From: Bacteroidales bacterium | GTDB taxonomy: Bacteria > Bacteroidota > Bacteroidia > Bacteroidales > UBA932 | Assembly: GCA_023667095.1 (NCBI GenBank) | Contig: JAMPAT010000002.1 | Location: forward strand, 47,097 to 111,096 | Reading direction: 5' to 3' | DNA: 64,000 nucleotides | Shown: in pieces, positions 1 to 64,000 of the stretch | How the letters are laid out: each line of letters begins with the position of its first letter | How positions within the stretch are numbered: the first letter of the stretch is position 1 | Notes under the pieces: generated by a model | What the model saw: the letters and a program-made list of their open reading frames with translations, nothing else | Databases searched by the model: none | What the model was told of the DNA's origin: nothing | Translations under genes and position numbers: made by a program

Positions 1-560
1 GCCGCTGCAGCCAGGTCACCTTCATAAGTGGCATCAATAAAAATCTTTGCAGCATATCTCTCAGCCTTTCCGGTAGCCCTGTCTGTAACAAGGATGGAGC
101 GGACCTCATGCCCATTCATTTCCACATTGGCAGGATCGGAATCGAACTGCCTGCCATACATTACCTTGATCTTTCCAGAATATTCTGCTATCATAGACAG
201 AAACGTCTGTTCCGCGACAGAAGGCTCAAAATGATAACCGCCGCTGCAATCCCGGAGCTGCTGCGAATCCGGCCCGTATGTTTCAAGGTAATGAGTCCTG
301 TTGCGTTCCACAAAATCAATAAAGAGTCCGGTAGTGGCACCGCGCGTTGTGATATCAGTTGCCCCCAGTCCATTGGCAGGCAAGCCTCCGATATGGGCGG
401 TACGTTCCAGAATCAGGACACTCCTGCCCTGGCGGGCCGCAGCAATTGCTGCCGTAATGCCTCCCGGTGTACCGCCGACCACCACCAAATCATATTCATA
501 CGCCGGACAAAAGTCCAGAGAGACCACAAGGGCCAGCAATGAAAATAAAATACGTATCAT
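1..560 (-). CDS. FAD-dependent oxidoreductase (PF12831-like), N-terminal 186 codons; the gene continues past the window start
   Basis: Minus-strand ATG at 558-560 sits 2 nt downstream of the esterase stop. Translation MIRILFSLLALVVSLDFCPAYEYDLVVVGGTPGGITAAIAAARQG... has a signal peptide and a Rossmann GxGxxG FAD motif. Paralog of the N-terminus of the 3555-6893 protein; DNA-level similarity of 8-40 with about 6385-6420. Not in the ORF track because no stop codon lies inside the window. Confidence 0.6.
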   Translation of the reverse strand, partial: MIRILFSLLALVVSLDFCPAYEYDLVVVGGTPGGITAAIAAARQGRSVLILERTAHIGGLPANGLGATDITTRGATTGLFIDFVERNRTHYLETYGPDSQQLRDCSGGYHFEPSVAEQTFLSMIAEYSGKIKVMYGRQFDSDPANVEMNGHEVRSILVTDRATGKAERYAAKIFIDATYEGDLAAA

Positions 561-562
561 GA

Positions 563-1543
563 TTACAGTCGTTTTTTTGCTTCAATCAACATTCGCATCA
601 AGGTAGGCTCAAGCAGATCCGTATCAATAAAACCCATGTGCGAATAATATTCCTTGAACAGGAAGTCATATTCCACATTGTTCTCTTTGAGGGCTTTGAC
701 AAAGGTTTCGGCCTGTCCCTTGTCGACAAGCACGTCTCCTGAGCAATATGTAAGCAGACAATAAGGCGCATCCTGATGCACAAAAGTTACAGGAGATGCC
801 TGTCTGCAGCTTTCTGCCGAGGAAAGGCCGAAATAGTCTTCATGACGTACCGAAGGCACAAAACCGTCAACAGTATTCACCAAATCATATATTCCGTTGA
901 AACTTGCCAGCATTTTGGCTCCGGGAATCCTCATTGCCGCATAAGAAGCCAGATGTCCCCCTGCAGAATGGCCGGCAAATCCGAACCTGTCAGGATCCAG
1001 GCCATATTCCATGGCATGCTCCCTGATATAGGCCACAGCATCCTGAATATCCTGCCATGTATCTTCAAACCTGGCACCCTGGGTAAGCAATGAATATGAA
1101 ATCCTCACACCTGCTATGCCATTGCCTGCAAGGTAACGGGAGTGAAGGCTGTGCCCTCCAAAGTCCCCCGTATGCCATCCTCCGCCATGTATCCAGACAA
1201 TAAACGGAAGTTTCCCGTCCGTCTTGGCCTTGGGCAGGTCAACAGCAATTTTCAGTTCATACCCCGGATATTTTTTGAAAACCGCCACCCGTGTCTCACA
1301 CTGCTGAAAGTCCTTGTCCTGGATATAAAGACGGCAACGTTCATACGGCACAAACATATCCGCAGGAACCGAATCCGGATCAAACAGCCCATATTTCCGT
1401 ATCTTGCCTTCATCCTTAAGGGCATAGCCCTCCCCTCTGCGCTCCAGTTCAAGCCCATATCTGTTGATTGTCCGCTGCGGATAGACAGGGAAAGAGAACA
1501 AGGCCAGGGCCAATGCCGCCATAATGATTCTAAGTTGTAGCAT
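563..1543 (-). CDS. secreted alpha/beta-hydrolase (esterase/lipase fold-3 type; candidate carbohydrate esterase)
   Basis: Signal peptide, HGGGW oxyanion-hole motif, GHSAGG (GxSxG) nucleophile elbow. Abuts GH97 (gap 3 nt). Confidence 0.75.
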   Translation of the reverse strand: MLQLRIIMAALALALFSFPVYPQRTINRYGLELERRGEGYALKDEGKIRKYGLFDPDSVPADMFVPYERCRLYIQDKDFQQCETRVAVFKKYPGYELKIAVDLPKAKTDGKLPFIVWIHGGGWHTGDFGGHSLHSRYLAGNGIAGVRISYSLLTQGARFEDTWQDIQDAVAYIREHAMEYGLDPDRFGFAGHSAGGHLASYAAMRIPGAKMLASFNGIYDLVNTVDGFVPSVRHEDYFGLSSAESCRQASPVTFVHQDAPYCLLTYCSGDVLVDKGQAETFVKALKENNVEYDFLFKEYYSHMGFIDTDLLEPTLMRMLIEAKKRL

Positions 1544-1546
1544 CTC

Positions 1547-3550
1547 TTATTTTTTTATGAATTTCACAGCAAAGCCGCCGCCCGGAGCCATGTGCAAATG
1601 CAAACTGGAAGAAGGCATGACATCTTTTTCAATACACTTATAGTCATTGGCATTGCGCGAAGCATTCATACCGTCACAGAATATGACTGCATGATATTCT
1701 CCCTGTCCCAAAAACTTTAGGTCCAGGGTGCAGTCCCTGCCGTTCCAGTCCGCAAGGGAGCCGACATACCAGTTGCCTTTGTCATCCTGGCGGGCAACAA
1801 TGATATATTCCCCTATCCTGCCTTCAAGAGGCAGCGTCCCAGACCACACTGTAGGAATTGAAGTTATGAAATCTGTGCATTCCTGCTCTTTCATATAATT
1901 GCACGGACTGTCACACAGCATATTCAGAGGAGAGTCAAACACAATATACTCAGCCAGCTGCCGGCAACGTGTACCCTGGCTCATAGGTTCAGACCAGATG
2001 CTTCTGTAGCTGGCCCTGGTACCGTTTTTCATTGCACCTTGAGTATAATCCACCGGGCCTGAAATCCCGCGGATGAAAGGAAAGGTCAAATCATAGTCCA
2101 CAAGATCACATTCATAATTCTTGTTCTTGAGCTGCTCCAGGCCGTGGACTCCCTCAAAATTCAGAACATTGGGGTAAGTCCTGTTGAGACCGGCAGGCTT
2201 GGCACCGCCATGGAAGTCAAGCACGACCTTGCAGCGCGCTGCCAGCTGAGCCGCAGCATAATAGAACTCGTTTATTTTCTGGTCATCACGTCCGATGGCA
2301 TCCAGCTTGAATCCTTTGATTCCCATTGCGGCATAATGAGCCATGATCTTTTCCATTTCCTTTTCAAAGACATAATATCCTATCCAAAGCATAAGGCCGA
2401 CATTTTTTGCTTCGGCATAACTGACAAGTTCCACAAGGTCTATCTCAGGAACCACAGCAAATGCGCTCCCCGCCATTGCGTCATACCATCCGTCATCCAG
2501 CACGACATAAGGGATTCCATTGTCTGCGGCAAAGTCGATATAGTATTTATAGGTCTCATTATTGACTCCTGCCTCGAAATCCACGCCTATGACATTCCTG
2601 TCATTCCACCATTCCCAGGCGACATAGCCTGGCTTAATCCAGGACGGATCCTCAATCCGGGACGGAGAAGCCAGCTTGTAGACCAGATCATTGGACAGCA
2701 TTTGCAGGTCATCACGCGAAACGGCTATAACTCTCCATGGGAATTCTGCCTTTGGACCACAGGAGGCAATATACGGTTCCCTTTCAACAACAACTTTATT
2801 GTGCCCCCCGACAGTAATGTCAGGATTGTGGCTGCCTTGGCGTTCCACCTTAGGATATGGAGCAAACACTCCACTCAGGCAAGTGCCGGCATTCTCATTG
2901 AAGAGATACATGCCCGGATAGCTGCACAGGTCTGATTCTGCAATGCAAATGTTGTATCCTCCGGCTGCACGGACCATTAAAGGGAGAAAAGCCAGACGTC
3001 CGTCCTGCCAGTCAGAAAGGTTTTCATGACAATATGTATTCTCAAAAGTGTTAAAGAACTGGGCATTGAAATCACCGGTCTTGCGGACATATGGAATATA
3101 AGCATCAAGATCTGACCCAAAATCAAAATCTGCAGTTTCTGAATTCACTATAAGAGGTTCGCTGATGCACGAGACAAAGCGGTAGGCAGCTCCGTCGTCA
3201 TATGCCCGGAACACCACATCATAATTGCCGCATTCAAGCACCAGTTCATTGCAGCAGTCATGTTCATGTGAACGCTTATACAACGGTGAGGCAAAAGTTT
3301 CATCAATATGACGGACACGGCTGCGGCGGACCCTGGCACCGGGTCCGAATACGCCATGGTCAGTATCCATGGATATCACTGAAGGATATATCATCATCCG
3401 GCCATCCATCCTGACTGAGTAAGTCATCTGCTGTGCCACATCTACAGTAAGCATCAGCTTTCCGTCAGGCGAAGCCACGGTATATTCTCTGGCAGAAGCT
3501 GCAGCCGCAGCAACACACAGAGAAACAGAGACAAGCAATTTCTTTATCAT
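1547..3550 (-). CDS. glycoside hydrolase family 97-like (alpha-glucosidase/alpha-galactosidase)
   Basis: 667 aa with signal peptide; VLDDGWY and GIKGFKLDA TIM-barrel segments typical of GH97; size and domain order (N-terminal beta-sandwich plus barrel) fit. Lies in the polysaccharide utilization locus. Confidence 0.65.
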   Translation of the reverse strand: MIKKLLVSVSLCVAAAAASAREYTVASPDGKLMLTVDVAQQMTYSVRMDGRMMIYPSVISMDTDHGVFGPGARVRRSRVRHIDETFASPLYKRSHEHDCCNELVLECGNYDVVFRAYDDGAAYRFVSCISEPLIVNSETADFDFGSDLDAYIPYVRKTGDFNAQFFNTFENTYCHENLSDWQDGRLAFLPLMVRAAGGYNICIAESDLCSYPGMYLFNENAGTCLSGVFAPYPKVERQGSHNPDITVGGHNKVVVEREPYIASCGPKAEFPWRVIAVSRDDLQMLSNDLVYKLASPSRIEDPSWIKPGYVAWEWWNDRNVIGVDFEAGVNNETYKYYIDFAADNGIPYVVLDDGWYDAMAGSAFAVVPEIDLVELVSYAEAKNVGLMLWIGYYVFEKEMEKIMAHYAAMGIKGFKLDAIGRDDQKINEFYYAAAQLAARCKVVLDFHGGAKPAGLNRTYPNVLNFEGVHGLEQLKNKNYECDLVDYDLTFPFIRGISGPVDYTQGAMKNGTRASYRSIWSEPMSQGTRCRQLAEYIVFDSPLNMLCDSPCNYMKEQECTDFITSIPTVWSGTLPLEGRIGEYIIVARQDDKGNWYVGSLADWNGRDCTLDLKFLGQGEYHAVIFCDGMNASRNANDYKCIEKDVMPSSSLHLHMAPGGGFAVKFIKK

Positions 3551-3554
3551 ATTC

Positions 3555-6500
3555 TTAATTGATTTTCTTTACATATTCATTGGTCCTGATATTGTCCAGG
3601 GCATTCTTTCCGTCAGCAACAACATTATCAAAGCGCACATCCTCAACAATGTGTTCTGCATCATAGCCCTGAATGTCTATTGCCGGATTCATGACGCCGG
3701 AAGCCTTGATGTCACTGAATCTGACACCTTTGATATGGCCGCGCCGCTCTCCTGAGCTCCATACGGCTTTATTGATCCACAATGATATGAAGTTCCGGCT
3801 TTCCTCTATCCTTATGTCCTTGAAAAGCACATTGCTGACAACAGCCCCGTCACAATGGTATATCCGCAAACTCCATTCGCGTCCCTTGTCATGAATAATG
3901 TCACAATCACTGAATACCACATTGCTGATGTCATGATTGATCTCCGCACCTATGCTCAATCCGTGAGCCACTTCATTCCACAGCACATTCTTCCGTACCA
4001 CGACATCTTTGCACTCGCCGCCGTTGCGCAGAGTCTTCACAACTATCAGATCGTCAAGAGTACGTATGAAACAATTCTCAACAAGCACATTTTTGCTGTT
4101 GCAGATATCTATTCCGTCTGAGTTGGCCCTGTACCCCAATATCTTGATGCCGTCTATATGCACATTCTCGCTGCGCTGTACCGGGACAGTCCATACAGAG
4201 GCGTCGCGAAGGACAACCCCCTCCACTGATATGTCTGTGCCATTGACATAAAGCAGATTGCGTGAGAGGTTCGGGCAAAGCGAGCCGTCGATTATACCGC
4301 AGCCGCGCACCTTTGCATTATTGCCTGCGACCGTGATGCTCGGATGATACGGGCCTTCAGGCTTATCGGATGTGTCACACATAAGGACTGCACCTCCTGC
4401 GACATACAGAGTCTGGTTGTCACGCACCACGACCCTGCCCACCTTGTGGATGCCCGGGCCGAAATAAATTACATCTCCCGAATTTTTGTCCGGCACATTT
4501 TCCTCAATTTCATTTGCAAAAATATGCAGGGAGCGGTACTCATCTCCGTTGATTTCCACAGTAAGCTTCTGTCCCGGCGTGACAGTCAGCACAGCTTTTC
4601 CTCCGGTAATCTTCGCCTTTACACCTGCAGAAGAAGGAAGCACCTTCACAGATTCTATCTTCCTGCCGAGGGCAGAGACCTTGACCTCCACAGGTGCAGA
4701 TATGTCAAAATAGGCAAAGGCAGCCATTTCGAAAAACTCGTGGGAATTCTTCTTGTCGTCCATGCCCTTCAGGCGTGCCTGCCTGTCTGACGGAGATACC
4801 TTTGTCTCATACACCCCCACATTTTCCCCCTTTGCCTCAAGGCTGAAGAGAAGGCTTGGCTTCTCGCCTTCAGGCATAGGGTAATTTATAAAGTCCGGCT
4901 TCTTCTCCGCAGCGACTGCCTTTTTCACTCTGACACCGTCAGCCACAACAATGCCATGTTCCGTACGGTTGCTGACAATGACCTTATGCTCTTTTTCCGG
5001 GTCAAACTCAAATACGCCCAGACTGTGCCAGAGACCATCTTCCGGCGATACTGTCTGGTCCACATACACAGTATGGGCTCCTTTGCGGTCAATTACTTTC
5101 ACCGGAACGTTCCTGCTTCTGTTGGTTCCCGGTGCATACATGATAAAAACCTCATATTTGCCTTTTGTCTCTATAAACGGATTGTACGTGACTGAAGCAG
5201 TGCCGTTCTTGTTGCCTTCGGCAAAGATATAGTCATATTTCATAAAAGGGCCCTGAGCCGTCGAATGACCCCAATAGCCTTGGATTTCAGCATTTGTATC
5301 ATCCAGCACAATGCCGTCATAGTCTGTCTGCCGCAGGAACATATTCGCAGGAGGGGCATATTGTATAATCTGGCCATGCCTCTTCAGGAGAGTCTGAAGC
5401 TGCCCGATATTGACATCCTGGACTGCGGCATCACCGTCAATCGCCAACGCAGCGGCAGATGCTGCCGCCTGGCCGAGCATCATATACACAGGCTCCATGC
5501 GGAGTGAGGCAAAAATCACGTGGGATGCAGAGATGCAGGAGGTCACAAGAAGGTTTGTACACTGTTCCTTTTTAGGAGTAATGCTCCTGTACGGAATCTG
5601 ATACGGCCTGTACGGAGTATTCTCAAAAAGACCTTCTTCCTCTATCCTGCCCTCAGGAGTCAGAATGGAGGAAACCATGTGGCAGTCCAGAAAATATGAG
5701 CCGACAGCCACAGCATCTTCCTTTTGCCAATAATCCCAGGCATCATACTGAGTCATCACATACTGCCCGACCATACGGCGTGCCTCACGTATATAAATCT
5801 GGTAAGGCCAGTTGCCGTTATCGGCAAACTCATCTTTTGCCAGGCCGTAGCGTTGTACATCCTTCCTCAAGACTTCGGGAACACGGGGGTCATTTGCAAG
5901 AAAATACAGATAGCCCTGCTGATAGTCCTTATGATACTGTTCAATCATGGCACGCGTGCTGTAGCTTCCTTCAGGATAGTTCCATGACGCATTTATAAGG
6001 TCCATATGATTAAGGTCATATTTGCCGCCAGGCAGAGGGTAGAGGGTAAGCACCTGCCTGAGGGTCGTTGCATTGCGGCGTCTTATCCTGTAAAGCACAT
6101 TAAAATACCTGTTGGCATCATAATTGGCCGGCTTGCAGAAAGGGACCATATTGTCAGGATTGTCTGTAACGCAAAGTCGGTAGACATAGGCCTGGGTCTT
6201 TCCGTCCGCAGTCCCTTCCTCATATTTCCCGGAAGGGATTACATCCAGCGGGAAGCGTCTGCGCAGCATCCGTACCGTATCAATCTGTCCGGGGGTCAGT
6301 GCCCTGAGAGTCCGGTATCGCTGAACTCCTGCCGATGTCTCTCCATAAAGATCGGCAGGTTCACGGCCGACCACATACAAAACACCGGCCTGAGCCATCA
6401 GGTCACCTTCATAAGAGGCATCTACAAACATCTTGGCAGACAGGACACGTCCATCTTCCAAAGTTACAGAAGTAATCTTCCCGTCATCTTTTACCACAGC

Positions 6501-6893
6501 ATCTGCCTGGGCCAGACGGGCATTGTACAAAACTTCAACATCGGCTTCAGAGAGCATTTCCAGGAATATCTTTTCTGCGACTGAACACTCCACATCAATG
6601 GCAATCCCATTTCTGCCATAATGCCTGGCTGCACGGTGAAGAAATTCTCCGGCATATCCGCCTACAGTCTGCGGCCAGCCTATGTCAATATGGCCTATAC
6701 CGCTTGCAGTAAGTCCGCCTATATGGCCTGTAGCTTCAACCAGGACTACATCAAGCCCGCATCGTGCAGCCGTATAGGCAGCGACAACACCGGAAGAATT
6801 TCCTCCATATACCACCAGATCGTAAGTATCATCCTCAGCAAAAGCATAGAAAGATACTGCAAAAGACAATAAGGCGACAAATAATTTTTTCAT
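3555..6893 (-). CDS. FAD-dependent oxidoreductase (PF12831-like) fused to a C-terminal GH28-like parallel beta-helix domain
   Basis: 1112 aa with signal peptide. N-terminus DLVVYGGNSSGVVAAYTAARCG (GxGxxG). C-terminus has GH28-like motifs RANSDGIDI (NTDGID-like), AHGLSIGAE (GHGLSIGS-like), SLRIY (RIK-like). Confidence 0.7.
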   Translation of the reverse strand: MKKLFVALLSFAVSFYAFAEDDTYDLVVYGGNSSGVVAAYTAARCGLDVVLVEATGHIGGLTASGIGHIDIGWPQTVGGYAGEFLHRAARHYGRNGIAIDVECSVAEKIFLEMLSEADVEVLYNARLAQADAVVKDDGKITSVTLEDGRVLSAKMFVDASYEGDLMAQAGVLYVVGREPADLYGETSAGVQRYRTLRALTPGQIDTVRMLRRRFPLDVIPSGKYEEGTADGKTQAYVYRLCVTDNPDNMVPFCKPANYDANRYFNVLYRIRRRNATTLRQVLTLYPLPGGKYDLNHMDLINASWNYPEGSYSTRAMIEQYHKDYQQGYLYFLANDPRVPEVLRKDVQRYGLAKDEFADNGNWPYQIYIREARRMVGQYVMTQYDAWDYWQKEDAVAVGSYFLDCHMVSSILTPEGRIEEEGLFENTPYRPYQIPYRSITPKKEQCTNLLVTSCISASHVIFASLRMEPVYMMLGQAAASAAALAIDGDAAVQDVNIGQLQTLLKRHGQIIQYAPPANMFLRQTDYDGIVLDDTNAEIQGYWGHSTAQGPFMKYDYIFAEGNKNGTASVTYNPFIETKGKYEVFIMYAPGTNRSRNVPVKVIDRKGAHTVYVDQTVSPEDGLWHSLGVFEFDPEKEHKVIVSNRTEHGIVVADGVRVKKAVAAEKKPDFINYPMPEGEKPSLLFSLEAKGENVGVYETKVSPSDRQARLKGMDDKKNSHEFFEMAAFAYFDISAPVEVKVSALGRKIESVKVLPSSAGVKAKITGGKAVLTVTPGQKLTVEINGDEYRSLHIFANEIEENVPDKNSGDVIYFGPGIHKVGRVVVRDNQTLYVAGGAVLMCDTSDKPEGPYHPSITVAGNNAKVRGCGIIDGSLCPNLSRNLLYVNGTDISVEGVVLRDASVWTVPVQRSENVHIDGIKILGYRANSDGIDICNSKNVLVENCFIRTLDDLIVVKTLRNGGECKDVVVRKNVLWNEVAHGLSIGAEINHDISNVVFSDCDIIHDKGREWSLRIYHCDGAVVSNVLFKDIRIEESRNFISLWINKAVWSSGERRGHIKGVRFSDIKASGVMNPAIDIQGYDAEHIVEDVRFDNVVADGKNALDNIRTNEYVKKIN

Positions 6894-6894
6894 G

Positions 6895-8508
6895 CTATTC
6901 TACAGGATTGGCGACTTTAACGGAAATTATATAATATCCCTTGCCATAATTGGCAGAAGTGGTATTCTTGTCAAGTTTTTCTATTTTCACCATACCTGTC
7001 GTATTGGGGCATGCCGACATCGGTCCTGTCCTGAAGAAGAAAGCCTCACCATTGGCATAATCACAGAAATCAGCATTAGTCTGCCCCTCGCTGAGCCTGT
7101 TCTGTACGGCAGTACCCAGCAAATCGTCTACGGTGACCGTATTGAAGTCAAACGAGAAACGGCCAGGGTCAAATTTCCTGCGTACGGTCTGATTTCTTTC
7201 AGGCCATTTGCTGTACAGAGGAATGCCAAGTTCAGCATCCTGGCTTTCAGGCCATTCTGCATCAGGGCGGTTAATCAGTGCCTCATACAGACGGACTGTC
7301 CCTCCTGGCTGTCCATTGTTAAAATAATAGAACACAAGGTCCACATTGCGCTTTTCCTCCCAGGCCTGATACAGATTCACACACTTAAGATCCCTTATGG
7401 AGAAGAACGGGAAAGCATCAGGATACTCCTCGCTGCCATGTTTTGCATAGCATTGTGCCCCTACACGGCAATCAAAGACGGCACGCATGTCAATGACAGT
7501 GGCTATCTCCAGTTCACCGATTCGCCCCAGACGGTCAATGACCTGGAATTTCAATGCATTCATATCTGTCCCATAAGCAGGGATTGTGACATTATAATCT
7601 CCTTCCCTGACATTGTCGTAAGTGACAAAAAGTTCCTGTATTTCCCTCCATTCGCCTTTTGCCAGTTTAAGGGTCTTGGCTGCTGCAGCACCTCCCTCAG
7701 AAGTGAAATGGAATGTAAATGTGCCTCCAGGGCCACTGCTTGAAATGACAGGCTCTGCAACGGTCTCTCCTGAAGGCACAATCACCGGAGCCGGGACTGC
7801 AGTATAGATGATGGGCAAAGTCTCAATCTTGACTTTTCCATATTCATCAGTCGCAGCTACCTGCAGGGCTGTATCCCCATCTACATAATCAATCTGCTGC
7901 TCAAATGAATATTCGTTGCGTGGAGTGAATGCCGGCGTGAGTCCGATTGACTTGATGCCATCCCGCTGGAACAGATTGATTTTGATGTCAGTGACTGTCG
8001 TCTGTGAAGTAACGGTAAATTTAGTGACCGGGCTCAGCATCGAACCGGTCGTTTCGTCAACTTCTATCTTGTCCAGTTCAAATGCTATTTCCGGTGCAGG
8101 CTTGTATGGAATGACTGACACAGGAAGCACAGCCTCTTTAGTCCTGTCCCCTCTGTCAGTTGCTTCAATACGGATCTCAAGCATATCCTCAGACCATTTG
8201 GGAGATTCCTTCAGAGAGAACTGATAAGGATCATGGAAATCAGTAATCTTCTTGTAAAGAGTCTCTTCCGGATTTTCCGCGCTTCCTCTGCCGATATACA
8301 TGCATACCTGCTTGAGACCTGCTTCAGAACGGACAACACAAATCACGGGAATATTGTCTGAGGTATTCATGTCAGGTGACAATTGGTCAAGAATCAGATT
8401 GAATTCCGGCTCTGCCATTGCCGACCAGTCCATTGTCTGCCTTGTGCATGATGCTCCCAAAGCCATCGCCACTAAAATCAGAAGTGCCTTATATATGTTA
8501 TGTACCAT
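6895..8508 (-). CDS. surface lipoprotein, hypothetical (SusE/F-position accessory protein of the locus)
   Basis: Lipobox LGASC after a hydrophobic N-terminus; 537 aa; sits between the fasciclin lipoprotein and the enzymes of the locus; no recognisable catalytic motif. Confidence 0.55.
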   Translation of the reverse strand: MVHNIYKALLILVAMALGASCTRQTMDWSAMAEPEFNLILDQLSPDMNTSDNIPVICVVRSEAGLKQVCMYIGRGSAENPEETLYKKITDFHDPYQFSLKESPKWSEDMLEIRIEATDRGDRTKEAVLPVSVIPYKPAPEIAFELDKIEVDETTGSMLSPVTKFTVTSQTTVTDIKINLFQRDGIKSIGLTPAFTPRNEYSFEQQIDYVDGDTALQVAATDEYGKVKIETLPIIYTAVPAPVIVPSGETVAEPVISSSGPGGTFTFHFTSEGGAAAAKTLKLAKGEWREIQELFVTYDNVREGDYNVTIPAYGTDMNALKFQVIDRLGRIGELEIATVIDMRAVFDCRVGAQCYAKHGSEEYPDAFPFFSIRDLKCVNLYQAWEEKRNVDLVFYYFNNGQPGGTVRLYEALINRPDAEWPESQDAELGIPLYSKWPERNQTVRRKFDPGRFSFDFNTVTVDDLLGTAVQNRLSEGQTNADFCDYANGEAFFFRTGPMSACPNTTGMVKIEKLDKNTTSANYGKGYYIISVKVANPVE

Positions 8509-8559
8509 AATATGTTCAATATTGTTTATATGCGGTATAGTAATCTTGCTGTGCCAGCC

Positions 8560-9210
8560 CTAATAGGCCGGTGTGTAATTGACGCCCTTGCTGAACCTTG
8601 CAAAATCATTGAAGATATGAATCGCACCGTTCACAGGCATTATGTTGGAAGCAACGGAACTGATGCGTTTGCTGCTGAAATTGCTGCCGGCTTCGTTAAT
8701 GACGATATTTCCGTTTGAAATCGGATGGCCGATAGAGTTCTGTGATGACTTGTTCACCTTGATTGTCATAAGTCCCCACTCTCCCTCAAGATGATTCTTG
8801 ACATATACCGGTTCAACTGGAAGTTTCATTCCATAAGCATGATACTCACCAACGACAATGTGATACTGAAGCATTTTGGAGACAGCATCAACTTCCACTT
8901 CAGTAATGTCAGCACCAACCTCAAATCCCTTGGATTTCACAAAGTTATCCATACCTTCGTTATTGATGCACAGGTATGTGAAATAGTCCTGCTCCTGTGT
9001 ATAAAGTTCCTCCATAGAGCAATACGCAATAGCCTTGGCCATCTGCGACAGATCTTCACGGGATTGGATATACTCCAAGGCATTCATGCCGACGTGAGGG
9101 TCCAGAGGTTTGCTTCTGTACTTGTAATTCTTCTGCAGCCCGAAGCCGTCACAAGCGACAAGCACAGATACCATGCAGGACACATATATGATTCTGAAAA
9201 GAGTTTTCAT
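8560..9210 (-). CDS. fasciclin (FAS1) domain lipoprotein
   Basis: Lipobox LVAC; FAS1 H1/H2-like segments LQYHIVVGEY and NGAIHIFNDF; directly downstream of SusD. Confidence 0.65.
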   Translation of the reverse strand: MKTLFRIIYVSCMVSVLVACDGFGLQKNYKYRSKPLDPHVGMNALEYIQSREDLSQMAKAIAYCSMEELYTQEQDYFTYLCINNEGMDNFVKSKGFEVGADITEVEVDAVSKMLQYHIVVGEYHAYGMKLPVEPVYVKNHLEGEWGLMTIKVNKSSQNSIGHPISNGNIVINEAGSNFSSKRISSVASNIMPVNGAIHIFNDFARFSKGVNYTPAY

Positions 9211-9217
9211 TGTAAAA

Positions 9218-10693
9218 TTAATATAGATTATTCTGTGTGAGTTTATCGTTGATATTGATCAAAGACTGATGAATCGGGAACAGTCCCAGGCACTCGTCAG
9301 TATAGCCCGGATTTATTCCGGACATGATTTCTACCACTTTCCCGCAGCGCACGATATCAAACCATCTTTTTCCCTCCCCGACCTGCTCAATCTGCTTCTG
9401 CTCAAGAATCCAGTCAATCAGCTGGTCACGGTTGACAAACTGCCCTACAGAAGGAATCCTTGACTGCACACCGGCACGTGCAAGGACGGGAGAAATGACA
9501 TTAAGGGCATCCTGCCATTTGTCAAGACGGGCCTTGACCTCAGCTTCCATAAATACGACATCGGTATATCTGTACACCGGATATGCCATCTGGCAGTTGA
9601 GGTACTCGGTATATTTGATGCTGCTGTTGTTGGCAATGAACTTATGTACCTGATAAGTATTTCTGTTGCCACCGGAGATGCATAGGTAATTCTCAAAACG
9701 CCTGTCGGCAGGAATCCCGTCCCTGAGGTCTTCATATATTGCCTGCAGCTTGTCCGACAGCACTACAGTTGAGCCCTGTCCCGGACCACAGCCCAGTACG
9801 CTCCATATCAGGCTATAATTATTCAGGCCAGCCTCTGCTATATTCTGGTGTATGACAAAAACAAGTTCATTTGCGCCTCCGTACTCATCCGTATCCGGAG
9901 TATTGTCAGAAGCCTTGTTGTCAAGATGATTGACAAAAGTATTCTTGAGGACAGCAATATCCTCTTCAAATTTGGTCAATGTATTTGATGCCTTGAATTT
10001 TTCAATAGTCAAATCAGCTCCGTCCCAGTCCTCAAGCCACATCTGGACATCAGCCATGATGGCATATATAGCCTGGCGGCTCAGCCTCTTACGCTCTTTC
10101 TGGGCCGGGTTGACAAGCTCTTCAGCTGTACGGAGATCTTCCAGAATGACTTCTTCCAAAACCTTGCGCATAGGCGAGCGTCCTTTATACTCTGCATTGT
10201 CAAGTGTTTCCACAGGCTCAAGATATACAGGTACATCACCCCACACTCTCACTGCGTAGAAATAGCACAGGGCACGCATAGCATAGGCCTGGGCCAGGTA
10301 ATCATTCTTCAGGGCCACATCCGTAATATCCGCACCGGGTATGTATTTGATGGCAAAGTTACAGTTGCTGATTACCTTATAGAGCAATGTCCAGTCTGTA
10401 GACGGCAGATCTGTCGTCATCTGGTTAAGGATCAAGTTAGAGTATTCACCTGGCAATTCATTGAACATCTTGAAGTTGTCAGAACGCATTTCGCCCCAGC
10501 AGAACCAATTTGTCCTCATTGCAGTACGGAAGGAAGAATAAATTTCCGCAATTCCGGCATTCACATCACGCTGATTCTGCCACATCAGATGTCCCGGGAT
10601 CTCACTGACCGGATCCACATCCAGCCATCCGCATGACGTAAACGACATTGCCATTGAAAAGGCACAGGAGAATGATAATATAAATTTCTTCAT
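9218..10693 (-). CDS. susD: SusD/RagB-family nutrient-binding outer-membrane lipoprotein
   Basis: 491 aa, lipobox FTSC, TPR-like SusD N-terminal region; immediately downstream of SusC (gap 25 nt). Confidence 0.85.
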   Translation of the reverse strand: MKKFILSFSCAFSMAMSFTSCGWLDVDPVSEIPGHLMWQNQRDVNAGIAEIYSSFRTAMRTNWFCWGEMRSDNFKMFNELPGEYSNLILNQMTTDLPSTDWTLLYKVISNCNFAIKYIPGADITDVALKNDYLAQAYAMRALCYFYAVRVWGDVPVYLEPVETLDNAEYKGRSPMRKVLEEVILEDLRTAEELVNPAQKERKRLSRQAIYAIMADVQMWLEDWDGADLTIEKFKASNTLTKFEEDIAVLKNTFVNHLDNKASDNTPDTDEYGGANELVFVIHQNIAEAGLNNYSLIWSVLGCGPGQGSTVVLSDKLQAIYEDLRDGIPADRRFENYLCISGGNRNTYQVHKFIANNSSIKYTEYLNCQMAYPVYRYTDVVFMEAEVKARLDKWQDALNVISPVLARAGVQSRIPSVGQFVNRDQLIDWILEQKQIEQVGEGKRWFDIVRCGKVVEIMSGINPGYTDECLGLFPIHQSLININDKLTQNNLY

Positions 10694-10718
10694 TTGTAGC
10701 TGTCTTTTAGAATATTCA

Positions 10719-13700
10719 CTAAAAATTAAGAGTCAGGCCCAGGCCAAATTCACGGCTGCGCGGAAAACGGTTGGTATCCATTCCTATCTGCAGGGCACTG
10801 TAAGATGAGAATTCCGGGTCATAGCCACTGTAAGCTGTAAAGGTAAACGGATTCTGCACATAGGCATAGATGCCCAATCCTTTCATGTGGATCTTCTTGA
10901 GCACAGTCTGGCGGAACCTGTAGGTAAGCCTGATATTCCTTATCTTGAAATAAGAGCCGTCTTCAATATATTTTGAATTGACACTTCTGTCATTCTGGAA
11001 GCTGTCGCTATAAGGACGGGGATATTCAACATCGTCACCGGGACGCACCCAGAAATTGTCACACCAGCCATATGAAGGAATCGTAGACCAGGCAGCCATT
11101 GAGTTCTTGTCCTGCAGGTAACGTGCATAGTTATAGATCTTGCCGCCAAACGAGAAATATGATGAGGCAGAAAGAATCCATTGCCTGACCCGTATTGTCA
11201 CTGCCAGGCCTCCTGTAAGAAACGGCTGGGCATTGCCCAAGATTCCCCTGTCCTTATCATCAATGACACCGTCGCGGTACTTTGGATTCATTTCTGTCCA
11301 ATTTATATCACCTCCCCGGAAAGGAGTGCCGTTCGGAAGGGTCTTCTGCCTGACTTCACCGTCATATACATGTCCGTCAAGAGTATAGTGAACAAAATTA
11401 CCGTCATCGCCGAATACCGGACTCAGCTGCTCCCAATCAGGAGTAAATGCATTGGACTCATTGTAAGCAAAGACACCGGAATTCAAGTATCCATAGAAAT
11501 CACCCAAAGGACGGCCTTCTGAGATATACCAGTTGTTGCTGTAGATATAAGGCACGCCGCCTGCCAGTCTATTGACGCGGTTCCGGTTGTGTGTTATGTT
11601 GGCATCAACATGGAAGTAGAAATTTTGCTTGTCAACGAAAGTTGCCTTGACTGATGCCTCGACACCACGGTTGGATATGGAGCCGATATTTTTCCTTATT
11701 GTATTGAAGCCCCACTCCTTTGGAATTTCAAAATTAGCCAGCAGATTATCCGTCTGCTTGTCAAAGTAATCAACTGTCACCTGATACCGTCCCCTCTTGA
11801 AGGAAAGGTCAAGTCCGATATTCAGCTGTGCAGTCTGTTCCCAGCCCAGGTCATTGACAGCAATCCTCGAAGGCACTACTCCGGCCACGTTGTCATAGAT
11901 ACCTCCGACTTTGTAAGTAAGCTGAGAATCATAGTCCCCGATTGCCTCATTGCCCGTGACACCGTAGCTGATCCTGAGCTTTGCATCACTTATTGCAAGT
12001 TTTTTCATCCAATTCATCCAGGACTCATCAGACATACGCCATGCGGCTGACGCCGACGGGAAAAAACCAACCTTTTTATTCTTGGCAAAACGCGAAGAGC
12101 CATCCGCACGTATATTGGCAGAAAAGATGTAGCGGGACCTGTAATTATATGAGAATCGGGCAAATGCAGATGCCATCCTGTGGGAAGAGGCAGTTCCTCC
12201 GGTAGCGGTAAGATCAAAGTTGGCCGCAAATGCATTCATTGTATATATTGCATCAGTCGCAGAATCTTTTCCTTTAAAATAATCAAATTCCGACTTCCAG
12301 CTCTGGAGAGAGAAGCCCAGCATGGCCTCGAAATTATGTACATCATTGATTGAACCGGTATAATTGAGATAGTTTTCATTCATCCAGTCATATGTCAGCT
12401 GGCTCTGCTGCTGGCCACTGTTCGTAAGATATTGGTCACTGAGAATGGTAGGACGCATAAAATGATATCTCACGAGCCCGAAGTTGGCATTGAGGTTAGT
12501 GGTCCATTTGAAATTCCTGCTGAAATTCAGATTGACATATTGGAAGACCGATCCTCTGAAATATTCACGGAAATTAGTCTGCAGCCCTGCTGCGAGAGGA
12601 CTGTTTCCCCATAGGGTTCCTATGATGCTGCCGTCCGGATAATACATGGACAGTGTAGGTTTACGGGAAAGTACGGTATTCAGATATCCAGCTTCGTCAA
12701 CACCGTTTTTCTTGGCATAGCTAAGATTCACACGGGTTCCGACAGACAATAATTCAGAAGCTTTGTAATCAGCGTTGACACGCAGCGACACACGGTTGAA
12801 TGAAGTATTGTCTATGATTCCCTGTTCACCCAGATAACCTCCCATGAGCATATATTTAAGTTTCCGGCTACCGCCTCCGAAACTTATGTCAACCTGGTCC
12901 TTGTTGGCAATGCGATATGCAATATCCTGATAATCATTGTCACTGTTAAGCAAGATATTGTATGGATCGTCAATCTGGGAATGAAGAATATTTATCACTG
13001 CCTGGGAGACATAGCCGGCCCCTTCATTCTCGGCATACTCCATATACTGTCTCTGCATCTGGCGATATTGTCCGGCATTGATCTGAGGCAGCTTATGAGT
13101 CAGACTCGTAAACGAATGCTGATAACGGACTTCCAGCACAGGATTGTCTTCATCTCCTTTCTTGGTGGTTACGATGATCACACCATTGGCGGAGCGTGCT
13201 CCGTAAATAGCAGCAGATGCAGCATCTTTAAGGACCTCAATAGATTCAATGTCATAAGGATTGATTTGGTCAATATCATTGCATGGCACACCGTCAACAA
13301 CCCACAGAGGTCCTATGCCATCGTCATTCATTGTAGATGTGCCGCGGATCACGACTGAAGCCCCTTCACCAGGCTGTCCTGAACCGGAAGTAATCTGTAC
13401 ACCTGCTGCCGTCCCCTGGAGTGCATCAAAGATGTTTGTCGGCATCTTCTGCTCAATTTCATCCTTATGCACAGATACTATTGATCCTGTGATGTCCCTT
13501 TTACGGGAAGTACCGTAACCCACTACAACAATTTCATCCAGATTACTGTAGGCATCCTCCATCTCGACATCAATTATGCCTCCCAAACCGACAATTCTGT
13601 CGACATCCTTAAATCCGAGGAATTTGAATTGAAGGATATCCTGGGGACCGGTCACCTCAATTTCATATTTGCCTTCATTGTCCGTAACTGTACCCTTGCC

Positions 13701-13895
13701 AGTCTTGGCATTAGTTACAGTTGCACCGGCAAGAGGGCCAGGCATAGGCTCTCCGGCAGAGACAGTGCCTTTCACGACCTGTGCAGCACCTGTTTTGGTC
13801 TGGGCACTCAACATCCGTGAGGAGAAGATACCTGCACAGGCAAATATCATCAGGACTGTCAGATGTGTCCAGAATTCAGCTCTTGATTTTTTCAT
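10719..13895 (-). CDS. susC: SusC/RagA-family TonB-dependent transporter
   Basis: 1058 aa; carboxypeptidase-regulatory-like N-terminal domain; plug-domain motifs (IVVVGYGTSRKRDITGS, GVIIVTTKKG); C-terminal aromatic residue. Confidence 0.9.
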   Translation of the reverse strand: MKKSRAEFWTHLTVLMIFACAGIFSSRMLSAQTKTGAAQVVKGTVSAGEPMPGPLAGATVTNAKTGKGTVTDNEGKYEIEVTGPQDILQFKFLGFKDVDRIVGLGGIIDVEMEDAYSNLDEIVVVGYGTSRKRDITGSIVSVHKDEIEQKMPTNIFDALQGTAAGVQITSGSGQPGEGASVVIRGTSTMNDDGIGPLWVVDGVPCNDIDQINPYDIESIEVLKDAASAAIYGARSANGVIIVTTKKGDEDNPVLEVRYQHSFTSLTHKLPQINAGQYRQMQRQYMEYAENEGAGYVSQAVINILHSQIDDPYNILLNSDNDYQDIAYRIANKDQVDISFGGGSRKLKYMLMGGYLGEQGIIDNTSFNRVSLRVNADYKASELLSVGTRVNLSYAKKNGVDEAGYLNTVLSRKPTLSMYYPDGSIIGTLWGNSPLAAGLQTNFREYFRGSVFQYVNLNFSRNFKWTTNLNANFGLVRYHFMRPTILSDQYLTNSGQQQSQLTYDWMNENYLNYTGSINDVHNFEAMLGFSLQSWKSEFDYFKGKDSATDAIYTMNAFAANFDLTATGGTASSHRMASAFARFSYNYRSRYIFSANIRADGSSRFAKNKKVGFFPSASAAWRMSDESWMNWMKKLAISDAKLRISYGVTGNEAIGDYDSQLTYKVGGIYDNVAGVVPSRIAVNDLGWEQTAQLNIGLDLSFKRGRYQVTVDYFDKQTDNLLANFEIPKEWGFNTIRKNIGSISNRGVEASVKATFVDKQNFYFHVDANITHNRNRVNRLAGGVPYIYSNNWYISEGRPLGDFYGYLNSGVFAYNESNAFTPDWEQLSPVFGDDGNFVHYTLDGHVYDGEVRQKTLPNGTPFRGGDINWTEMNPKYRDGVIDDKDRGILGNAQPFLTGGLAVTIRVRQWILSASSYFSFGGKIYNYARYLQDKNSMAAWSTIPSYGWCDNFWVRPGDDVEYPRPYSDSFQNDRSVNSKYIEDGSYFKIRNIRLTYRFRQTVLKKIHMKGLGIYAYVQNPFTFTAYSGYDPEFSSYSALQIGMDTNRFPRSREFGLGLTLNF

Positions 13896-13979
13896 AAAAG
13901 CGTTAATAATTGCGGTTAATGATTTAATTTACACCACAAATTTAACGCAGCTGCATTACCGGGGATATTAATGGGAGTG

Positions 13980-16538
13980 TTAATGCTGGCGATTTTTAAT
14001 GAAATCGCTGAAATTCTCATCAAATTTTTCTCCCATCATCCGGCAATAGTTATCAGCAAAAGCATCAAAGACTTTTTTGGCACTGCCGATTCTGTTGAGG
14101 AAGACCAATGCCTGGCACTTCAACTTTACAGCATCCTCATCAAGTGCATCAAAGACAAGGATGGCATCAGCCAGGGAAACGGAAAAAAGTGCAGAAGCAT
14201 CATCATCTATTTCTTTGCACAGCGCTCTCAGATTTTCAAGCATTCTATTCTCATATTTGGCTTTATATGCATCCAGCCACTCATGGCGCATATCAGGAAG
14301 AAGCTGGCCCAAGGCGGCAATCTGCAAAAGATGCCCGGAATGACAGACACCGGAAGAAAGCAGAGAATTTACCCGCAGATAATCCGATATTCCCGAATTG
14401 TCCTCCACTTTCCAATAACCGTTCTTGGATATAATCTGGAAAGCATCTGCAAAAGGTGCCAATTGTGCACGTATCTTGGTCAATGTGACACCACGGTTGT
14501 TATTATAGCTGTTGTCAGATTTATCGAACCACAGGATCTCCTTAAGCTGATTGCTGGATATGCCTTCCGGCTTTACTGAATTCAGTACAAGCAGACACAA
14601 AAGCTGCCGCATCAAAGGCGAGAAGGATGATGTAATGTCTTCACCGGCAACAGAGACAACCTTGAAGCCTCCCAAAAAATATATACCTGGAGCAGGAGGC
14701 TCTGACAACGGTTCGGTATGGACGGCTGCAGAGAAATCCCGGCCGGGAACTTCCTGACCTGAGAGTTCCGGAGCGGAATGTGGAGGGTCCGGAACTGCCG
14801 CATCCGTATTTTCACCGGATTCACGGCGCATCCGCATGCGTTTCAATCCATATACTGCACCAATGGCGGCAATGCCAAGCAAGAACATTGCTGCCACTAT
14901 GGCATACAGGACAGAAATATACTCTGCCGGACTATTTTCTGCGGAGACTATCGGGCTTACAATACTATAGACAGCCACCTCAAACTGTCCTTCATCGTTT
15001 TTATGTGAGACCAAGGCCAAATAGGACCCGTTCTGGGCACAGTATACTAACCTGGCCTCTGACTGGATATCCAGAAAGTTATATGGAATCGGCTCACACA
15101 GGGCAACTGAAGTACCGTCGGACAAATTAAATCTATAGAGCTGGAGATGCGTATTGTATTCATTCGGATTATAGAGCAAAGCAAGGAAAGAATCCGAATC
15201 CTGCTCAAAGACAAGGTCCGAAGCCGCCACAAAGGCATAGTCCGGCTTTTCTGCCCATACTTTTACTGTTTCCAGAGAAGCCTTGTCTACAGCAAACAAA
15301 TCACCGAAAAGACGGGAGCCCAATTCCTGGGCACCGGAATTGTTACCCTTGCCTCCAAATACATATATCTTATTGTCTTTTTGTCCGGCGGCAGCCAAAT
15401 ATCTTGGCGGAATAAGATCCAGGTTTTTCTTTATCACCTCTCCGGTAGCGGGATTCCAGATCTGAAGTTCATTGGAATAGCGGTGATAGCCATATCCAAA
15501 CAAGCTGAAATATCTGTCTGCTGAGCTATCATGGACAATATTTGTATGCAAATATATGGAATGGCCTTTCCTGTCATTATCCTGCACCCAGTCTTTCATA
15601 CCGTAATCAAAACGTATAATCCGAGGTAAATCTCTGTCCAGATATGCGAGAGAGCCATCCTTGAGAATGACAAAATCATTGGTAACCAAGTCTGTCCGGA
15701 TATTATGGCCGGTAGTCCACAATGACGCAGCCTTCCTTTTGACATCGTATTGGCACACTTGTCCTGATGAAATAAAATATGCCAATGCCCGTTCTGCATC
15801 ATAGCAGATAAATGAATTAGACGGTACAACAGCAGACCACATTTTATTCCACCTGGTATTCAGTTCATTGCGCCACAATGGATTATAAACAGAATACGTA
15901 AGTCTGTCAAGACAGTCCAAATCCCTTGCCCCATGAAGGGAAGAAGCATATTTGCGCCTGTCTGTCCTTATCTCCAAATCCCTTATTGTCATAGAAGCCA
16001 CATCGGTAGTCGCAAAATATCCGATATTGTTCTGTCCGAAACACAATGTGGCCTTTGACTTCCTTTTTCTATCAACAACAGGAAGCGAGGCTACAAGAGC
16101 TGAATTTACATGGGCTACAAGGCTGTCGGCCTTCCTTTCAATATGAATGCTTATATCCTGCCAACTGTCATCCAAAGGAAAATAAATCAGATTCACATGG
16201 TCACCGGTTGCACACAGATTAGGGACACCGTCATTTGAAGTATATTGAACGAGATCTATAGATTGGCTGTCATTCAGAATAATCCTGCATATGTATCCGA
16301 ACTTGCTGACATCCGTGTCTACATTCAAGGAAAAATCAATGCACAGAGAGTCCGAAAAAGATATTTTACTCTTTCCGGCTGCCGGAATCTGTAAAGAAGT
16401 CCTCTTGGAAGGCGTAAGTTCATAGGAATGAAACATCAGGCCATCTACGGCCTCTGCCTTCAACAGATAAGGATCTGAAATTGATATTACTCCCAAGAAA
16501 AAAATTGCAGCAAAACTATAATATACTCTTAACCACAT
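13980..16538 (-). CDS. membrane-spanning one-component regulator: N-terminal extracytoplasmic sensor region, internal TM helix, C-terminal OmpR/SARP-type winged-helix domain plus helical (BTAD-like) domain
   Basis: 852 aa. N-terminal hydrophobic anchor; about 530 aa predicted periplasmic with Kelch/propeller-like stretches; TM segment YISVLYAIVAAMFLLGIAAIGAVYGL; C-terminal FLGGFKV...GISSNQLKEILW...RGVTLTKIRAQL resembles a Trans_reg_C/SARP winged helix followed by a helical domain. Sits directly upstream of susC on the same strand. Confidence 0.6.
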   Translation of the reverse strand: MWLRVYYSFAAIFFLGVISISDPYLLKAEAVDGLMFHSYELTPSKRTSLQIPAAGKSKISFSDSLCIDFSLNVDTDVSKFGYICRIILNDSQSIDLVQYTSNDGVPNLCATGDHVNLIYFPLDDSWQDISIHIERKADSLVAHVNSALVASLPVVDRKRKSKATLCFGQNNIGYFATTDVASMTIRDLEIRTDRRKYASSLHGARDLDCLDRLTYSVYNPLWRNELNTRWNKMWSAVVPSNSFICYDAERALAYFISSGQVCQYDVKRKAASLWTTGHNIRTDLVTNDFVILKDGSLAYLDRDLPRIIRFDYGMKDWVQDNDRKGHSIYLHTNIVHDSSADRYFSLFGYGYHRYSNELQIWNPATGEVIKKNLDLIPPRYLAAAGQKDNKIYVFGGKGNNSGAQELGSRLFGDLFAVDKASLETVKVWAEKPDYAFVAASDLVFEQDSDSFLALLYNPNEYNTHLQLYRFNLSDGTSVALCEPIPYNFLDIQSEARLVYCAQNGSYLALVSHKNDEGQFEVAVYSIVSPIVSAENSPAEYISVLYAIVAAMFLLGIAAIGAVYGLKRMRMRRESGENTDAAVPDPPHSAPELSGQEVPGRDFSAAVHTEPLSEPPAPGIYFLGGFKVVSVAGEDITSSFSPLMRQLLCLLVLNSVKPEGISSNQLKEILWFDKSDNSYNNNRGVTLTKIRAQLAPFADAFQIISKNGYWKVEDNSGISDYLRVNSLLSSGVCHSGHLLQIAALGQLLPDMRHEWLDAYKAKYENRMLENLRALCKEIDDDASALFSVSLADAILVFDALDEDAVKLKCQALVFLNRIGSAKKVFDAFADNYCRMMGEKFDENFSDFIKNRQH

Positions 16539-17072
16539 TAATCAGCATTTCTTATCATAATTCAAAAGTAAAGGTAAACAAAAAATCATAACAAAATGCA
16601 ATGTCCGGAAAATTAATTGTATTTGTACAGCCAGGCAACTGTAGCGGTTTCAAGTCCAGCCTCTCCATACCGGCATTAAACCCCAGCCAAAATATTGCCT
16701 CAAACGTGCTCAAATACAGAGAGCCATAAGACTTTGCCACAAATACCCATCAAAACGGGGCTGACAGAAGAAAGTGCCATGCCTCAGGCACAAATATGGG
16801 TTCAAAAGCCGAACCGTTCAACCGCCGCAAAATGTAACCATTTATCTGAGTGCGACTTACGCAAACACGGGTATACCTATTTGAGCACCCTTGTTCACAT
16901 AAAACGTTAATCCACTGCAAATTACATTTTGCAATCACTCCTGGTTCTCCAGCCAATAGCGCAACAAAAGCATCACCCGGCCATAAAAGCAGCCTTAGAA
17001 GGCTATCAACGCTTTATATTTCGCATTATTCTCAATTCATGCGTTCCGCCACTCTCCCGATAAATTGCCGTT

Positions 17073-18368
17073 TCACCTTTCAAAATATGTAGAAACAGCA
17101 TATAGCGGAACATTTGTCATCCAGTCCTGTTCACGGTAGTCAGACATGGAAAATCGCAGTCCATGCATTCCTGGATGAGAGGCCACAAAGACAGAGAGAG
17201 ACTTTGCCCGCAAATTTTCTTCTGCCTTGCACTCTATTGGAACAACATCATTGCCATTCTGAATCAAGAAATCAATCTCAAGCTTGGCATCATTGCTATA
17301 GTAAAACACCGAAGAATGATGTGCAGCCACTATCTGGCTCATTACATAATTCTCTGTAAATGCACCTTTAGATTCCTCCATTCCATTGTCTGCGACCAAT
17401 AAATTTTCAGGAGGGGTTTCACTCATGGCACCAAACAAGCCGCAATCAAGCAGAAATAATTTGAATGACGAGATGTCAGCATAGAATTTCAAAGGCATCT
17501 TTGGCTGCTGCACCCTCTCGGCCTTATAGACCAGCCCTGCATCCAAAAGCCATTGTATGGCAACCTCAAAATCTTTCGCCCGTCCTCCAGGCCTTGCCAC
17601 CCCATAAATGAATTTCTTGTTTTCCTTGACAAGCTGTGAAGGCATGGAACGCCAGACCATATTTATTCTGTTGGCTTCATACACAGGCACATGCTTTGAA
17701 ATGTCCTTCTGATAAGCCATAAGAATAGTATTCTGGACATACCTGACATTAAGGGCATCATTGGTCTCAATAAATTCCTTTACAGCCTCGGGCATTCCTC
17801 CTACAAAATAATATTCACGAAGTGCCTTTATATATTCGCTTTTAAGCAACCGCACAGTATTCCAGTCCTTGGCACGCAACAAATCCACCATCTGTCTTTT
17901 GCCTTTAGCCAACAGGAATTCATCAAATGTCATAGGATAAACAGGTATGACATCAACTTTACCCACAGGAAAAGACTCATCTTTATGCATTGAAATTCCA
18001 AGAAGCGAACCTGCCACTGCCACATGGTACTGAGGAGCATTCTCGTAAAAATATTTTAGTACGGACAGCCCTCTCGGAGCTTCCTGAATTTCATCAAGCA
18101 CAATCAAAGTCTTACCGGCCTCAATACTCTGACCGGTAATAGCGCCTATTGCCAACAAAATCCTCTGTATATCATAGTCCTGTGCAAAAAGGTTCCTGAC
18201 CAATTCATTGTCATCACAACTTATATATGCAATATTTTCGAAGTCATGCTCACCAAACTCTTTCAATATATATGTTTTACCGACCTGACGGGCACCAGTA
18301 AGGACAAGAGGCTTCCGGTTCTTCTTGACCTTCCATAATCTGAGTTCTTCAATAACATTTCTATACAT
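17073..18368 (-). CDS. AAA+ ATPase, AAA_14/DUF4143 family
   Basis: Walker A GARQVGKT, Walker B LIVLDE; 431 aa; typical of this ATPase family, which is widespread in Bacteroidales. Confidence 0.8.
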   Translation of the reverse strand: MYRNVIEELRLWKVKKNRKPLVLTGARQVGKTYILKEFGEHDFENIAYISCDDNELVRNLFAQDYDIQRILLAIGAITGQSIEAGKTLIVLDEIQEAPRGLSVLKYFYENAPQYHVAVAGSLLGISMHKDESFPVGKVDVIPVYPMTFDEFLLAKGKRQMVDLLRAKDWNTVRLLKSEYIKALREYYFVGGMPEAVKEFIETNDALNVRYVQNTILMAYQKDISKHVPVYEANRINMVWRSMPSQLVKENKKFIYGVARPGGRAKDFEVAIQWLLDAGLVYKAERVQQPKMPLKFYADISSFKLFLLDCGLFGAMSETPPENLLVADNGMEESKGAFTENYVMSQIVAAHHSSVFYYSNDAKLEIDFLIQNGNDVVPIECKAEENLRAKSLSVFVASHPGMHGLRFSMSDYREQDWMTNVPLYAVSTYFER

Positions 18369-18403
18369 GGCAATGAGACAAATTACTGTTACAGTGCAAA
18401 TTT

Positions 18404-18487
18404 ACATTTTTCCGACCGAACTTTCACCATTTAATTACATTTTTCCTACCGAATTTTTAATATAACACAACATTTTTCCTACCGAAC
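18404..18487. repeat. three 18-bp direct repeats ACATTTTTCC(G/T)ACCGAA(C/T) with exact 33-bp phasing, immediately upstream of the AAA+ ATPase start
   Basis: Copies at 18404-18421, 18437-18454 and 18470-18487, read directly from the sequence. Confidence 0.7.
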
Positions 18488-18680
18488 TCCTTTGGAGAAC
18501 TGCCTTTCACTATTTTCTTGAAACCTTTGAAAGCCGGATGACAACAATAGGCATCTCCGCTAAAGAACTCTCTGTTCTACCCGATTTGGCTTCTCCCGTC
18601 AGGACCTTTCAGTTTTCCTGAGCCAAGAAACGGAGTTGCTTCAAATCAATTCTTCCACAGATATTGGCAAGTCATTCCCT

Positions 18681-18810
18681 CAGCCACAAAAACAGTCCCA
18701 AACGTGGCCGGAAACAAAAATCCAAACAACTCAGCCACAAATAAGCCCCAAAACGTGGCTGATAACCAGACAAATCGGCCCTTAGCTACCAAAACAGCTT
18801 CAAACGTGGC
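18681..18810. repeat. three roughly 30-bp imperfect direct repeats, each an inverted repeat GCCAC-N16-GTGGC (hairpin-forming), period about 52 bp
   Basis: cagccacaaaaacagtcccaaacgtggc (18681-18708), cagccacaaataagccccaaaacgtggctg (18733-18761), agctaccaaaacagcttcaaacgtggc (18784-18810). Confidence 0.6.
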
Positions 18811-19002
18811 CAACTCCAGAAAGCCACAAAAAGTCAGGCACAAGCTTTTGGAGAAAATTCAAGTCACACGGATCATCAATGAACAGATACCAACAGGCGA
18901 ACTAACCAGCAGAAATCCGGCAGTTGAGTCTTCTCAATTAATCCAGCAAAGTATATGCAAATATCCCGATGCCATGAAAACACAGATCCTGGGAAATGAG
19001 TG

Positions 19003-19109
19003 CAGGTTGGTGCGTTCCCCTACCAACCTGGCACAGTCACCGGCCTCTCAACACATATAATGCAGGTCAGCGGGGCAGGTTGGTCATCATTACTACCAAC
19101 CTGCCCCGC
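19003..19109. repeat. two related stem-loops sharing the arm CAGGTTGGT/ACCAACCTG; the second has a perfect 15-bp stem
   Basis: 19003-19030: caggttggt-gcgttcccct-accaacctg. 19070-19109: gcggggcaggttggt-catcattact-accaacctgccccgc. No downstream T-tract on either strand. Confidence 0.6.
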
Positions 19110-19227
19110 CGTGGCTCACAAAGACTGCAGAAAATCCGGTGGAAAAGTATATTGGACAACCACCTCCATCTCAACATCGTTTCAAACAATATGTCCAGGA
19201 ATCCGCCATTGTATCCAGAAATCGCCA

Positions 19228-21240
19228 TTACACCAGATGCTGCAGCCTGCCGATGAGTTCATCCCCGAGGGCCATCTTGATCCTGATATGGTCAAGGGTC
19301 TCCACAACAAAAGGATTGGAATCGAACTGGCCGCCACGCACTTCCTCAAAATCCTGTCTGCGCTGATGCCTGTCTCCATCCACCCCGAACCCTGTCATGG
19401 AAGACAGGGAAAACTCCTTGCGGGCATCCTCATAGACCATCCGGTCAAGCCCAGAGACAGCATCCTTCCACTGCTCGACGATACGCACGACATCAGCAGC
19501 AGTAATACTCTCCATATCAATGGAATAAAAATCAGCTATCTGACTGTATGCCCAGGTCCACTCATAGTCATAATACATCGAATGCATCATGCAGAAACGC
19601 CCATGTACTTGCTCCATATCCGTAACCACACCATTCTCGATGTCATCCAGAAGTGCCTCCACCTCACTCTTCGGGGCAATCATGCCCGAGACATCCACCC
19701 ATTGGCCCGAACCGGCATGGCAATCAGGACGTAGTCTGCCCCGCATGTCTTCATCGGAATCAAATTCAAGTCCTTCAAGCCTCTTTATCAATGAATTGCC
19801 CAAGAATTTACTGATAGCCATCTCATAGAAACGGATTCCGTTTTTCAGGGATGAGCTCTTTATCTTGGCACTCTGGAACGAATACGTATCGGAAGTCTCC
19901 CCTGACACCCTCCTCAGGTCACGAAGAATCTGCCGTCCTTTCAGCATCTTCTGTATAGTAAACGGACTCAGCAGATTATAGTTGATGCAGTCCAGGATAT
20001 CCGGATCGGTCCTCATATCCCTCTTCGGCCATTTCTTCGCATCCCTTATTGTCCCTACACTCTTCAGGTTCACACCTGGGATAAGATATGATGTACTCTG
20101 CTGCTCAATAAGATACGAGAATGGCAGGTCAGAAGTGTCCTGATGTGTCACATGCCTTCCCATCACAAGCGAGAACGCCCCTATCTTTGCCGGCCAGAGC
20201 AGGTAGGAATCAGATGAGGTCTTGGCTCCACGCTCCATAATGCCTTGATGTATAGGCCCGAGCTTGTACATGTGGTTGCTCTGGTTTGAGCCTGAACCGG
20301 CATTCATGAACGAAAACATTCCGGCTATAAGCAGGGTGGACTTGTGGTGAGTGACCGTGAATGGACCTGCAAAGATGGCACAGGCCTCCCCGTTCTCCCC
20401 CTGGCAATTGCTGAAAAACAGCGAATCTGTTGCAGAATATGTATGCCCGAGACGGCATGCCTGCCCTATGAAGCAACGCGAGAAAGTCACCCCGTCCTCA
20501 ACGGAAGAGCCGCTTGAAATGATGAAGTCATCGCCTATTACACCGACCCCGACATGAACCGGAGCATGTACATTGCTGTTTATGCTGCCATTCTTGAGCC
20601 TTGCCGTACCCTCTATCTTGCAATAGTCTCCGATATTCACATTCTTTATATATCCTGCATCTGCAATCATCACATGCGAGCCGATGCGCCCGACAGAAGA
20701 AGCCACCGAATCCACATACTGCCCAATCATTGCCCTCATACGCGCAATAAGTTCAGGCCTATGGCGATATAACGCCATTATATATGCCTGCTGCGCAGAG
20801 AGACGGTCATAAACCATAACCTCGCGGCCACCGGTCTCGTTCAGCACAGATACCTCCACACCGTTTCCGAAAGTGCTGACACCGTCAGTAAGGATAATGT
20901 CCACATTCTCGATGAAGGTGTCATTGCCTATACTGTAGTTTGCAATGTAGTTCTTCACATTCTCAATGCAGCAGTCATCACCGATAGACACATTATGCAA
21001 AGTAGCATGGTAAATCCCGGAATGTTTTGTCATCCCTCCGGCAAGTTCGAATGACTTATAGAAAGACCCTATCCTTACAAATCCTGAAAAACGCGCATAA
21101 TGCACATATTCAGTCGAAAACTCCTCCGCGACCTCAATCTGCGACCAATCGGCGGCAGTACACATCTGCGCCTTGAGACGGGCAACCTCATCCGTCTCCA
21201 AAAATCTGTATTTTCCCATATAATCCTGTTTTGAAGGCAA
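19228..21240 (-). CDS. DUF4954-like large left-handed beta-helix (hexapeptide-repeat) protein, function unknown
   Basis: 670 aa, many [LIV]G-x-x-x-x hexapeptide-like turns (NVSIGDDCCIENV..., NVNIGDYCKIEG...); no signal peptide; candidate -7 box on the minus strand at 21261-21268 (plus-strand CAAATGTA). Confidence 0.55.
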   Translation of the reverse strand: MPSKQDYMGKYRFLETDEVARLKAQMCTAADWSQIEVAEEFSTEYVHYARFSGFVRIGSFYKSFELAGGMTKHSGIYHATLHNVSIGDDCCIENVKNYIANYSIGNDTFIENVDIILTDGVSTFGNGVEVSVLNETGGREVMVYDRLSAQQAYIMALYRHRPELIARMRAMIGQYVDSVASSVGRIGSHVMIADAGYIKNVNIGDYCKIEGTARLKNGSINSNVHAPVHVGVGVIGDDFIISSGSSVEDGVTFSRCFIGQACRLGHTYSATDSLFFSNCQGENGEACAIFAGPFTVTHHKSTLLIAGMFSFMNAGSGSNQSNHMYKLGPIHQGIMERGAKTSSDSYLLWPAKIGAFSLVMGRHVTHQDTSDLPFSYLIEQQSTSYLIPGVNLKSVGTIRDAKKWPKRDMRTDPDILDCINYNLLSPFTIQKMLKGRQILRDLRRVSGETSDTYSFQSAKIKSSSLKNGIRFYEMAISKFLGNSLIKRLEGLEFDSDEDMRGRLRPDCHAGSGQWVDVSGMIAPKSEVEALLDDIENGVVTDMEQVHGRFCMMHSMYYDYEWTWAYSQIADFYSIDMESITAADVVRIVEQWKDAVSGLDRMVYEDARKEFSLSSMTGFGVDGDRHQRRQDFEEVRGGQFDSNPFVVETLDHIRIKMALGDELIGRLQHLV

Positions 21241-21481
21241 ATGTAGACAAAAACCGGGAGCCTACGTCAAGTTTGCCTATAAGATTGAAGAAACTATGCT
21301 GTAATTATGTATCCACACAGATAAACCGGTTCCAGTCAGCCCCCTATTACTGTGATTAAGGCAGGCTACTGATACTCACGTATCAGTTCATCAACAATAT
21401 ACAGGTCCCCCTGAAGGTAAAGCCCTGTATCCTCATCATGGAACCTGCGGCATGTACGGCTTCTGTAGAACAGGTCAAGCA

Positions 21482-22546
21482 TCACAGCCTGTCCAGATGG
21501 CACATGATCAGGTTTCCGTCCTCATCGCGCAGGTGCATCCCGTTGCCCAGGCAATAGCGGAAATATCTGCAGCCAGCGCATTTGCCTGTCTTCATCCATG
21601 AACGGTCACGGTATTGCGTGAAACGGTTCTCCCAGACATCACAGAAATTATCCTTATATATATTGCCCTGATGGTAGTCGCTGCGGATGCTTGCACATGC
21701 AGAGATTGAGCCGTCCACAAGGACAGATGCCACATTCATACCCGCAGCACAGTAGAACAGATGGTCACGCACATCTCCCTCAAATTCCCCCAAAAATCCT
21801 TCGCAGCCATATCTTGCAGAAATACGCCCCTCCTTTCTTGTCTGCCTTATGAACTCCATAAGACTTCGGAACTGCTCCGCACTCAATTGAAGTTCCGGAT
21901 CGGCAGCAGCCCTGCCGACAGGGAAGACAGTAAACATCCTCCAGTTTTTCAGCCCGACAGAGATAAGATAGTCACGCAGTTGCGGCAGATATCCGATATT
22001 CTTCCCGTTTACACAAGTCACCACATCAAAATTGACTGACGGCTCGGATGCCAATATCCTGACTGCCTCAGATGCCCTTGCAAAAGAACCTTTCACACCA
22101 CGCATCCAGTCATGCTCCGCTTCAAAGCCATCAAGGCTTATTGTTGCCGAATGCAGACCGGCAGAAAGCAGTTCGTCAATCTTCCGCGGAGTCATAAGCA
22201 TACCGTTGGAGACAAGCCCCCATGGGAACTCCATGTCATAGATGGCACGCCCGCACCTGACGATGTCACTGCGCATCAAAGGCTCACCTCCTGTAAGCAT
22301 TACCATCACTTTATGTGAATCATAATGTTCCTTTACCGATTCCAGTAGCTTGGCAAAATCCACGAACGGCATGTCAGGATGAAGTGCAGACACCTTGCAG
22401 TCGCTCCCGCAATGACGGCAGCGCAAGTTGCACCTCAATGTGCATTCCCAGAACAGCTGTGTAAGCGGATGCTGCACCGCTTGATTCTTCACAATCTGGC
22501 GGTGCAGCTCCAAAGCAATCCTCTTTTTGATAGAAAGTCCGTCCAT
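21482..22546 (-). CDS. radical SAM enzyme with C-terminal SPASM (twitch/auxiliary 4Fe-4S) domain
   Basis: CNLRCRHC (CxxxCxxC) at residues 37-44; TGGEPL motif; C-terminal Cys cluster CAAGM...SAC...CAGCRYFRYC...MC typical of SPASM; 354 aa. Confidence 0.85.
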   Translation of the reverse strand: MDGLSIKKRIALELHRQIVKNQAVQHPLTQLFWECTLRCNLRCRHCGSDCKVSALHPDMPFVDFAKLLESVKEHYDSHKVMVMLTGGEPLMRSDIVRCGRAIYDMEFPWGLVSNGMLMTPRKIDELLSAGLHSATISLDGFEAEHDWMRGVKGSFARASEAVRILASEPSVNFDVVTCVNGKNIGYLPQLRDYLISVGLKNWRMFTVFPVGRAAADPELQLSAEQFRSLMEFIRQTRKEGRISARYGCEGFLGEFEGDVRDHLFYCAAGMNVASVLVDGSISACASIRSDYHQGNIYKDNFCDVWENRFTQYRDRSWMKTGKCAGCRYFRYCLGNGMHLRDEDGNLIMCHLDRL

Positions 22547-22556
22547 GGCCGATATT

Positions 22557-23048
22557 TTACTGACCTTCTCCGGTCTTCTCTGTCATCTCAACCTCGGAAG
22601 CATCATATACATATTTCCCGCGATACCAGTTACCAGCCCCCTCATTATCCACAGCTGTCAGAGGAGCAGTGACCTCAACCTCACCATAGTCTCCGTCAGA
22701 AGCGTCCAGGTCCCTGCACTTAAGTACTACATTGTCGTTGAACACCATGCCGTCGCCATTGATACTGATGAGCCCGTCCAGCCCTGTCGTATCTTTCGGC
22801 CATATAGGTCTCAGCAAGATTTCTCCGTCAGGGCGAACCTGAGTAAAAGCTTCAACCTCTATCTTTGTCAAAGGCTTTCCGGTTTCCTTGTCAACCACCT
22901 TTCCCTTGATTTCAAACTTCGAATACGGTGTACCATACTCACACATAATGTTTGAGCCAGGGTCCGGCTCACCATCGCATGCCTCAATCGAAGCAACGCC
23001 AAGGATACCCAACGCCATTCGGCACAGTCTCAGGAGAAAATCTTTCAT
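22557..23048 (-). CDS. small lipoprotein encoded 8 nt upstream of and co-oriented with the rSAM/SPASM gene (radical-SAM-associated lipoprotein)
   Basis: 163 aa; signal peptide plus lipobox SIEAC; mature protein has a beta-sandwich-like GKVVDKETGKPL segment and an acidic C-terminus; two further Cys residues. Confidence 0.6.
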   Translation of the reverse strand: MKDFLLRLCRMALGILGVASIEACDGEPDPGSNIMCEYGTPYSKFEIKGKVVDKETGKPLTKIEVEAFTQVRPDGEILLRPIWPKDTTGLDGLISINGDGMVFNDNVVLKCRDLDASDGDYGEVEVTAPLTAVDNEGAGNWYRGKYVYDASEVEMTEKTGEGQ

Positions 23049-23123
23049 GATATCAAATAATTAAACGTCACTACAGATGCAATGTTACCCAAAAACGTTG
23101 CAGACAAATATAGTTTCAAGTAT

Positions 23124-24518
23124 TTATGCATCAAGTTTCCCGGAAATATACCCATGTATAGCCGCAGCTGCCTTTCGGCCTGCTCCCATGGCGAGGATTA
23201 CAGTTGCAGCTCCGGTCACGGCATCACCTCCGGCAAAGACTCCCTCACGCGATGTCACACCGTTCTCGTCAGCCACGACACATCCCCTCCTGCTGGTCTC
23301 CAGTCCGGATGTCGTACGTGCAATAAGAGGGTTAGGTGAAGTGCCGAGAGCCATAATCACGGAATCAGTCTCCACAACAAATTCAGAGTCCGGCACAGGT
23401 ACCGGAGAACGTCTTCCGCTCTCATCAGGCTCCCCAAGCTCCATCCTTATGCACTTTATTCCGCGGACCCAGCCATTTTCATCACCGAGTACCTCCACCG
23501 GATTTGTCAGCATCATGAACTTCACTCCCTCTTCCTTGGCATGGTGAACCTCCTCACGCCTTGCAGGCAGTTCCGCCTCGGTACGTCGGTAGACAATGGT
23601 AGTATCAGCCCCAAGACGCAATGCAGTACGCGCTGCATCCATGGCGACATTTCCTCCACCGACGACAACAACCTTGTCACCGGTATGTATTGGAGTCATA
23701 TAGTCGCTGCGGTAAGCTTTCATAAGATTATTTCTCGTCAGGAATTCATTGGCAGAAAAGACTCCATTGCAATTCTCGCCAGGGATACCCATGAATCTCG
23801 GTAATCCGGCACCGGAACCGATGAATACAGCAGAGAATCCCTCCTTGTCCAGCAATGAGTCGATTGTAACTGTCCTTCCGACTACCACATTGGTCTCAAT
23901 CTTCACACCGAGCTCCTTGACTGCAGCGATTTCTGCTGCAACAATCTTCTCTTTCGGAAGCCTGAACTCAGGGATACCGTATTCAAGCACTCCTCCAGCC
24001 TTGTGCAGGGCCTCGAATATCGTGACATCATATCCGAGCTTGGCAAGGTCGTATGCGCAGGCAAGCCCCGACGGCCCGCTTCCGACAATTGCCACACGAT
24101 GTCCATTGGACGGCGCTGCAACAGGCTTTACAGCCCCGTTCCCGCGGTTCCAGTCTGCAACAAAACGTTCAAGGTTTCCGATTGAGACAGGCTCTCCCTT
24201 GACACCAAGGATACAGCTCCCCTCGCACTGGGTCTCCTGAGGACAGACCCTTCCGCAGACAGCAGGAAGCGAAGAGTCCTCCGCAATCACAGCGGCAGCA
24301 GCAGCAAAATCCCCTGCCGCCACATGGCCGATGAATCCCGGTATATTGACATTGACCGGACAGGCCCCCACGCAACGCGGATTTTTGCAATGCAGGCAGC
24401 GCGAAGCCTCCCTGACAGCCTCCTCCAGGCTGTATCCATAGCTTACCTCTTCAAAATTCCTTGCCCTTGTTTCAGGGTCCTGTGCCCTTGCCGGCACCCT
24501 TGGTATTCTCTCTGCCAT
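23124..24518 (-). CDS. nfnB: NfnB-like / glutamate-synthase small-subunit-like NADPH oxidoreductase (SudA-type)
   Basis: 464 aa; N-terminal 4Fe-4S Cys motifs CLHCKNPRCVGACP and CGRVCPQETQCEGSC; two Rossmann motifs VAIVGSGPSG and VVVVGGGNVAMD. Confidence 0.85.
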   Translation of the reverse strand: MAERIPRVPARAQDPETRARNFEEVSYGYSLEEAVREASRCLHCKNPRCVGACPVNVNIPGFIGHVAAGDFAAAAAVIAEDSSLPAVCGRVCPQETQCEGSCILGVKGEPVSIGNLERFVADWNRGNGAVKPVAAPSNGHRVAIVGSGPSGLACAYDLAKLGYDVTIFEALHKAGGVLEYGIPEFRLPKEKIVAAEIAAVKELGVKIETNVVVGRTVTIDSLLDKEGFSAVFIGSGAGLPRFMGIPGENCNGVFSANEFLTRNNLMKAYRSDYMTPIHTGDKVVVVGGGNVAMDAARTALRLGADTTIVYRRTEAELPARREEVHHAKEEGVKFMMLTNPVEVLGDENGWVRGIKCIRMELGEPDESGRRSPVPVPDSEFVVETDSVIMALGTSPNPLIARTTSGLETSRRGCVVADENGVTSREGVFAGGDAVTGAATVILAMGAGRKAAAAIHGYISGKLDA

Positions 24519-25378
24519 TACTGTTTCCCCCTTCCTATTTTGCAGATGTGCGGTTCTGTTGTCTGCTCCTCAGTCCTGTACATGGACTGGCGGCGCATTG
24601 CTTCATCAAAATCCACATCATATCCATTGAACTCCGGTCCCTCGACACAGGCAAACCTCATCTTTCCGCCCACAGTGACCCTGCATGCCCCGCACATTCC
24701 TGTACCGTCAACCATCAGTGTATTGAGGCTCACGGTTATAGGCAATCCAAGCTTTTTAGCTGTAAGCGTGGCAAACTTCATCATTATCATAGGCCCGATT
24801 GCAACTGCCATAGTGTACTTATGACCATCTGCCACAAGTTTCTCCAGCATACCTGTCACAAGGCCATGGAAACCCTCGGACCCGTCATCTGTACATATAT
24901 GGAGATTATCGCAGACGCCTGCCATCTCCTTCCTGTATATCATCAGGTCAGCAGTCTTTGCACCGATAATCACATCCACAGCCACTCCCCTTTCATGGAG
25001 CCATTTCGCCTGCGGATATACGGGAGCAGTACCGACACCTCCGGCTATGAAGACATATCTCTGCCTTTTCAGCTCATCCTCCGGCATCTCCATGAATTCA
25101 GAAGGTACACCGAGCGGCCCGACAACATCAGCGAAGCAGTCACCTTCCTCCAAGGCGCAGATGTCCTGTGTAGATGCCCCTATCTTCTGCGTCACAATGG
25201 TCACCGTGCCTTTTTCAGCATCAAAGTCACTTATTGTCAACGGGATACGTTCTCCTCCTTCCTCAACCCTCACAATCAGGAACTGCCCTGGACAAGCAGA
25301 GGAGGCCAGGCGTGGTGCCTCGACCTCCATTCTGCAGACCAAAGGAGTAAGCATCTCTTTCGATACTACCCTATACAT
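24518..25378 (-). CDS. nfnA: NfnA-like / PyrK-like FAD and 2Fe-2S ferredoxin-NADP reductase subunit (SudB-type)
   Basis: 286 aa; FAD/NAD-binding fold; C-terminal CGACRV...FACVEGP cluster. Its stop shares nucleotide 24518 with the downstream gene's start (coupling). Confidence 0.8.
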   Translation of the reverse strand: MYRVVSKEMLTPLVCRMEVEAPRLASSACPGQFLIVRVEEGGERIPLTISDFDAEKGTVTIVTQKIGASTQDICALEEGDCFADVVGPLGVPSEFMEMPEDELKRQRYVFIAGGVGTAPVYPQAKWLHERGVAVDVIIGAKTADLMIYRKEMAGVCDNLHICTDDGSEGFHGLVTGMLEKLVADGHKYTMAVAIGPMIMMKFATLTAKKLGLPITVSLNTLMVDGTGMCGACRVTVGGKMRFACVEGPEFNGYDVDFDEAMRRQSMYRTEEQTTEPHICKIGRGKQ

Positions 25379-25400
25379 TACATTATATTTTTAATTCAAC

Positions 25401-25745
25401 TTATTCGTTCCTTTTCCCCTTGACCTCATATCCGAGTTTCCCTATGGCCTCAGCCAGAGTCTTCTCGTCGGTCTTCCTAGGGTCGTATGTAATCTTGACT
25501 GTCTGGTCCTCAAGTGACACCTCCAGTGCCTTCACCCCCTTTTCAAAGGAAATGTTCTCCCTGACTTTCTTGACACAGTTCTCGCAGTGCAGATGCACTT
25601 CGAATATAACTGTCTTGTTCACTGACTTAGGCTTTGCTGTGGAAACCTCTGCCATATTTCCGGAAATCTCTGCTGCCGATGAAGCAGCTGTCACCAATGT
25701 CATCAAGGCGATGACACAATAAAATATCTTTTTCATATTCTGCAA
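25401..25745 (-). CDS. secreted heavy-metal-associated (HMA) domain protein with atypical H-C-x-x-C metal site
   Basis: Signal peptide; VIFEVHLHCENCVKKV...KITYDPRKTDEKTLAEAIGKLGYEV fits the HMA beta-alpha-beta-beta-alpha-beta pattern, but HCENC replaces GMxCxxC. Confidence 0.65.
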   Translation of the reverse strand: MQNMKKIFYCVIALMTLVTAASSAAEISGNMAEVSTAKPKSVNKTVIFEVHLHCENCVKKVRENISFEKGVKALEVSLEDQTVKITYDPRKTDEKTLAEAIGKLGYEVKGKRNE

Positions 25746-25782
25746 AATTAATAATTTTTAGACTGATAATGCAAGTTCACTG

Positions 25783-27981
25783 TCAATTTGTCTTCCAGAG
25801 AGTGAAACGTACACCTGCATATACCTTTATTCCCATGAGCGGCCCCCAGATTGCGCTCGCATCGAACGAAGCCTGGTCGGCAGACACATGGCCGTTCCCG
25901 TCCCTGGCACCTCCGAGGATAACATCCTTCTGGCGGTAATTTGTCAGGTTCTCTCCACCGATATAGACATCAACACCCTTGAAACGTCTTGTAACCTGCA
26001 GATAAAGGAGAGGATACACTGGAGTAAGGCCTTTCCTGTAAATAAGGTTGCCATCCTCATCCTTCAGTTCCTTCATGAAATTGTACACCCGGCTCGGCCC
26101 GTTGACAGAAGCCGTGAAGTCAAATATCCATTTATTGAGGTTTGTGGCATACTGGAGATTGAGCACACCTTTGTAGCGGCTTGTAAGCGGCCTCTCCACA
26201 AGTCCCTGACCCTCAAGTTCAATCTTGGCATTCGTATAGCGGAAAGTCGCGGTAACAGTGAACCTCTCAATCGGCTCGATATTGAAATCCACCTGGTAGT
26301 TGTCAGTGAACGAGCGTCTTCCGTCAAGGTTATAGAAAGCAATCTGCGTAGCTGAAGAAGCGGTGTTTCCAAGTTCATAGTCCACCACCATCTGCTGTGC
26401 GAACTGGGTCCTGAAATAGTCAAAGCTGAGGTATGTGCTTGAGCCAAACGGGAAATAATATGTGATGTTTCCGCCGAAAGTCCATGCATCTTCAAGCGTA
26501 TGTGCATTGTAGTCCCCGACAAATGTCTTTCCTGTTGAGAACACACCGATATTGTCCACAAGAGGTGTTGCATATCTCAGTCCACGGCCTCCGTTTGCCC
26601 TGAGCACAATCTCGTCTATAGGGGAATATTTCAATGTGACACGCGGAGAGAACTTGAATCCGGGACCGTTATACCAGTCGCCCCTGACTCCTGCTATTGC
26701 AGAGAACTTGTCCCCTGCATGGAAAGTGTACTCACCGAACACACCGGCATTCATCAGGTCTGTACCTGTCTTCTTTCCTGCTCCCTGTACAAGCATAAAA
26801 CCGTTCAGGGTTCCGAGGGCAGGATCGAAATCACCGTTGATACGCACCATCCTCAGGAAGTCCTCATTGTACCTGTCGTATGTCCCGCTCAATCCCACGG
26901 TGAATTTATGGGACTCATTTATCTCATTCTGGTACAGCAGATTGACAAATGCAGAATGCTGTCCTGCAAGATATTTGGTCGCGCCGAAATACGAATCCAT
27001 GTCATAGTAGTTATAGTCTGCCACGACAGCGATATTCTGTGAATTGTCCTCATTCAGAGGGACTCCGACCTTGACATACCCATTGAGCGAACGGTTAAGG
27101 ATATCCGAGCCCCAGGCATGGTTTTCTGTTGCCAAGGTACCTTTATCTGCAGCAGACATGTATGATTCATGGTTATATCCGTCCTGTCCTCCACGTCTGC
27201 GGTCCTGCAGCGCCCTGACACCGAATCGCACCTGCACACCGTTGTCAGCATAATAGAGCCAGCGGTTCGCCAGATTGAACTGCAGCATCTTAGGGTCATC
27301 AAGATACCCGTCATGATTATGGTCGAAGCTCTTGATATTCCCGGATACATGACCGAGAATCACAGTGCTCCAGTTCGCACCCATCTGCAGCGAAGAGGCG
27401 ACATTGAGGTCCATCTTTGTATCGCTCATGACAGCTGCATTGATAAACAGAGGCTTCTCATCTGTAGGCTTGCGGTGCTCAAGATTGATCTGCCCTGTGA
27501 TTGATTCCACACCGTTGATTACAGAAGATGCTCCTTTTGCAATCTGTATGCTTTCAAGCCACTGTCCCGGCACGTATGAAAGTCCGAACGGTGCAGCAAG
27601 GCCACGCATCACAGGACGGTTCTCGTCAAGCATCTGGGTATATGTGCCGCTCAGCCCGAGCAGACGTATCTGGCGTGCACCTGTGACTGCATCCGAATAT
27701 CCGACAGTCACACTTGCAGAATTCTCAAAGCTTTCTGCAAGGTTGCAGCAGGCCATCTTGCACAGTCCTGCCGCAGAAATGACCTCAGTACGGATAGGCT
27801 TGCCCTTTGAAAGGTAGTTGCCGGCCTGACGCGAGACAAACACGGTTGCCTCCAGGCTGTCAGAACGGTCCTTATATATATTGGTAGTATCTATTATTTC
27901 GCCATTGGCGCCATATACCTGGGCCAAGGCAGATGGAACGGCTGCAAACACAGCCAATATTATAAACAATATCTTTTTCAT
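25783..27981 (-). CDS. TonB-dependent outer-membrane receptor (non-SusC type, 732 aa)
   Basis: Signal peptide, plug domain, long beta-barrel, C-terminal FTLWKTN aromatic end. Confidence 0.85.
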   Translation of the reverse strand: MKKILFIILAVFAAVPSALAQVYGANGEIIDTTNIYKDRSDSLEATVFVSRQAGNYLSKGKPIRTEVISAAGLCKMACCNLAESFENSASVTVGYSDAVTGARQIRLLGLSGTYTQMLDENRPVMRGLAAPFGLSYVPGQWLESIQIAKGASSVINGVESITGQINLEHRKPTDEKPLFINAAVMSDTKMDLNVASSLQMGANWSTVILGHVSGNIKSFDHNHDGYLDDPKMLQFNLANRWLYYADNGVQVRFGVRALQDRRRGGQDGYNHESYMSAADKGTLATENHAWGSDILNRSLNGYVKVGVPLNEDNSQNIAVVADYNYYDMDSYFGATKYLAGQHSAFVNLLYQNEINESHKFTVGLSGTYDRYNEDFLRMVRINGDFDPALGTLNGFMLVQGAGKKTGTDLMNAGVFGEYTFHAGDKFSAIAGVRGDWYNGPGFKFSPRVTLKYSPIDEIVLRANGGRGLRYATPLVDNIGVFSTGKTFVGDYNAHTLEDAWTFGGNITYYFPFGSSTYLSFDYFRTQFAQQMVVDYELGNTASSATQIAFYNLDGRRSFTDNYQVDFNIEPIERFTVTATFRYTNAKIELEGQGLVERPLTSRYKGVLNLQYATNLNKWIFDFTASVNGPSRVYNFMKELKDEDGNLIYRKGLTPVYPLLYLQVTRRFKGVDVYIGGENLTNYRQKDVILGGARDGNGHVSADQASFDASAIWGPLMGIKVYAGVRFTLWKTN

Positions 27982-28067
27982 ATCTATGGTTATATAGGTG
28001 AAACATCAAAATACAATCCCAGGCACAGTATTCATCTGCCGGGAAAAGGAATAAATGCCTCAATATC

Positions 28068-28538
28068 CTACAATCGCCATATACCGAGGACAGAACGGTC
28101 CACGGCACTCCCCGGCAACGGGATTTCACGAAGATGGAGACGGCCTTCACGGTCAAGCACGATACCGGCATCCTGGCCAATTTCCACAGAAAGCGGACAA
28201 TATCCGCAGATACATTTGCAGTCATGATGATGCACATGGCTGCTGTCATCCCTCACTGCCCCTGTCAGCGAAAGAAGGAACAGGTCATCTGAGCAGCATG
28301 CGTTGCCAGACATGGATGCCCCGCCACAGCATTCATGCACACAGGGATGATGACCGCAGCATTCCGCATGGCAATGGTGCTCCGGATGGAAGTCATGGCA
28401 GGTCGCACCCTCAAACAGCGGAGCCACAAACATCTCACCGCTCTCTGCACATGAATGCACATTAAAGCCCAATACGCTAAGTACATACACCAGCGCGACA
28501 AGGCCAGAAAGGCATTTTATGAGAGTTTGTTTCATCAT
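28068..28538 (-). CDS. secreted/anchored Cys- and His-rich protein (13 Cys and 12 His in about 80 residues), putative metal-binding
   Basis: N-terminal hydrophobic signal; CHDFHPEHHCHAECCGHHPCVHECCGG...ACC...HVHHHDCKCICGYCP. Co-oriented directly upstream of the TonB receptor (gap 86 nt). No recognisable family. Confidence 0.45.
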   Translation of the reverse strand: MMKQTLIKCLSGLVALVYVLSVLGFNVHSCAESGEMFVAPLFEGATCHDFHPEHHCHAECCGHHPCVHECCGGASMSGNACCSDDLFLLSLTGAVRDDSSHVHHHDCKCICGYCPLSVEIGQDAGIVLDREGRLHLREIPLPGSAVDRSVLGIWRL

Positions 28539-28575
28539 CGGCCTGCAAATTTAATAATTTTCCAAGAATATTTCC

Positions 28576-28583
28576 TAACTTTG
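28576..28583 (+). promoter_or_regulatory. candidate Bacteroides-type -7 box (TAACTTTG) for the sppA-susC operon
   Basis: Matches TAnnTTTG about 55 nt upstream of the sppA ATG, in the strand-switch region 28539-28637. Confidence 0.35.
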
Positions 28584-28637
28584 TCAAGTTTTGGCTTAAA
28601 TAAGTTCGATGACTGAAATCAAGTAAACAATTATATC

Positions 28638-30407
28638 ATGAAGAATTTTCTTAAAATGACATTGGCCACGGTCCTTGGCTTCATTATAGTGAGTATCGTG
28701 ATGTCCCTGTTCTCATTTGCAGTGATAGGCTCGCTTGCGGCACTGGGTGACAGCAAGCCGGCAATGCCGAGGGAGGCTGTCCTGAAAATAGACATGTCAG
28801 AAATGGTCATTGCAGAGCAGACAAAGGAAAGCGACCCGTTCAGCTCCATACAGGGCAACAGCACCGGATCAATCGGGATATGGCATGCCATACAGGCCAT
28901 AAACACGGCAGCAGAAGACCCTGCCATAAAGTTCATATATATGAAACCGGACGGTGTCTCAGGCGGAATGGCAGAAATAGAGGAGTTCCGCAATGCCCTG
29001 AAGAAATTCCGTGCCTCAGGGAAGGCAATCGTATCATATACGGAGGCCCCTTCAAACGGTTCGTACTACCTTGCATCGGTATCTGACAAGATCTTCATGT
29101 CCAGCTATAACGGCGGAATGAACATGCTCAACGGCTTCTCATCACAGATAACCTTCCTGAAGGACATCCTTGACAAGCTCGGAGTGAACGTACAGCTTAT
29201 CCGCCATGGCAAATACAAATCCGCAGGCGAGATGTACATCCGCAACACAATCAGCGCAGAGAACAGGACACAGTACCAGGTCCTGCTCAACTCCATCTGG
29301 AAAAGCTTCAGCGATGAGATGGCTGCTGCAAGGGGGCTGGAGACAGAGGAATTCAACTCCCTTGTAAATGACCTCAAACTCAACTCACCAGAGGACTTCC
29401 TTAAATACGGTCTTGTGGATGAACTCCTTACCAATGAAGAGCTTAAGACAAGGCTCTGCGCCCTCTACGGTGTAGACAGGATTGAGGACGCCAAACAGAT
29501 AAGCCTGAAGGACTATGCTTCAATCAAGGTCCTCCCTAACTACAGGGCAAAGGAGAAGATTGCCATAATCTACGCTGACGGAAGCATTATCGACGGTTCG
29601 GAGAAGAAGGATGTCAGCGGAGACAGGTTCGCATCCATCATCGCAGACGTAAGGAAAGACTCAACGGTAAAGGCTGTTGTATTCCGCGTGAACTCGCCTG
29701 GAGGAAGCGTTGTGGCATCAGACAAGATAAAGACAGAAGTTGACCTGCTGAAAGAAGTCAAGCCGGTCATCGCATCATACGGCAACTACGCTGCATCCGG
29801 CGGATACTGGATTTCAAACAACTGCGACAGGATTTTTGCCAATGCAGGTACGCTGACAGGCTCTATCGGGGTATTCAGCATGATTCCTGACTTCAGCGGC
29901 ACCACCAGGAAAGTCGGTGTAAACGTGACAAGCATCAGTTCAAATGCACATGGAGACATGTACAGCTGCATGAGGCCTCTCGACAACGCAGAGCTTGCAT
30001 ATATGCAGGCATCTGTGGACAACATCTACAATACTTTCACATCTATTGTAGCCGAGGGACGGGGGCTTACACAGGAATATGTCGACGGTATTGCCCAGGG
30101 ACGTGTCTGGGCGGGAACCGATGCCCTTGAGATCAGCCTTGTCGATGAAATCGGCGGCATTGAGGAGGCAATACGCTATGCTGCAGGCTCTGTAAGCGAC
30201 AATGTCGACCTTGCGAAATGGCAGATTGTAGAATATCCGAAGCCGCTTACGATGATAGAACAGCTTATGGAGAATTTCGGAGGTGCAAATGCCTCCATAT
30301 TCGCAGGAACTCCATTGGAGTCTGTTGAAAGGGTATTCAGCAAATGGGACGGAAGCAAGGCAGGGCAGGTATATGCAAGAATGCCTTACGAGATAACAAT
30401 ACAGTAG
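28638..30407 (+). CDS. sppA: signal peptide peptidase SppA (67K type, tandem ClpP/crotonase-like S49 domains)
   Basis: 589 aa, N-terminal TM segment, two S49 repeats (second with GNYAASGGYW active-site Ser region). Confidence 0.85.
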   Translation: MKNFLKMTLATVLGFIIVSIVMSLFSFAVIGSLAALGDSKPAMPREAVLKIDMSEMVIAEQTKESDPFSSIQGNSTGSIGIWHAIQAINTAAEDPAIKFIYMKPDGVSGGMAEIEEFRNALKKFRASGKAIVSYTEAPSNGSYYLASVSDKIFMSSYNGGMNMLNGFSSQITFLKDILDKLGVNVQLIRHGKYKSAGEMYIRNTISAENRTQYQVLLNSIWKSFSDEMAAARGLETEEFNSLVNDLKLNSPEDFLKYGLVDELLTNEELKTRLCALYGVDRIEDAKQISLKDYASIKVLPNYRAKEKIAIIYADGSIIDGSEKKDVSGDRFASIIADVRKDSTVKAVVFRVNSPGGSVVASDKIKTEVDLLKEVKPVIASYGNYAASGGYWISNNCDRIFANAGTLTGSIGVFSMIPDFSGTTRKVGVNVTSISSNAHGDMYSCMRPLDNAELAYMQASVDNIYNTFTSIVAEGRGLTQEYVDGIAQGRVWAGTDALEISLVDEIGGIEEAIRYAAGSVSDNVDLAKWQIVEYPKPLTMIEQLMENFGGANASIFAGTPLESVERVFSKWDGSKAGQVYARMPYEITIQ

Positions 30408-30413
30408 AAGATA

Positions 30414-33400
30414 ATGACAAGTAACCGTAGTATTATATATTCCATAATATTGCTATTTGCACTTTATGTCCTGTGCGCGCCAGGCCTGGCCGCACAGGAC
30501 AGTTCCGGTGCAGAGATGACAACAATTTCAGGAAAGGTAATAGACGCTGCAGACGGCTACCCCCTCATCGGTGTCAGTGTAATGACCGACGGTTATGGCG
30601 CAGCGACAGACATAGACGGAAAATTCGAGCTGAAGCTCCCGGCAAGGAAGTGTGAGATAACATTTTCATATATAGGCTATAAGAGCATAGTCAAGGAATT
30701 TACCGTAAAAAATGCCTCATCATTCTCCAGAATTGTCATGGAGGCCAGCACAACGGAGCTGAACGATGTTGTCGTAACCGGCGTCTATGAAAGGAAAAAG
30801 GAAAGTTTCACAGGCTCATCCGCAACATTCAAGGGAGATGAGCTTAAATCAGTAGGCTCGCAGAATGTACTGCAGAGCCTCAAGACACTTGACCCGTCCT
30901 TCAAGATAATGGAGAGCAACCTGTTCGGTTCAAACCCGAACATGATGCCGGACATAGAGATACGCGGCAAGACCAGTGTGATGGGGCTCAAGGAGGAATA
31001 TGGTTCTGACCCGAACCAGCCGCTGTTTATCCTGGACGGATTCGAGACAGACATCGAGACTGTCATGAATCTGAACATGAACCGTGTGGCATCAGTCACT
31101 ATCCTCAAGGATGCGGCATCGACTGCAATCTACGGCTCCAAGGCCTCCAACGGAGTTGTGGTCATCGAGACCAAGGCCCCTGCAAGGGGACGCCTGCAGA
31201 TTTCATATAAGGGAGACTTCGGGCTCTCAATCGCAGACCTGACTGACTACAATCTGATGAATTCATCGGAAAAGCTCCAGTTCGAGACACTTGCAGGTGT
31301 CTACAGGGACAATACCGGAGACCCGTTCAAACAGCTCCAGCTGGACAACCTGAGGAACGAACGTCTGAAAAGCATAAAGATGGGCGTTGACACATACTGG
31401 CTCAGCGAACCTATACGCACAGGCTTCACCAACAAGCACAATGTCTATGTCGAGGGAGGTGAGGAAAAGATACGCTATGGAATAGGCCTGAGCTACGGTG
31501 GAGTCCAGGGAGTCATGAAGGGCTCCGACAGGAGCACAATCGAGGGCAACATTGACCTCATATACAGGACAGGAAAGTTCCAGTTCAGCAACAAGCTTAC
31601 AATCAACAGCCTCAGCACTGCCGACCCTGCGGTTTCCTTCGAGGAATACGCACAGGCGAACCCGTACTACCGGAAATACAGCGCCGGGGGGGGCATTGAA
31701 AAATATCTTTACTATCCTTCTGAGGGCATTGATGACTATCCTGTATCGAATCCTCTCTGGAATGCGCACCTCAACAACTACGACAAGACAGCTGGATTCG
31801 GATTCACCAATAACTTCATCTTTGAATGGTTCATCCTGAAAGAGCTTCGCTTCAGGGCCAAGTTCGGTATAAAGAAGAATGACGAGAACCGGCAGACAAG
31901 GCTTTCACCGGAGCATACACAGTTTGATGATGCAGGTGAAACTGAAAAAGGCCTCTATACGCACGCGCTTACAAAGGATTTCACATACGAAGGCGATGCA
32001 GCCATAACATACGGAAAACTGTTTGCCGGCAAGCACATGGTCAATGTAGTCGGTGGCTTCAATTTCAGCAACCGGAAATACCTTGACTACAGCTATTCCG
32101 CAACTGGATTCACAGAAGACCAGTTCGATGCCCCTTCATTTGCCAACGGCTATCCTGCAGGCAGTGCTCCGGATTACGGAGAGACACACAAGAGGGCAGT
32201 AAGCTTCTACCTGAACGGAGGTTACTCATACGATGAAAGATATCTGATTGACGTAAACTACCGTCTTGACGGCGCGTCAATGTTCGGTGCAGAGAACCGC
32301 TTCAGGAACACATGGTCAGTCGGAGCAGGATGGAACATCCATAAGGAAAAGTTCCTTACTGACAAGACAGACTTCTTCCAGATACTCAAGCTTAGGGCAT
32401 CAGCAGGAAATCCGGGAAACCAGAATTTCTCGGCATACCGCGCATTCTCCACATACAAGTTCAATGGATGGATGACAAACATATTCGGTGCCGGTGTCAT
32501 TGTGAAGAACCTTGGAAACAAAGGTCTTGCATGGCAGGAAACGATTAACTATGACCTTGGTACCGATATCACGTTCTGGGGAAGCCGGATCAACATAACA
32601 TTCGACTATTTCTGGAAAAACACGGACCCTCTGCTTGCAATCATCTCCACAAAAGGCTCGATGGGAGTCAGCACAATTGCGATGAATGCCGGAGGACAGA
32701 ACACAAACGGCTGGGAGGCGACATTCAAGATCTCCCCGATATACCGTCCATCAGAAGGCATCAACTGGAACATAAGCCTGAACGCCACCAGCTCGAAGTC
32801 AAGGTACGTAAACATCGGCAATGCATTCAGTTCATTGAATGACAGCGGAAAGACATCCCTTGCCGGAACGACACGATACTACGATGGAGGAAGCCCTACA
32901 GCAATCTGGGCTGTCCGTTCTGCAGGCATTGACCCGGCTACAGGAAAGGAGCTTTTCATAAAGAAGGACGGCACATATTCATTCACATACGATACAAATG
33001 ACGAGGTTGTTGTCGGAGATACCCAGCCAAAGATAGAGGGAGTGCTCGGCACGACCCTGTATTACAAGGGGTTCTCTGTCGGATGCTATTTCAGGTACAG
33101 GCTTGGAGGGCAGACATTCAACTCCTCTCTGTTCCAGAAAGTGGAGAACATCGGCACAGAGGAGGTCTACAACAACCAGGACAGGAGGGCACTGTATGAC
33201 AGGTGGTCTGCAGACAACAGGGAAGCCTATTTCAAAGGCATCTCGATGGTGCAGAAAACAGACAAGTCATCACGGTTTGTCATGGACGAGAACACCCTGA
33301 CAGGAGAGTCATTCAATGTCGGATATGAGTTCCCGGACCGTATGATAAGGAAGCTGCATATCTCCGCACTGTCACTGCAGATGAGCCTGAATGACATATT

Positions 33401-33485
33401 CCGCGTATCATCTGTACGTATAGAAAGAGGTATCGACTATCCTTTCGCAAGGACCGTCTCATTCTCACTTGGAATAACATTCTAA
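30414..33485 (+). CDS. SusC/RagA-family TonB-dependent transporter
   Basis: 1023 aa; carboxypeptidase-regulatory-like domain, plug domain (VVVTGVYERKKESFTGS), barrel. Starts 6 nt after the sppA stop. Contains an in-frame G8 tract at 31686-31693. Confidence 0.9.
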   Translation: MTSNRSIIYSIILLFALYVLCAPGLAAQDSSGAEMTTISGKVIDAADGYPLIGVSVMTDGYGAATDIDGKFELKLPARKCEITFSYIGYKSIVKEFTVKNASSFSRIVMEASTTELNDVVVTGVYERKKESFTGSSATFKGDELKSVGSQNVLQSLKTLDPSFKIMESNLFGSNPNMMPDIEIRGKTSVMGLKEEYGSDPNQPLFILDGFETDIETVMNLNMNRVASVTILKDAASTAIYGSKASNGVVVIETKAPARGRLQISYKGDFGLSIADLTDYNLMNSSEKLQFETLAGVYRDNTGDPFKQLQLDNLRNERLKSIKMGVDTYWLSEPIRTGFTNKHNVYVEGGEEKIRYGIGLSYGGVQGVMKGSDRSTIEGNIDLIYRTGKFQFSNKLTINSLSTADPAVSFEEYAQANPYYRKYSAGGGIEKYLYYPSEGIDDYPVSNPLWNAHLNNYDKTAGFGFTNNFIFEWFILKELRFRAKFGIKKNDENRQTRLSPEHTQFDDAGETEKGLYTHALTKDFTYEGDAAITYGKLFAGKHMVNVVGGFNFSNRKYLDYSYSATGFTEDQFDAPSFANGYPAGSAPDYGETHKRAVSFYLNGGYSYDERYLIDVNYRLDGASMFGAENRFRNTWSVGAGWNIHKEKFLTDKTDFFQILKLRASAGNPGNQNFSAYRAFSTYKFNGWMTNIFGAGVIVKNLGNKGLAWQETINYDLGTDITFWGSRINITFDYFWKNTDPLLAIISTKGSMGVSTIAMNAGGQNTNGWEATFKISPIYRPSEGINWNISLNATSSKSRYVNIGNAFSSLNDSGKTSLAGTTRYYDGGSPTAIWAVRSAGIDPATGKELFIKKDGTYSFTYDTNDEVVVGDTQPKIEGVLGTTLYYKGFSVGCYFRYRLGGQTFNSSLFQKVENIGTEEVYNNQDRRALYDRWSADNREAYFKGISMVQKTDKSSRFVMDENTLTGESFNVGYEFPDRMIRKLHISALSLQMSLNDIFRVSSVRIERGIDYPFARTVSFSLGITF

Positions 33486-33497
33486 ATTTCAGCTGAT

Positions 33498-34952
33498 ATG
33501 AGAAAGAACACCATATATATTATTATAATGTCCTTTTTGCTGTGCGGTGTCTGCGGATGCGGCAGATGGCTTGACATCAAGCCATACGATGAAATGGCGG
33601 AGGACGATCTGCTGTCTACGGAAAACGGCTTCATCAGGCTTCTCAACGGCATCTATATAGAGCTGAACACAGATGCCCTGTATGGAAGTTCGCTGACTGT
33701 GGAGATGATAGAAATCATGGGAGGTGCCTATGCAATAGGCACGGACAATGCCGTATGGGGGAACTATTACGACCTTTCCGTATACAGATACGGGACAGAC
33801 TACTGGAGGCAGCGTTTCAGCAGCACATGGGACAAGGCATACGCGATGATCCTCAACTGCAATCTCCTGCTGGAGAACATCGACAAGGAAGAGAAGAAAG
33901 GCCTTTTCAGCGGGGATAACCGCAATATAATAAAGGGAGAGGCACTTGCATTGAGGGCAATGCTGCACTTTGACATGCTGAGACTGTTCGGGCCTGTATA
34001 TGCAAACAGCCCTGATGCCATTGCTATCCCATACTACACGGCGTACACCACGGTTCCGGAAGCAATGCTTCCGGCTTCGGAAGCTGCCGGCAAGATAATG
34101 GCCGACCTGAAAAATGCACGTATCCTCCTTTCATCAGACCCTGTAAGGACAGAGGGGACAAGGATGGACGGCCCTTCAGATGGGACATCCAATTTCCTTT
34201 ATTACAGAAATCTACGTCTCAACTACTATGCAGTGACTGCACTCCTTGCACGTGCAAGCCTGTATTTCGGCAACAAGGCAGATGCATTAACATACGCTAC
34301 AGAGGTCATCGGGGCATCTGGCGCAGGCATATTCCCGTTTGTGGACCGTACGCTTGTAACTGGTTCACCTGCCGACCCGGACCGCATATTCTCGTCAGAA
34401 GTCATTTTTGCACTTTCACATGCAAGGAGGAATGAACTTTTCAAGAACTGGTACGACCCGAGCAGGATGCCGAACTATGTATTCCGCATGGACAATGACG
34501 TCTTCTCAAGGATTGTCTACGGAGGTTCACTGACTGGAGGAAGCCTTGACGACTACAGGTGCAGGGCAAACTGGATTGCAAGCGGTTCAAACAGGTATTT
34601 CTACAAATACTCCGACATGGTGGAGACTGGGAATATCCGCAACACCATGGTTCCCCTGATAAGGCTCGGGGAGATGTACCTCATTGCAGCGGAGAGCCAG
34701 TCAGAGAATCTCGGCAACGGCCTGCAATATGTAAACACTCTGCGGAGCAAACGCGGAACAGGCAACCTGCCGTCACTTACACAGGAACTTCTGCAGTATG
34801 AATATATACGCGAGCTATACGGCGAAGGACAGCTGTTCTTCATGTACAAGAGGATGTTCTCCCCTGTCATAAAGTCTGCAAACGGCAACAATCCGCAGCC
34901 AAGCGACGAAATATTTGTAGTACCAACCCCAGATACAGAAACACAGAACTGA
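33498..34952 (+). CDS. SusD/RagB-family outer-membrane lipoprotein
   Basis: Lipobox GVCGC; SusD-like TPR N-terminal region; 484 aa. Confidence 0.85.
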   Translation: MRKNTIYIIIMSFLLCGVCGCGRWLDIKPYDEMAEDDLLSTENGFIRLLNGIYIELNTDALYGSSLTVEMIEIMGGAYAIGTDNAVWGNYYDLSVYRYGTDYWRQRFSSTWDKAYAMILNCNLLLENIDKEEKKGLFSGDNRNIIKGEALALRAMLHFDMLRLFGPVYANSPDAIAIPYYTAYTTVPEAMLPASEAAGKIMADLKNARILLSSDPVRTEGTRMDGPSDGTSNFLYYRNLRLNYYAVTALLARASLYFGNKADALTYATEVIGASGAGIFPFVDRTLVTGSPADPDRIFSSEVIFALSHARRNELFKNWYDPSRMPNYVFRMDNDVFSRIVYGGSLTGGSLDDYRCRANWIASGSNRYFYKYSDMVETGNIRNTMVPLIRLGEMYLIAAESQSENLGNGLQYVNTLRSKRGTGNLPSLTQELLQYEYIRELYGEGQLFFMYKRMFSPVIKSANGNNPQPSDEIFVVPTPDTETQN

Positions 34953-35707
34953 TGAAGAAGACAAGAAAAATATTGTATCTACTGCTTCTGCTGGCCTGCA
35001 TTTCATGTACAGAGGAGCATCCACGCCTGTTCGAGGAAATCAACGGCGTATATTTCAATTTCCGTAGCGGAGGGCTGCAGACAGACAGCACGTCAGTGAC
35101 TTTTGTCTACGAGAACGGTACTGAAATGGAGATTCCTGTCACGGTACAGCTTCTCGGAAGACCGGCATCATACAGCCGCAGCGTCAGCATAGGAGTATTC
35201 TCAGACAATGCAACGGAAGGCATCGACTACATATTGCCGGAAAGCTCAATAATGGAAGAAGGTGCCATAAGCCTTGAATACCGCATCAGATTGCTCAGGA
35301 CAGATGCACTGAAAAACTCAGAAAAGAGCATACGTCTGGAACTGCATGAAAACAATGATTTCACGCTTCCTGTACAGGAGCTTGAGCAGACCTCCGGGAA
35401 AATTTCCATAACTGCATTCCTGATTAAATTCTCCGACAGGTTCACAGCTCCTCCCGCGACATGGAGCACAAGCATCCTCGGCGAATTTTCCCAGCAGAAG
35501 TTCGAGCTTATATGCAAGGCGCTGTCCATTGAACCGGCATCATTCAACAATGCCGATGAGATGACACTTGCCAAGCAGGCATATATTTTCAACGAGATTA
35601 CTGCCTACATCAAGGAAGAGCTTGCAAAGATGGAGGCAGGACAGGACTATGACCACGACATCATAGACAAGACAACAGGACTGCCTGTCGCATTCCCTAC
35701 AGAATAA
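34952..35707 (+). CDS. DUF4843-like lipoprotein
   Basis: Lipobox LACISC; 251 aa; position and size match the conserved SusD-DUF4843-PKD-like-TlpA arrangement of Bacteroidales. Confidence 0.6.
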   Translation: MKKTRKILYLLLLLACISCTEEHPRLFEEINGVYFNFRSGGLQTDSTSVTFVYENGTEMEIPVTVQLLGRPASYSRSVSIGVFSDNATEGIDYILPESSIMEEGAISLEYRIRLLRTDALKNSEKSIRLELHENNDFTLPVQELEQTSGKISITAFLIKFSDRFTAPPATWSTSILGEFSQQKFELICKALSIEPASFNNADEMTLAKQAYIFNEITAYIKEELAKMEAGQDYDHDIIDKTTGLPVAFPTE

Positions 35708-35709
35708 AG

Positions 35710-37269
35710 ATGATGAACAGATATATTTCAATAATGCTTGCCATGTTCCTTGCCGCCTCATGCGCCAGGGATCTCGGCAACTACAAATACCACGGGCTGG
35801 ACACCCCGTCAGTGTCAGGCATAGACACTGACATCAGTGTACTTACACAGGAAAGGCTCCTGATATCACCGTCCATAGAAAACGGGCTTTCACCGGAGCA
35901 ATATGAATATGAGTGGAAGGCTATTGACAAGAATATGGACATGTCAGCTACAGTAATAGGCACAGAACGCGACCTGGACTATATTGTGACACTGGCACCT
36001 GCCGAATACTCTCTCTACTATAAGATTACAGAAAAGGAGACAGGCATATACTGGATGACAGAGGCAAACATGACAGTAAGTTCGTCTATGACAACAGGCT
36101 GGATGGTACTATGCTCCGACTCCGGTGCATCAAGGCTTGACTTCATATCCGATGTCACTGGCCTGACCTATACCGATGTCCTTAAGGACAACAAGGACAT
36201 GCCGAAGTTCAACGGGCCGAGGAAAATACATTGGCAGAATACCATGGCCGATGCAAATTCTCCATACTACCTGTTCACGGACGACGGTGCGACAAGGCTC
36301 GGGAAGGATTCATTCGAATGGGAGAAGGAATACTCCATGATGTACGAAATGGCGACAATGGAGAATGTTGCCCCATATTCAATGGTATCAGCAGGATTCG
36401 GCAGGATGTTCGTAAGCGGGACCGATGCATATTATTGCGAGACAATGGGAATTGCAGGGCTTTTCGGAAGCCCGGTAAACAAAGGCTTCAGGGTTGCTCC
36501 GTATATAGGGGCAAATGTCTCCGGAATCCAGTATGCAGCCGTACATCTGCTGTATGACATGGACAACAGGAGATTCATGGCCTACTGCCCTCTTCTGGCG
36601 AAGAATGACCTTGGTGCACAGGAACCTCTTGCCGGAATGGATGAAATGGGCAAGATTGCAGAAGGGCTGGCAAAGGAAGGTGAAGCAAGTGTCGTCGGGA
36701 CAGCCTTCGACAGATATCCGGAAGGGTATGACCTGATATATATGGAAAACACACTCTATGATCCTGGCAACGGAAAGATGGGAATCACCTATTCAATCCT
36801 TGCAGACGGGGACAGACGCTATGTATATGGAATCCAGCTCGGGGACATGCTGCGTTTTGCAGACTGTACATACGTACTCGGGAAAGCCTGCTATGGGGAC
36901 ATTTCCGGCTGCCAGGGCATCACAGACGGGAATGCAATCTTTGCATTCAGCTCACTTAAAGGCTATATGTACTATGCCATCGGAGACACAGTCTACTGTG
37001 CGGACCTGAATGCCGGCCCGATTCAGTCAACTCCGATGATAAGGCTTGCAGGAGAGAGAATCACGATGCTCAAGTTCAACCTCTACAGGCAGGCATCAAA
37101 CAGTCTGCGCAGCTATGACCTGGTTGTAGGCTCGGAAAAGGAAGGAGCCGGTACACTCAGGATATATGAAGGATATGAATCAGACGGTGACTTCTCCAAT
37201 GTCACCCCTAAGGTCTATAGCGGATTTGCAAGCATTGTGGATGCAACCTATAAAGAACGTATTAATTAA
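35710..37269 (+). CDS. PKD-like family lipoprotein
   Basis: Lipobox LAASC; 519 aa; N-terminal Ig/PKD-like beta-sandwich then a larger domain; paralog of the partial gene at 63175-64000. Confidence 0.6.
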   Translation: MMNRYISIMLAMFLAASCARDLGNYKYHGLDTPSVSGIDTDISVLTQERLLISPSIENGLSPEQYEYEWKAIDKNMDMSATVIGTERDLDYIVTLAPAEYSLYYKITEKETGIYWMTEANMTVSSSMTTGWMVLCSDSGASRLDFISDVTGLTYTDVLKDNKDMPKFNGPRKIHWQNTMADANSPYYLFTDDGATRLGKDSFEWEKEYSMMYEMATMENVAPYSMVSAGFGRMFVSGTDAYYCETMGIAGLFGSPVNKGFRVAPYIGANVSGIQYAAVHLLYDMDNRRFMAYCPLLAKNDLGAQEPLAGMDEMGKIAEGLAKEGEASVVGTAFDRYPEGYDLIYMENTLYDPGNGKMGITYSILADGDRRYVYGIQLGDMLRFADCTYVLGKACYGDISGCQGITDGNAIFAFSSLKGYMYYAIGDTVYCADLNAGPIQSTPMIRLAGERITMLKFNLYRQASNSLRSYDLVVGSEKEGAGTLRIYEGYESDGDFSNVTPKVYSGFASIVDATYKERIN

Positions 37270-37279
37270 ACCACACATA

Positions 37280-38626
37280 ATGAAAAGGTATCTTTTTATA
37301 TTGGCAACGCTCCTCCTTGCGGCCTGCAAGCCGTCCTCACAGGAGATAGAAATAGAGATCGAGGCAAAGAATCCGTCTGAGAAGATGGTGATGCTTGTCT
37401 ATCACAAGACACTCTGTCCTATTGACCTTGACGATTCAGGATACGGGAAATGCACTCTCCACGGGATGGACGCAGTGTATGCAAAGGTATTCTACGGAAT
37501 GGCCAGCAAGAATATCTACCTTGAGAAGGGAGACAGGGTAAAGATTTCCTTCGACGCAAAGGACTTTGCCGGGACATTCACGTTCGACGGGGACAAGGCT
37601 CCAGCTGTCGGATATCTCAACGCTGTCACTCTGGCTGAGTTCCAGCCAGAAAAATTTGCATTGCCGTTCGATGAGTTCCAGACTATGCTCACGGAAATGG
37701 AGAACAATGCAGTCAAGATTCTTGATGCACACGACATGCGGGGTACAGGGAAATTCAGGAAAATGGAAAAAGGCAGGATAAGATATTCATATGCATGCCC
37801 TCTATTGGTATATCCTGTCGGCCATGAGCTGATGACACAGGAGCATTTTGAAACTGACGGAACATATTACGGGACAATACGCAGATATGCAGTCGAGGAC
37901 AATGACCTTGTTGACATTGACCAGTACCGTGAATTCATGTCTGAGGCTGCACACCAGCTCGACATAAACGGACGTGACATCAAGGAAATGTATCCGAAAA
38001 CCGTAGCCAGCATGCGCTATATTGCGGACAACAGCAAGAGCACCAAAGTGAGGGAAAACCTGCTGCACCATATCGCTGCACCATATGTGGAAATCTATGG
38101 TACAGATAACATCCAGGAGCTGTCCAACATCTACACAACATATGTAAAGGACACATCCCTGATTGCTGACTTCAGGCAGAAATGCGACATCTGGGACTAC
38201 ACAAAGCCAGGTAAAAAGGCACCTGAGTTCACTGCCGTTGACATTGAGGGAAATAAGCACCATCTTAGGGAATTCCGCGGCAAATATGTCTATATAGACA
38301 TCTGGGCGACATGGTGCGCACCATGCAGGGCTGAGCTTCCTTACCTCAAGGAACTTGAAGCCAAGTTCAAGGGCAGGAACATCGTATTCCTCGGGCTTTC
38401 AATAGACCAGGACAAGACAAAATGGGAGGAAAAGGTAAAAGGCGGAGAACTCTGCGGAGAGCAGTTCTATCTCGGTCTTGAGAGCGATTTCCAGAAAAGA
38501 TTCAAGATCAACGGAATCCCGCGTTTCATACTTCTTGACATGGAAGGAAAGACAATAAATTCCGACATGACACGCCCATCTTCTGCAGAGACAGTCTCCA
38601 CACTTGAAAATCTGGAGAATATATAA
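37280..38626 (+). CDS. TlpA-family thiol-disulfide oxidoreductase lipoprotein (thioredoxin fold, WCAPC)
   Basis: Start chosen at MKRYLFILATLLLAACK (lipobox LAAC) rather than the track's 37166, which would overlap the upstream gene. C-terminal thioredoxin domain with WATWCAPCRAELP and a conserved cis-Pro region GIPRFILLD. Confidence 0.8.
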   Translation: MKRYLFILATLLLAACKPSSQEIEIEIEAKNPSEKMVMLVYHKTLCPIDLDDSGYGKCTLHGMDAVYAKVFYGMASKNIYLEKGDRVKISFDAKDFAGTFTFDGDKAPAVGYLNAVTLAEFQPEKFALPFDEFQTMLTEMENNAVKILDAHDMRGTGKFRKMEKGRIRYSYACPLLVYPVGHELMTQEHFETDGTYYGTIRRYAVEDNDLVDIDQYREFMSEAAHQLDINGRDIKEMYPKTVASMRYIADNSKSTKVRENLLHHIAAPYVEIYGTDNIQELSNIYTTYVKDTSLIADFRQKCDIWDYTKPGKKAPEFTAVDIEGNKHHLREFRGKYVYIDIWATWCAPCRAELPYLKELEAKFKGRNIVFLGLSIDQDKTKWEEKVKGGELCGEQFYLGLESDFQKRFKINGIPRFILLDMEGKTINSDMTRPSSAETVSTLENLENI

Positions 38627-38647
38627 AACACTTTAAACAATTTAGTT

Positions 38648-39793
38648 ATGAAAAAAATCTTTTATTTGTTGACAATTGCCTGCATGCTGGTAGCATGTGA
38701 GGATTCAAACAAGACCGGAAAAGGCACCGAGCCGACAGGACTCAGCGTTCCGGCAGAGGGTACAGCAGGAGCAAAGATAACTGTTGTCGGCCAGGACATA
38801 GCAAAGGATGCGGAATTCTATCTTTCCAATACAGACAGCAAGACAGAGCTGAAAGCTGAAGTCCTTGCAAGCGGTGCAGAGGTTACACTTCCATACACAC
38901 TTGGAGAATACACTCTTTCAATTGAGCAGGGCGGTTCATCCTACAATGCAGGTACAATCAAGGTTGCCGTAACAGGAATCGTGATGCCTGAGGAGGCTAC
39001 TGCTGGTGAGGAGATAACAATCACAGCCAACGGATTCGCTGATGATGCTGCCATTTTCTTCGGTTCAGAAGAGGCAGATGCAGCATTCACTGCTGCAGGA
39101 TGCACAGCTACAGTCCCTGCAACAACAGGAGAGGTCACTGTAACAGTAAAGCAGAAAGGCACCGAGCAGGAGCTGGGAACCATTGTTGTCACTGAAGCAG
39201 GTATTGCTAAAGACATCAAAAACTTCACCATATCAATGATGGGAGATCCGGCAGCTGATTTTGCAGTTGAGTATGACAGCAATGGAAAGCCTGTTTCATT
39301 TGACGCCTATTCAATTACATCAAAGGACAATAAATACACTTTCACAGGAGATGATATAAGCTGGACTTTCACTATTGAAAAGAACAGGGTTGCAAGCATC
39401 AATATCACAGGAAAGGAATATGAATGGAAATATGATGAGGATGGTCATCTGGTAGAATTCTATGTCGATGATGTTGAGCCATACTACCTTGATTACGACA
39501 ATGACGGGAATTCCATCTATGGCCGATACGAAGACAAGAGCCTTATCTGTGCACCAAACCGCATTGATATTGCCAATGTACTTGCAATGCTCATGACAAT
39601 TGAAGAAAATTCTGTTGTCTATTTCGCAGCTGCAGTGCTTGGCTGGGCAGGAACACCTTCAACAAATCTTCCTTCACATGTGGAACTTGACGAGGACACA
39701 GTATTGGAATATACCTATGACATCAATGCAGACGGTTTCGTAAACAATATCGTAGATGAAATGGGCATCTTTGATATCTCCATAGCTTATTAA
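38648..39793 (+). CDS. lipoprotein with two Ig-like repeats, hypothetical
   Basis: Lipobox LVAC; internal repeats AEGTAGAKITVVGQ and EEATAGEEITITANGF; 381 aa. Confidence 0.5.
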   Translation: MKKIFYLLTIACMLVACEDSNKTGKGTEPTGLSVPAEGTAGAKITVVGQDIAKDAEFYLSNTDSKTELKAEVLASGAEVTLPYTLGEYTLSIEQGGSSYNAGTIKVAVTGIVMPEEATAGEEITITANGFADDAAIFFGSEEADAAFTAAGCTATVPATTGEVTVTVKQKGTEQELGTIVVTEAGIAKDIKNFTISMMGDPAADFAVEYDSNGKPVSFDAYSITSKDNKYTFTGDDISWTFTIEKNRVASINITGKEYEWKYDEDGHLVEFYVDDVEPYYLDYDNDGNSIYGRYEDKSLICAPNRIDIANVLAMLMTIEENSVVYFAAAVLGWAGTPSTNLPSHVELDEDTVLEYTYDINADGFVNNIVDEMGIFDISIAY

Positions 39794-39842
39794 GCCAAGA
39801 GACATCAACAAGACTGCCCAGCAAGTCTGGCTTTAACGTCTT

Positions 39843-39890
39843 CACCCCTGTCAGAGTTCACTCTGGCAGGGGTGATTTCCATTTTTCAGG
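39843..39890 (+). terminator. rho-independent terminator (14-bp stem CACCCCTGTCAGAG/CTCTGGCAGGGGTG with one mismatch, then TTTCCATTTTT)
   Basis: Read from the sequence, 50 nt after the stop of the 38648-39793 gene. Confidence 0.6.
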
Positions 39891-39900
39891 CCTGATCCCT

Positions 39901-41463
39901 TTAAAGATTTTTAGATACCGCAACAACAGCCGATGTCCTGTCCGTAATCTTCAGGGAATCATCAATCCTCTCGCCAAGGATTGCAAGGACATGCCCGTCT
40001 GAATTTCCAGGAGCAGCCAGCATCAGGGCTTCATCTTTCTTGAAAAGGTCATATTTCAGGTCTGTAAACAAGTCGCTTACCTTCTTCTTTCCGCGCATTC
40101 CGAATGGCCTTATCCAGTCCCCTTTCTTCCATTTACGGCATATAAACGGAAAGGATAAAGCCTCTGCATCAAAATAGAGCACACCTTTGGGAGCCTTCAG
40201 GGAAGCCAGGTCCTCACGCGGCAGAATCCCAATCGAAAATGATGTGTCACCTATCATGTATTCACCAGGCCCATGGATTTCCATATCCTGATTCGCTCCA
40301 GAAGCATTCCTTGTCAACAATGATTTTATGACAAGCTCTGATGAAGATGTAACCAGGACATGTGAGCCAGAACAGAACTTCTTCCCGGCCAATGTTGTCC
40401 CTCCCTGTCCGGAAGCTGATTCAAGAAGCTTCTCTACAGATTCAATCACAGATGAATTGAAGCCATACTGTTCAAGTATCCTATAGAGGATATATTCCCA
40501 ATGCGGCTCTTCCATCAATTCCGCTATACAGATGCTCCTATCCTCCTTACCCTTGGCTTCTTTCTGTCCAGGGCAGCAAACGTCATCAGCCCCGGATTCA
40601 CAGGCATACATTGATTCACCCCAGATCCTGCTCCCGGCAATCTCCTCCTCGACAATCCTGTATGCCTGGGAGAAATACCTCATTTCCCTGTTGACAGTCT
40701 TTATAAATGACGGATTAAGCCTCTCAAGCAACGGGAACACCTCATTCCGTATCAGATTCCTCCTATACGTAGTGTCCGCATTTGTCCTGTCCGTATGATA
40801 TTCAATCCTATGTCTCATGGCATATCCCTCAATCTGTTCCCTGGTAAATTCAAGCAGTGGCCTGAACAGGAACGGCCGTCGTCCTTCCCTGCCATATCCA
40901 GGCTCTGGTTCCTGGCAAGGAAGCGAAGAGAACATGGACATTCCGCAGATACCCTTCAGACCGGTCCCACGTACAAGGTTCAGGAACAGCGTCTCTGCAT
41001 TGTCATCTGCATGGTGAGCCATTGCCACAGCAGAGAAGCCCTCTTCACGGCACAGTTTTCCGAACCATCTGTAGCGCAGCTCCCTTGCTGCCATCTCTAT
41101 ACTCTGGCCTGACAGCTCCGCGTACTGCAATGTTTCAAAGTCCGCCACATGTACCTTGACCCCATTTCTCTTTCCCCATTCACGGACAAGGGCTGCATCC
41201 GAATCGCTTTCGTCTCCCCGAAGATGAAAATTGCAGTGTGCAATCTCAAATTCAAGCCCTGCAGATGAATTAAGGAACAGCTCTGCAAGGCACATTGAAT
41301 CAATGCCTCCGCTAACGGCCAGAAGGACAGAAGGGGATGGTTCACAGACGGCCGAAGATGCACTATAAGCCTTTTCTGGGCCGCTTCCATTGAGCAAAGA
41401 GGGAGGCCTGACTCCAGCCTCCCTCTTCATCATTTCCAATATCCTGTCAAATCTTTTCTGCAT
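39901..41463 (-). CDS. tilS: tRNA(Ile)-lysidine synthetase TilS
   Basis: PP-loop SGGIDS motif in LLAVSGGIDSMCLAELF. The ORF is about 70 aa longer than a typical TilS, so the true start may be an internal Met. Confidence 0.8.
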   Translation of the reverse strand: MQKRFDRILEMMKREAGVRPPSLLNGSGPEKAYSASSAVCEPSPSVLLAVSGGIDSMCLAELFLNSSAGLEFEIAHCNFHLRGDESDSDAALVREWGKRNGVKVHVADFETLQYAELSGQSIEMAARELRYRWFGKLCREEGFSAVAMAHHADDNAETLFLNLVRGTGLKGICGMSMFSSLPCQEPEPGYGREGRRPFLFRPLLEFTREQIEGYAMRHRIEYHTDRTNADTTYRRNLIRNEVFPLLERLNPSFIKTVNREMRYFSQAYRIVEEEIAGSRIWGESMYACESGADDVCCPGQKEAKGKEDRSICIAELMEEPHWEYILYRILEQYGFNSSVIESVEKLLESASGQGGTTLAGKKFCSGSHVLVTSSSELVIKSLLTRNASGANQDMEIHGPGEYMIGDTSFSIGILPREDLASLKAPKGVLYFDAEALSFPFICRKWKKGDWIRPFGMRGKKKVSDLFTDLKYDLFKKDEALMLAAPGNSDGHVLAILGERIDDSLKITDRTSAVVAVSKNL

Positions 41464-41464
41464 A

Positions 41465-42568
41465 TCAGTTCTTTGACGCTATTGTATAGACAAATCCAAA
41501 TGAAAGTGACTCCTTGAACTGTACCCTCTGGTGAGTATCTTCTATCCCGCCATGCTGCTTACATTTTTCCTTATATATCATGACTTTATCATCATATATA
41601 AGGTTGGTCGTGAACATCAGGGAGAAATATTTCGCCAGCTTCCACTCAATCCTGTTGTCCCAGTTGACACGGATATTCTCCGGATGGTCAAGATAGTCAG
41701 AGAAAAGCAGGATCTGCGAGGTGTACTTGAAGTTGTCATTGACATTCACCTTTATGTCAACCTTCAACTGGGCACCGAACTCAAAGTTTGACGAACGGTA
41801 GGCATTGCCTGAGGCAAGCAGTTCCTCTGATGCGGCAGTTCCACCCTTGTTCTCATCATACACCTTCTTAAGCTTCATACTATATGATTTCCTCAATATA
41901 GGGTTGTCCACAATAACGAATCCTCCTGTAAGAGGTGCAAAATTGATAGACAGCCATTTCAAAGGCGTATAATTGATACCGAGCGCCAAGTTTGTATAGG
42001 CAGGTGAGACAAGTCCTGACTTCAATGTCCTTGCTGCCCTCCATTCCTTCCTTCCTGCCTCCCAGTCTTCAGGGGCATCTGCAGGCTTGGACGGAGTCGG
42101 ATAGTTCCACGTGTTTGAAAACTGCGACTTGAAGCTGTACTCTGCCGACATGAAAAGGTTCTTTGCCACATTATAGCCGAACTTGCTCTCCAGATATATG
42201 CGGTCATCGCTCTTCTGCAGCACAGGCTTGTCCGCAGAATAAAGGAATCCATAGTCAAGCTGAAGCCTGTTGGTCCAGGAAATGTTTTCCTTCTTATAGT
42301 TGGCGTTTCCATCGATGAATGCCTTCAATGAATACGTATTGTATCCTCCGGCAGCCCAGTTGTTCAGGAAAGTCTGTCCGAAGTCAAGCTTTGTTGACAG
42401 GGAGTTCTTCCAGTATTTGGGTTTTGGAGCGATTGTCTCAGTTGCAGCAGGTGCATCATTGATAGCCTGTGCAACATCAGCGGCTGCCTTCTGAGCATCA
42501 GTGAGTTCCTGGGCCGAAACCGCAAGAGCTGCAGAAAGCAATGGGATGACAAGAAATAATCGTTTCAT
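41465..42568 (-). CDS. DUF3078-like outer-membrane beta-barrel protein
   Basis: Start placed at MKRLFLVIPLLSAALAVSAQ (signal peptide) rather than the track's upstream Met; alternating amphipathic beta-strands; C-terminal TIASKN. Confidence 0.5.
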   Translation of the reverse strand: MKRLFLVIPLLSAALAVSAQELTDAQKAAADVAQAINDAPAATETIAPKPKYWKNSLSTKLDFGQTFLNNWAAGGYNTYSLKAFIDGNANYKKENISWTNRLQLDYGFLYSADKPVLQKSDDRIYLESKFGYNVAKNLFMSAEYSFKSQFSNTWNYPTPSKPADAPEDWEAGRKEWRAARTLKSGLVSPAYTNLALGINYTPLKWLSINFAPLTGGFVIVDNPILRKSYSMKLKKVYDENKGGTAASEELLASGNAYRSSNFEFGAQLKVDIKVNVNDNFKYTSQILLFSDYLDHPENIRVNWDNRIEWKLAKYFSLMFTTNLIYDDKVMIYKEKCKQHGGIEDTHQRVQFKESLSFGFVYTIASKN

Positions 42569-42590
42569 ATATTCATTTTTTAAACAACTT

Positions 42591-44072
42591 CTAATACGAC
42601 CTGGCGAAAAGCACCCTGCGGTGTGACGGCTTGCCGCTGTATATACAGGTTCCCTCCTCCTCACAGACTGCACTGTCGATAGGGATGCACCTTATTGTAG
42701 CCTTGGTCTCCTCCTTTATCCTCTCCTCAGTCTCTGGAGTTCCATCCCAATGGCAGAGCAGGAATCCTCCCTCCTCTATCTTCACCTTGAAATCCTCCCA
42801 TGTATCAACCTTCACGATATGCCCATCGCGAAATTTCAATGCCTTGGCATATATATTCTCCTGGATTTCATCCAGCAGGTCCTCGATTCTCTTCCCAAGT
42901 CCCTCGACAGGTGCAGAAATCTTTTCAAGGGTATCACGGCGCGCAATCTCAACTGTACCGTTCGCAAGGTCGCGTGCACCGACAGCAAGGCGCACAGGAA
43001 CACCCTTAAGCTCCCATTCTGCAAACTTGAAGCCAGGACGGAGAGTGTCACGGTCATCTATCTTCACACTGTGTCCGTGTGCCTCCAGTTCCTTCTTGAG
43101 TTCAGACATCTTTTCGAAGATGGCCCTGTTCCCTTCCTCGTCCTTTCCCACGATAGGCACAATAACAACCTGGATAGGTGCAAGTGCCGGAGGAAGTACA
43201 AGCCCGTTGTCATCTCCATGGGCCATGATAAGTGCACCCATAAGCCTTGTGGATACGCCCCATGATGTCGCCCATACATATTCCTGCTTTCCTTCCTTGT
43301 TAGTAAACTGTACATCGAAGGCCTTTGCAAAATTCTGTCCCAGGAAATGCGATGTTCCTGCCTGCAGGGCCTTTCCGTCCTGCATCATGGCTTCAATTGT
43401 GAGCGTATCAAGCGCACCTGCAAACCTCTCGTTCGGGCTCTTGTGGCCCACGACAACAGGCATGGCCATATACTTGCGCGCAAAGTCAGCATATACATTG
43501 ACCATCTTTGTAGCCTCATCTATAGCCTCCTGCTGTGTCGCATGTGCTGTATGTCCCTCCTGCCAGAGGAATTCTGCAGTACGGAGAAAAAGCCTTGTAC
43601 GCATCTCCCAGCGCACAACGTTTGCCCACTGGTTGCACAGGATAGGCAGGTCCCTCCATGAAGTTATCCAGTTCTTGTATGTATTCCAGATGATTGTCTC
43701 AGAAGTAGGGCGTACTACAAGCTCCTCCTCAAGCTTTGCAGACGGGTCCACGACAACTCCTGGGCCGTCAGGATTGGCCATAAGCCTATGGTGCGTAACC
43801 ACAGCGCACTCCTTTGCGAATCCCTCCACATGCTCTGCCTCACGGCTAAGGAAAGACTTCGGGATAAAAAGCGGGAAATACGCATTCACATGACCGGTTT
43901 CCTTGAACATCTTGTCAAGGACCTCATGCATCTTCTCCCATATTGCATATCCGTACGGTTTGATTACCATACATCCCCTGACTGCAGAACGCTCAGCAAG
44001 GTCAGCCTTTACAACAAGATTATCATACCACTGGGAATAGTTGTCTGCCCTTTTTGTTACTTCTTTTGCCAT
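42591..44072 (-). CDS. proS: proline--tRNA ligase (class II, archaeal/eukaryote-like ProRS as usual in Bacteroidota)
   Basis: Start placed at [16 protein letters not shown]; class-II motifs and C-terminal Zn/anticodon-binding extension. The track's 44123 start adds 17 implausible residues. Confidence 0.9.
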
Positions 44073-44240
44073 CTCGTCTTTGTTTTTAGCATATTTATTT
44101 TTACATTGTGCCCAAATTTGCATCTATACATAGGGTATAGTAATTGCAGGAAGGGTACATTTTTGCGCTGCGAAGGTACGAAAATATTAATTAACTTCCG
44201 CAAATGCGGAAGACTAAGTTAAAATATTGGAGGTAAAGAT

Positions 44241-45668
44241 ATGAAAAAGAGAGTTTACATCTTGTTCTCTGCTGTATTTGCACTGGCATCGTGCGGAACA
44301 TCAGCACAGTTCTCCTCATCTGATTCAAGATTCCAGGACGGCATATACGCCAGGACAGGCAATACATCTGCAAAGGACATAAAGAAAGCTTCCAGCACAG
44401 ACATGCAGGAAGTTGACGAACTTGTTGCCCAGACCAGGAGTTCAGAGATATATCTCCTTGGCGATGAGCCCAAGACTGTTGTAATCCCGGAAAGCAAGAG
44501 TGCCAAAGTCAAGTTCAGCAACAATGCAGGCGCAAGCGTCACCATTGAGGATACACCGGACTTCACAGTATACTTCAACAGCACTCCGTCCATCTACGTA
44601 TCTACAGCCTGGTCCCCATGGTACTACAATAGCTATTGGGGATACAGTTCATGGTACAGCCCATGGAGATATAGCGCATGGTACTACAACTCATGGAGAT
44701 ATGACCCATGGTACTGGGGCTACGGATATTACGACCCTTGGCGTTGGGACCCTTGGTATCACGATCCATGGTATTGGCACGGTCACTATGGATGCTACGG
44801 ACATTACGGTTGGCATGACCCATGGCATCATCACCACATACCGTCACATCCAGGACCTGTTGTCGGCGGAGGACGCCCTGGACGGGATATATATTACGGT
44901 CACCGTGGCAACAATGCTCCAGGAGTCTCCAGAAGCACTTCAAGGGGAATTTCGGCATCCACATCAAGACAGTCATCAGCCGTGGCATCCAGGTCAGGCA
45001 GCACATCAAGGAGTTCATCAACAAGTTCAAGGGCTTCCGTATCAGGCAGCACATCGTCAAGATCTGCCGGCTCAAGGCTGACAGCATCAGTGCCACGCAG
45101 CTCCTCTACATCAAGGGGAACTTCCACAGGCACAGGGTCTTCATATTCAAGGACCAGTTCCCGTGGCTCTTCCAGTGCAAGAAACAGCAGTTCAGGCTAC
45201 ATGAGTTCAAGGACAACAGCCTCAGGCAGCAGCTACATCCCGAGAAGCGGGATTGCAGGCTCTGGCAGCAGCGCATCAAGGGGTAGCGCAACAGCAGGCA
45301 GTTCCAGGACTTCAACATACAGGCCTGCGACATCGACTTCCGGAACATCAAGGACAGGCAGCAGTTCTTCATACGGGACATCAAGAAGCACATCATCCTC
45401 ATACGGGACATCTACTTCGTCTGGGTCATCGACAAGCTCTTCAAGCAGAGGCACATTCACCGGAAGCAGTAGCAGCAGGTCAAGCAGCTCCAGCAGTACA
45501 TCGTCATCCCCTACATATAACAGGAGCACCTCCACAGGCACTTCAAGGAGTACCTCTTCCGGAAGCACATATTCAGGCGGCAGCAGAAGCAGCGGTGGCT
45601 CATACTCTGGTGGCGGCAGCAGCCGTAGTGGAGGTTCATCCGGAGGCGGAAGTTCCCGTTCAAGATAG
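44241..45668 (+). CDS. lipoprotein with a Trp/Tyr-rich (D)PWY-repeat segment, His cluster, and a 270-aa Ser/Thr/Arg/Gly low-complexity tail
   Basis: Lipobox ALASC. Residues about 130-200: WSPWYYNSYWGYSSWYSPWRYSAWYYNSWRYDPWYWGYGYYDPWRWDPWYHDPWYWHGHYGCYGHYGWHDPWHHHH. The remainder is RS/SS/GS-rich, ending GGSSGGGSSRSR. Co-oriented 30 nt upstream of a FadL-like gene. The same DNA is open in several other frames (low-complexity), so frame assignment rests on the lipoprotein signal and operon context. Confidence 0.5.
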   Translation: MKKRVYILFSAVFALASCGTSAQFSSSDSRFQDGIYARTGNTSAKDIKKASSTDMQEVDELVAQTRSSEIYLLGDEPKTVVIPESKSAKVKFSNNAGASVTIEDTPDFTVYFNSTPSIYVSTAWSPWYYNSYWGYSSWYSPWRYSAWYYNSWRYDPWYWGYGYYDPWRWDPWYHDPWYWHGHYGCYGHYGWHDPWHHHHIPSHPGPVVGGGRPGRDIYYGHRGNNAPGVSRSTSRGISASTSRQSSAVASRSGSTSRSSSTSSRASVSGSTSSRSAGSRLTASVPRSSSTSRGTSTGTGSSYSRTSSRGSSSARNSSSGYMSSRTTASGSSYIPRSGIAGSGSSASRGSATAGSSRTSTYRPATSTSGTSRTGSSSSYGTSRSTSSSYGTSTSSGSSTSSSSRGTFTGSSSSRSSSSSSTSSSPTYNRSTSTGTSRSTSSGSTYSGGSRSSGGSYSGGGSSRSGGSSGGGSSRSR

Positions 45669-45697
45669 AGATACAGACCCATTTAAAATAAGATACA

Positions 45698-47365
45698 ATG
45701 AAAAAGACAGCAATTACACTTCTGTTGGCAGCGGTGGCGGCAAGTGCAGGAGCACAGACGATGTATGATGCGCTGACATTCAGTGAGAATGATTACGCAG
45801 GGACGGCAAGGACACTGGCAATGGGCAATGCCTTCACTGCACTTGGAGGAGACCTTGGCTCGCTCAGCATAAATCCGGCAGGCTCTGCAGTTGCCAAATA
45901 TTCACAGATTACCGTTACCCCGGGAATGGCCATTTCGGTAAATAAAGCCAACGGGACACTGGCAGGCAATGAAGATTTCCCGTCCAGCTTCGGAAGCACA
46001 AGACGCAATACCAAAGGCAGTTTCTGGATGCCGAATATAGGCTTTACTGTCAATTTTGACACACACAGGACAAGCGGAATCAAGAATGTAAGCATCGGGG
46101 TTGTCGCCAATGTGTCCAATACATACAAGGACGGGCTATATGCCAAAGGGCTGAATACCAGGAGTTCTTTTGCAGGCGGAATGGCAACAATGGCCTACGG
46201 ATTCCATCCGGACAACCTGTCAGGAAGCGATGCATATGACCTGTACCCTGCTGACTGGCAATATATACTTGCCTATCAGTCATATATGATTTCCCCTGTT
46301 GAAGATGGTTCGACAGAATATGCAGGAGTCACGGAAAACATATACAGGGATGCAGACGGCAAGATAACGGGAATAGAGATTCCCGGGAGCCTGAACCAGA
46401 CATTCGGAAGATCTGTCAAAGGCAACAGATATGACTATCTGATCAACCTTGGGATGAACATTTCAGACTTCATCTATATCGGGGCAAACCTCGGCATAAC
46501 ATCACTGAGGTATTCAAGCGAAGAGTATTTCATAGAGACACCGGAAGAGTACTCCCTGTTCCAGACAGGTTTCCAGAAGCTAAGCCATAACAGTGTGTAC
46601 AAGGCATCAGGGACAGGTGTATACGGAAAATTCGGAATAATCGCGACCCCGTTTGGAGGACTGCGCATCGGTGCAGCTATCCAGACACCTACGGCAAACA
46701 TGATAAAGGAGACATGGTACTCAAGTGCAAGTGTCGTGGCAAACAGCCAGAACACAGGAAAGTCAGAGACACCTGAGGGGCAATATGACTACCGTCTCTC
46801 ATCCCCTATGAGATTCAATGTTGGCGCTGCATACACTTTTGGAGGCTTTGCAGCAGTGAGTGCAGACTATGAGATGTGCAACTATGGCAAGATGCGCCTT
46901 ACAGAAAGGCAGACGGCCGACAACAGCGGCTTCGATGCTGTAAATGAAGACATCAGGGATTTCATGGGCAAGTCACACATGTTCCGTGCAGGAATTGAGG
47001 TAAAGCCGGTAAGCCAGTTCGCGGTACGCGCAGGCTACGGGCTGACGACCGCACCTGACTACTGGTATTTCGATGAAGCCGGAGTCAGGACAAAACTTCC
47101 TGGATCAGATATAGCCAAGACCCATAAATATTCTTTCGGTCTCGGCTACAGCAGCCAAGGCTCGTTCTTCATGGACCTTGCTGTCACAGCAAAGAAATAT
47201 GCCAAGGAATATATAGCACCATACGTCACTGCCATGCTTGACAATAACGGACAGATCATGACAGATGAGAATGGCATTCCTGTTGCGGACTACAACACAT
47301 CTCCGGAAATCCTGAACAGGAAATGGCTCTGGACAGCGACAGTCACATTCGGATTCAGGTTCTAA
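45698..47365 (+). CDS. FadL/OmpP1/TodX-like outer-membrane channel, long form (555 aa)
   Basis: Signal peptide; N-terminal GTARTLAMGNAFTALGGDLGSLSINPAG resembles the FadL hatch signature (GxA..GGA.A..DDAS.NPAG pattern); beta-strand periodicity; C-terminal FGFRF. Confidence 0.55.
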   Translation: MKKTAITLLLAAVAASAGAQTMYDALTFSENDYAGTARTLAMGNAFTALGGDLGSLSINPAGSAVAKYSQITVTPGMAISVNKANGTLAGNEDFPSSFGSTRRNTKGSFWMPNIGFTVNFDTHRTSGIKNVSIGVVANVSNTYKDGLYAKGLNTRSSFAGGMATMAYGFHPDNLSGSDAYDLYPADWQYILAYQSYMISPVEDGSTEYAGVTENIYRDADGKITGIEIPGSLNQTFGRSVKGNRYDYLINLGMNISDFIYIGANLGITSLRYSSEEYFIETPEEYSLFQTGFQKLSHNSVYKASGTGVYGKFGIIATPFGGLRIGAAIQTPTANMIKETWYSSASVVANSQNTGKSETPEGQYDYRLSSPMRFNVGAAYTFGGFAAVSADYEMCNYGKMRLTERQTADNSGFDAVNEDIRDFMGKSHMFRAGIEVKPVSQFAVRAGYGLTTAPDYWYFDEAGVRTKLPGSDIAKTHKYSFGLGYSSQGSFFMDLAVTAKKYAKEYIAPYVTAMLDNNGQIMTDENGIPVADYNTSPEILNRKWLWTATVTFGFRF

Positions 47366-47389
47366 AGCCTTCAAGAAACAGTTCATTGA

Positions 47390-47437
47390 CATCGGGTGCT
47401 CAAAAGTAGACTTTTGGTCACCCGATGCCGTTTTCTG
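47390..47437 (+). terminator. rho-independent terminator-like hairpin (CATCGGGTG...CACCCGATG with inner AAAAG/CTTTT) followed by CCGTTTTCT
   Basis: 24 nt after the stop of the first FadL-like gene. Confidence 0.5.
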
Positions 47438-47549
47438 CGTGGACTGTCTGGCTCCAGATTCTCCTTTGCTATTCCTTGAAACTTTTGCTGAAGTCTCTAT
47501 CTGAACTTTTTGCCACCGCACAAGTTCTGTTCACGTTATCTAACAACAC

Positions 47550-49151
47550 ATGTACATGATTAAAAGGTCAATAACCATATTTCTGCTGACAACAGCTACG
47601 GCAGCAGGGGCACAGACAATGAACGATGCATTGAAATTCAGTGAATATGACTATGCCGGAAGTGCCAGGGCACAGGCTATGGGCAATGCAGTCACAGCGG
47701 TCGGTGGTGACCTCGGCACAATCGGCATCAACCCGGCAGGACTGGCTGTGGCAAACTGCATGCAGGTAGTTGCCTCAATGGCCATTGCAATACCGGTCCA
47801 TCGTGCAGAAGGAGTGAGTCCACATAATTTCGGGACTCCGACAAGATACGATGACTGTGAATTCCGGTTTCCGAACGGAGGATTCTCATATAGCATAAAT
47901 ACCAGACGGGCGAAGAAAATCAAGAATATAAGCCTTGGAATCATATGCAATGTAAACAATATGTACAAGGACAACACCAATGCAACAGGAAGCTGCCGTA
48001 GAAATTCCTTTGCAAGCGCACTTGCAGGCATGGCAACAGGCCTGAACAGAAATGTCCTTGGCGACCCCAATGCCTATGAAAGCTCCAATGGAGACTACTG
48101 GGAATATATCCTTGCCTACCAGGCCGGCATAATAAGTCCGTCTTCACAGGTTTCCAACACCTACACCAGCATCACGGAAGATGTCAGCTATGGTTCTGCT
48201 GAAACATGGCAGGACTACCATAGAACTATCTATGGAGAAAGATATGACTGCATAGTCAATGCCGGCATAAACATTTCCGACATGATATATCTTGGTGCAA
48301 ACATCGGAATCGCGGCACTTACGTATTCTGAAGTAAATACAATCACAGAACAGGCCGTTTTCCAGAGCAGTTTCAGCGAATATAGATTCCAGCAGTATTA
48401 CGATGTCACAGGAGTAGGAGTATATGGAAAATTCGGAATCATCGCCACTCCATATAAAGGTCTGAGGCTAGGTGCAGCAATCCAGACACCGACATCAAAC
48501 TCAATGAAGCAGCTCCGTTACATGACAGCAGTTAAGGACAGCAACAGTGAAATGCGGACCTATGACGCAATATGGACATACAGGCTTACGTCACCGATGA
48601 GGTTCAACATCGGTGCAGCATACACATTCGGCTCGCTCGCCATGGTCAGCGCAGACTATGAGGTATGTGACTACAGTTCAATGAAGATGACAGGCAGAAA
48701 ATACTCTAAAAATGCTGATTTCCATAATGTAAACAGTGAGATAGGCGACATGATGGGAGCCTCGCACATGGTAAGGGCAGGGATTGAAATCAATCCGATA
48801 GAGTGGTTTTCAATCAGGGCTGGATATGGATTCACCAGCAAGCCGGGATATTATCTTGACGGCAACGACAACAAGAGAAGGCTGTCATCTGTTCCAGAGG
48901 CCAATTCGCACAAATATTCATTCGGCATCGGCTACACAAACAAGGAGTTTTTTTACATAGACTTATCATTTACAGCCAGGCACTACGGCAGTGAATACAT
49001 TACTCCATACACAATGGCAAGACGCAATAGCAATGGGCAGATTGTTACGGACAACAGCGGCAGAGCCGTCCCGGACTACGATGCATCACCATGCATCTAC
49101 AACAACAAATGGCTATGGGTAGTGACATATACCCTTGGCTACAGATTCTAA
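47550..49151 (+). CDS. FadL/OmpP1/TodX-like outer-membrane channel, paralog of 45698-47365 (533 aa)
   Basis: Same architecture: GSARAQAMGNAVTAVGGDLGTIGINPAG; shared KFGIIATP and GAAIQTPT blocks; C-terminal LGYRF. Confidence 0.55.
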   Translation: MYMIKRSITIFLLTTATAAGAQTMNDALKFSEYDYAGSARAQAMGNAVTAVGGDLGTIGINPAGLAVANCMQVVASMAIAIPVHRAEGVSPHNFGTPTRYDDCEFRFPNGGFSYSINTRRAKKIKNISLGIICNVNNMYKDNTNATGSCRRNSFASALAGMATGLNRNVLGDPNAYESSNGDYWEYILAYQAGIISPSSQVSNTYTSITEDVSYGSAETWQDYHRTIYGERYDCIVNAGINISDMIYLGANIGIAALTYSEVNTITEQAVFQSSFSEYRFQQYYDVTGVGVYGKFGIIATPYKGLRLGAAIQTPTSNSMKQLRYMTAVKDSNSEMRTYDAIWTYRLTSPMRFNIGAAYTFGSLAMVSADYEVCDYSSMKMTGRKYSKNADFHNVNSEIGDMMGASHMVRAGIEINPIEWFSIRAGYGFTSKPGYYLDGNDNKRRLSSVPEANSHKYSFGIGYTNKEFFYIDLSFTARHYGSEYITPYTMARRNSNGQIVTDNSGRAVPDYDASPCIYNNKWLWVVTYTLGYRF

Positions 49152-49164
49152 GAAGCCACTTGCC

Positions 49165-49893
49165 TCAGAAACTCATCGAAGCCCTATAAAGCAATGAGAT
49201 GCTTTCAGGACCTTCATTGAAAAGGAGATCCATTATGGAAAGGTTGCCGATGAAGCCGTGCTTCCCGGAAAAGACCTGGAAATACGGCTTTTTCTTTCCA
49301 AGCCTCTCCAGGATGTCATTTCCCTTTTTCGGATGTATCGCACCCCTTAGGTCAACTGCATCAATGCCCTCAACTACAGGCATCCCGGTCCAGGCTCCGG
49401 AAGTGCAGATTCCGTCTGCCGGAAGGAAGTCCGTTGTCTCACGGATATCCACTGCAATGCCTATCTTCCTGGTAAAGAATCGTATAAGCAACATATTCAG
49501 TTCCCACAGGGTCTCCGGGCGGCTTTCAAGGATTGCAAACAGTTCGTCCTGGTAATATTCAAAGAATGCTGATGTCCTGTAGGCTGAGACGATAGCCCTC
49601 TCCTGCTGTCTCACCCATGGAGTGGAATAGTCAACCCTTACCTGGCATATCGGATTGCTGTGCGTGCTGTTGTCGTGTACTATAGGGAACGACAGAGCCT
49701 CCTTTCCTGCTGCTGAAAAGATATGGCAACGGTTACGGTACGACTGTTTCTGGTAATTTTCACAGGCTTCAAGATACACAATGGCTGGCTCAACGAATTT
49801 ACCCTGCCTTGAAACAGACAGGGTAAACTCAGATGCCATTGCCGCAAAATATTCAACAGGCGGCATATATGCTGTATTCAATAATATCGGCAT
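49165..49893 (-). CDS. WbqC-family protein (PF08889-like)
   Basis: N-terminal LLNTAYMPPVEYFAAM...ENYQKQSYRNRCHI matches the WbqC-family pattern (xxQPYFFPYIGYF...NRNRI); 242 aa; directly downstream of lpxA. Confidence 0.6.
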   Translation of the reverse strand: MPILLNTAYMPPVEYFAAMASEFTLSVSRQGKFVEPAIVYLEACENYQKQSYRNRCHIFSAAGKEALSFPIVHDNSTHSNPICQVRVDYSTPWVRQQERAIVSAYRTSAFFEYYQDELFAILESRPETLWELNMLLIRFFTRKIGIAVDIRETTDFLPADGICTSGAWTGMPVVEGIDAVDLRGAIHPKKGNDILERLGKKKPYFQVFSGKHGFIGNLSIMDLLFNEGPESISLLYRASMSF

Positions 49894-49924
49894 ACACAGA
49901 AAGGCCGTCTACAGCCATCGGAAA

Positions 49925-50737
49925 TTATTCAATCTCTCCCTTTGCATTGGATGAATTGCCCCTGACAATCCCCCTCTTGGAACTCCTGATGAACTCAAGG
50001 ATTGTGTCACGCTCCTCGGACTGCGGGAATCCGGACTCAATCTTTGCACATGCATCACTCACATTCATGCCTCCATAATAAATCATGTCATACATGTCCT
50101 TGATGTTGCGTATCTGGTCAGAAGAAAATCCACGTCTGCGGAGTCCGACGATATTGACTCCAGCATATGAAAGAGGCTCGCGCCCGCAAAGGATATAAGG
50201 TGGTATGTCCTTGTTGATTTTTGAGCCGCCGCCAACCATTGCATGCTTTCCTATCTTTGAGAACTGGTGAGCCATTGTACCTCCGCCAAGAATCGCCCAG
50301 TCATCCACATCAGTCTCTCCTGCGATTCCGACATAGCTGACAAGTATACAGTGGCTTCCGACTGTACAGTCATGTGCCACATGGGTATATGACATGAGGA
50401 GGGTATTGCTTCCTATTTTAGTGACTCCCTTGCCGCTTGCCTTGGTACCCCTGTTGATTGTAGCGCACTCACGTATGTTCACATTGTCACCGATTTCTAC
50501 ATAAGTAACTTCACCCTCATATTTCAGGTCCTGCGGTATAGCCCCGATAACTGCTCCCGGGAACACGCTGCAGTTTTTGCCCATCTTCACATAGTTGAAG
50601 ACTGTTGCATGGGGAAGAATCTTGCATCCGTCTCCGATTTCTACGAATTCATCAATAAAGGCATACGGGCCTATTTCAATATTGTCTCCGAGCTTTGCAT
50701 TCGGATGAACTGTTGCAAGTGGGTGGATTTTATTCAT
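49925..50737 (-). CDS. lpxA: acyl-ACP--UDP-GlcNAc O-acyltransferase LpxA
   Basis: Left-handed beta-helix hexapeptide repeats, 270 aa, conserved His region MSYTHVAHDCTVG. Confidence 0.9.
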   Translation of the reverse strand: MNKIHPLATVHPNAKLGDNIEIGPYAFIDEFVEIGDGCKILPHATVFNYVKMGKNCSVFPGAVIGAIPQDLKYEGEVTYVEIGDNVNIRECATINRGTKASGKGVTKIGSNTLLMSYTHVAHDCTVGSHCILVSYVGIAGETDVDDWAILGGGTMAHQFSKIGKHAMVGGGSKINKDIPPYILCGREPLSYAGVNIVGLRRRGFSSDQIRNIKDMYDMIYYGGMNVSDACAKIESGFPQSEERDTILEFIRSSKRGIVRGNSSNAKGEIE

Positions 50738-50739
50738 AA

Positions 50740-51654
50740 CTATTTCTGTTTCAGAAGGGCACCAAGTTCCCTTGCTGCTCTCGTATTAATTGAATGTCCT
50801 GATTTGTATGCTGTTATCCTGGCCTTGAGAAAGCCTCCGGACAGCCTCAGGTCACCTATAAGGTCAAGGAGCTTGTGCCTGGCACATTCATTCGGGAACC
50901 TGAGCTGCAGATTGTTGAGATAGCCTTCGTCCGAAATGCCAAGGAAAGGTACATTGAACAGCCTGTACATATGCTCAAGCTGCGCATCAGTGACCGGATG
51001 CTCTACAATGACAATTGCATTGTCTACATCGCCTCCCTTTATAAGGTTGTTCTTGAACAGGAACTCTATCTCATGGAAAAATACAAATGTGCGGCAGATT
51101 CCGATTTCCTCCGCATACACGACCTTTGGATCCCAATGTGCGGTCTGCACGCCAAGTACCCTTGAATTGAAGTCTATCGTAAGGTCGTACGAAGGCTCAT
51201 CTGCCGGCTCTATCTTAAGGTAGGCTCCAGTCTCTTCATTCCTTATCTCGAACGGTTCCTTGATTTCAAGATACCTGCGCGGAGCATCCTGCTCTGCAAT
51301 TCCGCTCTTCCAGATTGCATCGATATACGGCTTTGCGCTGCCGTCGAGTATAGGGACCTCCACATTGTCAATCTCGACAAGGGCATTGTCAATGCCCATT
51401 CCAGTAAGTGCGGACATTATATGTTCGACAGTGATTACCGATATTCCATCTTTCGTGATTGTCGTGCTCCTTGCTGTATTTGAGACATTGTCAGCGACAG
51501 CCTCAACGATTGCATCTTCCGAAACATCTGTCCTTAAGAACCTTATACCAAAATCAACAGGAGCAGGCTTTATCGTCATCCTTGCAACCTTTCCGGTATG
51601 AAGCCCCTTTCCCTCAAAGCAGAACTCTTTCCTGACTGTATGCTGTTGTACCAT
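50740..51654 (-). CDS. lpxC: UDP-3-O-acyl-GlcNAc deacetylase LpxC (standalone 304 aa, not fused to FabZ)
   Basis: Typical LpxC length and Zn-site region HEIEFLFKNNLIKGGDVDNAIV; stop 2 nt before the lpxA ATG, so there is no room for a FabZ domain. Confidence 0.85.
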   Translation of the reverse strand: MVQQHTVRKEFCFEGKGLHTGKVARMTIKPAPVDFGIRFLRTDVSEDAIVEAVADNVSNTARSTTITKDGISVITVEHIMSALTGMGIDNALVEIDNVEVPILDGSAKPYIDAIWKSGIAEQDAPRRYLEIKEPFEIRNEETGAYLKIEPADEPSYDLTIDFNSRVLGVQTAHWDPKVVYAEEIGICRTFVFFHEIEFLFKNNLIKGGDVDNAIVIVEHPVTDAQLEHMYRLFNVPFLGISDEGYLNNLQLRFPNECARHKLLDLIGDLRLSGGFLKARITAYKSGHSINTRAARELGALLKQK

Positions 51655-51714
51655 TACTCTATTTCAATCAATCATAAACGGTCGGCAAAAATAAGTAAAA
51701 TATTTTAATATACA

Positions 51715-52704
51715 TTATTTTTTGCCGTTCTGCCTGAAAATGGTATAGCTTCGCAGATACTCCCTGTAAGGGATTGCCGGGGTTCCCATATATGCCTGCC
51801 CTGCTTCCTTAATGTTCGTCAGGAGGCCTGACTGGGCTGAGAACGAAGTGTTGTCAGGAACTGTAAGGTGACCGGCAATGCCGACCTGGCCGCCAAGCAC
51901 GCAGTGTTTCCCGATCTTCGTGGAGCCTGCAATTCCTGTCTGGGCCGCCATGACAGTGTTCTCTCCAATCTCGACATTGTGGGCAATCTGGCATAGATTG
52001 TCAATCTTCACGCCTTTACGTATGATCGTCGAGCCCATCTGCGACTTGTCTATTGTTGTATTGGCACCGATCTCCACATCATCCTCTATAATGACATTGC
52101 CGGTATGCTCTATCTTCTTATATGAGCCGTCCTCAAGCGGTGCGAACCCGAATCCGTCTGCACCTATCACTGCATTGGAATGGATAATCACATTGTCACC
52201 TATCTCCATGCCTGGATAGATCCTTACCCCAGGATAGATGATGCAATGCGAGCCTATCCTGACATTTTCACCTATATATACATGCTCATATATCTTTGTG
52301 TAGTCCCCTACCCTTGTGTTGCGCCCGACGTAGGCAAAGTCACCGACATATACCTTTTTCCCGAACTTTGTCGAGAAATATGTCTTCGAACGGAAGCCAC
52401 GGTGGCGTCTGAAAGACCTTTTCCTTTCAGTGACATAATCAAGCAGCTCAGCGACTGCTGAATAGGCATCCTCTACCCTTATCATTGTCGCTGTGACAGG
52501 CTTCTGAGGCTTGAATGTATTGTTCACAATGATTATGTCGGCCTTGCAGTCATATACATAGTGTTCATATTTCGGGTTCGCAAAAAAGCAGATGGCCCCC
52601 GGCTTGCCGCTCTCGATTCTCGCAAATGTTGTGACCTTAGCTTCCGGATTGCCGTCCACCGTGCCTTTAAGTATCTCTGCAATTTCTTTTGCCTTGAATT
52701 CCAT
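51715..52704 (-). CDS. lpxD: UDP-3-O-acylglucosamine N-acyltransferase LpxD
   Basis: 329 aa, hexapeptide repeats, N-terminal uridine-binding domain. Confidence 0.9.
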
Positions 52705-52753
52705 AGGATGTAGCAGTTATTTGTTCAAATTTTGTGTTTTAGCAAAAAAGTTA

Positions 52754-52761
52754 TACCTTTG
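52754..52761 (+). promoter_or_regulatory. candidate -7 box TACCTTTG for the rimP-nusA-infB operon
   Basis: Matches TAnnTTTG 62 nt upstream of the rimP ATG. Confidence 0.35.
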
Positions 52762-52779
52762 TCACGTGAGTTAGAGTTC

Positions 52780-52810
52780 AGGGGTCGGCAAGACCCCTTA
52801 TTTTATATAC
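52780..52810 (+). promoter_or_regulatory. leader hairpin AGGGGTC-GGCAA-GACCCCT followed by TATTTTATAT (possible attenuator in the nusA operon leader)
   Basis: Read from the sequence, between the candidate promoter and the rimP start. Confidence 0.35.
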
Positions 52811-52823
52811 ATAAGCCACGTTT

Positions 52824-53288
52824 ATGGTCATTTCAGAGATAAGAGATGCAATGGAGGATGCAATCGTTGCACGGAATTGCTTTATTGTTGAAATAAAAAT
52901 TTCAAAGGACAATGAAATCGGGCTTACAGTCGAGTCCGTGGACGGTCAGGTGGACCTTGATGACTGCGTTGCGCTTAGCCGCATATTCGAGGAGAAGTTC
53001 GACCGGGAGAAGGAAGACTATGAGCTTACAGTGTCATCGGCAGGGCTGGACCAGCCTTTCAAGGTGTCCAGGCAATATACCAAAGCCATAGGTACTATGG
53101 TGGAGGTCATGCTGAAAGGCGGGAAGAGGCTCATTGCAGAGCTTACAGGGGCAGATGAGGATGGCATACAGTTGAAATACACATCACTCGAAGCCGCCCA
53201 GGGGAAGAAAAAGAAGGAGAAGGTCGAGCACAATGACCGCTTTTCATTTGACCAGGTAAATTCAGTAAGGCCGCACATTGTATTCTGA
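52824..53288 (+). CDS. rimP: ribosome maturation factor RimP
   Basis: 154 aa; conserved position upstream of nusA; RimP N- and C-domain pattern. Confidence 0.8.
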   Translation: MVISEIRDAMEDAIVARNCFIVEIKISKDNEIGLTVESVDGQVDLDDCVALSRIFEEKFDREKEDYELTVSSAGLDQPFKVSRQYTKAIGTMVEVMLKGGKRLIAELTGADEDGIQLKYTSLEAAQGKKKKEKVEHNDRFSFDQVNSVRPHIVF

Positions 53289-53345
53289 TGCAGCCTGCAG
53301 GAATTAAAGTGACAACAGGACAAAAATAAAATACGAAATAAAGAA

Positions 53346-54581
53346 ATGGAAAAGACAGAACTTAAAGATGCGTTTTCAGAATTCAAGAACCTGAAAAACA
53401 TTGACAGGCCTACCATGATGGGAGTATTGGAGGATGTGTTCCGTACACAGCTTGCCAAGACATACGGCTCTGCCGACAATTTCGACATCATCATCAACAT
53501 TGACAAGGGTGACTGCGAGATATACTGGAACCGTGAGGTAGTCGAGGAGGTTGAAGACCCGAACACACAGATTTCAATATCTGAGGTCAACCAGGACGAG
53601 GATGACTACGAGATCGGTGAGACCTTTGCTACAAAGGTGGACATGAAAAGTTTTGGGCGCAGGGGTATCCTTAACCTCCGCCAGAATCTCCAGGGAAGGA
53701 TCATGGACATAGAGAAAGCCAACCTGTACAACAAGTACAGCGGAATGATCGGTGAGATATTCACAGGAGAGGTCTACCAGACATGGTCAAAGGAAGCGCT
53801 TATCCTTGACGAGGACGGCAACGAGCTCAGGCTTCCCAAGTCGGAGCAGATACCTGGCGAGCATTTCAAGAAGAACGACACAGTCAAGGCTATCATCAAG
53901 AGTGTCGAGATGAAGAACAACACGACTCCATATATCGTGCTTTCAAGGACATCCAACGAATTCCTTGAGAAACTGTTCGAGCAGGAAGTCCCTGAGATAT
54001 ATGACGGCCTGATCACAATAAAGAAGGTGGTGCGTGTACCTGGCGAACGTGCAAAGGTCGCTGTAGAGTCATATGATGAAAGGATTGACCCTATCGGGGC
54101 ATGTATCGGAGTCAAGGGTTCCAGGATAATCGGCATTGTACGTGAGCTCCGCAACGAAAACATAGACGTCCTCCAGTGGACCGGCAACACACAGCTCCTC
54201 ATCCAGAGGGCGCTCAATCCTGCCAAGATATCTTCCATCATAATTGGAGGTGAAGATGAGAAGATAAAGGTGTACATGCACCCGGACGAGGTAAAGAAAG
54301 GTATCGGAAAAGGCGGATGCAACATAAAGCTTGCAGGAATGCTCGTCGGAAAGGAAATCGAGGTATGGAGAGAGCAGGAGGAGGAAGACGATGTACTCCT
54401 TAGCGAATTCAGCAACGAAATCGACCAGTGGATCATAGACAAGCTCCAGTCAATAGGCTGCGACACAGCAAAGAGCGTACTCGCTTGTTCACAGGCTGAC
54501 ATTGCAAAGAGGGCTGACCTTGAAGACGAGACAGTTGCCGAGATATTCAGTGTCCTCAGCGCAGAATTCGAGGAAGACTAA
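53346..54581 (+). CDS. nusA: transcription termination/antitermination factor NusA
   Basis: 411 aa; S1 and KH domains (GACIGVKGSRI, GKGGCNIKLAG). Confidence 0.95.
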   Translation: MEKTELKDAFSEFKNLKNIDRPTMMGVLEDVFRTQLAKTYGSADNFDIIINIDKGDCEIYWNREVVEEVEDPNTQISISEVNQDEDDYEIGETFATKVDMKSFGRRGILNLRQNLQGRIMDIEKANLYNKYSGMIGEIFTGEVYQTWSKEALILDEDGNELRLPKSEQIPGEHFKKNDTVKAIIKSVEMKNNTTPYIVLSRTSNEFLEKLFEQEVPEIYDGLITIKKVVRVPGERAKVAVESYDERIDPIGACIGVKGSRIIGIVRELRNENIDVLQWTGNTQLLIQRALNPAKISSIIIGGEDEKIKVYMHPDEVKKGIGKGGCNIKLAGMLVGKEIEVWREQEEEDDVLLSEFSNEIDQWIIDKLQSIGCDTAKSVLACSQADIAKRADLEDETVAEIFSVLSAEFEED

Positions 54582-54635
54582 CAGAAAAACACACAGTGAC
54601 TACAGGTCACATATTTATAAACTAAAGGGGTAAAT

Positions 54636-57563
54636 ATGGCAGATATCAGATTAAGTAAACTTACAAAACAATTCAACATAGGGCTTTCAACCCTTGTAGA
54701 CTTCCTTGCCGGGAAAGGTGTAGAGGTCGAGATGAATCCGAATGCAAAGATTTCGGAGGAATATCTTCCGGCTATCATGGACAAGTTCGGCGAGGAGCAG
54801 AAGCTGAAACAGGATTCGGAAAAGGTAACCATCAAGCTCAAGGAGATAATAAAGATGGGTGCACACAAGAAAAGCCCCGAAACTGTTGAGGAGGAATACG
54901 AACCGGAAATCATCATCAAGGGCAACAGCATTGCTCCTGAACCCCCTGCTGCAAAACCGGAAGCTGTTCCCGTACAGGAGACTGTGGATGTACCCGTTCA
55001 GCAGCCGGAACCGTCTGAAGAACCGGAGACAACAGACGCACAGGTTCTGGAACCTGTGCCTGTACCTGTCGCGGAACCAAAGGAGAAGAAGCAGGAACAG
55101 CCCGCAGAAATTCAAGGGCTGAAGGTCATAGACAAGATTGACCTTACAAGATTTGAGAAAAAGCCAGCAAAGAAGGAGGAGAAGCTGTCCGCTCCAACCC
55201 CGGCGGAGAAAGCCACTGCTCCTGAACCTGCCAATAAACCTAAAGTTGAACCAGCAGAAAAACCTAAGGACATGAACGCAGGAAAACCTGCACAGAGCCA
55301 GGCCAAGAAGCCAGAGAACAGACAGGAACAGAAAACTGAGCAAAGGCATGAGCCGAGGCAGATGAAAGTTGAAGTGCAGAAACTGGCAGGCCCGGTCGTA
55401 GTAGACAAGATTGACCTGTCGAAATTCGATACAAAGAAAAGCAGCAGCAAAAAGCGCGAAAGAATCGGAAAGGGAGGCAGCAAGATTGATGTCACCAAGG
55501 TCCAGGCCGACAGCAACGGAGGCAAAAAGGACAAAAAGTCCGAGGACAATGCAGCCAGGAAGAACAATTTCCGCGATGACAAGAAAAGCAGGAGGAACCG
55601 AGGCAATGACAACAGGTTCAAGCCAGCGATGACCGAGGCGGAAACGGAGGAGATGCAGAAGCAGATCCAGAAGCAGATCAAGGAGACGTACGCCAGGATG
55701 AATGAGAACAAGGGCAAGAACAACTTCGGAGCAAAGCACCGTAAGGAAAAGAGGGAGCTTGCCTCGCAGAAGATGCAGGAGGAAATCGAACTTCAGGAAA
55801 TGGAAAAGAAAGTTCTGAAAGTTACAGAGTTCGTTACAGTAAACGACCTCGCTACCCTCATGCACAACACCCCTGTGACCAAAGTCATCGGAGCATGCAT
55901 GAATCTCGGGCTCATGGTATCCATCAACCAGAGGCTTGATGCCGAGGCGCTTGTACTTGTAGCCGAGGAATTCGGGTATGAAGTTGAGTTCGTGACTGCT
56001 GAACTGACAGAAGCTATCGAGCAGGAAACTGAGGATGATGGTGACATCGCTCCAAGGCCGCCAGTAATCACTGTCATGGGACATGTTGACCACGGCAAGA
56101 CTTCATTGCTTGACTATATCCGTAAGTCGAATGTCATTGCCGGAGAGGCAGGAGGCATCACCCAGCACATCGGTGCATACAATGTAATACTCCCGGACGG
56201 GAAACGTATCACATTCCTTGACACTCCAGGACATGAGGCCTTCACAGCAATGCGTGCACGCGGTGCAAAGATGACTGACCTTGCCATCATCATCATTGCA
56301 GCTGACGATGCGATAATGCCGCAGACAACAGAGGCAATTAACCACGCACAGGCGGCAGGAGTACCTATGATTTTCGCTATCAACAAGATAGACAAACCTG
56401 GTGCAAATCCTGACAAGATCAAGGAACAGCTTGCAAACATGAATATCCTTGTAGAGGACTGGGGCGGTAAATACCAGTGCCAGGAGATTTCCGCAAAGAA
56501 GGGAGTCAATGTGGACAAGCTTCTTGACAAGGTACTCCTTGAGGCTGAATTGCTTGAGCTCAAAGCCAACCCTGGCAGGAGAGCAGCAGGTGCTGTCATC
56601 GAATCATCCCTTGACAAGGGACGTGGATACCTCGCCACAGTGCTCGTGCAGAACGGTACAATGAGGGTCGGTGACATCATGCTCAGCGGATGCTACACCG
56701 GAAGGGTAAAGGCAATGTTCAACGAGCGTGGACAGAAAGTCGACGAGGCAGGCCCTTCAACACCGGTATCTGTCCTTGGACTCAACGGAGCACCGACAGC
56801 AGGTGAGACATTCAATGTAATGGCCGATGAGAAAGAGGCAAAGGATATTGCAAACAAGAGGGAGCAGCTGATAAGGATACAGGGCATCAAGACCCAGAAG
56901 CACATGACACTGGAGGAAATAGGACGCCGCATAGCCATCGGAAACTTCAAGGAACTGAACATTATTGTCAAGGGAGACGTGGACGGTTCTATCGAGGCCC
57001 TTTCCGATTCATTGCTCAAGCTCTCTACAGAAGAGGTACGCGTCAATGTAATCCACAAGGCAGTAGGTGCAATCTCCGAGTCAGATGTACTTCTTGCTGC
57101 GGCTTCTGATGCAATCATCATCGGTTTCCAGGTACGTCCGTCTGCAAATGCAAGAAGGCTTGCTGAGAAAGAGGCAATCGAGATAAGGCTCTATTCTGTC
57201 ATCTACGATGCAATCAACGAGGTCAAGAGCGGTATCGAAGGCATGCTTGAGCCTGAGGAGAAGGAAGAGATTACAGCAACGGCAGAGGTTCAGGAGACAT
57301 TCAAGATTTCCAAGGTAGGTACTATCGCAGGATGTATCGTCAGGGAAGGAAAGCTCAGCAAAACGGCCAAAGTACGCGTAATACGTGATGGAATCGTAGT
57401 CTATACCGGAGAACTCGGATCATTGAAGAGGTTCAAGGACGATGTCAAGGAAGTCAATACAGGCTTGGATTGCGGACTTAACATCAATGGCTACAATGAT
57501 ATCAAGGTCGGAGACATAATTGAGGCATACACTATCATTGAAATCAAGAGGACACTCCAATAG
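54636..57563 (+). CDS. infB: translation initiation factor IF-2
   Basis: 975 aa; charged low-complexity N-region; GTPase G1 [12 protein letters not shown]3 DTPGH, G4 NKID. Confidence 0.95.
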
Positions 57564-57586
57564 CCTTCAGCCAAAGCGATAGGATT

Positions 57587-57622
57587 AAAGTCACCTTTGC
57601 CAGGACAGAGGTGACTTTTTTT
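57587..57622 (+). terminator. rho-independent terminator of the infB operon (10-bp stem AAAGTCACCT/AGGTGACTTT, then T7)
   Basis: Read from the sequence. Confidence 0.7.
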
Positions 57623-57800
57623 GATAGATGCCAACTTTTATATAGCCGCAGGATACCGGTACCGACTTGTATGTATTTAATGAGGAATAATACCTACAAA
57701 ATGGTACAGCAATCGTACTAATTACATATTTTTGACTATATTTGCCCAGGTTAGCAGTGTTGTAATCAGCAGAAACCGGTTTGGTTATTCTATTTATTGG

Positions 57801-60800
57801 ATGAAAAGCAGATATTTAGTGATGATATTGGCAGTACTTTTACTGCCGTTCAGCTTAATGGCCCAGACAAATTCTCCGGCACAGTCACCGGGGGGGGGCA
57901 TCAAGAATTCTTGTAGGAGTCGTCAAGGACGAGCAGGGCAAAGGACTGCCTGGAGCTGTCGTCTACATGAAGGACAATCCGTCAAAAGGTACAGAGACTG
58001 ACAGGTTCGGTAATTTTGAACTCAAAGGCATTCCAGAGGGCAGGCATACACTTGTCTTCAGCATGCTGGGAATGACAGAGGTGGAAATACTGTACAATGG
58101 ACAGGAGAGCACAATTGTCACCCTTAAGGAAGAGGCCACCAGCATCGAGGATGTCGTTGTCACAGGTATAATCACTAGAAACAGGAACAGCTTTACCGGT
58201 TCGGCATCTACATTCTCAGGCCAGGAACTGAAGAATATCGGTACAACTAACATTCTACAGAGCCTGAAGACCCTGGAGCCATCAATGACTATCGTTGAAA
58301 ACAGTCTCAGGGGAGCAGACCCCAACACTATGCCTGACCTGGAAATCAGGGGAAAGACGAGCATTGTGGGAGACCTGGAATCCGACTATGACAATGTCCC
58401 TAACCAGCCCCTGTTCATCCTCGACGGAATGGAGGTAAGCATTGAGTCGATTGTAAACCTCAACATAGACAGGGTAAAGAGCGTCACGGTCCTGAAAGAT
58501 GCAGCCTCTACGGCAATATACGGCTCCAAGGCGGCAAACGGTGTAATCGTCGTGGAGACCATTCCGCCTGAGCCTGGACAGCTGAGAGTCAGCTATTCCG
58601 GAAATTTCGGAGTCCAGTTCCCTGATCTGAGCGACTACAACCTGATGAACGCCGCGGAAAAGCTCCAGTTCGAAAAGCTTGCCGGACGGTACACATCCAA
58701 GACAGAGACAGAATCACCTGAGCAGGATGCCCTTGATGCGCTCTACTATTCAAGGCTTAAGGCAGTACGGGAAGGCGTGGACTCATATTGGCTGTCAGAT
58801 CCGCTGCGTGTAGTGTTCAACCATTCGCACAACCTGTACGTGGACGGAGGAGACCAGAACATGCAGTACGGAATCGGCGTCAACTATGGCAATGACAAAG
58901 GTATCATGAAAGGCTCGGACAGGGATATTCTCGGAGGTGACATACAGGTACGCTACCGCAAGAACAACTTTACATTTGCCAACAACTTCAACCTGACCCT
59001 GGTCAATTCCGATACGGAACCTGTGTCATTCGACCAGTTCGCAAACGCGAACCCGTATTACAGGAAAAGGAATGACGACGGCTCTGTGCCTCTCCTGCTT
59101 GAATCGACTGCAGTTGCAGGGACTACCATATACAACCCCCTTGCTTTGTTCGGGATTACAAATACGAACCACACCAAGGACCTGTCCATTTCAGACCAGC
59201 TTGACCTTACATGGAGATTCCTCGGGGCATTCTCGCTGCGCGGGACATTCGGATTCACCAAGAGCATATCCGAGACGGAGGCATTCAAGTCCCCTGACCA
59301 TCCGGACTTCACAGGAAGCGTTGCGGACAAGAAAGGCCTGTATTCAGCAGACAAGAACGACAATTTCAACTATAACGGCAGGATTGTGTTCAGCTACGGC
59401 AAGCTCTTCAAGGGTCAGCACAATGTAAGCGCAAATGCAAGCTGGGATTTCAGCAACAAGGACCTGAAACGCACAGGATACAGCATAACCGGATTTGTCG
59501 GCGACCAGCACATGAACCCGGCATTCTCTGCAGGCTTCGACCAGGGCACGAAACCGACATATTCCAGCTCCCGTTCGCGTGCGACCGGATTCCTCGTAAG
59601 CGCAAACTACGCATACAAGGGCAGGTACATGATAGACCTCAACTACAGGCTTGACGGCTCGTCCGTGTTCGGTGCACAGAAAATGTTCACAGGGACATGG
59701 TCACTCGGTGCGGCATGGGACATAACAAACGAAAAATGGTTCAAGGTAAACTGGATAAGCTACCTGAAGATAAGGTACTCAGTCGGAAACCCTGGCAACC
59801 AGAACTTCGATGCATACATGTCTTCCGGAATATACGAATACAATCCGGACTACACCAACATATTCGGAGAGAGCGCAATCCTGCAGAAGGCTGCCAACAG
59901 CAACCTTGCATGGCAAAAGACCCTTGACCAGAACTGGGGTCTGGACTTCACAGCATGGGAAGACAGGATAAGGCTGACATTTGACTACTACCACAAGAAT
60001 ACCAATCCGCTTTTAGTGTCAATCACCCTGCCTCCCTCTGCAGGACAGACAAGGGCATACACGAATCTCGGAGGGCAGATTTCACAGGGATTCTCCGGAA
60101 TAGTCAATGTCGTGGCACTGAAGACAGAGACCATGAGGCTCGGAGTGAATGTCTCATACAGCCATAACACATCAAGATATGTCAATATAGGCAACAGCCT
60201 GGAGTTCATGAACCAGCACGGAAGTTCCGAGGTATTCAGGAGATATTACGACGGGGCAAGCCCTGACGACATATGGGCAGTGAGGTCACTCGGCATCGAT
60301 CCTGCTACAGGGCGTGAACTGTTTCTCACAAAGGACGGTGAATATACATTCCAGTACAATGCCGATGACGAGGTTAAGGTAGGCTCAACAGCACCTGACC
60401 TTGAAGGTGTTGTCGGGCTGTCATTCTACTATAGACAGTTTTCCGCAAGCATAAACTGCCGTTATCAGCTTGGAGGACAGACATTCGCATCTGCCCTATA
60501 CAACAAGGTGGAGAATCTCAGCGAGCAGCAGCTGTACTACAATGTGGACAGGAGGGCACTGTATGACAGATGGCAGAAGCCTGGCGACAATGCCAGGTTC
60601 AAGGCGATAGACAACCTTGACACGACTCCCATGTCATCCCGATTTGTCCTTGACAACAATGTATTTACATTCGAGTCCATTTCAGTAGGATATGACACTA
60701 ATGCAAGATGGCTGCAGAAAATCAGGGTGCAGGGAGCATCCATACGGCTTTATGCCAACAATATATGGAGGATTGCCTCAATAAAGGAGGAGCGCGGGAC

Positions 60801-60852
60801 CGAGTATCCGTTCTCCAACAGTGTCTCATTGTCAATCAGCTTAAGGTTTTAG
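57801..60852 (+). pseudogene. SusC/RagA-family TonB-dependent transporter interrupted by a +1 frameshift inside a G9 homopolymer (57890-57898)
   Basis: Frame 0 gives the signal peptide MKSRYLVMILAVLLLPFSLMAQTNSPAQSPGGG. The rest of the protein (..ILVGVVKDEQGKGLPGAVVYMKDNPSKG.. through the C-terminal LRF) is in the +1 frame (track ORF 57967-60852). Removing one G restores a single 1017-codon ORF. Candidate -7 boxes at 57727-57734 and 57737-57744. Confidence 0.55.
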
Positions 60853-60856
60853 GAAA

Positions 60857-62338
60857 ATGAAAAGATATATTGCATATATTGCAGCAGCTTCGGCAATGCT
60901 GGTTCTCCATTCATGCAAGGCTTGGCTGAATGTAGATTCAGAGGACAGGATCCTGGAGGAGAGGCTATACAGCAGTACAGACGGATTCTACACTGCCCTA
61001 AACGGTGTCTATATCGACCTCGTGAACGAGAACCTGTACTCAGGTACACTTGCCCCTGCAGCATCAGACATCATGGCACAGTACTATGATACAAATGCTG
61101 ACACCCATACATACGGTTCACTGGCAGGATTCCAGAACGAGGCCAAGAGGAATGCGGTAAGCGGACTATGGACAAGGGCATATTTCCTGATCCTGAATAT
61201 CAACAAGATTATCGCCCGCTGCGATGAACGCAAGGGCAGCGTACTGAATGAGACAGACTACAACCTCATAAAAGGCGAATGCCTGGCACTGCGTGCCCTG
61301 CTGCATTTCGAGCTTCTGAGATATTTCGGGCCTGTATTCTCCGTCTCTCCGGGAGCAGACGCAATACCATATATGACAGACCCGGACCCTAAGGTAGGCC
61401 CTGTCCTTCCTGCAACAGCAGTAATGTCAAGGCTCAATGCAGACCTGGAAGAATCCATGGGACTTCTGGCCATCAGCGACCCTGTAATAAGTTCAGGAAA
61501 GAATGACGTAGACAACGGAGGAAGGAACCTCTATGGCTTCAGGAACCTCCGGATGAACTATTTTGCCACAAAGGCCCTTGCTGCGAGGGTGAACATGTAT
61601 CTCGGCTATCTTGAGAACTATCGCGCAAAAGCCCTGCAATATGCGGAGGAGGTAATCAGGGATGCAGCAGTATTCTTCCCGTTCTCGACAAGGGAAGAGG
61701 CAAACGGCCAGGCTGCCACAGGAAATGTAAACACCTCATCAGAAGACAGGGTCCTCTCATCGGACATACTTTTTTCAGTCTACAATGTAAGGCGCGGAGA
61801 GGACATATATGAGAAATATTTCTATAACACCCTGGAAATAAACAGGCTTCTCGCCATATCGGAGAGAGGCTACAACAGCATGTTCCCGGAAGAGGGAGAC
61901 CTCAGGACATTCCAGTGGGCAAGGAAAAAGGATGCACTCGGCAACGATGTAATATGCCTTGTAAAATATGAGGCAATGGAGGTTGACGGGAAGAGCTATC
62001 CATATATGATTCCGGTGCTGAGGATGGCAGAGATGTACCTGATAGCTGCAGAATGCCATAACGCAGACGGCAATACAGGCCTGGCATACCAGAGGCTGAA
62101 CACACTGAGGAACGCCCGCCAGACATCATCCGTCAACACTGCAATAGAAGCCAACATCGAATATGAATATATCCGTGAATTTGCAGGGGAAGGACAGCTT
62201 TTCTGGTATTACAAAAGGAAGAATGCCCAGACAATCACAGCCATTTACGACAGGAGCAGACCCGACATATCAATCGGCACGGAAGGCTACCTGTTTGAAC
62301 TTCCGCAGGCTGAGGACGGATTCAGGGACAAGAAGTAA
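60857..62338 (+). CDS. SusD/RagB-family lipoprotein (paralog of 33498-34952)
   Basis: Lipobox LHSC; shared blocks with the first SusD (ALRAxLHFxxLRxFGPV, EMYLIAAE). Confidence 0.85.
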   Translation: MKRYIAYIAAASAMLVLHSCKAWLNVDSEDRILEERLYSSTDGFYTALNGVYIDLVNENLYSGTLAPAASDIMAQYYDTNADTHTYGSLAGFQNEAKRNAVSGLWTRAYFLILNINKIIARCDERKGSVLNETDYNLIKGECLALRALLHFELLRYFGPVFSVSPGADAIPYMTDPDPKVGPVLPATAVMSRLNADLEESMGLLAISDPVISSGKNDVDNGGRNLYGFRNLRMNYFATKALAARVNMYLGYLENYRAKALQYAEEVIRDAAVFFPFSTREEANGQAATGNVNTSSEDRVLSSDILFSVYNVRRGEDIYEKYFYNTLEINRLLAISERGYNSMFPEEGDLRTFQWARKKDALGNDVICLVKYEAMEVDGKSYPYMIPVLRMAEMYLIAAECHNADGNTGLAYQRLNTLRNARQTSSVNTAIEANIEYEYIREFAGEGQLFWYYKRKNAQTITAIYDRSRPDISIGTEGYLFELPQAEDGFRDKK

Positions 62339-62343
62339 AAGAA

Positions 62344-63105
62344 ATGAAAATGAAGGCATACATATATATCATAATGTTTGCAGCAGGCATGGCAATAGCC
62401 GGATGCACTGACGCTCTTGAGACATACAGCGGCACTTCCGGAGTGTATTTTGCGATGGGTGCCGGCAAGACATACGCCAATGCAGACACAACATACGTGG
62501 AATCTTCGAACCTGCCCTTCATTGTGACCGGGAGCAGGGACTCCGTATTCAATGTAAAGATAAAGATTGTCGGAGCAGTCTCACAGCATGACAGGAATGT
62601 CGAGGCAAGGATAGTCGAGGACATGTCTACAGTGACTGCAGAAGACTATGAACCGCTGCAGGGAAGCTATGTGCTGAAAGCCGGTGAGGTATTCGGCAAC
62701 ATTCCCATCAGGTTTCTTCGCCCATCCTCACTGGAGGGGAAGCAGAGGACAATGACTATCGAGCTTGTCGAAAACAGCGACTTCTCGCTCCCGATAAGGT
62801 TCTGGCGCAACTCCTCCACCGAATATGTCAATGTGACAAGGCATTCAATCATTGTGAGCGACAAATACGTACAGCTGCCCGGATATTCCGAGAGCCATTT
62901 CGGTGCATTTTCCGAAAAGAAGATGAAGATTCTGCTTGATCTTTTCGGGATGAAGCTGACTGACTTCAATGCAAGCCTGCCTCTCACCATGACAAAGGCA
63001 ATGGGACAGAAATTCGACCGATGGCTCCAGGAACAGAAATCAAAGGGAGAGACAGTATATGAAGAAGACGGCTCTGAAATGAAGTCCGGAGAATATATAT
63101 ATTAA
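62344..63105 (+). CDS. DUF4843-like lipoprotein (paralog of 34952-35707)
   Basis: Lipobox IAGC; 253 aa; same position in the cluster. Confidence 0.55.
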   Translation: MKMKAYIYIIMFAAGMAIAGCTDALETYSGTSGVYFAMGAGKTYANADTTYVESSNLPFIVTGSRDSVFNVKIKIVGAVSQHDRNVEARIVEDMSTVTAEDYEPLQGSYVLKAGEVFGNIPIRFLRPSSLEGKQRTMTIELVENSDFSLPIRFWRNSSTEYVNVTRHSIIVSDKYVQLPGYSESHFGAFSEKKMKILLDLFGMKLTDFNASLPLTMTKAMGQKFDRWLQEQKSKGETVYEEDGSEMKSGEYIY

Positions 63106-63174
63106 GCAGAAGATATCATGATTGGTCAAAATAGAAAATATGGACGGCAGGAATATCCTAAGCTGCCAGGAAGA

Positions 63175-64000
63175 ATGGCATATCTGGCCTGCACAATGCT
63201 CCTTTTAGGAGTCTGCGGATGCTTCAGGGACCTGGGCAACTACGACTACACAGAAATCAACCAGGCTGTGATAGGTGATGCCGGATTTGACCGGGAATAC
63301 AACGTAAGGCTCAACGAGGACATACTCAGGATTACTCCGGAAATATCATTTACCCTTGACCCTGAAGAAAAAGGCAGGTACAGGTATGAATGGGTCGCAG
63401 TCGGACAGAATTTCCTGCGCGGGCAGAGATTCACGATAAGTACGGAACGGAATCTTGAATATCCTGTAAGGCTGGCTGCAGAAACATATATCCTGTACCT
63501 TAAGGTAACGGACCTGTCTACAGACATGGTCTTCAGCAAGGACGTGGCACTCAATGTAATGTCACTCTACACAAAAGGCTGGCTCCTGGCCGGGGAAGAC
63601 AGCAGCGGCAACGGCCAAATGGACATGGTATCATTCAGCGGCAACACCCTTTTCCTCAAGAACACCCTCGGGATGCAGGACGACCTGGTACTCTCCCCTG
63701 TCAGGCTCGTGTGGATTGACAACAACGAATACACGTCAGAGGACAGGGTGTATGCAGGCACGGAATCAGGCACATACAAATTCGACAGGGAAAGCTTTAC
63801 CGGCTCGCCATATACAGACCTTAAATATTCCTTTGCACTTGCCCCGGAAGGGAGATGTGTCATGACCGACTGCCAGAAGATCAGCGACAAAAGGCATGTT
63901 GTCATCGTAGACGGGCGTGCCCATGAAGTCAGTTCTGACGGCGGAATGATCGGCAATACATTCAGCTACACTGAAAACGGTGCTGAATTCGAGGTTGCAC
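63175..64000 (+). CDS. PKD-like family lipoprotein, N-terminal 275 codons (continues past the window end)
   Basis: MAYLACTMLLLGVCGCFRDLGNYDY parallels the N-terminus of 35710-37269 (ASCARDLGNYKY); the frame is open to the window end; an in-frame ATG at 63118 is an alternative start. Confidence 0.55.
   Translation, partial: MAYLACTMLLLGVCGCFRDLGNYDYTEINQAVIGDAGFDREYNVRLNEDILRITPEISFTLDPEEKGRYRYEWVAVGQNFLRGQRFTISTERNLEYPVRLAAETYILYLKVTDLSTDMVFSKDVALNVMSLYTKGWLLAGEDSSGNGQMDMVSFSGNTLFLKNTLGMQDDLVLSPVRLVWIDNNEYTSEDRVYAGTESGTYKFDRESFTGSPYTDLKYSFALAPEGRCVMTDCQKISDKRHVVIVDGRAHEVSSDGGMIGNTFSYTENGAEFEVA

Follow-up and report, generated by a model that had tools for sequence, protein, structure and literature searches.

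A radical SAM/SPASM enzyme and its adjacent lipoprotein in Bacteroidales: a candidate two-gene system for pre-lipoprotein modification at an X-Tyr-Gly-x-Pro motif

Introduction

What does a radical SAM (rSAM) enzyme act on when a small lipoprotein is encoded directly beside it? The question is raised by a two-gene module in the window, by which we mean the whole 64,000-nt stretch of Bacteroidales DNA analysed here. An initial annotation had proposed that the lipoprotein itself is the substrate and is modified before or after export, had suggested profile searches with both proteins as well as a co-occurrence analysis, and had pointed to a TIGRFAMs family of "radical SAM-associated putative lipoproteins". 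Both analyses were run and are reported here together with family alignments, structure predictions and literature searches.

Results and Discussion

Position of the module and family membership

The 163-aa lipoprotein and the 354-aa rSAM protein were both found where they had been annotated, on the minus strand, with a gap of 10 nt rather than the 8 nt given initially:

22557..23048, minus strand: lipoprotein precursor gene (163 aa, TIGR04134), presumed substrate; ORF, profile match, alignments A2 and A3
21482..22546, minus strand: radical SAM/SPASM enzyme gene (354 aa, TIGR04133); ORF, NCBIfam and Pfam matches
22547..22556, minus strand: 10-nt spacer from the lipoprotein stop to the rSAM start; read from the sequence

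Since only 10 nt lie between stop and start, the spacing implies that the pair is probably co-transcribed. In the NCBIfam profile search, the window lipoprotein scored 69.1 bits with TIGR04134 (lipo_with_rSAM; cut-off 39.8) and the enzyme 558.1 bits with TIGR04133 (rSAM_w_lipo; cut-off 425), its residues 7-354 covering profile positions 2-349 of 350. The family named in the initial annotation therefore exists as TIGR04134, and the enzyme belongs to TIGR04133 rather than to a housekeeping family with a non-protein substrate. Pfam matches were Radical_SAM (PF04055, 70 bits) and SPASM (PF13186, 28.4 bits, cut-off 21.5). The two families are defined by the adjacency of the pair; the window genes are adjacent and pass both cut-offs, making them full members with nothing different about them. 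Both entries are bioinformatic catalogue entries ("hypoth_equivalog") without an assigned reaction, and JGI uses the annotation name "rSAM/lipoprotein system". As the initial annotation had it, such pairs carry no assigned chemistry: our literature search found no paper on TIGR04133 or TIGR04134 and none giving the pair a reaction, and the sole paper citing TIGR04134 does so in error, meaning the T9SS type B C-terminal domain. Searches joining splicease and lipoprotein found no paper, those on SPASM, lipoprotein and Bacteroid* found nothing relevant, and the pair goes unmentioned in a Bacteroidales RiPP-mining paper.

Upstream of the lipoprotein gene, the 75-nt gap between the nfnB stop codon and the lipoprotein ATG holds one promoter-like element:

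23105..23112, minus strand: TATATTTG, match to the Bacteroides -7 consensus TAnnTTTG

This consensus is said to come from Bayley, Rocha and Smith (in 2000), and TATATTTG may be the module's own promoter. A sigma-70 promoter and terminator scan gave nothing above shuffled expectation, sigma-70 being the wrong model for Bacteroidota, and Rfam detected no RNA family within the whole window.

Synteny and distribution

We compared 80 related loci from genomes of other species, of which 79 were evaluable and one was cut at a contig end. The partner adjoined the rSAM gene in 78 of the 79 evaluable loci, confirming with the 10-nt gap that the two genes are tightly coupled and showing that the pairing exceeds chance. 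By partner type, 62 of the 80 loci carried a beta-sandwich protein of TIGR04134, 16 carried only short partners with a lipobox and a Tyr-Gly motif, one had none and one was the contig end. The partner lies either upstream or downstream of the rSAM gene, with both genes on one strand except at two loci, and the stop and start codons of the two genes often overlap or nearly overlap. Two to three partners were found in tandem at loci L005, L039, L063 and L073 as well as at the Phocaeicola vulgatus locus L081, an arrangement typical of one maturase with many substrates.

Clustering of all neighbouring ORFs revealed no third family shared by over 9 of 81 loci, and no other biosynthetic or transport gene was conserved beside the pair in these 81 loci. 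The initial annotation had considered the DUF4954 protein and NfnAB as possible members of the same unit. Synteny rules out both (DUF4954/DUF6819 and NfnAB), DUF4954 being present in one of 80 loci, far from the pair, and NfnB being adjacent in only about seven closely related loci. A small "Y-like" ORF of the window (38 aa, 21366-21482, minus strand), which shares a TGATG overlap with the rSAM stop, was also rejected, with no counterpart found in the 80 loci by tblastn and ORF scan.

The TIGR04133/TIGR04134 system was found in at least 583 species-level genomes, and its carriers include abundant cultivable gut species, among them P. vulgatus, P. massiliensis, P. coprocola, Parabacteroides distasonis (its pair being WP_036633130.1 and WP_005853865.1), Prevotella and Alistipes. 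The restriction to Bacteroidetes given in the initial annotation is not strict: Treponema saccharophilum (Spirochaetota) also has the pair, with a partner whose lipobox LTSC is followed directly by YGMPE. Across Bacteroidales, rSAM relatives share 57-82% identity and partner lipoproteins about 30%; this far stronger conservation of the enzyme was counted against the enzyme-substrate reading developed below.

The radical SAM/SPASM enzyme

Two cysteine-rich regions were delimited in the enzyme:

22409..22432, minus strand: C39-x3-C43-x2-C46, radical-SAM [4Fe-4S] motif; invariant in 81 of 81 sequences, as is C50 just after it
21500..21805, minus strand: SPASM-type auxiliary-cluster region, C248-C349; alignment, with Pfam SPASM on residues 266-326

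The CxxxCxxC motif of the initial annotation is thus conserved throughout, and its SPASM assignment stands in part. Seven cysteines of this region (C248, C266, C284, C323, C326, C332 and C349) are invariant in the 81 sequences, with the pattern C266-x12-G279-x4-C284, C323-x2-C326-x5-C332, C349 and C248, and PF13186 matches. The domain is not complete, however, as the fourth cysteine of the canonical CX2CX5CX3C is replaced by G336; H338-L339-R340 are invariant. In the predicted model, which has low confidence in the SPASM region, a single N-terminal helix (residues 6-25) precedes the barrel and there is no RRE. The nearest solved folds are the peptide maturases SkfB, SuiB and PqqE, with EpeE also among the neighbours, and sequence matches to solved structures were weak (BlsE, SkfB, PqqE, MoaA). 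On this model, the fold search returns generic SPASM/twitch enzymes and does not discriminate between chemistries. Membership in a defence system was considered and dropped, the defence-system libraries giving generic viperin-core similarity only.

The profile scores bear on the possibility that the lipoprotein is not a substrate at all and that the enzyme's target is a cofactor or other small molecule, such as a tetrapyrrole-like compound, with the lipoprotein as binder, carrier or regulator. The best-scoring characterised HMM families are indeed the tetrapyrrole enzymes AhbD and NirJ, the very strong conservation of the enzyme contrasts with the fast divergence of its partners, and NfnAB adjoins the pair in the window. 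Yet the NCBIfam scores for AhbD and NirJ are far below their own cut-offs and on par with several peptide maturases, the NfnAB adjacency is limited to close relatives, and the neighbourhood lacks any other conserved biosynthetic or transport gene. Moreover, the enzyme and the mature partner would sit in different compartments, and foldless partners of 50-60 aa, which still keep the lipobox and the YG motif, are implausible cofactor binders. We consider a cofactor or small-molecule substrate unlikely.

The lipoprotein partner

The window lipoprotein consists of a signal peptide, a short tether and one folded domain:

22977..23048, minus strand: signal peptide and lipobox, residues 1-24 (ending LGILGVASIEA-C24), candidate recognition ("leader") element; alignment, motif counts, AlphaFold2
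22584..22925, minus strand: seven-stranded beta-sandwich, residues 42-155, transthyretin/CarboxypepD_reg-like; AlphaFold2, Foldseek; dispensable in 16 loci

The signal peptide reads MKDFLLRLCRMALGILGVASIEA up to C24, the predicted lipidation site, which is invariant in 74 of 74 family members. Its family consensus is LLGxLGF[ST][SA]C, and 32 of 57 partners have "GF" at positions -4/-3, a pair absent from all of the 44 other lipoprotein-like ORFs of these loci. A constrained signal peptide is what would be expected if a cytoplasmic enzyme reads it, and AlphaFold2 predicts a helix at residues 2-16 in the window protein. Glu or Asp at position -2 of the lipobox Cys is atypical and recurs in the window clade, the window itself having Glu.

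The AlphaFold2 model of the lipoprotein (pLDDT 83.6) has strands at residues 42-53, 63-71, 78-87, 93-100, 106-113, 123-134 and 142-155, and residues 25-35 (pLDDT <50) form a predicted disordered tether between anchor and domain. A DxDGxxNGGxF loop (D113, D115, G119) and W141/G144 are conserved in the sandwich. The Foldseek matches, to transthyretin, 5-hydroxyisourate hydrolase and pilin domains, were weak (TM-scores 0.3-0.5), and PF13620 was found in relatives. The modelled fold is a generic transthyretin/CarboxypepD_reg-like sandwich and gives no functional clue.

The initial annotation had singled out the additional cysteines in IMCEYGTPY and VLKCRDLD and a Gly/Asp-rich acidic tail as features of the target. 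Thioether or other links at C36, C111 or the tail, of the sactipeptide, ranthipeptide or QhpD kind, would be in line with the conservation of C111 in the window's own small clade (6/6). With one CX2CX5CX3C cysteine missing, auxiliary cluster I could also have an open iron site, like the one that a substrate cysteine binds in CteB. Across the 74 members, however, position 36 is Cys in only 27 and position 111 is Phe in 47. The sole invariant cysteine is that of the lipobox, needed for lipidation; many short partners lack a second one, and the acidic tail varies and is missing from many members. The family conservation data largely rule out the extra cysteines as modification targets, and links at these positions appear most improbable.

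The X-Tyr-Gly-x-Pro motif

Ahead of the sandwich lies a short conserved element:

22926..22940, minus strand: X-Y-G-x-P motif E37-Y38-G39-T40-P41, proposed modification site; GAGTATGGTACACCG reads EYGTP; family conservation

Its residues are invariant or nearly so in alignments A2 and A3 (Y38 in 73, G39 in 68 and P41 in 72 of 74 members). Of 228 unique partners, 213 have x-Y-[G/A]-x-P no more than 60 residues past the lipobox Cys, a count that required a Pro two residues after the Gly and in which this Pro is thus true by construction. The motif lies 1-20 residues downstream of that Cys. In the 228 partners X is Glu 167 times, Met 44 times and Leu 14 times, and Gly occupies the next position but one 228 times against four for Ala; the residue after Gly is Thr, Cys, Val, Ser, Pro, Ala, Met or Gln. 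Two of these figures count against the splicing reaction considered below, namely the four motifs with Ala in place of Gly, and Glu as the commonest X where characterised native sites have Met or Leu.

In the 16 loci with short partners only, these are lipopeptides of 50-95 aa without the beta-sandwich and with one to four MYGxP repeats. L029 has three copies of MYGPAP, L035, L052 and L064 have two to four repeats, and two-domain partners carry one motif ahead of each repeat. The short partner of L032, MKKVFIRIMMLVLGLNVFTACYGPAPYVYDE..., has a lipobox VFTAC followed immediately by YGPAP. In short forms of this C-YGPAP kind X would be the lipidated Cys itself, which counts against splicing, since Lgt and Lsp would have to tolerate it. 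Loci with short partners only fall in at least six separate rSAM clades, indicating that the motif persisted while the domain was repeatedly lost or gained. As a caution, XYG comprises just three residues and could be a coincidence, and Tyr38 might have a structural role in beta-sandwich partners, where it lies at the edge of the first strand.

The same substrate and site would be compatible with other chemistries. One is a cross-link, either a triceptide-type cyclophane from the Tyr ring to the beta-carbon two residues downstream or a Tyr-centred C-C, C-O or C-S bond. Enzymes of the rSAM/SPASM group that link aromatic residues are well known, the triceptide enzymes being examples, and SuiB is among the nearest folds; the residue after Gly almost always has a beta-C-H, and Cys is often found at -2 (27/74) or +2 (29/232) of the motif Tyr. 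Triceptide motifs, however, need no middle Gly, so that a cross-link leaves the near-invariant Gly unexplained, the very residue that defines splice sites, and the neighbouring Cys are not conserved, so that a thioether cannot be the general reaction. A cross-link seems rather unlikely to us. A mass-silent or small change near the motif (epimerisation, hydroxylation or methylation) might instead shield the anchor tether from proteases. The motif lies in the predicted disordered tether, where protease resistance would matter in the gut, and EpeE, like YydG an rSAM epimerase, is among the structural neighbours of the enzyme. Epimerisation would not account for an invariant Tyr-Gly-x-Pro, though, and we know of no rSAM epimerase that uses such a motif; a small modification of this kind is quite unlikely.

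Proposed action of the enzyme on the pre-lipoprotein

The pair is syntenic in either gene order, its partners occur as tandem paralogues, and both the motif and the signal peptide are constrained. For these reasons, the lipoprotein is most likely the substrate of the rSAM enzyme, which we state with good confidence and which bears out the initial proposal, with modification placed before export. The family signal peptide with its lipobox and the Tyr-Gly motif close after the lipobox Cys are the only features common to all partners, which makes XYG a likely modification site.

Our best explanation as a whole, offered tentatively, is that the enzyme modifies the pre-lipoprotein at XYG in the cytoplasm, guided by the signal peptide, in a splicing-type reaction. 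The TIGR04133 enzyme would act on the unprocessed pre-lipoprotein, ahead of Sec export and lipidation, and, lacking a RiPP-recognition domain, would read the signal peptide LLGxLGF[ST][SA]C as a leader-like helix. X-Tyr-Gly-x-Pro, 1-20 residues past the lipobox Cys, would then be modified, and the chemistry that best fits Tyr-Gly after Glu, Met or Leu would be the rSAM/SPASM "splicease" reaction. Judged from the motif only, tyramine splicing is possible, short of being probable; it predicts a mass change of -135.06 Da (C8H9NO) per motif. The exported protein would be lipidated and, since acidic residues follow the lipobox Cys, would probably be exposed at the cell surface or on outer-membrane vesicles, bearing an electrophilic ketoamide near its anchor. 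As spliceotide ketoamides are known inhibitors of serine and cysteine proteases, a role in protease inhibition would be plausible; both surface display and inhibition are speculative. It seems doubtful that the signal peptide doubles as a RiPP-style leader and that tyramine is cut from pre-lipoproteins to give surface or vesicle ketoamide "warheads" in gut Bacteroidales and at least one Treponema.

Significance

TIGR04133/TIGR04134 is an orphan radical-SAM system of dominant gut commensals. The analysis focuses the open-ended idea of lipoprotein modification on one pair of residues, Tyr38-Gly39, with the signal peptide as the specific element for recognition. If splicing were true, beta-amino-acid/ketoamide backbone editing, so far a feature of secreted RiPPs, would reach membrane-anchored proteins in the human microbiota, and a surface protease-inhibitor function would be suggested. 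Under the warhead proposal, backbone splicing would feed into the Sec/Lgt/Lsp/Lol pathway and would yield a new class of cell-surface protease inhibitor. Another reaction would still be a new type of protein modification by an rSAM enzyme, encoded in an unusually simple way by two genes.

Comparison with known systems

Spliceotide systems are the first point of comparison. YG-containing neighbours of rSAM/SPASM proteins were reportedly surveyed by Scott et al. in 2022, whose later splicease "types" are said to be defined by phylogeny. As in splicease systems, an rSAM/SPASM gene here lies beside that of an X-Tyr-Gly partner (213 of 228 partners with x-Y-[G/A]-x-P). The enzyme does not belong to the PlpX family (IPR026482, which we take to be TIGR04103), scoring 101.3 bits against a cut-off of 725. 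TIGR04103 was the eighth-best family, and because it ranked below TIGR04053, AhbD and NirJ2, sequence similarity does not tie the enzyme specifically to spliceases. The latter are of the rSAM/SPASM type and act at XYG, with Met or Leu as native X; there are binary systems without an RRE, activation is by a leader helix, and the substrate can be a whole protein (PMC11414181, PMC11626197, PMC9811515, PMC10849128). A DYG site was left unprocessed by RcsX (PMC11626197), and an engineered splice tag, PIRPGYGLPI, has the form Y-G-x-P.

Like the window pair, spliceotide systems (PlpX, PcpX, RhaX, RcsX, RasX) combine an rSAM/SPASM enzyme with X-Tyr-Gly, in which X is commonly Met or Leu and which is sometimes repeated, and they include two-component forms without RRE, as in the window enzyme. 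An N-terminal precursor helix is important in them, a role that the helical, conserved signal peptide could take here. Their precursors are of the Nif11/NHLP type with a cleaved leader, whereas the present one is a Sec/Lgt/Lsp-processed lipoprotein whose would-be leader is the signal peptide. In further contrast to spliceotide systems, Glu is here the most frequent X, and genes for a peptidase or an exporter are missing.

In anSME systems, also in Bacteroides, a short motif in an unfolded, signal-peptide-bearing protein is modified in the cytoplasm before Sec export. The anSME is an rSAM/SPASM enzyme of similar size to the window enzyme and likewise without an RRE. It has the full eight-cysteine SPASM domain, whereas the window enzyme lacks the CX3C cysteine, and recognises C/S-x-P/A-x-R in a sulfatase, compared with X-Y-G-x-P in a small beta-sandwich lipoprotein or lipopeptide here. 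The C/S-x-P/A-x-R motif was not conserved in the family alignments of the partners, and anSME was absent among the best 25 of 73 NCBIfam matches to the enzyme. Unlike TIGR04133 genes, those for anSME do not come with one dedicated substrate each.

QhpD, another rSAM/SPASM enzyme, forms Cys-to-Asp/Glu thioethers, whereas in the partner lipoproteins the lipobox Cys alone is conserved, and no further donor Cys of the kind found in sactipeptide, ranthipeptide or QhpD-type substrates is conserved besides it. In gene arrangement the two systems agree: QhpD modifies a dedicated, adjacently encoded small protein, QhpC, in the cytoplasm before periplasmic export, and the presumed substrate of the window enzyme is likewise dedicated and encoded next to it.

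Identity of the gene pair

The pair described in the initial annotation, a lipoprotein gene followed by that of a radical-SAM/SPASM enzyme (rSAM), was found on the minus strand, with a gap of 10 nt rather than 8 nt. The radical-SAM-associated lipoprotein family that it named is real; in NCBIfam the lipoprotein matched TIGR04134 (lipo_with_rSAM) with 69.1 bits (curated cut-off 39.8) and the enzyme TIGR04133 (rSAM_w_lipo) with 558.1 bits (cut-off 425). In Pfam, the enzyme had Radical_SAM and SPASM domains and the lipoprotein had no match. Within this family, catalogued but functionally uncharacterized, the pair is an ordinary member.

Gene pair and adjacent features (window coordinates)
22557-23048, minus: lipoprotein gene, 163 aa; lipoprotein signal peptide, starting MKDFLLRLCRMALGILGVASIEA and then C24
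21482-22546, minus: rSAM gene, 354 aa; C39xxxC43xxC46 and Cys-rich C-terminus; 10 nt downstream of the lipoprotein gene
21366-21482, minus: 38-aa ORF MLDLFYRSRTCRRFHDEDTGLYLQGDLYIVDELIREYQ; start overlaps the rSAM stop codon as TGATG
23105-23112, minus: candidate -7 box of Bacteroides type, TATATTTG, in the 75-nt gap after nfnB
23124-24518, minus: NfnB/GltD-like
24518-25378, minus: NfnA-like
25401-25745, minus: HMA-domain protein
25783-27981, minus: TonB-dependent receptor

Extent of the unit and genomic neighbours

By pattern scanning, with each species represented by one genome, at least 583 confirmed enzyme relatives were identified, of which the best 80 loci were analyzed; these include Muribaculaceae, Cryptobacteroides, Alistipes, Prevotella, Phocaeicola, Paludibacteraceae and others. 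Partners were detected using tblastn and an HMM that was seeded with the window lipoprotein and iterated. A family member directly adjoined the rSAM gene, upstream or downstream and on the same strand except in two loci, with two or three tandem copies in several. A beta-sandwich partner was present in 62 loci and short partners only in 16, while one locus had none (L077) and one had lost it to a contig end. Clustering of all neighbouring ORFs gave no third conserved gene: after the two families, which alone recur, the commonest occurred in 9 of 81 loci. The unit comprises exactly two genes.

The larger operon suggested initially, with DUF4954 and NfnAB, found no support in synteny. DUF4954/DUF6819 was found in a single locus of the 80, 5 kb distant, and NfnB adjoins the rSAM gene only in about seven close relatives, most of which also have upstream TonB-receptor/HMA genes; both are neighbours by descent, outside the unit. 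The candidate box TATATTTG would give the pair its own promoter. The 38-aa ORF is reminiscent of the small PlpY gene following plpX; having no counterpart in the 80 loci, it is probably spurious.

The TonB receptor, HMA, NfnA and NfnB genes (23124-27981, minus strand) are conserved as a unit in five related loci (L005, L006, L007, L009, L026) and may form a metal-uptake and redox cluster. Just past the TonB receptor/HMA genes, a 156-aa protein (28068-28538, minus strand) has a signal-peptide-like N-terminus and a very high Cys and His content (e.g. HPEHHCHAECCGHHPCVHECCG); it had no Pfam match and may bind metal. The 670-aa DUF4954 protein (19228-21240, minus strand; DUF4954 768 bits, plus DUF6819) is not syntenic with the pair and gave weak left-handed beta-helix (GlmU/eIF2B-like) matches. 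An 852-aa protein (13980-16538, minus strand) showed a weak Kelch/attractin beta-propeller match (21 bits, under cut-off), a predicted mid-protein transmembrane segment and an unannotated C-terminal region.

Partner lipoproteins and the Tyr-Gly motif

The enzymes are 57-82% identical across 81 sequences and the lipoproteins only about 30%. In the partners, the positions that vary little or not at all are the lipobox Cys24, Tyr38, Gly39, Pro41, Trp141, Gly144 and a few Gly/Asp positions of a DxDGxxNGGxF loop. The extra cysteines, previously proposed as targets, are not conserved across the family: 27 of 74 members have Cys at position 36, and 47 of 74 have Phe at position 111, where the window's own small clade retains Cys. 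A Cys-based modification is thus largely refuted. The AlphaFold2 model of the window lipoprotein (70-sequence alignment, pLDDT 83.6) predicts the signal peptide as a helix (2-16), residues 25-36 as a disordered tether and residues 42-155 as a seven-stranded sandwich with generic likeness only to transthyretin/CarboxypepD_reg-like domains.

Where no full-length HMM partner was found, the adjacent ORF encodes a short lipoprotein precursor (50-95 aa) with the same type of signal peptide; Tyr-Gly follows its lipobox Cys at once or a few residues on. None of these proteins has the beta-sandwich; each carries one to four (M)YGxP/YGPxP motifs together with an acidic tail. Some escape the TIGR04134 model, and others match it only weakly.

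Short partners (locus:coordinates)
L021:7044-7247
L022:5814-6020
L025:7068-7262, reads ...VFTSC/YGMPPGEW...
L032:4584-4769, reads ...VFTAC/YGPAPYVYDE...
L036:5765-5980
L048:5732-5974
L060:4299-4487
L029:2069-2305, three MYGPAP repeats
L035:2580-2822, MYGxP repeats
L052:5735-5965, MYGxP repeats
L064:5484-5991, MYGxP repeats

In L035, L052 and L064, two to four repeats precede an acidic low-complexity tail, with no sandwich. Both partner kinds occur together in L020 and L039-L041. Short-only loci are scattered over at least six separate enzyme clades, indicating that the sandwich was repeatedly lost or gained while lipobox and Tyr-Gly were retained. Two-domain partners of about 265 aa (P0129, P0131) have their own C-[E/M]-Y-G-x-P before each beta-sandwich repeat, so the motif was duplicated jointly with the domain.

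Among 228 unique partners, 213 carry x-Y-[G/A]-x-P no more than 60 residues from the lipobox Cys, the other 15 being mostly YGPxP forms or fragments. The counts for X are 167 Glu, 44 Met and 14 Leu, and Tyr is followed by Gly 228 times versus Ala 4 times. Elsewhere in the 12-kb loci, ORFs with a lipobox and YGxP were essentially absent, the sole exception (L050) being a true family member; in the 64-kb window, the strict pattern matched nothing else and also missed the window's own gene.

A cytoplasmic enzyme reading the signal peptide would be expected to keep it more conserved than the mature protein. The partner consensus is LLGxLGF[ST][SA]C: 'GF' stands at -4/-3 in 32 of 57 partners and in none of the 44 other lipoprotein-like ORFs in these loci. 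The signal peptide is constrained and looks leader-like. The core idea of the initial annotation, that the lipoprotein is the enzyme's substrate, is supported, and we consider it quite probable; the rival is a small-molecule substrate, with the lipoprotein a mere partner. The short partners pin the proposed modification to Tyr-Gly, and the XYG motif (E37-Y38-G39 in the window) is, with somewhat less assurance, the likely site.

Enzyme

Across 81 sequences, twelve Cys never vary: C39, C43 and C46 of the SAM cluster, then C50, C178 and a set of seven in the SPASM region (C248, C266, C284, C323, C326, C332, C349). CX2CX5CX3C lacks its fourth Cys (G336) and H338-L339-R340 is invariant, so in auxiliary cluster I one ligand may be open or something other than Cys. 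By sequence, solved structures matched weakly; the closest folds were SkfB, SuiB, BlsE and PqqE. No RiPP-recognition domain was found in the enzyme, in which one helix (6-25) precedes the barrel. The best non-self NCBIfam scores (TIGR04053, 139 bits; AhbD, 128; NirJ2, 122; GDL-peptide maturase, 117; TIGR04103, 101) were all far under cut-off, placing the enzyme outside every characterized family. An rSAM/SPASM gene of TIGR04053, the closest non-self family by HMM score, lies over or beside a halocyanin-domain gene in Halobaculum limi (match H39, NZ_CP120469.1); this may be a further case of an rSAM with an exported partner.

Proposed reaction

The pre-lipoprotein would be modified at X-Tyr-Gly-x-Pro by a cytoplasmic rSAM that reads its signal peptide, and then undergo Sec export, Lgt/Lsp processing and sorting; the need for SAM, reductant and Fe-S clusters means that the enzyme must act before export. 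The residues after Cys24 are acidic (C-D-G-E-P-D), which we take to resemble a Bacteroidota surface-export signal (cf. PMC5080379, PMC6222051). A lipid-anchored ketoamide displayed on the surface or on vesicles would therefore be a coherent, if speculative, outcome.

Splicing is our tentative proposal for the reaction, held with rather low confidence. Published splicease systems offer several parallels. At native sites X is either Met or Leu (MYG, LYG), and a single precursor can hold several motifs. Some systems have two components and lack an RRE protein, the enzyme is activated by an N-terminal helix of the precursor, and tagged proteins can be spliced (PMC11414181, PMC11626197, PMC9811515, PMC10849128, PMC5995677). 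Spliceotide ketoamides act as inhibitors of serine and cysteine proteases (PMC11626197). One engineered tag, PIRPGYGLPI, contains Y-G-x-P. Against splicing, the TIGR04103 score indicates no specific sequence affinity to the PlpX family, TIGR04103 being presumably IPR026482. The latter is the family of PlpX (PMC11002830). Moreover, Glu is the commonest X in the partners, and RcsX leaves a DYG site unprocessed (PMC11626197). A few partner sites are Y-A-x-P, X in 'C/YG' partners would be the lipidated Cys itself, and a three-residue motif can mislead. The rival reactions are a Tyr-centred, triceptide-like cross-link and a silent modification such as epimerization.

Distribution and comparison with known systems

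Strict restriction of the family to Bacteroidota, as initially suggested, fails, since the spirochaete Treponema saccharophilum carries the pair on plasmid pTS1 (NZ_AP025289.1; L085:2622-4098; enzyme 47% identical; partner reading ...LTSC/YGMPENYY...). Horizontal transfer is the probable route, and immediately upstream is a recombinase gene of the 'master DNA invertase Mpi family'. The pair also occurs in Parabacteroides distasonis and Phocaeicola vulgatus, which are tractable hosts.

In the literature covered, no function is assigned to the TIGR04133/TIGR04134 pair; Scott et al. 2022 reportedly surveyed the surroundings of rSAM/SPASM proteins for YG-containing neighbours, and the family may already be listed there. 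In the literature found, TIGR04134 is cited solely by PMC11611037, mistakenly, for a T9SS type B C-terminal domain. What our analysis adds is the evidence from minimal partners, the leader-like signal peptide and a specific chemical prediction. In its way of working the pair is most like anSME and QhpD, rSAM/SPASM enzymes, leaderless or dedicated, that act in the cytoplasm on a protein destined for export. It resembles the spliceases by motif, but it is a member of none of these families.

Follow-up and report, generated by a model that had tools for sequence, protein, structure and literature searches.

A Cys/His-rich leader gene as a candidate nascent-chain metal switch for an outer-membrane uptake unit in Bacteroidales

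Introduction

Metal-sensing leader peptides, represented by CruR and CutF, came to light recently and, to our knowledge, have been demonstrated for no metal but copper and in no more than two Proteobacteria; we likewise know of no riboswitch for zinc or copper. CruR (Bp2923, DUF2946) leads the bp2923-bfrG-bp2921 operon of Bordetella pertussis, in which a copper TonB-dependent transporter (TBDT) lies downstream (Roy et al. 2022, PMC9426467), and its arrest has been demonstrated in vitro (PMC12992588). CutF leads the cutFOG operon of Rhodobacter capsulatus, where C-terminal stalling melts a start-hiding mRNA stem (PMC9973294; 10.1101/2025.02.05.636593). In a rule-based set of CutF-like proteins, 19% fall in Bacteroidota (40% after normalising for available proteomes) and TonB-like proteins are the second most frequent class of downstream neighbour overall (Ozturk et al. 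2023, PMC9973294); the set contains no experimentally tested member from Bacteroidota. Stop-codon arrest peptides exist in this phylum (PMC10987492).

Here we analyse a three-gene locus in a 64,000-nucleotide stretch of DNA from a Bacteroidales bacterium (GCA_023667095.1 JAMPAT010000002.1:47097-111096), hereafter the window, in which positions are counted from the first letter and all features described lie on the minus strand. We lean slightly towards reading its first gene, a Cys/His-rich open reading frame (ORF), as a regulatory leader that acts as a nascent-chain metal switch for the uptake unit encoded behind it, a TonB-dependent receptor (TBDR) and an HMA-domain protein.

Results

The layout agrees with the initial annotation, which had described three co-oriented genes with short gaps. 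A uORF-type leader gene (28068–28538), recognised by its ORF and homologues, encodes a 156-aa Cys/His-rich protein, the proposed nascent-chain metal sensor. It is followed after 86 nt by the gene for a 732-aa TBDR (25783–27981) and after a further 37 nt by an HMA-domain gene (25401–25745), for which the ATG at 25736 (MKKIFY...) is a more plausible start than the TTG at 25745, giving 25401–25736. The trio is found in dozens of Bacteroidales genomes, its order leader-TBDR-HMA is kept in 6/6 metagenome loci and 54 of 80 genome loci, and at least 60 of 77 loci have the HMA gene behind the TBDR. We also checked the possibility that the Cys/His ORF is spurious; its homologues and conserved synteny establish it as a real gene.

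Reading the sequence upstream of the leader, we found a Bacteroidetes-type -7 promoter box, TAAATTTG (TAnnTTTG; 28546–28553), 8–15 nt before the leader ATG. Because the box stands so close to the start codon, a near-leaderless transcript is implied. Of 49 related loci, 41 have an exact TAnnTTTG in the 110 nt before the leader ATG, mostly 13–17 nt from it, and none of the 54 leader-TBDR spacers (6152 nt in total) contains one. At loci that lack the leader, the box directly precedes the TBDR. A single promoter box just before the first ATG drives the whole transcription unit, and its position solely before the leader supports the co-transcription of the three genes proposed earlier.

The leader belongs to a large and rapidly diverging family. 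A word-indexed search returned 12 homologues, whereas a profile search recovered 321 cluster representatives (clusters at 50% identity) at E≤1e-3; the stricter E≤1e-10 leaves 174. Across the same genomes, mean identity to the window orthologue is 38% for the leader, 76% for the TBDR and 66% for the HMA protein, and the leader diverges some three times faster than its neighbours. It is missing from roughly a quarter of related TBDR-HMA loci (about 20, otherwise intact) and is thus dispensable there. AlphaFold predicts no fold (pLDDT 43.9) in a model built from 13 sequences and without metal, in which a real metal-dependent fold may be missed.

The view that the protein has no placeable family holds for the window leader itself, which matches nothing in Pfam or NCBIfam; Pfam DUF2946 in particular has no match in it, and a threshold as loose as E≤1 yields none among 43 relatives. 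Its relatives add a qualification. NCBIfam NF047658 (HYC_CC_PP), whose function is unknown, is the only family matched by more than one of them (3/13; 7/43), at a strength far under the threshold (best E 0.0023 to 0.15; 10.1 bits in one case against a 28-bit cut-off). In one relative, P0254, the match spans the N-terminal two thirds. The architecture of the leader family resembles that of HYC_CC_PP, with a hydrophobic N-terminus running straight into H-x-C, then CC and, towards the C-terminus, a Pro motif; the window leader is itself unmatched, has HSC rather than HYC, and carries PLPGS in place of the PP seen in a sister subgroup.

Close examination of the leader revealed several conserved elements. 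Its N-terminal hydrophobic segment (residues 6–24, LIKCLSGLVALVYVLSVLG; 28467–28523), a putative export signal or membrane anchor, reaches a maximum Kyte-Doolittle value of 2.15 over a 19-residue window, coincides with an AF2 helix at residues 2–22, and is conserved across the family, with Y18 and G24 invariant. The N-module that follows, defined from invariant columns, reads H28-x-C30 ... C47-xxx-H51-P-E-H-H-C56 (28371–28457), and its HxC and CxxxHP parts lie 19 residues apart in 100 of about 110 representatives. A CCSDD motif (C81-C82; 28284–28298) stands about 74 residues before the stop. H28, C30, C47, H51, C81 and C82 join Y18 and G24 as invariant or nearly so. The protein is Cys/His-rich, as first described, with corrected counts: 15 Cys and 14 His in total, and 14 and 13 within residues 28–122, rather than 13 and 12.

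The spacing of these motifs follows the stop codon. The distance from CC to the C-terminus has a median of 74 residues (± about 3; most 70–79, n=129), whereas that from the N-module to CC ranges from 18 to 59. An optional CxxC(P) motif, C107-K-C-I-C-G-Y-C114-P in the window (28194–28220; second Cys 43 residues from the C-terminus), is present in 30 of 134 representatives and lies 42–46 residues from the C-terminus in 25 of these 30. Because the Cys/His motifs keep their distance to the stop and not to one another, a folded domain is hard to reconcile with them.

The leader ends in a conserved peptide, S-V-L-G-I-W-R-L followed by a TAG stop (28068–28094), that forms a candidate arrest motif; its family version, [IV]-W-R-[IV]-stop, is not among documented arrest sequences. 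R[IVLAM] forms the last two residues in 134/150 representatives. Trp at position -3 is kept in 45 of 55 loci and Arg at -2 in 52 of 55, the latter through all six Arg codons, which indicates selection at the peptide level. Codon use near the stop is biased as well, a sign of selection at the RNA level: ATC encodes 37 of 47 Ile residues at -1, codon -4 has C as its third base in 41/50, and translation ends at TGA in 43/55 loci. The last 15 residues of the window leader (PGSAVDRSVLGIWRL) contain no PP, and thus no RAPP or poly-proline motif. A sister subgroup of the family carries PP 11–13 residues from the end and precedes the same TBDR.

These final codons also lie within an RNA helix, identified by minimum-free-energy (MFE) folding, duplex energy and covariation. 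Its 5' arm (28054–28081) takes in codons I153-W-R-L156 together with the stop and the next 14 nt, and its 3' arm (27985–28007) lies between -4 and -26 as counted from the TBDR ATG, where it covers the TBDR translation initiation region. The MFE fold of 27970–28094 has an energy of -33.9 kcal/mol (z -2.4), and the window helix a duplex energy of -16.2 kcal/mol. Across loci, each locus's own arms pair at -13.7 kcal/mol, more strongly than shuffled arms (-9.9) or mismatched partners (-10.8; p about 1e-6); where the arms are non-canonical, the own pair (-10.8) again exceeds the cross-pairs (-7.8 and -8.6; p 0.005). No clear helix was found in about 8 loci in these duplex and cross-pair comparisons. 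In 44/53 loci the MFE fold is closed by a helix of 5 bp or more, a count to be read against controls that also pair end-to-end, 55–66% of them with at least 5 bp. The 3' arm motif (AATCAGA..CCAGA) is present in 30 of 54 leader-containing loci but in only 1 of 24 leader-less loci. The helix thus covaries and joins the leader stop to the TBDR start, and because it constrains codons itself, it explains part of the C-terminal conservation.

The second gene is a TBDR, as first annotated: both Pfam Plug (PF07715) and TonB_dep_Rec_b-barrel (PF00593) match above their cut-offs. It belongs to a highly conserved Bacteroidales clade (6073 homologues, many at 73–89% identity). Its model is a 22-strand-type barrel that matches solved TBDTs with probability 1.0 at 10–13% identity; a PDB search by sequence returned no solved TBDT, and an NCBIfam search no match to TIGR01778 (OprC-type). 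The zinc transporter ZnuD of Neisseria and the copper transporter OprC of Pseudomonas rank among the generic structural matches (12–13% identity), no better than siderophore, B12 or PQQ transporters. The plug carries C74-K-M-A-C78-C79 (27745–27762), of which K-M-A-C-C is invariant in the clade; at pLDDT ~20–25, the plug model is too low in confidence to place this motif in 3D. The metal site of OprC is built of Cys, Met and His, and the conserved plug Cys/Met of the window TBDR recalls it in kind. Like ZnuD and OprC, the window TBDR is tied to a transition metal, here by context, rather than to a siderophore; unlike them, it shares no family signature and has no clearly closest structure.

The third gene encodes a candidate periplasmic metallochaperone with a signal peptide and a clear HMA domain (PF00403, E 1.7e-16; 60.8 bits, cut-off 24.8), including C54-x-x-C57. 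The earlier proposal of an HMA protein that is secreted and has a non-canonical site is borne out, including its HCxxC; the full motif is longer than described, H-L-H-C-E-N-C (25575–25595) in place of the canonical GMxCxxC. Across loci the site is HCxxC in 55/60 (HxHCxxC in 33) and DCxxC in the other 5/60, and 23 of the 60 orthologues have His-rich C-terminal tails. The protein reaches none of the cut-offs of the NCBIfam CopZ and MerP equivalogs, scoring for instance 45.4 vs 91 for CopZ_Bs and 33 vs 92.6 for MerP. The Cu(I) chaperones CopZ and Atx1 have GMT/SCxxC, whereas in the N-terminal domain of ZntA (GMDCxxC) an Asp completes the divalent-metal site. The window HMA family resembles ZntA in having a hard or borderline ligand, His or Asp, just before the first Cys; it differs in being secreted and stand-alone, outside any P-type ATPase, and in adding the extra upstream His of HxHCxxC. 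Because of the H/D-CxxC motif and the His-rich tails, Zn(II) or another divalent ion is favoured over Cu(I), judging from these sequences. The broader reading of the locus as metal-related stands, and the metal that the operon serves is clearly a transition metal of thiophilic or borderline character; the surface-capture role once assigned to the Cys/His protein is not supported.

Discussion

The reading that we prefer, a leader whose nascent chain switches metal uptake, would work as follows. The near-leaderless mRNA would be translated and the hydrophobic segment of the leader would steer the nascent chain to the membrane. At the last codons, I-W-R-L-stop, the ribosome may pause on the conserved C-terminal peptide. 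Sitting on the 5' arm of the helix, it would leave the 25 nt ahead of the TBDR ATG unpaired, allowing the TBDR and HMA protein to be translated. The TBDR would then import metal across the outer membrane, and the periplasmic HMA metallochaperone would receive it. Metal bound by the Cys/His motifs of the leader (CC ~74 and CxxC ~43 residues from the stop), in the emerging or exported chain, would release the pause; with the ribosome gone, the helix would re-pair and uptake would be switched off, a feedback repression by the imported metal. Ribosome pausing, metal responsiveness, the direction of regulation and the choice of metal are the parts of this scheme that we infer. More tentatively, and with somewhat more doubt than conviction, we propose that the leader represents an undescribed class: an exported, near-leaderless Bacteroidales sensor of ~150 aa with a proline-free [IV]-W-R-[IV]-stop pause that is released by a divalent metal, probably zinc.

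The same protein could instead be a structural component of uptake, anchored or lipidated and periplasmic or at the surface, with the helix merely coupling translation for stoichiometry. An export signal, 15 Cys and 14 His and the conserved His/Cys motifs would suit such a role, as would a conserved Cys right after the hydrophobic segment (V-H-S/T-C), a possible lipoprotein or signal-peptidase site; the leader, when present, is always encoded with the TBDR, and CutF too was initially guessed to be a chaperone. However, a structural part would not be expected to be missing from ~20 otherwise intact TBDR-HMA loci, to retain 38% identity where the TBDR retains 76%, or to lack a predicted fold while its C-terminal end and stop position are conserved and its metal motifs hold a set distance to the stop codon but not to one another. 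We consider this role unlikely. Its earlier form, a metallothionein-like or metallophore-binding protein for surface capture, is not supported, since the protein is dispensable, fast-evolving and without predicted fold, and what it conserves is what a nascent-chain sensor acting in cis would be expected to conserve.

Action in cis need not involve metal. Translation of the leader could simply open the helix, as constitutive coupling or a check on translation status, with Cys and His serving, for example, periplasmic redox or disulfide sensing. With a helix spanning the leader stop and the TBDR start, no pause would be needed for coupling, and the Cys pairs could report oxidative folding; RAPP leaders precede DsbA and thioredoxin genes (PMC12992588). 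Yet plain coupling requires neither a 150-aa exported leader nor invariant His/Cys and a fixed Cys-to-stop spacing, and the downstream genes are metal-related, so we judge this explanation distinctly improbable. It is harder still to credit that the ORF is the precursor of a ribosomally made, processed metallophore-like peptide, a suggestion also made in the initial annotation. The Cys/His-rich core and a radical SAM/SPASM gene 3 kb away in the window could prompt it, but that gene is part of its own known pair (TIGR04133/TIGR04134), and no maturase, modifying enzyme or exporter is conserved beside the trio, whose neighbours vary among loci. Moreover, the family keeps its hydrophobic N-terminal segment and its C-terminal motif, whereas the Cys/His-rich stretch from N-module to CC is the most variable in length.

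Should the undescribed class proposed above prove real, zinc or another non-copper metal would have its first protein-based switch at the post-transcriptional level, Bacteroidota its first tested member, and arrest peptides a new motif. Confirmation of the switch would explain how, with no classical Fur or Zur operator at this locus, Bacteroidales adjust metal uptake across the outer membrane; it would also widen the range of arrest peptides beyond proline motifs and mean that many Cys/His-rich 'hypothetical proteins' are better annotated as cis-regulatory leaders than as metal-binding proteins. With its different candidate arrest motif, mutable helix and importer-chaperone pair, the leader family offers a natural and widespread test case in the dominant gut phylum.

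The likeness to CruR extends from operon layout to motif spacing. In both, the leader is the first of three genes and the TBDT the second; both leaders are ~150 aa long, carry an N-terminal export signal and are predicted to be unstructured. In both operons a non-trivial spacer separates leader and transporter genes. Each leader places a Cys motif at a fixed distance from a conserved C-terminal motif by the stop: the optional CxxC of the window family lies 42–46 residues from the end, similar to the 45 intervening residues of CruR. The expected logic, by which metal sufficiency turns uptake off, would also be the same. By contrast, the window leader has no DUF2946 match and no RAPP or Pro-Pro, the C-terminal motif of its family being [IV]-W-R-[IV]-stop, and that family has extra invariant motifs (HxC, CxxxHPxHxC, CC) that combine His and Cys. 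CruR uses Rho-dependent termination in the leader-TBDT spacer, whereas the window locus appears to use a helix that occludes the TBDR start; the third gene encodes a PepSY_TM protein in the CruR operon and an HMA chaperone here; and the window host is an anaerobic Bacteroidales whose metal is probably not copper.

With CutF the window leader would share an exported nascent chain as the sensor and stalling at the C-terminus that opens a helix over the start of the next gene; both also have a spacer under 100 nt (86 nt in the window). It fails two of the filters that define CutF-like proteins, being 156 aa long (limit under 150) and having no PP in its last 15 residues; the C-terminal PP that one of these filters requires is carried by the sister subgroup of its family (PMC9973294). 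Arrest in CruR and CutF depends on RAPP or poly-proline, and the window leader has neither. The sign of regulation would differ as well, since copper turns a detoxifying enzyme ON in the CutF system and the window importer is expected to be turned OFF. By analogy with both systems, the leader is probably a nascent-chain metal sensor of the CruR/CutF class, in a proline-less Bacteroidales form.

A probable operon for metal uptake

The three co-oriented minus-strand open reading frames (ORFs) of the initial annotation are all present: a Cys/His-rich ORF, the probable leader gene (28068-28538, 156 aa, 15 Cys and 14 His), a TonB-dependent receptor (TBDR; 25783-27981, 732 aa, Pfam Plug and TonB_dep_Rec_b-barrel) and an HMA gene (25401-25745; PF00403, E 1.7e-16), for which the ATG at 25736 is the likelier start. 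The leader-TBDR and TBDR-HMA gaps measure 86 and 37 nt. The HMA product has a signal-peptide-like N-terminus and the metal site H-L-H-C-E-N-C. An operon for metal uptake, as had been suggested, holds up in outline and is very probable; the role then given to the Cys/His protein is probably wrong. The statement that this protein belongs to no annotated family was correct for Pfam and NCBIfam, where it matched no model.

A word-indexed search returned 12 homologues of the Cys/His protein, and a profile search of 1.84 billion representatives returned 321 at E<=1e-3, 174 of these at E<=1e-10; a cluster look-up gave ‘hypothetical protein’ only. Every place encoding the homologue P0005 shows divergent SppA, the Cys/His ORF and the TBDR in the same order, with the HMA gene in 5 of 6. 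We then used the TBDR as anchor to sample 80 species-level genomes, mainly uncultured Bacteroidales MAGs (many Candidatus Cryptobacteroides, some Muribaculaceae and Rikenellaceae). The family HMM found a Cys/His ORF directly upstream of the TBDR on the same strand in 54 of the 80, and of the 77 loci that extend far enough downstream, at least 60 have an HMA ORF 3' of the TBDR. With 6073 matches, many at 73-89% identity, the TBDR belongs to a very large, tightly conserved clade. The Cys/His ORF is missing from some 20 related loci, all with ample sequence upstream, whose TBDR is intact and mostly accompanied by the HMA gene; in most of these leader-less loci the TBDR abuts divergent sppA. Genes outside the trio vary from locus to locus and include no conserved modifying enzyme.

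The divergent neighbor in the window is the signal peptide peptidase SppA (28638-30407, plus strand), which keeps this position at each of the six P0005 loci and at most of the inspected genome loci, whether the leader is present or not. SppA could in principle degrade a released, membrane-anchored leader product; because the adjacency is also found without the leader, it may be plain synteny. Six nucleotides past sppA, a 1023-aa ORF (30414-33485, plus strand) has an N-terminus that resembles a SusC/RagA-type TonB-linked transporter by sequence appearance, and the 484-aa ORF that follows is, on the same basis, a possible SusD-like partner. On the other side, just 22 nt past the HMA stop codon, begins an NfnAB-like pair (23124-25378, minus strand; sulfide/dihydroorotate dehydrogenase-like FAD/NAD-binding and GltD-like NADPH-dependent subunits). 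It may share the operon's transcript in this genome; elsewhere, different genes take its place. Beyond it lie a TIGR04133 radical SAM/SPASM protein (558 bits) and the adjoining TIGR04134 ‘radical SAM-associated putative lipoprotein’ (21482-23048, minus strand), a known Bacteroidales gene pair that is functionally uncharacterised and is not kept beside the metal operon in other genomes.

A promoter directly before the leader

The Bacteroidetes -7 box, TAnnTTTG, is established from promoter studies in B. fragilis and B. thetaiotaomicron. Of 49 loci, 41 have an exact match in the 110 nt that precede the leader ATG, and in most of these it starts 13-17 nt before the ATG; in the window it reads TAAATTTG (28546-28553, minus strand). 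With such spacing, the transcript should have a very short 5' leader or none. The box occurs in none of 54 leader-TBDR spacers (6152 nt in total), and a generic scan of the spacer for sigma-70 promoters and terminators gave nothing useful. In leader-less loci, the -7 box often stands immediately before the TBDR.

We found no Fur/Zur-type operator upstream of the operon, a search that the initial annotation had proposed. The palindrome AACTTgacaAAGTT was dropped as such an operator, for it contains a candidate sppA -7 box, TAACTTTG (28576-28583, plus strand), which stands back-to-back to the leader promoter within the 99 nt between the two divergent genes. An Rfam scan of 25000-29200 recovered neither a riboswitch nor a known RNA. 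At two leader-less loci, FecR-like anti-sigma genes lie on the opposite strand just upstream (L065, 2054-3118, minus strand; L073, 2091-3888, minus strand), at L073 together with an ECF sigma gene, as judged by Pfam matches. Being oriented away from the TBDR, they were set aside as alternative regulators and may serve another transporter.

An mRNA helix joins the leader stop to the TBDR start

A long-range closing helix recurs in minimum free energy (MFE) folds that run from the leader's final codons through to the TBDR start. Its common 5' arm, (A/G)UCUGG-[Arg codon]-AUCUGAUU, comprises the I/V-W, I and stop codons, and its common 3' arm, AAUCAGA...CCAGA, is mostly found 0-11 nt ahead of the TBDR AUG, at a distance that varies among loci. 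The window has its own version (5' arm 28054-28081, 3' arm 27985-28007, minus strand), built from the pairings UAUGG/CCAUA, UGUAGG/CCUAUA and UGAGGCAUU/GAUGUUUCA; this fold has -33.9 kcal/mol (z -2.4), a stability matched by 4 of 200 shuffles.

The pairing was tested across 50-53 loci. The 5' arm forms a duplex of -13.7 kcal/mol with its own 3' window, as compared with -9.9 for shuffled windows and -10.8 for those of other loci (Wilcoxon p ~1e-6). In 26 loci with a non-common 5' arm, own arms pair at -10.8, versus -7.8 for a canonical 5' arm with the own 3' arm and -8.6 for the own 5' arm with a canonical 3' arm (p 0.005). Compensatory change is clear in the window and in L009, L056, L063, L068 and L074. 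The 3'-arm motif precedes the TBDR ATG in 30 of 54 loci with a leader versus 1 of 24 without, and codon choice is biased to the pairing bases (ATC for 37 of 47 Ile at position -1; C at the third position of codon -4 in 41 of 50; a TGA stop in 43 of 55). Mere presence of a helix of at least 5 bp in the MFE fold (44 of 53 loci) is a weak test because controls also score 55-66%, and an exact 6-mer complement test of the arms was too strict for shifts in register and G-U pairs. For some eight loci, the windows used contain no convincing helix.

The loop that the helix encloses ranges from ~30 to 250 nt, with repeat insertions in some genomes. In L022, L026, L029, L041 and L048 it holds 2-4 tandem copies of a unit containing (T)GTCATCCTGA(G/C), possibly REP- or MITE-like insertions; the spacer reaches 247 nt and the closing arms are kept.

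The leader peptide is fixed at its end

Upon alignment of the leader proteins, conservation is confined to short motifs. At the N-terminus, residues 6-24 form a hydrophobic segment in which Y18 and G24 are invariant; it is followed immediately by a conserved H28-x-C30, then by C47-xxx-H51-P-x-H-x-C and C81-C82. From HxC to CxxxHP the distance is fixed at 19 residues; from CxxxHP to CC it varies between 18 and 59 through a His/Cys-rich insert; from CC to the C-terminus it is again fixed (median 74, mostly 70-79). Just 30 of 134 representatives have a CxxC(P) motif (C111-G-Y-C114-P for the window protein), and 25 of these carry it 42-46 residues from the end. The metal-type motifs are therefore fixed relative to the stop codon, not the N-terminus. 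The end itself reads R-[IVLAM]-stop in 134 of 150 representatives, most commonly IWRI (48) or VWRI (38). Arg(-2) is kept in 52 of 55 loci through all six Arg codons, which indicates selection on the peptide.

These features bear on what the Cys/His ORF might be. A spurious ORF can be rejected, since it has homologues, synteny and a promoter. The initial annotation saw in it a protein that captures metal at the surface, or else a processed precursor. Capture would give the conserved Cys and His motifs a purpose, but some 20 loci with the importer do without the protein. It has also diverged far more than its partners, with a mean identity to the window copy of 38% for the leader versus 76% for the TBDR and 66% for the HMA core in the same genomes. 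Moreover, AlphaFold2 with the family alignment gave a mean pLDDT of 43.9, with the N-terminal helix (2-22) alone moderately confident. The product thus does not look like a structural metal-binding protein. Processing, as of a RiPP precursor, was not borne out either, because no maturase is conserved at the loci. Rather, the Cys/His protein is most likely a regulatory leader.

Importer, chaperone and metal

Comparisons with known structures said little about the substrate of the TBDR. Neither a single-query nor a profile search matched PDB sequences. AlphaFold2 modeled the barrel only, with the plug at pLDDT 20-25, and this barrel is equally similar, at 10-13% identity, to transporters of siderophores, B12, PQQ, zinc (ZnuD) and copper (OprC); Foldseek against the PDB gave generic transporter matches that permit no substrate inference. 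These matches neither group the receptor with siderophore or haem receptors, a grouping that the initial annotation counted against its own reading, nor assign it a metal. The plug contains an invariant K-M-A-C-C, and most members have another Cys at -4. Across L024-L085, this motif reads C-K-M-A-C-C in all loci with a leader and [HNKQRS]-K-M-A-C-C in several leader-less ones, a difference that may be phylogenetic rather than functional. The highly conserved segment D-H-N-H-D-G-Y-L-D-D (27295-27324, minus strand; residues 220-229; general pattern D-H-N-H-D-G-[FY]-L-D-D) sits between predicted barrel strands 3 and 4 and is probably an extracellular loop. It fits a DxNxDG calcium loop, and its two His could also make it a metal-capture site.

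The HMA site reads H-C-x-x-C in 55 of 60 loci (HxHCxxC in 33) and D-C-x-x-C in the other 5. At least 23 of the 60 carry His-rich C-terminal tails (e.g. HHHHGHDHQH, GHSHGHSHDHDHAHDHGHSHEH; among them L016, L018, L020, L021, L023, L034 and L035), and a Cys/Lys/Asp-rich repeat forms the tail in L051. Both kinds of tail are absent from the window copy. A His or Asp before CxxC is a hallmark of divalent-metal HMA sites (GMDCxxC in ZntA), not of Cu(I) chaperones, and copper has little known use in these strict anaerobes. For both reasons, zinc is our tentative first choice; copper is a weaker candidate, nickel or cobalt is unlikely, and any other metal is less likely still.

A proposed nascent-chain sensor and its known counterparts

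Because the features of the first gene match the mechanism of the copper-responsive leaders CruR and CutF point by point, we propose, with somewhat more belief than doubt, that it encodes a cis-acting nascent-chain metal sensor. While paused on ...G-I-W-R-L-stop, a ribosome would cover the 5' arm and free the TBDR initiation region. Once the chain, emerging or already exported, bound metal through its Cys/His motifs, the pause would be released, the helix would re-form, and production of importer and chaperone would stop. Pausing, the metal response and the direction of regulation are what we infer for this operon. The model is highly testable, since the helix arms, the C-terminal peptide and the Cys/His motifs are simple to mutate.

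CruR (DUF2946) is the first gene of bp2923-bfrG-bp2921 in Bordetella pertussis; it has an export signal, a product predicted to be unstructured, and 45 residues, give or take one or two, between its CXXC and the C-terminal RAPP. Stalling at RAPP keeps the downstream TonB-dependent transporter switched on; copper lifts the stall, and the transporter is switched off (PMC9426467); the arrest has been demonstrated in vitro (PMC12992588). In Rhodobacter, the stalled, exported nascent CutF melts a stem-loop over the cutO start region (PMC9973294; 10.1101/2025.02.05.636593). Bacteroidota make up 19% of a rule-based ‘CutF-like’ set, or 40% when normalised for available proteomes, and TonB-like proteins are the second most frequent class of downstream neighbors overall (PMC9973294). 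Arrest peptides acting at a stop codon exist in Bacteroidota as well, in the NSP-stop and NAP-stop leaders of secA and secDF (PMC10987492).

Our literature searches on HYC_CC_PP and on TBDR with HMA in Bacteroidetes found nothing, and those on Bacteroides, zinc and Zur, including a gut-metal review, found nothing relevant. The window leader differs from CruR in having neither a DUF2946 match nor RAPP, and from the CutF-like rules in having no PP in its last 15 residues and a length of 156 aa (limit <150). Nor does it match the NCBIfam model HYC_CC_PP, which is the only recurrent weak match of its relatives (3 of 13 and 7 of 43; best E 0.0023, cut-off 28 bits); in the one match with coordinates, the homologue P0254, the N-terminal two thirds are in register. 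A sister subgroup (profile E ~1e-12 to 1e-15), for which a word-indexed search gave nothing new and no named proteins, ends in ...PP-x(8-9)-C-[VI]-L-R-V-stop and has the same TBDR downstream and the same promoter spacing. The window leader is therefore best described as a proline-less variant in a Bacteroidales branch of the CutF/CruR-like kind.

Follow-up and report, generated by a model that had tools for sequence, protein, structure and literature searches.

Why should a lipoprotein with a Trp- and Tyr-rich block and a long Ser/Thr/Arg/Gly tail be encoded directly upstream of a FadL-like outer-membrane barrel, and what might the two proteins do together? The question is raised by the window analysed here, a stretch of 64,000 nt from a Bacteroidales bacterium (UBA932; JAMPAT010000002.1), whose own numbering is used for all positions below. 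A sequence-only reading had seen in this locus a surface-tethered aromatic sponge serving two tandem channels. Our results point elsewhere. We estimate at about 45%, somewhat short of even odds, the probability that the lipoprotein and the first barrel represent a lineage-wide, co-transcribed outer-membrane module, in which a loop-expanded FadL-fold barrel is complexed with its cognate, mostly non-globular lipoprotein.

Locus organization and conservation of the gene pair

The three open reading frames (ORFs) proposed earlier lie where they had been placed, all on the + strand. The first (44241–45668, 475 aa, from the ORF list) encodes the lipoprotein, whose family is without annotation. The second (45698–47365, 555 aa) encodes barrel 1, a FadL-fold outer-membrane barrel with enlarged loops, and the third (47550–49151, 533 aa) encodes barrel 2, a paralog of barrel 1 that is confined to this lineage and has diverged fast. 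The intergenic gap between the lipoprotein and barrel 1 genes is 29 nt, and a spacer of 184 nt separates the two barrels. The lipoprotein–barrel pair is a separate +-strand unit flanked by housekeeping genes on the − strand.

The pair is present in every related locus that we examined (about 95), always between proS and WbqC-lpxA-lpxC-lpxD. The synteny anticipated for the lipoprotein and barrel 1 is therefore conserved, the two forming a tight unit throughout. Among 80 genome loci collected with the barrel as the sole seed, 78 possess a full-length upstream ORF with the W/Y block, the S/T/R/G tail and the RR end, located 12–133 nt 5′ of the barrel on the same strand and mostly featuring a lipobox; the remaining two are truncated at the end of a contig. 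Loci seeded with the lipoprotein show the same pair, which persists even in a clade with 35% barrel identity and 22% lipoprotein identity. Only uncultured Bacteroidales are represented among the loci, namely Candidatus Cryptobacteroides and its relatives, a gut lineage of poultry, ruminants, horses, mice and humans. Among the examined loci, the two genes were never seen adjacent outside this single conserved proS/lpx neighbourhood, and part of the synteny signal of the pair is owed to gene order being conserved across the lineage. No catabolic or fatty-acid genes were found near the pair in these loci.

The two proteins also co-vary. Distances between lipoprotein N-terminal regions correlate with barrel distances at r 0.88 (partial r given ProS 0.78), compared with 0.50–0.62 for the neighbours DUF3078, WbqC and LpxA. 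Mean p-distances for the two proteins are 0.47 and 0.56 versus 0.13 for ProS, and the fast evolution of both members of the pair may inflate the mirror-tree signal.

Barrel 2 is a different matter. Identity between the two barrels is 47%. Barrel 2 has no closer relatives than barrel 1 and the orthologs of barrel 1, and it keeps every family-invariant residue. On the other hand, none of the 80 barrel-seeded loci contains it, every other locus having a single barrel, and in two sister-strain assemblies it is frameshifted by a 1-bp deletion at position 48222. Barrel 2 is best explained as a dispensable recent duplicate outside the core module, and the notion of two tandem channels working as one system is not supported. 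A terminator and promoter region had also been attributed to barrel 2. The spacer does contain a strong hairpin (47390–47427, + strand, −31.9 kcal/mol, z −4.1), 24 nt past the barrel 1 stop codon, and this hairpin is a possible terminator or attenuator ahead of barrel 2. However, its U tract is weak, which is why a simple terminator scan missed it, and the sigma-70 promoter and terminator scans of the window were uninformative.

Architecture and coding frame of the lipoprotein

The lipoprotein begins with a signal peptide and lipobox (MKKRVYILFSAVFALAS followed by C; FALAS-C18), as in bacterial lipoproteins, and continues into a conserved N-terminal module, the two together spanning 44241–44570 (+ strand) according to the family alignment and AlphaFold. 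The module comprises the motif CGT..RFQDGIY, a helix at about residues 44–67 and a beta-hairpin at 87–103, and it is solely here that AlphaFold pLDDT reaches 70–86. In the family alignment, C18, G19, D33, G34 and Y36 show no or almost no variation, and the consensus directly after the lipid cysteine is G-T-x-A-Q-Y-A-S (83 homologs). Conserved residues in this position are unusual for a mere tether.

An aromatic/His block follows (residues 122–200; 44604–44840, + strand), in which residue counts give 16 W, 18 Y and 9 H of 79, and which ends in GWHDPWHHHH. The block and its His-rich end had been recognized in the sequence-only reading, but with about 20 W and 20 Y; of the (D)PWY/SWY repeats reported there, DPW occurs five times and PWY four times, with SWY found just once. 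The W/Y/F content of the block averages 43% in 86 homologs, and in a distant clade the block keeps this composition with another repeat, PGYW. AlphaFold, run on the full lipoprotein with 69 homologs, gave no confident fold for the block (pLDDT about 41–44).

The rest of the protein (44841–45665, + strand) is a Gly/Pro linker and a polycationic S/T/G/R tail with the C-terminus ...GGGSSRSR. Residues 233–475 are 44% S, 15% G, 14% T and 11% R (84% S/T/G/R), with K, D and E all at zero. Family means per tail are 28.9 R, 1.1 K, 2.1 D and 0.7 E, and an RR-type C-terminus is present in nearly all family members (86 homologs in both cases). Tyr and Arg are regularly spaced within S/G/T, there are on average four Y-x-R motifs per tail, and several islands are conserved: GRDIYYGHRGNN, RLTASVPRSSS, SSYIPRSGIAGS, TYRP and YSGGSRSSGGSYSG. 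pLDDT stays below 50 past residue 110, the tail included; a non-globular tail is thus predicted, in line with the disorder suggested for it before. Neither Pfam, NCBIfam nor PDB produced a match to the lipoprotein, and 69 homologs were equally devoid of Pfam and NCBIfam domains. Homology searches returned 24 and then 215 relatives, none named beyond "hypothetical". A literature search on W/Y-rich disordered Bacteroides lipoproteins and on Cryptobacteroides biology found nothing relevant.

With such a composition, the lipoprotein ORF could conceivably be an artefact of low-complexity DNA open in several frames. The claim that the tail is open in five frames is loosely true: four alternative frames have 2, 4, 2 and 4 stops, with longest open stretches of 101–154 codons, but the remaining one has 35. 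The scarcity of stops follows from the use of AGC/TCA/ACA/GGC codons. It might also be held against the ORF that its exact 475-aa sequence is absent from a collection of 15 billion proteins. However, differences from the closest full-length relative fall on codon positions 1/2/3 of the tail as 95/70/147, with 83 synonymous codon changes, the same in-frame architecture ending just before the barrel gene is kept in 86 distinct homologs, and a sister MAG has a called 475-aa gene identical at 471 of 475 positions (99%). These substitution patterns and homologs confirm the + frame as the coding frame; the artefact reading is refuted for practical purposes, and its chances are negligible. The conserved islands together with the synonymous-site bias indicate purifying selection on the tail. 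The region had also been thought slippage-prone and rapidly evolving by slippage. Tandem Repeats Finder, however, detects in it just short repeats of at most 3.5 copies, and a sister strain with 98.8% DNA identity differs in the tail by one substitution and no indels.

The regular placement of Tyr and Arg recalls the sticker-spacer domains of eukaryotic proteins (FUS-like, Tyr/Arg in Ser/Gly) and the His/Gly/Tyr-rich structural proteins. It might be imagined that, in this envelope-anchored protein, the W/Y/H block and the tail form a sticker-spacer condensate, gel or adhesive layer, in the periplasm or at the surface, nucleated and positioned by the dedicated barrel, with synthesis gated by a rare translation route dependent on the Shine–Dalgarno sequence described below; we regard this idea as improbable. 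The likeness to the eukaryotic and structural proteins is compositional only, there is no homology, and the protein at hand is a bacterial envelope lipoprotein.

Fold and family of the barrels

A fold search with the barrel matched FadL-family structures and nothing else, and the barrel displays the 14 strands and the N-terminal hatch in the lumen that characterize FadL/TodX. The barrels have the FadL fold, as the sequence-only reading proposed. In barrel 1 the hatch corresponds to residues 20–69 (45755–45904, + strand), with NPAG at 59–62. It is, together with its NPA motif, the best-conserved part of the barrel: N59-P60-A61 is invariant in 54 barrel sequences, and hhalign places it on the NPA of E. 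coli FadL, within an alignment that as a whole is not significant.

At the sequence level the picture is quite different. None of the three window proteins gives anything above threshold against Pfam, NCBIfam or PDB. Toluene_X (PF03349) is matched by neither barrel at E≤1 and by 0/54 family members at E≤0.1; the family profile finds nothing among all PDB chains at E≤10, and its hhalign comparison with E. coli FadL has a non-significant probability of 7%. The nearest curated sequence family is instead PorV/PorQ (NF033709), with sub-threshold similarity in 34/54 family members; the window barrels score 26.2 and 36.0 bits against a cut-off of 90. BamG (NF053685) is weakly matched by 2/54 members (E 3.9e-4), likewise short of membership. 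Assignment to a non-FadL family such as PorV/T9SS had been named as an outcome that would weaken the capture idea; the nearest family does lie in that direction, but all of the similarity is sub-threshold. Taken together, these matches lean towards protein-binding barrels. The barrel family itself is large, comprising thousands of sequence clusters.

Could the barrel nevertheless be an ordinary FadL-type channel for a hydrophobic nutrient, with the lipoprotein a periplasm-facing acceptor or chaperone that takes the substrate at the inner leaflet, or simply a co-expressed protein outside any stable complex? A conserved hatch and NPA would be expected of a working FadL-type channel as well. The fold matches, the hatch as the most conserved region and the UniRef auto-label OMPP1/FadL/TodX on one family member all agree with this explanation, and the lipoprotein lacks the acidic export signal discussed below, which is compatible with a periplasmic location. 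However, the barrel profile reaches neither FadL nor any PDB chain, and canonical FadL/TodX genes, to our knowledge, have no dedicated lipoprotein. Moreover, strict pairing, co-variation and the conserved post-cysteine segment point to a direct protein–protein partnership. We therefore consider the ordinary channel unlikely, and think, from these sequence patterns, that the lipoprotein and the barrel probably form a complex.

Topology of the lipoprotein

On which side of the outer membrane does the lipoprotein reside? In Bacteroidota, surface lipoproteins are marked by a pair of acidic residues no more than six positions from the lipid cysteine (PMC12578637). This export signal is present in 0/83 lipoprotein homologs examined, all with a lipobox: none has an acidic residue in the six positions after Cys. 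In addition, five homologs lack the lipid-anchor Cys and resemble standard substrates of signal peptidase I. The missing signal predicts, but does not prove, the periplasmic side for the lipoprotein, and the polycationic region probably faces the periplasm.

These observations run counter to the "surface-tethered" sponge, a surface lipoprotein whose aromatic block captures fatty acids, bile acids or polyphenols and passes them to the FadL channel or channels for lateral diffusion. It is true that aromatic or hydrophobic ligands could be bound by the block, with its W/Y/F content of about 45% and its His residues, that the FadL fold, the conserved hatch and the NPA shared with E. coli FadL suit a channel, and that both proteins change rapidly, a frequent trait of surface proteins. 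Yet, apart from the absent export signal and the non-lipidated homologs, the barrels show no Toluene_X similarity and have PorV/PorQ as nearest sequence family, the second channel is dispensable, and catabolic or fatty-acid genes are not nearby. We find the sponge quite improbable.

Another way of placing the lipoprotein at the surface is to regard the barrel as its dedicated export and anchoring partner (PorP/SprF- or PorV-like), able to dispense with the usual export signal. The aromatic/His block and the Arg/Ser/Tyr tail would then make up an adhesive or gel-like coat with affinity for anionic polymers (mucin glycans, capsule or DNA, for example). Sub-threshold PorV/PorQ/PorV2 similarity, the fast divergence of both proteins and the composition of Tyr/Arg "stickers" and Ser/Gly "spacers" are in keeping with such a role, and the cargo-then-barrel gene order resembles that of type-B CTD proteins paired with PorP-like barrels (PMC9143113). 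On the other hand, the lipoprotein has no T9SS C-terminal domain or other known secretion signal and no acidic export signal, and a FadL-fold lumen filled by a hatch is not a known protein conduit. This arrangement appears distinctly unlikely.

Comparison with known barrel–lipoprotein systems

The sequence-only reading knew of no lipoprotein paired with a FadL homolog. This view is out of date: the BamG–BamH pair of the Bacteroidota BAM complex and a putative BamG2–BamH2 operon (Bt1785-Bt1786) were described in 2025, and FadL-fold BamG, which holds the N-terminal tail of BamH, provides a precedent for a barrel with a partner lipoprotein (PMC12578637, PMC12611786). The resemblance has clear limits. 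At 390–406 aa (PDB 9hj3_F, 9hjm_F, 9n2d_B), BamG is about 150 residues shorter than the 555-aa barrel 1; it has no significant sequence similarity to the barrel, and the family profile has no PDB match. BamH is folded and arch-shaped, sits at the surface and carries the acidic export signal; the unrelated window lipoprotein is mostly non-globular and without that signal. BamG has a conserved N-terminal extension of about 10–12 residues that exits through the lateral opening; in our barrel, the highly conserved segment from the mature N-terminus to NPA has 39 residues versus 32 in E. coli FadL, that is, seven more. We know of no link between the barrel–lipoprotein pair and BamA.

The other known systems differ too. 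PorV and PorQ are shuttle and attachment-complex barrels of the T9SS, whereas our pair has a proS/lpx context rather than T9SS genes; their cargo carries the T9SS C-terminal domain, which the lipoprotein lacks (Pfam and NCBIfam, 69 homologs). FadL/TodX proteins share only 9–16% identity with the barrel, which has large loop insertions and, unlike canonical FadL channels, an obligatory lipoprotein partner.

By analogy with these systems, the best reading is that the pair represents a new barrel–lipoprotein complex resembling BamG–BamH or PorV-type docking. In this complex, the barrel would dock the lipidated N-terminal segment of the lipoprotein (CGT..RFQDGIY, helix and hairpin), much as BamG holds the BamH tail and PorV/PorQ-type barrels hold their protein partners. 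The aromatic/His block would be positioned at the barrel or membrane interface, and the tail of ~250 residues, with a net charge of about +27 to +31 due to Arg only and no Lys, would extend on the periplasmic side. Judging from its composition, the tail might serve as a tether or scaffold by binding polyanions of the envelope (peptidoglycan, anionic lipid or LPS head groups), and the barrel may also conduct hydrophobic molecules. The data themselves establish the gene pairing, the barrel fold, the architecture of the lipoprotein with the selection acting on it, and the missing surface-export signal; the complex and its arrangement are inferred from them.

A conserved leader with a Shine–Dalgarno sequence

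The 5′ leader of the lipoprotein gene, as read from the sequence (44170–44240, + strand), has features of its own. Comparison of leaders revealed a conserved motif, GCGAAGGTACGAA (44170–44182, + strand); in the form GCRAAGRTAYRAA it occurs in 48/83 homologous leaders, mostly at −38 to −43. A perfect palindrome, CTTCCGC-AAAT-GCGGAAG (44195–44212, + strand), is lineage-specific. Rfam matched no RNA family over the whole window, and the conserved leader thus corresponds to no known riboswitch; the Bacteroides −7 motif TAnnTTTG is found in just 6/83 leaders.

The lipoprotein gene also has a conserved strong Shine–Dalgarno (SD) sequence, GGAGG (44229–44233, + strand), 7 nt before the ATG. GGAGG or AGGAG is present 4–18 nt 5′ of the ATG in 76/83 lipoprotein leaders, compared with 0/34 of the other long genes in the window by the same criterion. 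A strong SD is exceptional in Bacteroidia, and ribosomes of this class normally ignore SD sequences.

Implications

In Bacteroidota, FadL-fold barrels are increasingly recognized as platforms for docking proteins (PorV, PorQ, BamG) and not only as lipid channels. The pair described here would add a third, unannotated type of such a platform, in which a barrel family is coupled at every locus examined (about 95) to an almost wholly non-globular lipoprotein, whose extreme composition is kept by selection. Neither family has a Pfam or NCBIfam model. The pair is a core-genome feature of an abundant, uncultured gut lineage. The lipoprotein gene would be among the very few Bacteroidia genes with a strong SD that do not encode ribosomal proteins, and hence a candidate target of "specialised" ribosomes lacking bS21. 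If both the complex and the topology are confirmed, the pair would become an accessible example of how a disordered, polycationic protein operates in the envelope of a bacterium.

Pairing of the lipoprotein and the barrel

All three ORFs of the sequence-only reading were recovered at the places it had assigned to them on the + strand: a lipoprotein gene (44241-45668; 475 aa), the gene for barrel 1 (45698-47365; 555 aa), which begins 29 nt 3' of it, and, after a 184-nt spacer, the gene for barrel 2 (47550-49151; 533 aa). The pairing of the lipoprotein with a barrel proved to be strict. A scan of species-representative genomes seeded with the barrel alone returned 391 relatives; in the best 80 of these 391 loci, a full-length upstream ORF with the lipoprotein architecture was present on the same strand in 78, at a gap of 12-133 nt, and in the remaining two contig ends cut the pair. 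Look-ups seeded by the lipoprotein or by a distant barrel gave the same pairing, so that the synteny proposed for checking is conserved. Every locus is from an uncultured member of the Bacteroidales, in most cases Candidatus Cryptobacteroides, a few labels being obvious mis-binnings.

The gene order at all related loci is tilS-DUF3078-proS (- strand), the lipoprotein-barrel pair (+ strand) and WbqC-lpxA-(fabZ)-lpxC-lpxD (- strand), and the same identities were confirmed for the pair's neighbours in the window. Since the pair was seen only in this tilS/proS-WbqC/lpx neighbourhood at the loci examined, part of the synteny signal represents lineage-wide gene-order conservation. The two genes make up a transcription unit of their own, and the distances between lipoprotein N-terminal regions correlate with those between barrels (r 0.88, or 0.78 as partial r given ProS), against 0.50-0.62 for three neighbouring proteins, a correlation possibly inflated because lipoprotein and barrel both evolve fast. 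Together, the discrete unit and the distance correlation support a pairing that exceeds gene-order conservation.

Two features of the neighbourhood deserve mention in their own right. The gene for the DUF3078 outer-membrane protein (41465-42673, - strand), which separates tilS from proS at all related loci, has a listed GTG start that overlaps proS by 83 nt; translation probably begins at the internal MKRLFLVIPLL, some 35 codons further on. At 49925-52704, as in the window's clade, lpxA is directly followed by a stand-alone 304-aa lpxC without a FabZ part, while the distant clade (compared loci L003, L095 and L097) has a separate FabA/FabZ-like gene between the two.

The second barrel

The two-channel system envisaged earlier is not conserved. 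Every other locus among the best 80 of the 391 barrel relatives encodes a single barrel, and the nearest relatives of barrel 2 are barrel 1 (47% identity) and its orthologs (45%), the rest being at about 41%. Barrel 2 keeps all family-invariant residues, and a strong hairpin lies 3' of barrel 1. In two sister-strain MAGs (GCA_023664195.1 and GCA_023664515.1), 98.8% identical to the window here, the loss of 1 bp at window position 48222 splits the gene into ORFs of 232 and 289 aa (L098 6859-8453; L099 2869-4463); the change, CCATAGAAC to CCAT-GAAC, is outside a homopolymer run. The single barrel elsewhere, the kinship with barrel 1 and the sister-strain frameshift thus point to a duplicate that is young, diverges fast and can apparently be dispensed with.

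Architecture and coding frame of the lipoprotein

The N-terminus of the lipoprotein reads MKKRVYILFSAVFALAS-C18. The 79 residues from 122 to 200 include 16 W, 18 Y and 9 H and end in GWHDPWHHHH, and the tail (residues 233-475) consists of S (44%), G (15%), T (14%) and R (11%) with no K, D or E; the composition described before holds, only the Trp and Tyr counts having been slightly too high. Pfam, NCBIfam and PDB gave no match. A single-sequence search yielded 24 homologs and a profile search 215, none of which has a name. Their common architecture is well established: the lipobox is joined by a conserved CG(T/S)...(R)FQDGIY segment, a helix with a hairpin, a block rich in W and Y (on average 43% aromatic), in most cases with a His run next, and an S/T/G/R tail with RR at its end (means R 28.9, K 1.1, D 2.1, E 0.7). 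Lipoproteins of the distant clade carry the repeat PGYW in place of DPWY and keep the composition, which reveals purifying selection on the composition and a few short motifs. The AlphaFold model (69 homologs) is confident only for the helix (44-67) and the hairpin (87-103); the aromatic block and tail score below 50.

Could such an ORF be artefactual? The tail had been described as open in five frames, which is loosely correct: four alternative frames have 2-4 stops, owing to the codon set AGC/TCA/ACA/GGC, and the fifth has 35. Relative to L012, the closest full-length relative, the tail differs at 95, 70 and 147 first, second and third codon positions, with 83 synonymous codon changes. Judged by this substitution pattern, the + frame is the real coding frame, and an artefactual ORF is scarcely credible. 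The proposed slippage-prone character of the tail was not borne out: Tandem Repeats Finder returned only short low-copy repeats, and a sister strain (98.8% DNA identity) differs there by one substitution and no indels. The exact 475-aa lipoprotein and 533-aa barrel 2 were not found in a 15-billion-protein collection, which does contain barrel 1 (MCM1501359.1, MAG 'NC115'); in the source assembly these two may carry other gene calls or no annotation.

The leader offers a surprise. A strong Shine-Dalgarno sequence, GGAGG (44229-44233), lies 7 nt 5' of the lipoprotein ATG. Of 83 distinct homologous leaders, 76 have GGAGG or AGGAG 4-18 nt 5' of the start codon; of the window's 34 other long genes, none does. 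Ribosomes of Bacteroidia reportedly do not recognise Shine-Dalgarno sequences, strong ones being known mainly from rpsU, which ribosomes without bS21 translate preferentially (PMC7797042, PMC9976891, PMC13000453). Since Bacteroidia ribosomes normally ignore such sequences, conservation of one in front of an envelope gene is unexpected. A further leader motif, GCRAAGRTAYRAA (44170-44182), is conserved in 48 of the 83 loci, as a rule 38-43 nt 5' of the ATG. In the window its position is -71, since the perfect palindrome CTTCCGC-AAAT-GCGGAAG (44195-44212), which L012 lacks, separates it from the Shine-Dalgarno sequence. The leader has no Rfam match.

Fold of the barrels

Neither barrel matches Pfam. 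In NCBIfam both reach PorV/PorQ only below threshold (26 and 36 bits; cut-off 90), and barrel 2 has a weak N-terminal FilD match. Among 54 family members, 34 match PorV/PorQ weakly, two match BamG weakly and none matches Toluene_X; the family profile found no PDB chain. The FadL fold is nevertheless established. Structures listed for the barrel are P. gingivalis BamG (29.6), TodX (29.5) and P. aeruginosa FadL (29.5), followed by BamG of F. johnsoniae (29.0) and B. thetaiotaomicron (28.6) and by PorV (26.1). Conservation is highest in the N-terminal hatch: residues 24-70 hold 24 of the 80 invariant positions, N59-P60-A61 among them; this NPA aligns with that of E. coli FadL in a non-significant hhalign alignment, and the mature N-terminus is seven residues longer than in FadL. 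The family comprises 5725 clusters at 50% identity (E<=1e-3), its only name beyond 'hypothetical protein' being the automatic UniRef label 'OMPP1/FadL/TodX'. PorV-type barrels also bind proteins, and the modelled structures appear to suit a transporter and a BamG- or PorV-like protein-docking barrel alike. That the barrel is a plain FadL channel and the lipoprotein its accessory on the periplasmic side would agree with the fold; we consider it unlikely.

Location of the lipoprotein

Surface lipoproteins of Bacteroidota carry acidic residues directly after the lipid cysteine, at least two within six residues (PMC12578637). This export signal is absent from all 83 lipoprotein homologs, and five have lost the cysteine itself and resemble ordinary secreted proteins, so lipidation is not strictly required in this family. 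The losses are in the upstream ORFs of L001/L002, L013, L028 and L046 (e.g. ...LYSYG..., ...AASFTDALA-QQ...), which look like signal-peptidase I substrates obeying the Bacteroidota Gln-after-cleavage rule. The lipoprotein is accordingly predicted, though not proven, to face the periplasm. The surface aromatic 'sponge' feeding two FadL-like channels has thereby lost its main support, and such a capture device, for all its fit to the aromatic block, is unlikely. A barrel that displays the lipoprotein on the surface as an adhesive coat, which the low-complexity tail and a protein-docking barrel would suit, faces the same missing signal and is likewise unlikely.

A proposed barrel-held lipoprotein

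By analogy with BamG, a recent precedent, which holds the N-terminal tail of the lipoprotein BamH in the Bacteroidota BAM complex, the barrel may be in complex with the lipoprotein, holding it by its conserved N-terminal segment. The working part would be the non-globular remainder: the aromatic/His block is likely placed at the membrane or barrel interface, and anionic polymers of the envelope would be possible ligands of the tail, whose net charge is about +27 to +31. We give this composite reading, a barrel-held N-terminus with a non-globular part working at the envelope, a probability of roughly 0.45. In its working the pair would be most like BamG-BamH or the PorV-partner systems, while being a member of neither. 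FadL-fold barrels that have a cognate lipoprotein are already known from Bacteroidota; the present pair differs in both protein families, each of them undescribed.

Follow-up and report, generated by a model that had tools for sequence, protein, structure and literature searches.

Length-variable poly-G tracts within two SusC-type transporter genes of a gut Bacteroidales bacterium as candidate phase-variation switches

The DNA analyzed in this work, a 64-kb stretch from a Bacteroidales bacterium (hereafter the window), carries two loci for SusC-type outer-membrane transporters, and each transporter gene contains a long run of guanines (Table 1). In the second gene, SusC2, frame 0 opens at the ATG at 57801 with a typical signal peptide (MKSRYLVMILAVLLLPFSLMAQTNSPAQSPGGG...) and runs into a stop at 58001 after 66 aa, while the +1 frame from 57898 reads ASRILVGVVKDEQGKGLPGAVVY... 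and stays open through to 60852. The two frames meet in a run of nine G (57890-57898; cacagtcacc GGGGGGGGG catcaag), which is located where the signal peptide adjoins the first domain. Removal of a single G yields one 1016-aa ORF with the Pfam domains CarbopepD_reg_2 and Plug. The tract length sets the product, 66 aa for G9 and 1016 aa for G8, and the lengths compatible with an intact frame are G5, G8, and G11; in the following, in-frame alleles are termed ON and frameshifted ones OFF. Translation confirmed the description in the initial annotation of a SusC2 split by G9, with the signal peptide in frame 0 and the remainder in +1, and the 1016-aa ORF with its Pfam domains and PDB matches bore out its statement that deleting one G restores a transporter. 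The PDB homologs of the repaired protein are SusC and RagA (8aa4_A at E = 6e-49), and the locus shows the features of the SusC/RagA family, namely CarbopepD_reg, Plug, a large barrel, and an adjoining SusD-like gene. The NCBI annotation starts SusC2 at the ATG at 57967 and lists a 961-aa protein without signal peptide (MCM1501368.1).

The paralog SusC1 is intact. Its run of eight G (31686-31693; agcgcc GGGGGGGG cattgaa) was correctly recognized before as lying in frame, and it codes for A-G-G-G at aa 424-427. With G8, the gene yields 1023 aa, and a G9 is predicted to stop translation at aa 428. The earlier claim that both SusC genes share the same motif holds in part: the 13-mer CCGGGGGGGGCAT is indeed common to both, but it is read in different frames and at positions that are not homologous, the signal-peptide junction in SusC2 and the middle of the barrel in SusC1. 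The possibility that the 13-mer is a functional element shared by both genes, or a site of recombination, was also considered. It was ruled out, since orthologs vary in the 5' flank and the two genes use different reading frames.

Table 1. Features of the two SusC loci in the window (positions refer to the 64-kb stretch).
Feature	Position	Strand	Basis
SusC1 paralog, 1023 aa, intact, 43% identical to SusC2	30414-33485	+	translation, Pfam; identical to MCM1501349.1
G8 homopolymer in SusC1 (GGG GGG GG-C, aa 425-427), in frame (ON)	31686-31693	+	sequence, translation, ortholog comparison
SusD-like partner of SusC1	33498-34952	+	Pfam
DUF4843 partner of SusC1	34952-35707	+	Pfam
PKD_2 partner of SusC1 (partner locus 33498-37269)	35710-37269	+	Pfam
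Terminator-like hairpin and T7 after infB	57587-57622	+	inverted repeat I1, 13 nt, 92% complementary; T7 at 57616-57622; infB Pfam domains
Two overlapping Bacteroidetes-type -7 boxes, TATTTTTG and TATATTTG	57727-57744	+	pattern TANNTTTG
SusC2 start and signal-peptide region, frame 0	57801-57889	+	reading-frame translation; N-terminus as in P0319/MCM1198242.1 (same species)
OFF-state product of SusC2, 66 aa (signal peptide plus out-of-frame residues)	57801-58001	+	translation
G9 homopolymer in SusC2, frameshifting (OFF) length	57890-57898	+	sequence read, homopolymer census
SusC2 body, frame +1: CarbopepD_reg_2, Plug, barrel	57898-60852	+	translation, Pfam, PDB matches
SusD-like partner of SusC2	60857-62338	+	Pfam
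DUF4843 lipoprotein, SusC2 locus (partner locus 60857-63105)	62344-63105	+	Pfam

Both transporter genes are followed by genes for a SusD-like protein and a DUF4843 protein. Orthologous SusC2 loci extend further with a PKD_2 protein and a DUF5117/DUF4953 protein, a part that falls beyond the window end here. Sequence comparison with the PDB gave no relative of the DUF4843 partner, so that the locus could not be tied to a SusCD complex of known structure. Upstream of SusC2, a terminator-like hairpin marks the end of the rimP-nusA-infB operon. It is followed by the two overlapping -7 boxes approximately 57 nt ahead of the ATG, with TATATTTG at 57737-57744. SusC2 orthologs carry an equivalent box (tatatttg or tatctttg) in the matching position, and these boxes probably serve as the promoter.

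Phase variation of SusC genes is established in Bacteroides, where tyrosine recombinases act at inverted repeats in the SusC shufflons of B. fragilis and B. thetaiotaomicron (bioRxiv 10.1101/2025.06.24.661302); for invertible-promoter and SusC phase variation in this genus, Nakayama-Imaohji 2009 is cited in a review of phase variation. The shufflons resemble the present case in that SusC/SusD systems are phase-variable and the switch acts on the N-terminal region of signal peptide and CarbopepD_reg. However, the SusC genes of the window have neither inverted repeats nor a recombinase. The inverted-repeat scan revealed no flanking repeats at the SusC2 promoter, only the terminator hairpin and weak chance repeats, and no recombinase domain was detected by Pfam among the window ORFs scanned. 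An invertible promoter for SusC2 was ruled out on these grounds, and together with the conserved -7 box this argues against Bacteroides-type invertase mechanisms for this gene.

A homopolymer census underlined how exceptional the two tracts are. In the window, the SusC1 G8 and the SusC2 G9 are the only G runs of at least six; for C, one run of six (C6) is present, and nothing else in the 64 kb reaches a G/C run length of seven. By chance, about 0.4-0.6 G runs of at least eight and about 0.1 of at least nine would be expected. The view that G8 and G9 runs are unusual here and both lie inside SusC genes was thereby substantiated. The same holds for approximately 316 kb of related loci, in which G/C runs of at least seven are found almost solely at the two tract sites. 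Among the glycine codons of the window, GGG is the rarest (15%), and two of the 110 Gly-Gly pairs are written GGG-GGG.

One account of the frameshift would be a consensus or assembly error, with a true sequence of G8, a spurious extra G at the longest homopolymer, and an intact gene. SusC1 is identical to P0271 (MCM1501349.1), and the 961-aa ORF from 57967 is P0315 (MCM1501368.1); as both proteins lie on one 195,444-bp MAG contig, the window is a MAG consensus, which fits such an error, as does the fact that the sole frameshift in 64 kb is at the most error-prone site. On the other hand, none of the other homopolymers in the window (7 A6, 2 A7, 9 T6, 4 T7, and the G8) breaks a frame. The A7 and T7 runs are in frame or intergenic, no other scanned ORF looks broken, and the artefact pattern of several genes broken at homopolymers across the contig was absent from the window.

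Two further MAGs of the same species bear on this point. Both encode SusC2 in frame with 0 differences from the G8-repaired window protein, once with the full signal peptide and the sequence ...SPGGASR... (P0319, MCM1198242.1) and once over the 997 aa covered (P0318, MCM1177275.1), as an error in the window would predict. However, SusC1 is truncated in the same two MAGs, which would be unlikely for a random error. The truncated protein (P0269; MCM1177296.1 and MCM1198849.1) has 428 aa and ends in GGGD-stop as read at the protein level, the length expected if the SusC1 tract slips by +1. The terminal D in place of H suggests a lineage with an in-frame G9, in which the OFF allele would be G10. 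The states are reciprocal, SusC1 ON and SusC2 OFF in the window compared to SusC1 OFF and SusC2 ON in the two sister MAGs, but with three MAGs this may be coincidence.

Many MAGs and metagenomes, assigned by their labels to Bacteroidales, Candidatus Cryptobacteroides, or the like, contain intact SusC2 orthologs with 74-92% identity. Five other lineages carry a G run at the identical site, in frame in all cases: G8 in L002 (CCG GGG GGG GCA), L006 (TCG GGG GGG GCA), L013 (ACG GGG GGG GCA), and L008 (CAG GGG GGG GTA), and G7 in L001 (TCA GGG GGG GCA). GGG GGG G is hence common to six lineages, as G7 or G8. In the nearest SusC2 relatives (L003/L007 and L005, with 92% and 90% identity), the tract was lost via several substitutions. 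Between the tract-bearing lineages, third-position identity at 4-fold sites of SusC2 is only 0.33-0.41, and a single codon is used in all six lineages at 7 of 270 conserved 4-fold columns. One codon is kept in 3 of the 72 all-Gly columns, and the sole all-GGG column is located in the tract. The SusC1 orthologs L033-L037 (82-93% identity) all read GGG GGG GGC; across four lineages with a 4-fold identity of 0.36-0.48, the all-GGG columns amount to 2 of 88 all-Gly columns, and these are the two tract columns. At the SusC2 site, the sublineage represented by L012 carries a poly-C run in place of poly-G (C7; GTA CCC CCC CTG, Val-Pro-Pro-Leu).

Judged from these alignments, the G/C run is preserved in the DNA sequence itself, and two chemical forms of it have evolved at the SusC2 position. 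Codon statistics, census, and poly-C convergence all place the repeat above neutral expectation, as is typical of contingency loci. This matters for a second explanation, an accidental mutational hot spot, in which Gly-Gly is needed by the protein, slippage now and then produces unselected dead alleles (sporadic pseudogenes) without useful reversion, and the SusC2 of the window is a recent pseudogene. A [DN]-G-G motif at the SusC1 site is in fact widespread even without a tract. However, GGG-GGG and the flanking G's are kept in spite of GGG being the rarest glycine codon and where synonymous sites are otherwise randomised, and the poly-C tract encodes Pro-Pro. As the tract persists against near-saturated synonymous sites and has a poly-C alternative, a protein need for Gly-Gly does not explain the run.

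With regard to length variation, start miscalls can mimic OFF alleles, and therefore protein length alone was never taken as evidence. An OFF call required that the DNA was seen or that the out-of-frame N-terminus matched the prediction exactly, and the 929-aa P0248 was left out. Accordingly, the short N-termini of P0013, P0024, and P0045, considered as OFF alleles, were ruled out as in-frame start miscalls. The tract-less ortholog clusters P0017, P0019, and P0007, which served as controls, show only in-frame start-call differences (the 929-aa P0349 was set aside). Some SusC disruptions in relatives occur away from the tract (P0267, P0304/P0305).

Length polymorphism on identical backgrounds was observed in several species. 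In the species of P0010, a MAG contig with G8 (L008) and an ENA contig with G9 (L038) differ by one gap and no mismatch in 5988 bp, and the G9 form of this SusC2 ortholog is carried by six contigs. The OFF proteins P0255 and P0262 begin with the out-of-frame reading of the signal peptide (MRPQSPKTHRGGVRT...) and, across 984 aa, do not differ from the ON protein P0258. Another haplotype carries a further OFF allele (P0260), which is identical to the ON proteins P0256, P0257, and P0259. For the poly-C lineage, in silico editing of the L012 DNA to C6, C7, and C8 yielded P0340, P0328, and P0330, respectively, each matching exactly along its full length. The three versions are carried by 2 (C6), 58 (C7), and 11 (C8) contigs, so both -1 and +1 variants exist in this lineage. 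The SusC1 ortholog of the P0148 species has G9 in two NCBI assemblies (L039, L040) and in Logan contigs (L041/L042), which splits it into 420 + 612 aa. DNA divergence among the three OFF strains of this species is 1.1-1.4%. Each of its OFF protein variants, three in all, is matched by an ON protein without a single difference across 599 aa. Altogether, at least five independent length events on different haplotypes were found, in each of which the OFF form is identical to an ON allele. The (near-)identical genomes thus show the length polymorphism known from contingency loci, and in both SusC2 and SusC1 the repeat lies within the ORF and sets its frame. Identical backgrounds with both ON and OFF alleles, like the -1 and +1 variants, are sequence patterns that are compatible with reversal but carry no direction.

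Most tract-bearing assemblies are ON, and a pattern scan of metagenomes returned four contigs, all G8, which means that switching need not be fast. The 66-aa OFF peptide had no match among 5.8 billion proteins. Exact look-ups of the SusD2 and NusA of the window likewise returned no match, so the neighbouring genes were unusable for unbiased sampling of tract states.

These data also weigh on the two explanations introduced above. The +1 change is also found in other species and comes from independent projects and different assemblers, and the poly-C lineage varies in both directions, which would not be expected of a consensus error; we therefore regard such an error as unlikely, and even if it applied to the window contig, the tract would stay conserved and polymorphic. 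The hot spot gains from the predominance of ON assemblies and from the tract of P0260, which is interrupted (G3AG5) as expected of decay. A 2025 review of phase variation cautions that mutation-prone tracts can be 'accidental' and not evolved switches. The same review classifies homopolymer indels of mycobacteria as mutation-prone adaptive variation and not as true phase variation; in the glpK 7C tract of Mycobacterium tuberculosis, frameshifts lead to transient loss of function, and the SusC frameshifts similarly lie in a short intragenic G/C homopolymer. This caveat applies to the SusC tracts as well, as phase variation in the strict sense demands a high rate and reversibility. However, in many samples the majority allele, as assembled, is OFF (6 and 11 contigs), and OFF alleles occur on at least five haplotypes, each identical to an ON allele, and a hot spot of this kind is thus quite improbable in our view.

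A third possibility is recoding, in which RNA polymerase or the ribosome slips on G9 so that part of the products regain the frame, making G9 a low-expression allele. Long homopolymers can induce transcriptional slippage. However, nine G only just reach the length needed for slippage to be efficient, and in-frame lengths predominate in relatives, so we consider recoding very improbable.

Overall, the sequence evidence is best accounted for by slipped-strand phase variation at conserved, hypermutable tracts (contingency loci), with SusC2 OFF and SusC1 ON in the window, and we assign this reading a probability of roughly 70%. The initial annotation had left the choice between a switch and a sequencing error; the switch is favoured by the conservation among orthologs, the length variation in independent assemblies, the G8-type protein of the same species, the reciprocal SusC1 frameshift, and the missing invertible promoter. 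During replication, the nascent or the template strand would slip in the G run, and one G would be gained or lost. With G8 (or G5/G11), the signal peptide would be joined in frame to the SusC2 transporter; with G9, translation would end after 66 aa, and the transporter would be absent from the outer membrane. In the OFF state, the SusD and lipoprotein genes further downstream may be expressed less as well. The G8 in the middle of SusC1 would be a second, independent switch, with G9 truncating the protein at aa 428. Selection probably preserves both tracts in an uncultured clade of gut Bacteroidales with affinity to Candidatus Cryptobacteroides, and in this case populations would always hold ON and OFF cells for each transporter. 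Judging from other systems, the likely benefit would be evasion of phages or antibodies aimed at the transporter, or sparing the cost of an unneeded importer. The tract anatomy, its conservation in the nucleotide sequence, and the length polymorphism on identical backgrounds in several species were observed directly; slippage as the mechanism, its reversibility, the switching rate, polar effects on the genes downstream, and the nature of the selective pressure are what we propose.

Similar arrangements exist in other bacteria. The hgp genes of Haemophilus influenzae, which encode TonB-dependent receptors, contain CCAA repeats directly downstream of the signal-peptide region. The SusC2 repeat also follows right after the signal peptide, but it is a homopolymer and not a tetranucleotide. 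A +1 bias at G8 has been described for Campylobacter and would agree with the changes from G8 to G9 found here, and this genus is not known to have mismatch repair of the MutS/MutL type. In C. jejuni, intragenic G/C homopolymers of approximately 8-11 nt create ON/OFF variants of surface-related genes (PMC8355987); the SusC tracts are likewise intragenic G/C homopolymers, but the gene families differ. A parallel in terms of protein class comes from Neisseria meningitidis, where the haemoglobin receptors HmbR and HpuAB (genes hmbR, hpuAB) are switched ON and OFF via the length of an intragenic poly-G tract (PMC3786947). Like them, SusC2 and SusC1 are TonB-dependent receptors with poly-G inside the ORF. 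However, Neisseria belongs to the Proteobacteria, its receptors serve iron and haem uptake without a SusD partner, and rates and reversibility have been measured in the Neisseria system. The proposed mechanism itself is classical, as known from Neisseria and Campylobacter, and the novelty lies in host order and gene family. Our literature search, with its incomplete coverage, returned no homopolymer switching of SusC in Bacteroidales and only inversions as described mechanisms.

As a more tentative extension, which may well prove too broad, the Cryptobacteroides-like clade could run a homopolymer 'phasome', in which conserved poly-G/C tracts, typically just behind the signal-peptide region, would each switch one of several SusC/RagA transporters or other exported proteins independently, with paralogous transporters tending to alternate in expression. 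Within the literature covered, this would be the first contingency system based on simple sequence repeats (SSR) described in Bacteroidales, an order in which DNA invertases are regarded as the usual means.

Phase variation in gut Bacteroidales is currently ascribed to invertible promoters and shufflons, and tools of the PhaseFinder type seek inversions only. Homopolymer switches in SusC genes would escape these tools, and the annotation of MAGs routinely dismisses them as pseudogenes or truncated proteins. If the switch is real, frameshifts in G/C runs of MAGs should not be 'polished' out, and tract length would be a cheap metagenomic marker of selection. Nutrient uptake as well as the targets of phages and antibodies would then vary inside clonal populations of these abundant animal-gut bacteria.

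At the site orthologous to the SusC2 poly-G tract, the L012 contig, which represents a sublineage of SusC2 orthologs, carries a poly-C tract (see table), and C5, coding for Pro-Pro, is found at this site in loci L010 and L015. Database proteins show that the L012 gene is also known in C6 (P0340) and C8 (P0330) versions. A C9 run was found in the more distant SusC P0045 (58% identical), which belongs to the same locus type and adjoins rpoA-rplQ, and this run was in frame in both contigs (L027 and L028).

Table. Homopolymer runs and overlapping ORF in the window and in related loci.
Feature	Location	Strand	Context
Poly-C tract, C7	L012:4073-4079		Encodes Pro-Pro; orthologous to SusC2 poly-G tract
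C9 run (FPPPL)	L027:1449-1457; L028:663-671		Within signal peptide of SusC P0045
G8 run	L012:1503-1510	minus	Gene 345-1568
G8 run	L009:2464-2471		Close to 3' end of small helix-turn-helix ORF 2115-2498
Thioredoxin-like ORF	window 37166-38626		About 100-nt overlap with PKD_2 gene 35710-37269, as listed

Within the P0010 cluster of SusC2 orthologs from one species, P0260 is an OFF (out-of-frame) allele, and its 9-nt tract is apparently interrupted, since the residues HREGV imply the sequence G3-A-G5. The allele may be a derivative locked in the OFF state, or its sequence may contain an error. Disruptions away from homopolymer tracts were found in the SusC orthologs P0304 and P0305 (898 aa, 120-kb contigs), which have a late start at VVVTGI, and in P0267 (924 aa), with a C-terminal frameshift after FLTKD. 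The Odoribacter splanchnicus matches P0087-P0120 represent one SusC with alternative N-termini, namely a 1099-aa form with an STN-type start, a 1024-aa form, and a 1020-aa form starting with MCCSMSLTILTCSGWKFINKK..., which suggests that this gene is subject to frameshifting or to a shufflon in O. splanchnicus.

At NCBI, window positions 57967-60852 are annotated as the 961-aa SusC/RagA protein MCM1501368.1, which lacks the signal peptide and the beginning of the first domain and was not entered as a frameshifted gene. For the thioredoxin-like ORF that overlaps the PKD_2 gene, no frameshift was evident, and the true start is probably located farther downstream.

The G8 run in L009 has an integrase-like gene in its surroundings and no relation to SusC. 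The G8 run in L012 lies directly downstream of a signal-peptide ORF (MMKDCTTIRIARYALPCAVLLLAVNL..., ATG near 1664), which is in a different frame from the 407-aa body, and a G7 run would join the two. The body yielded no Pfam match. The gene resembles another, third type of gene for an exported protein that carries a poly-G switch, OFF in L012.
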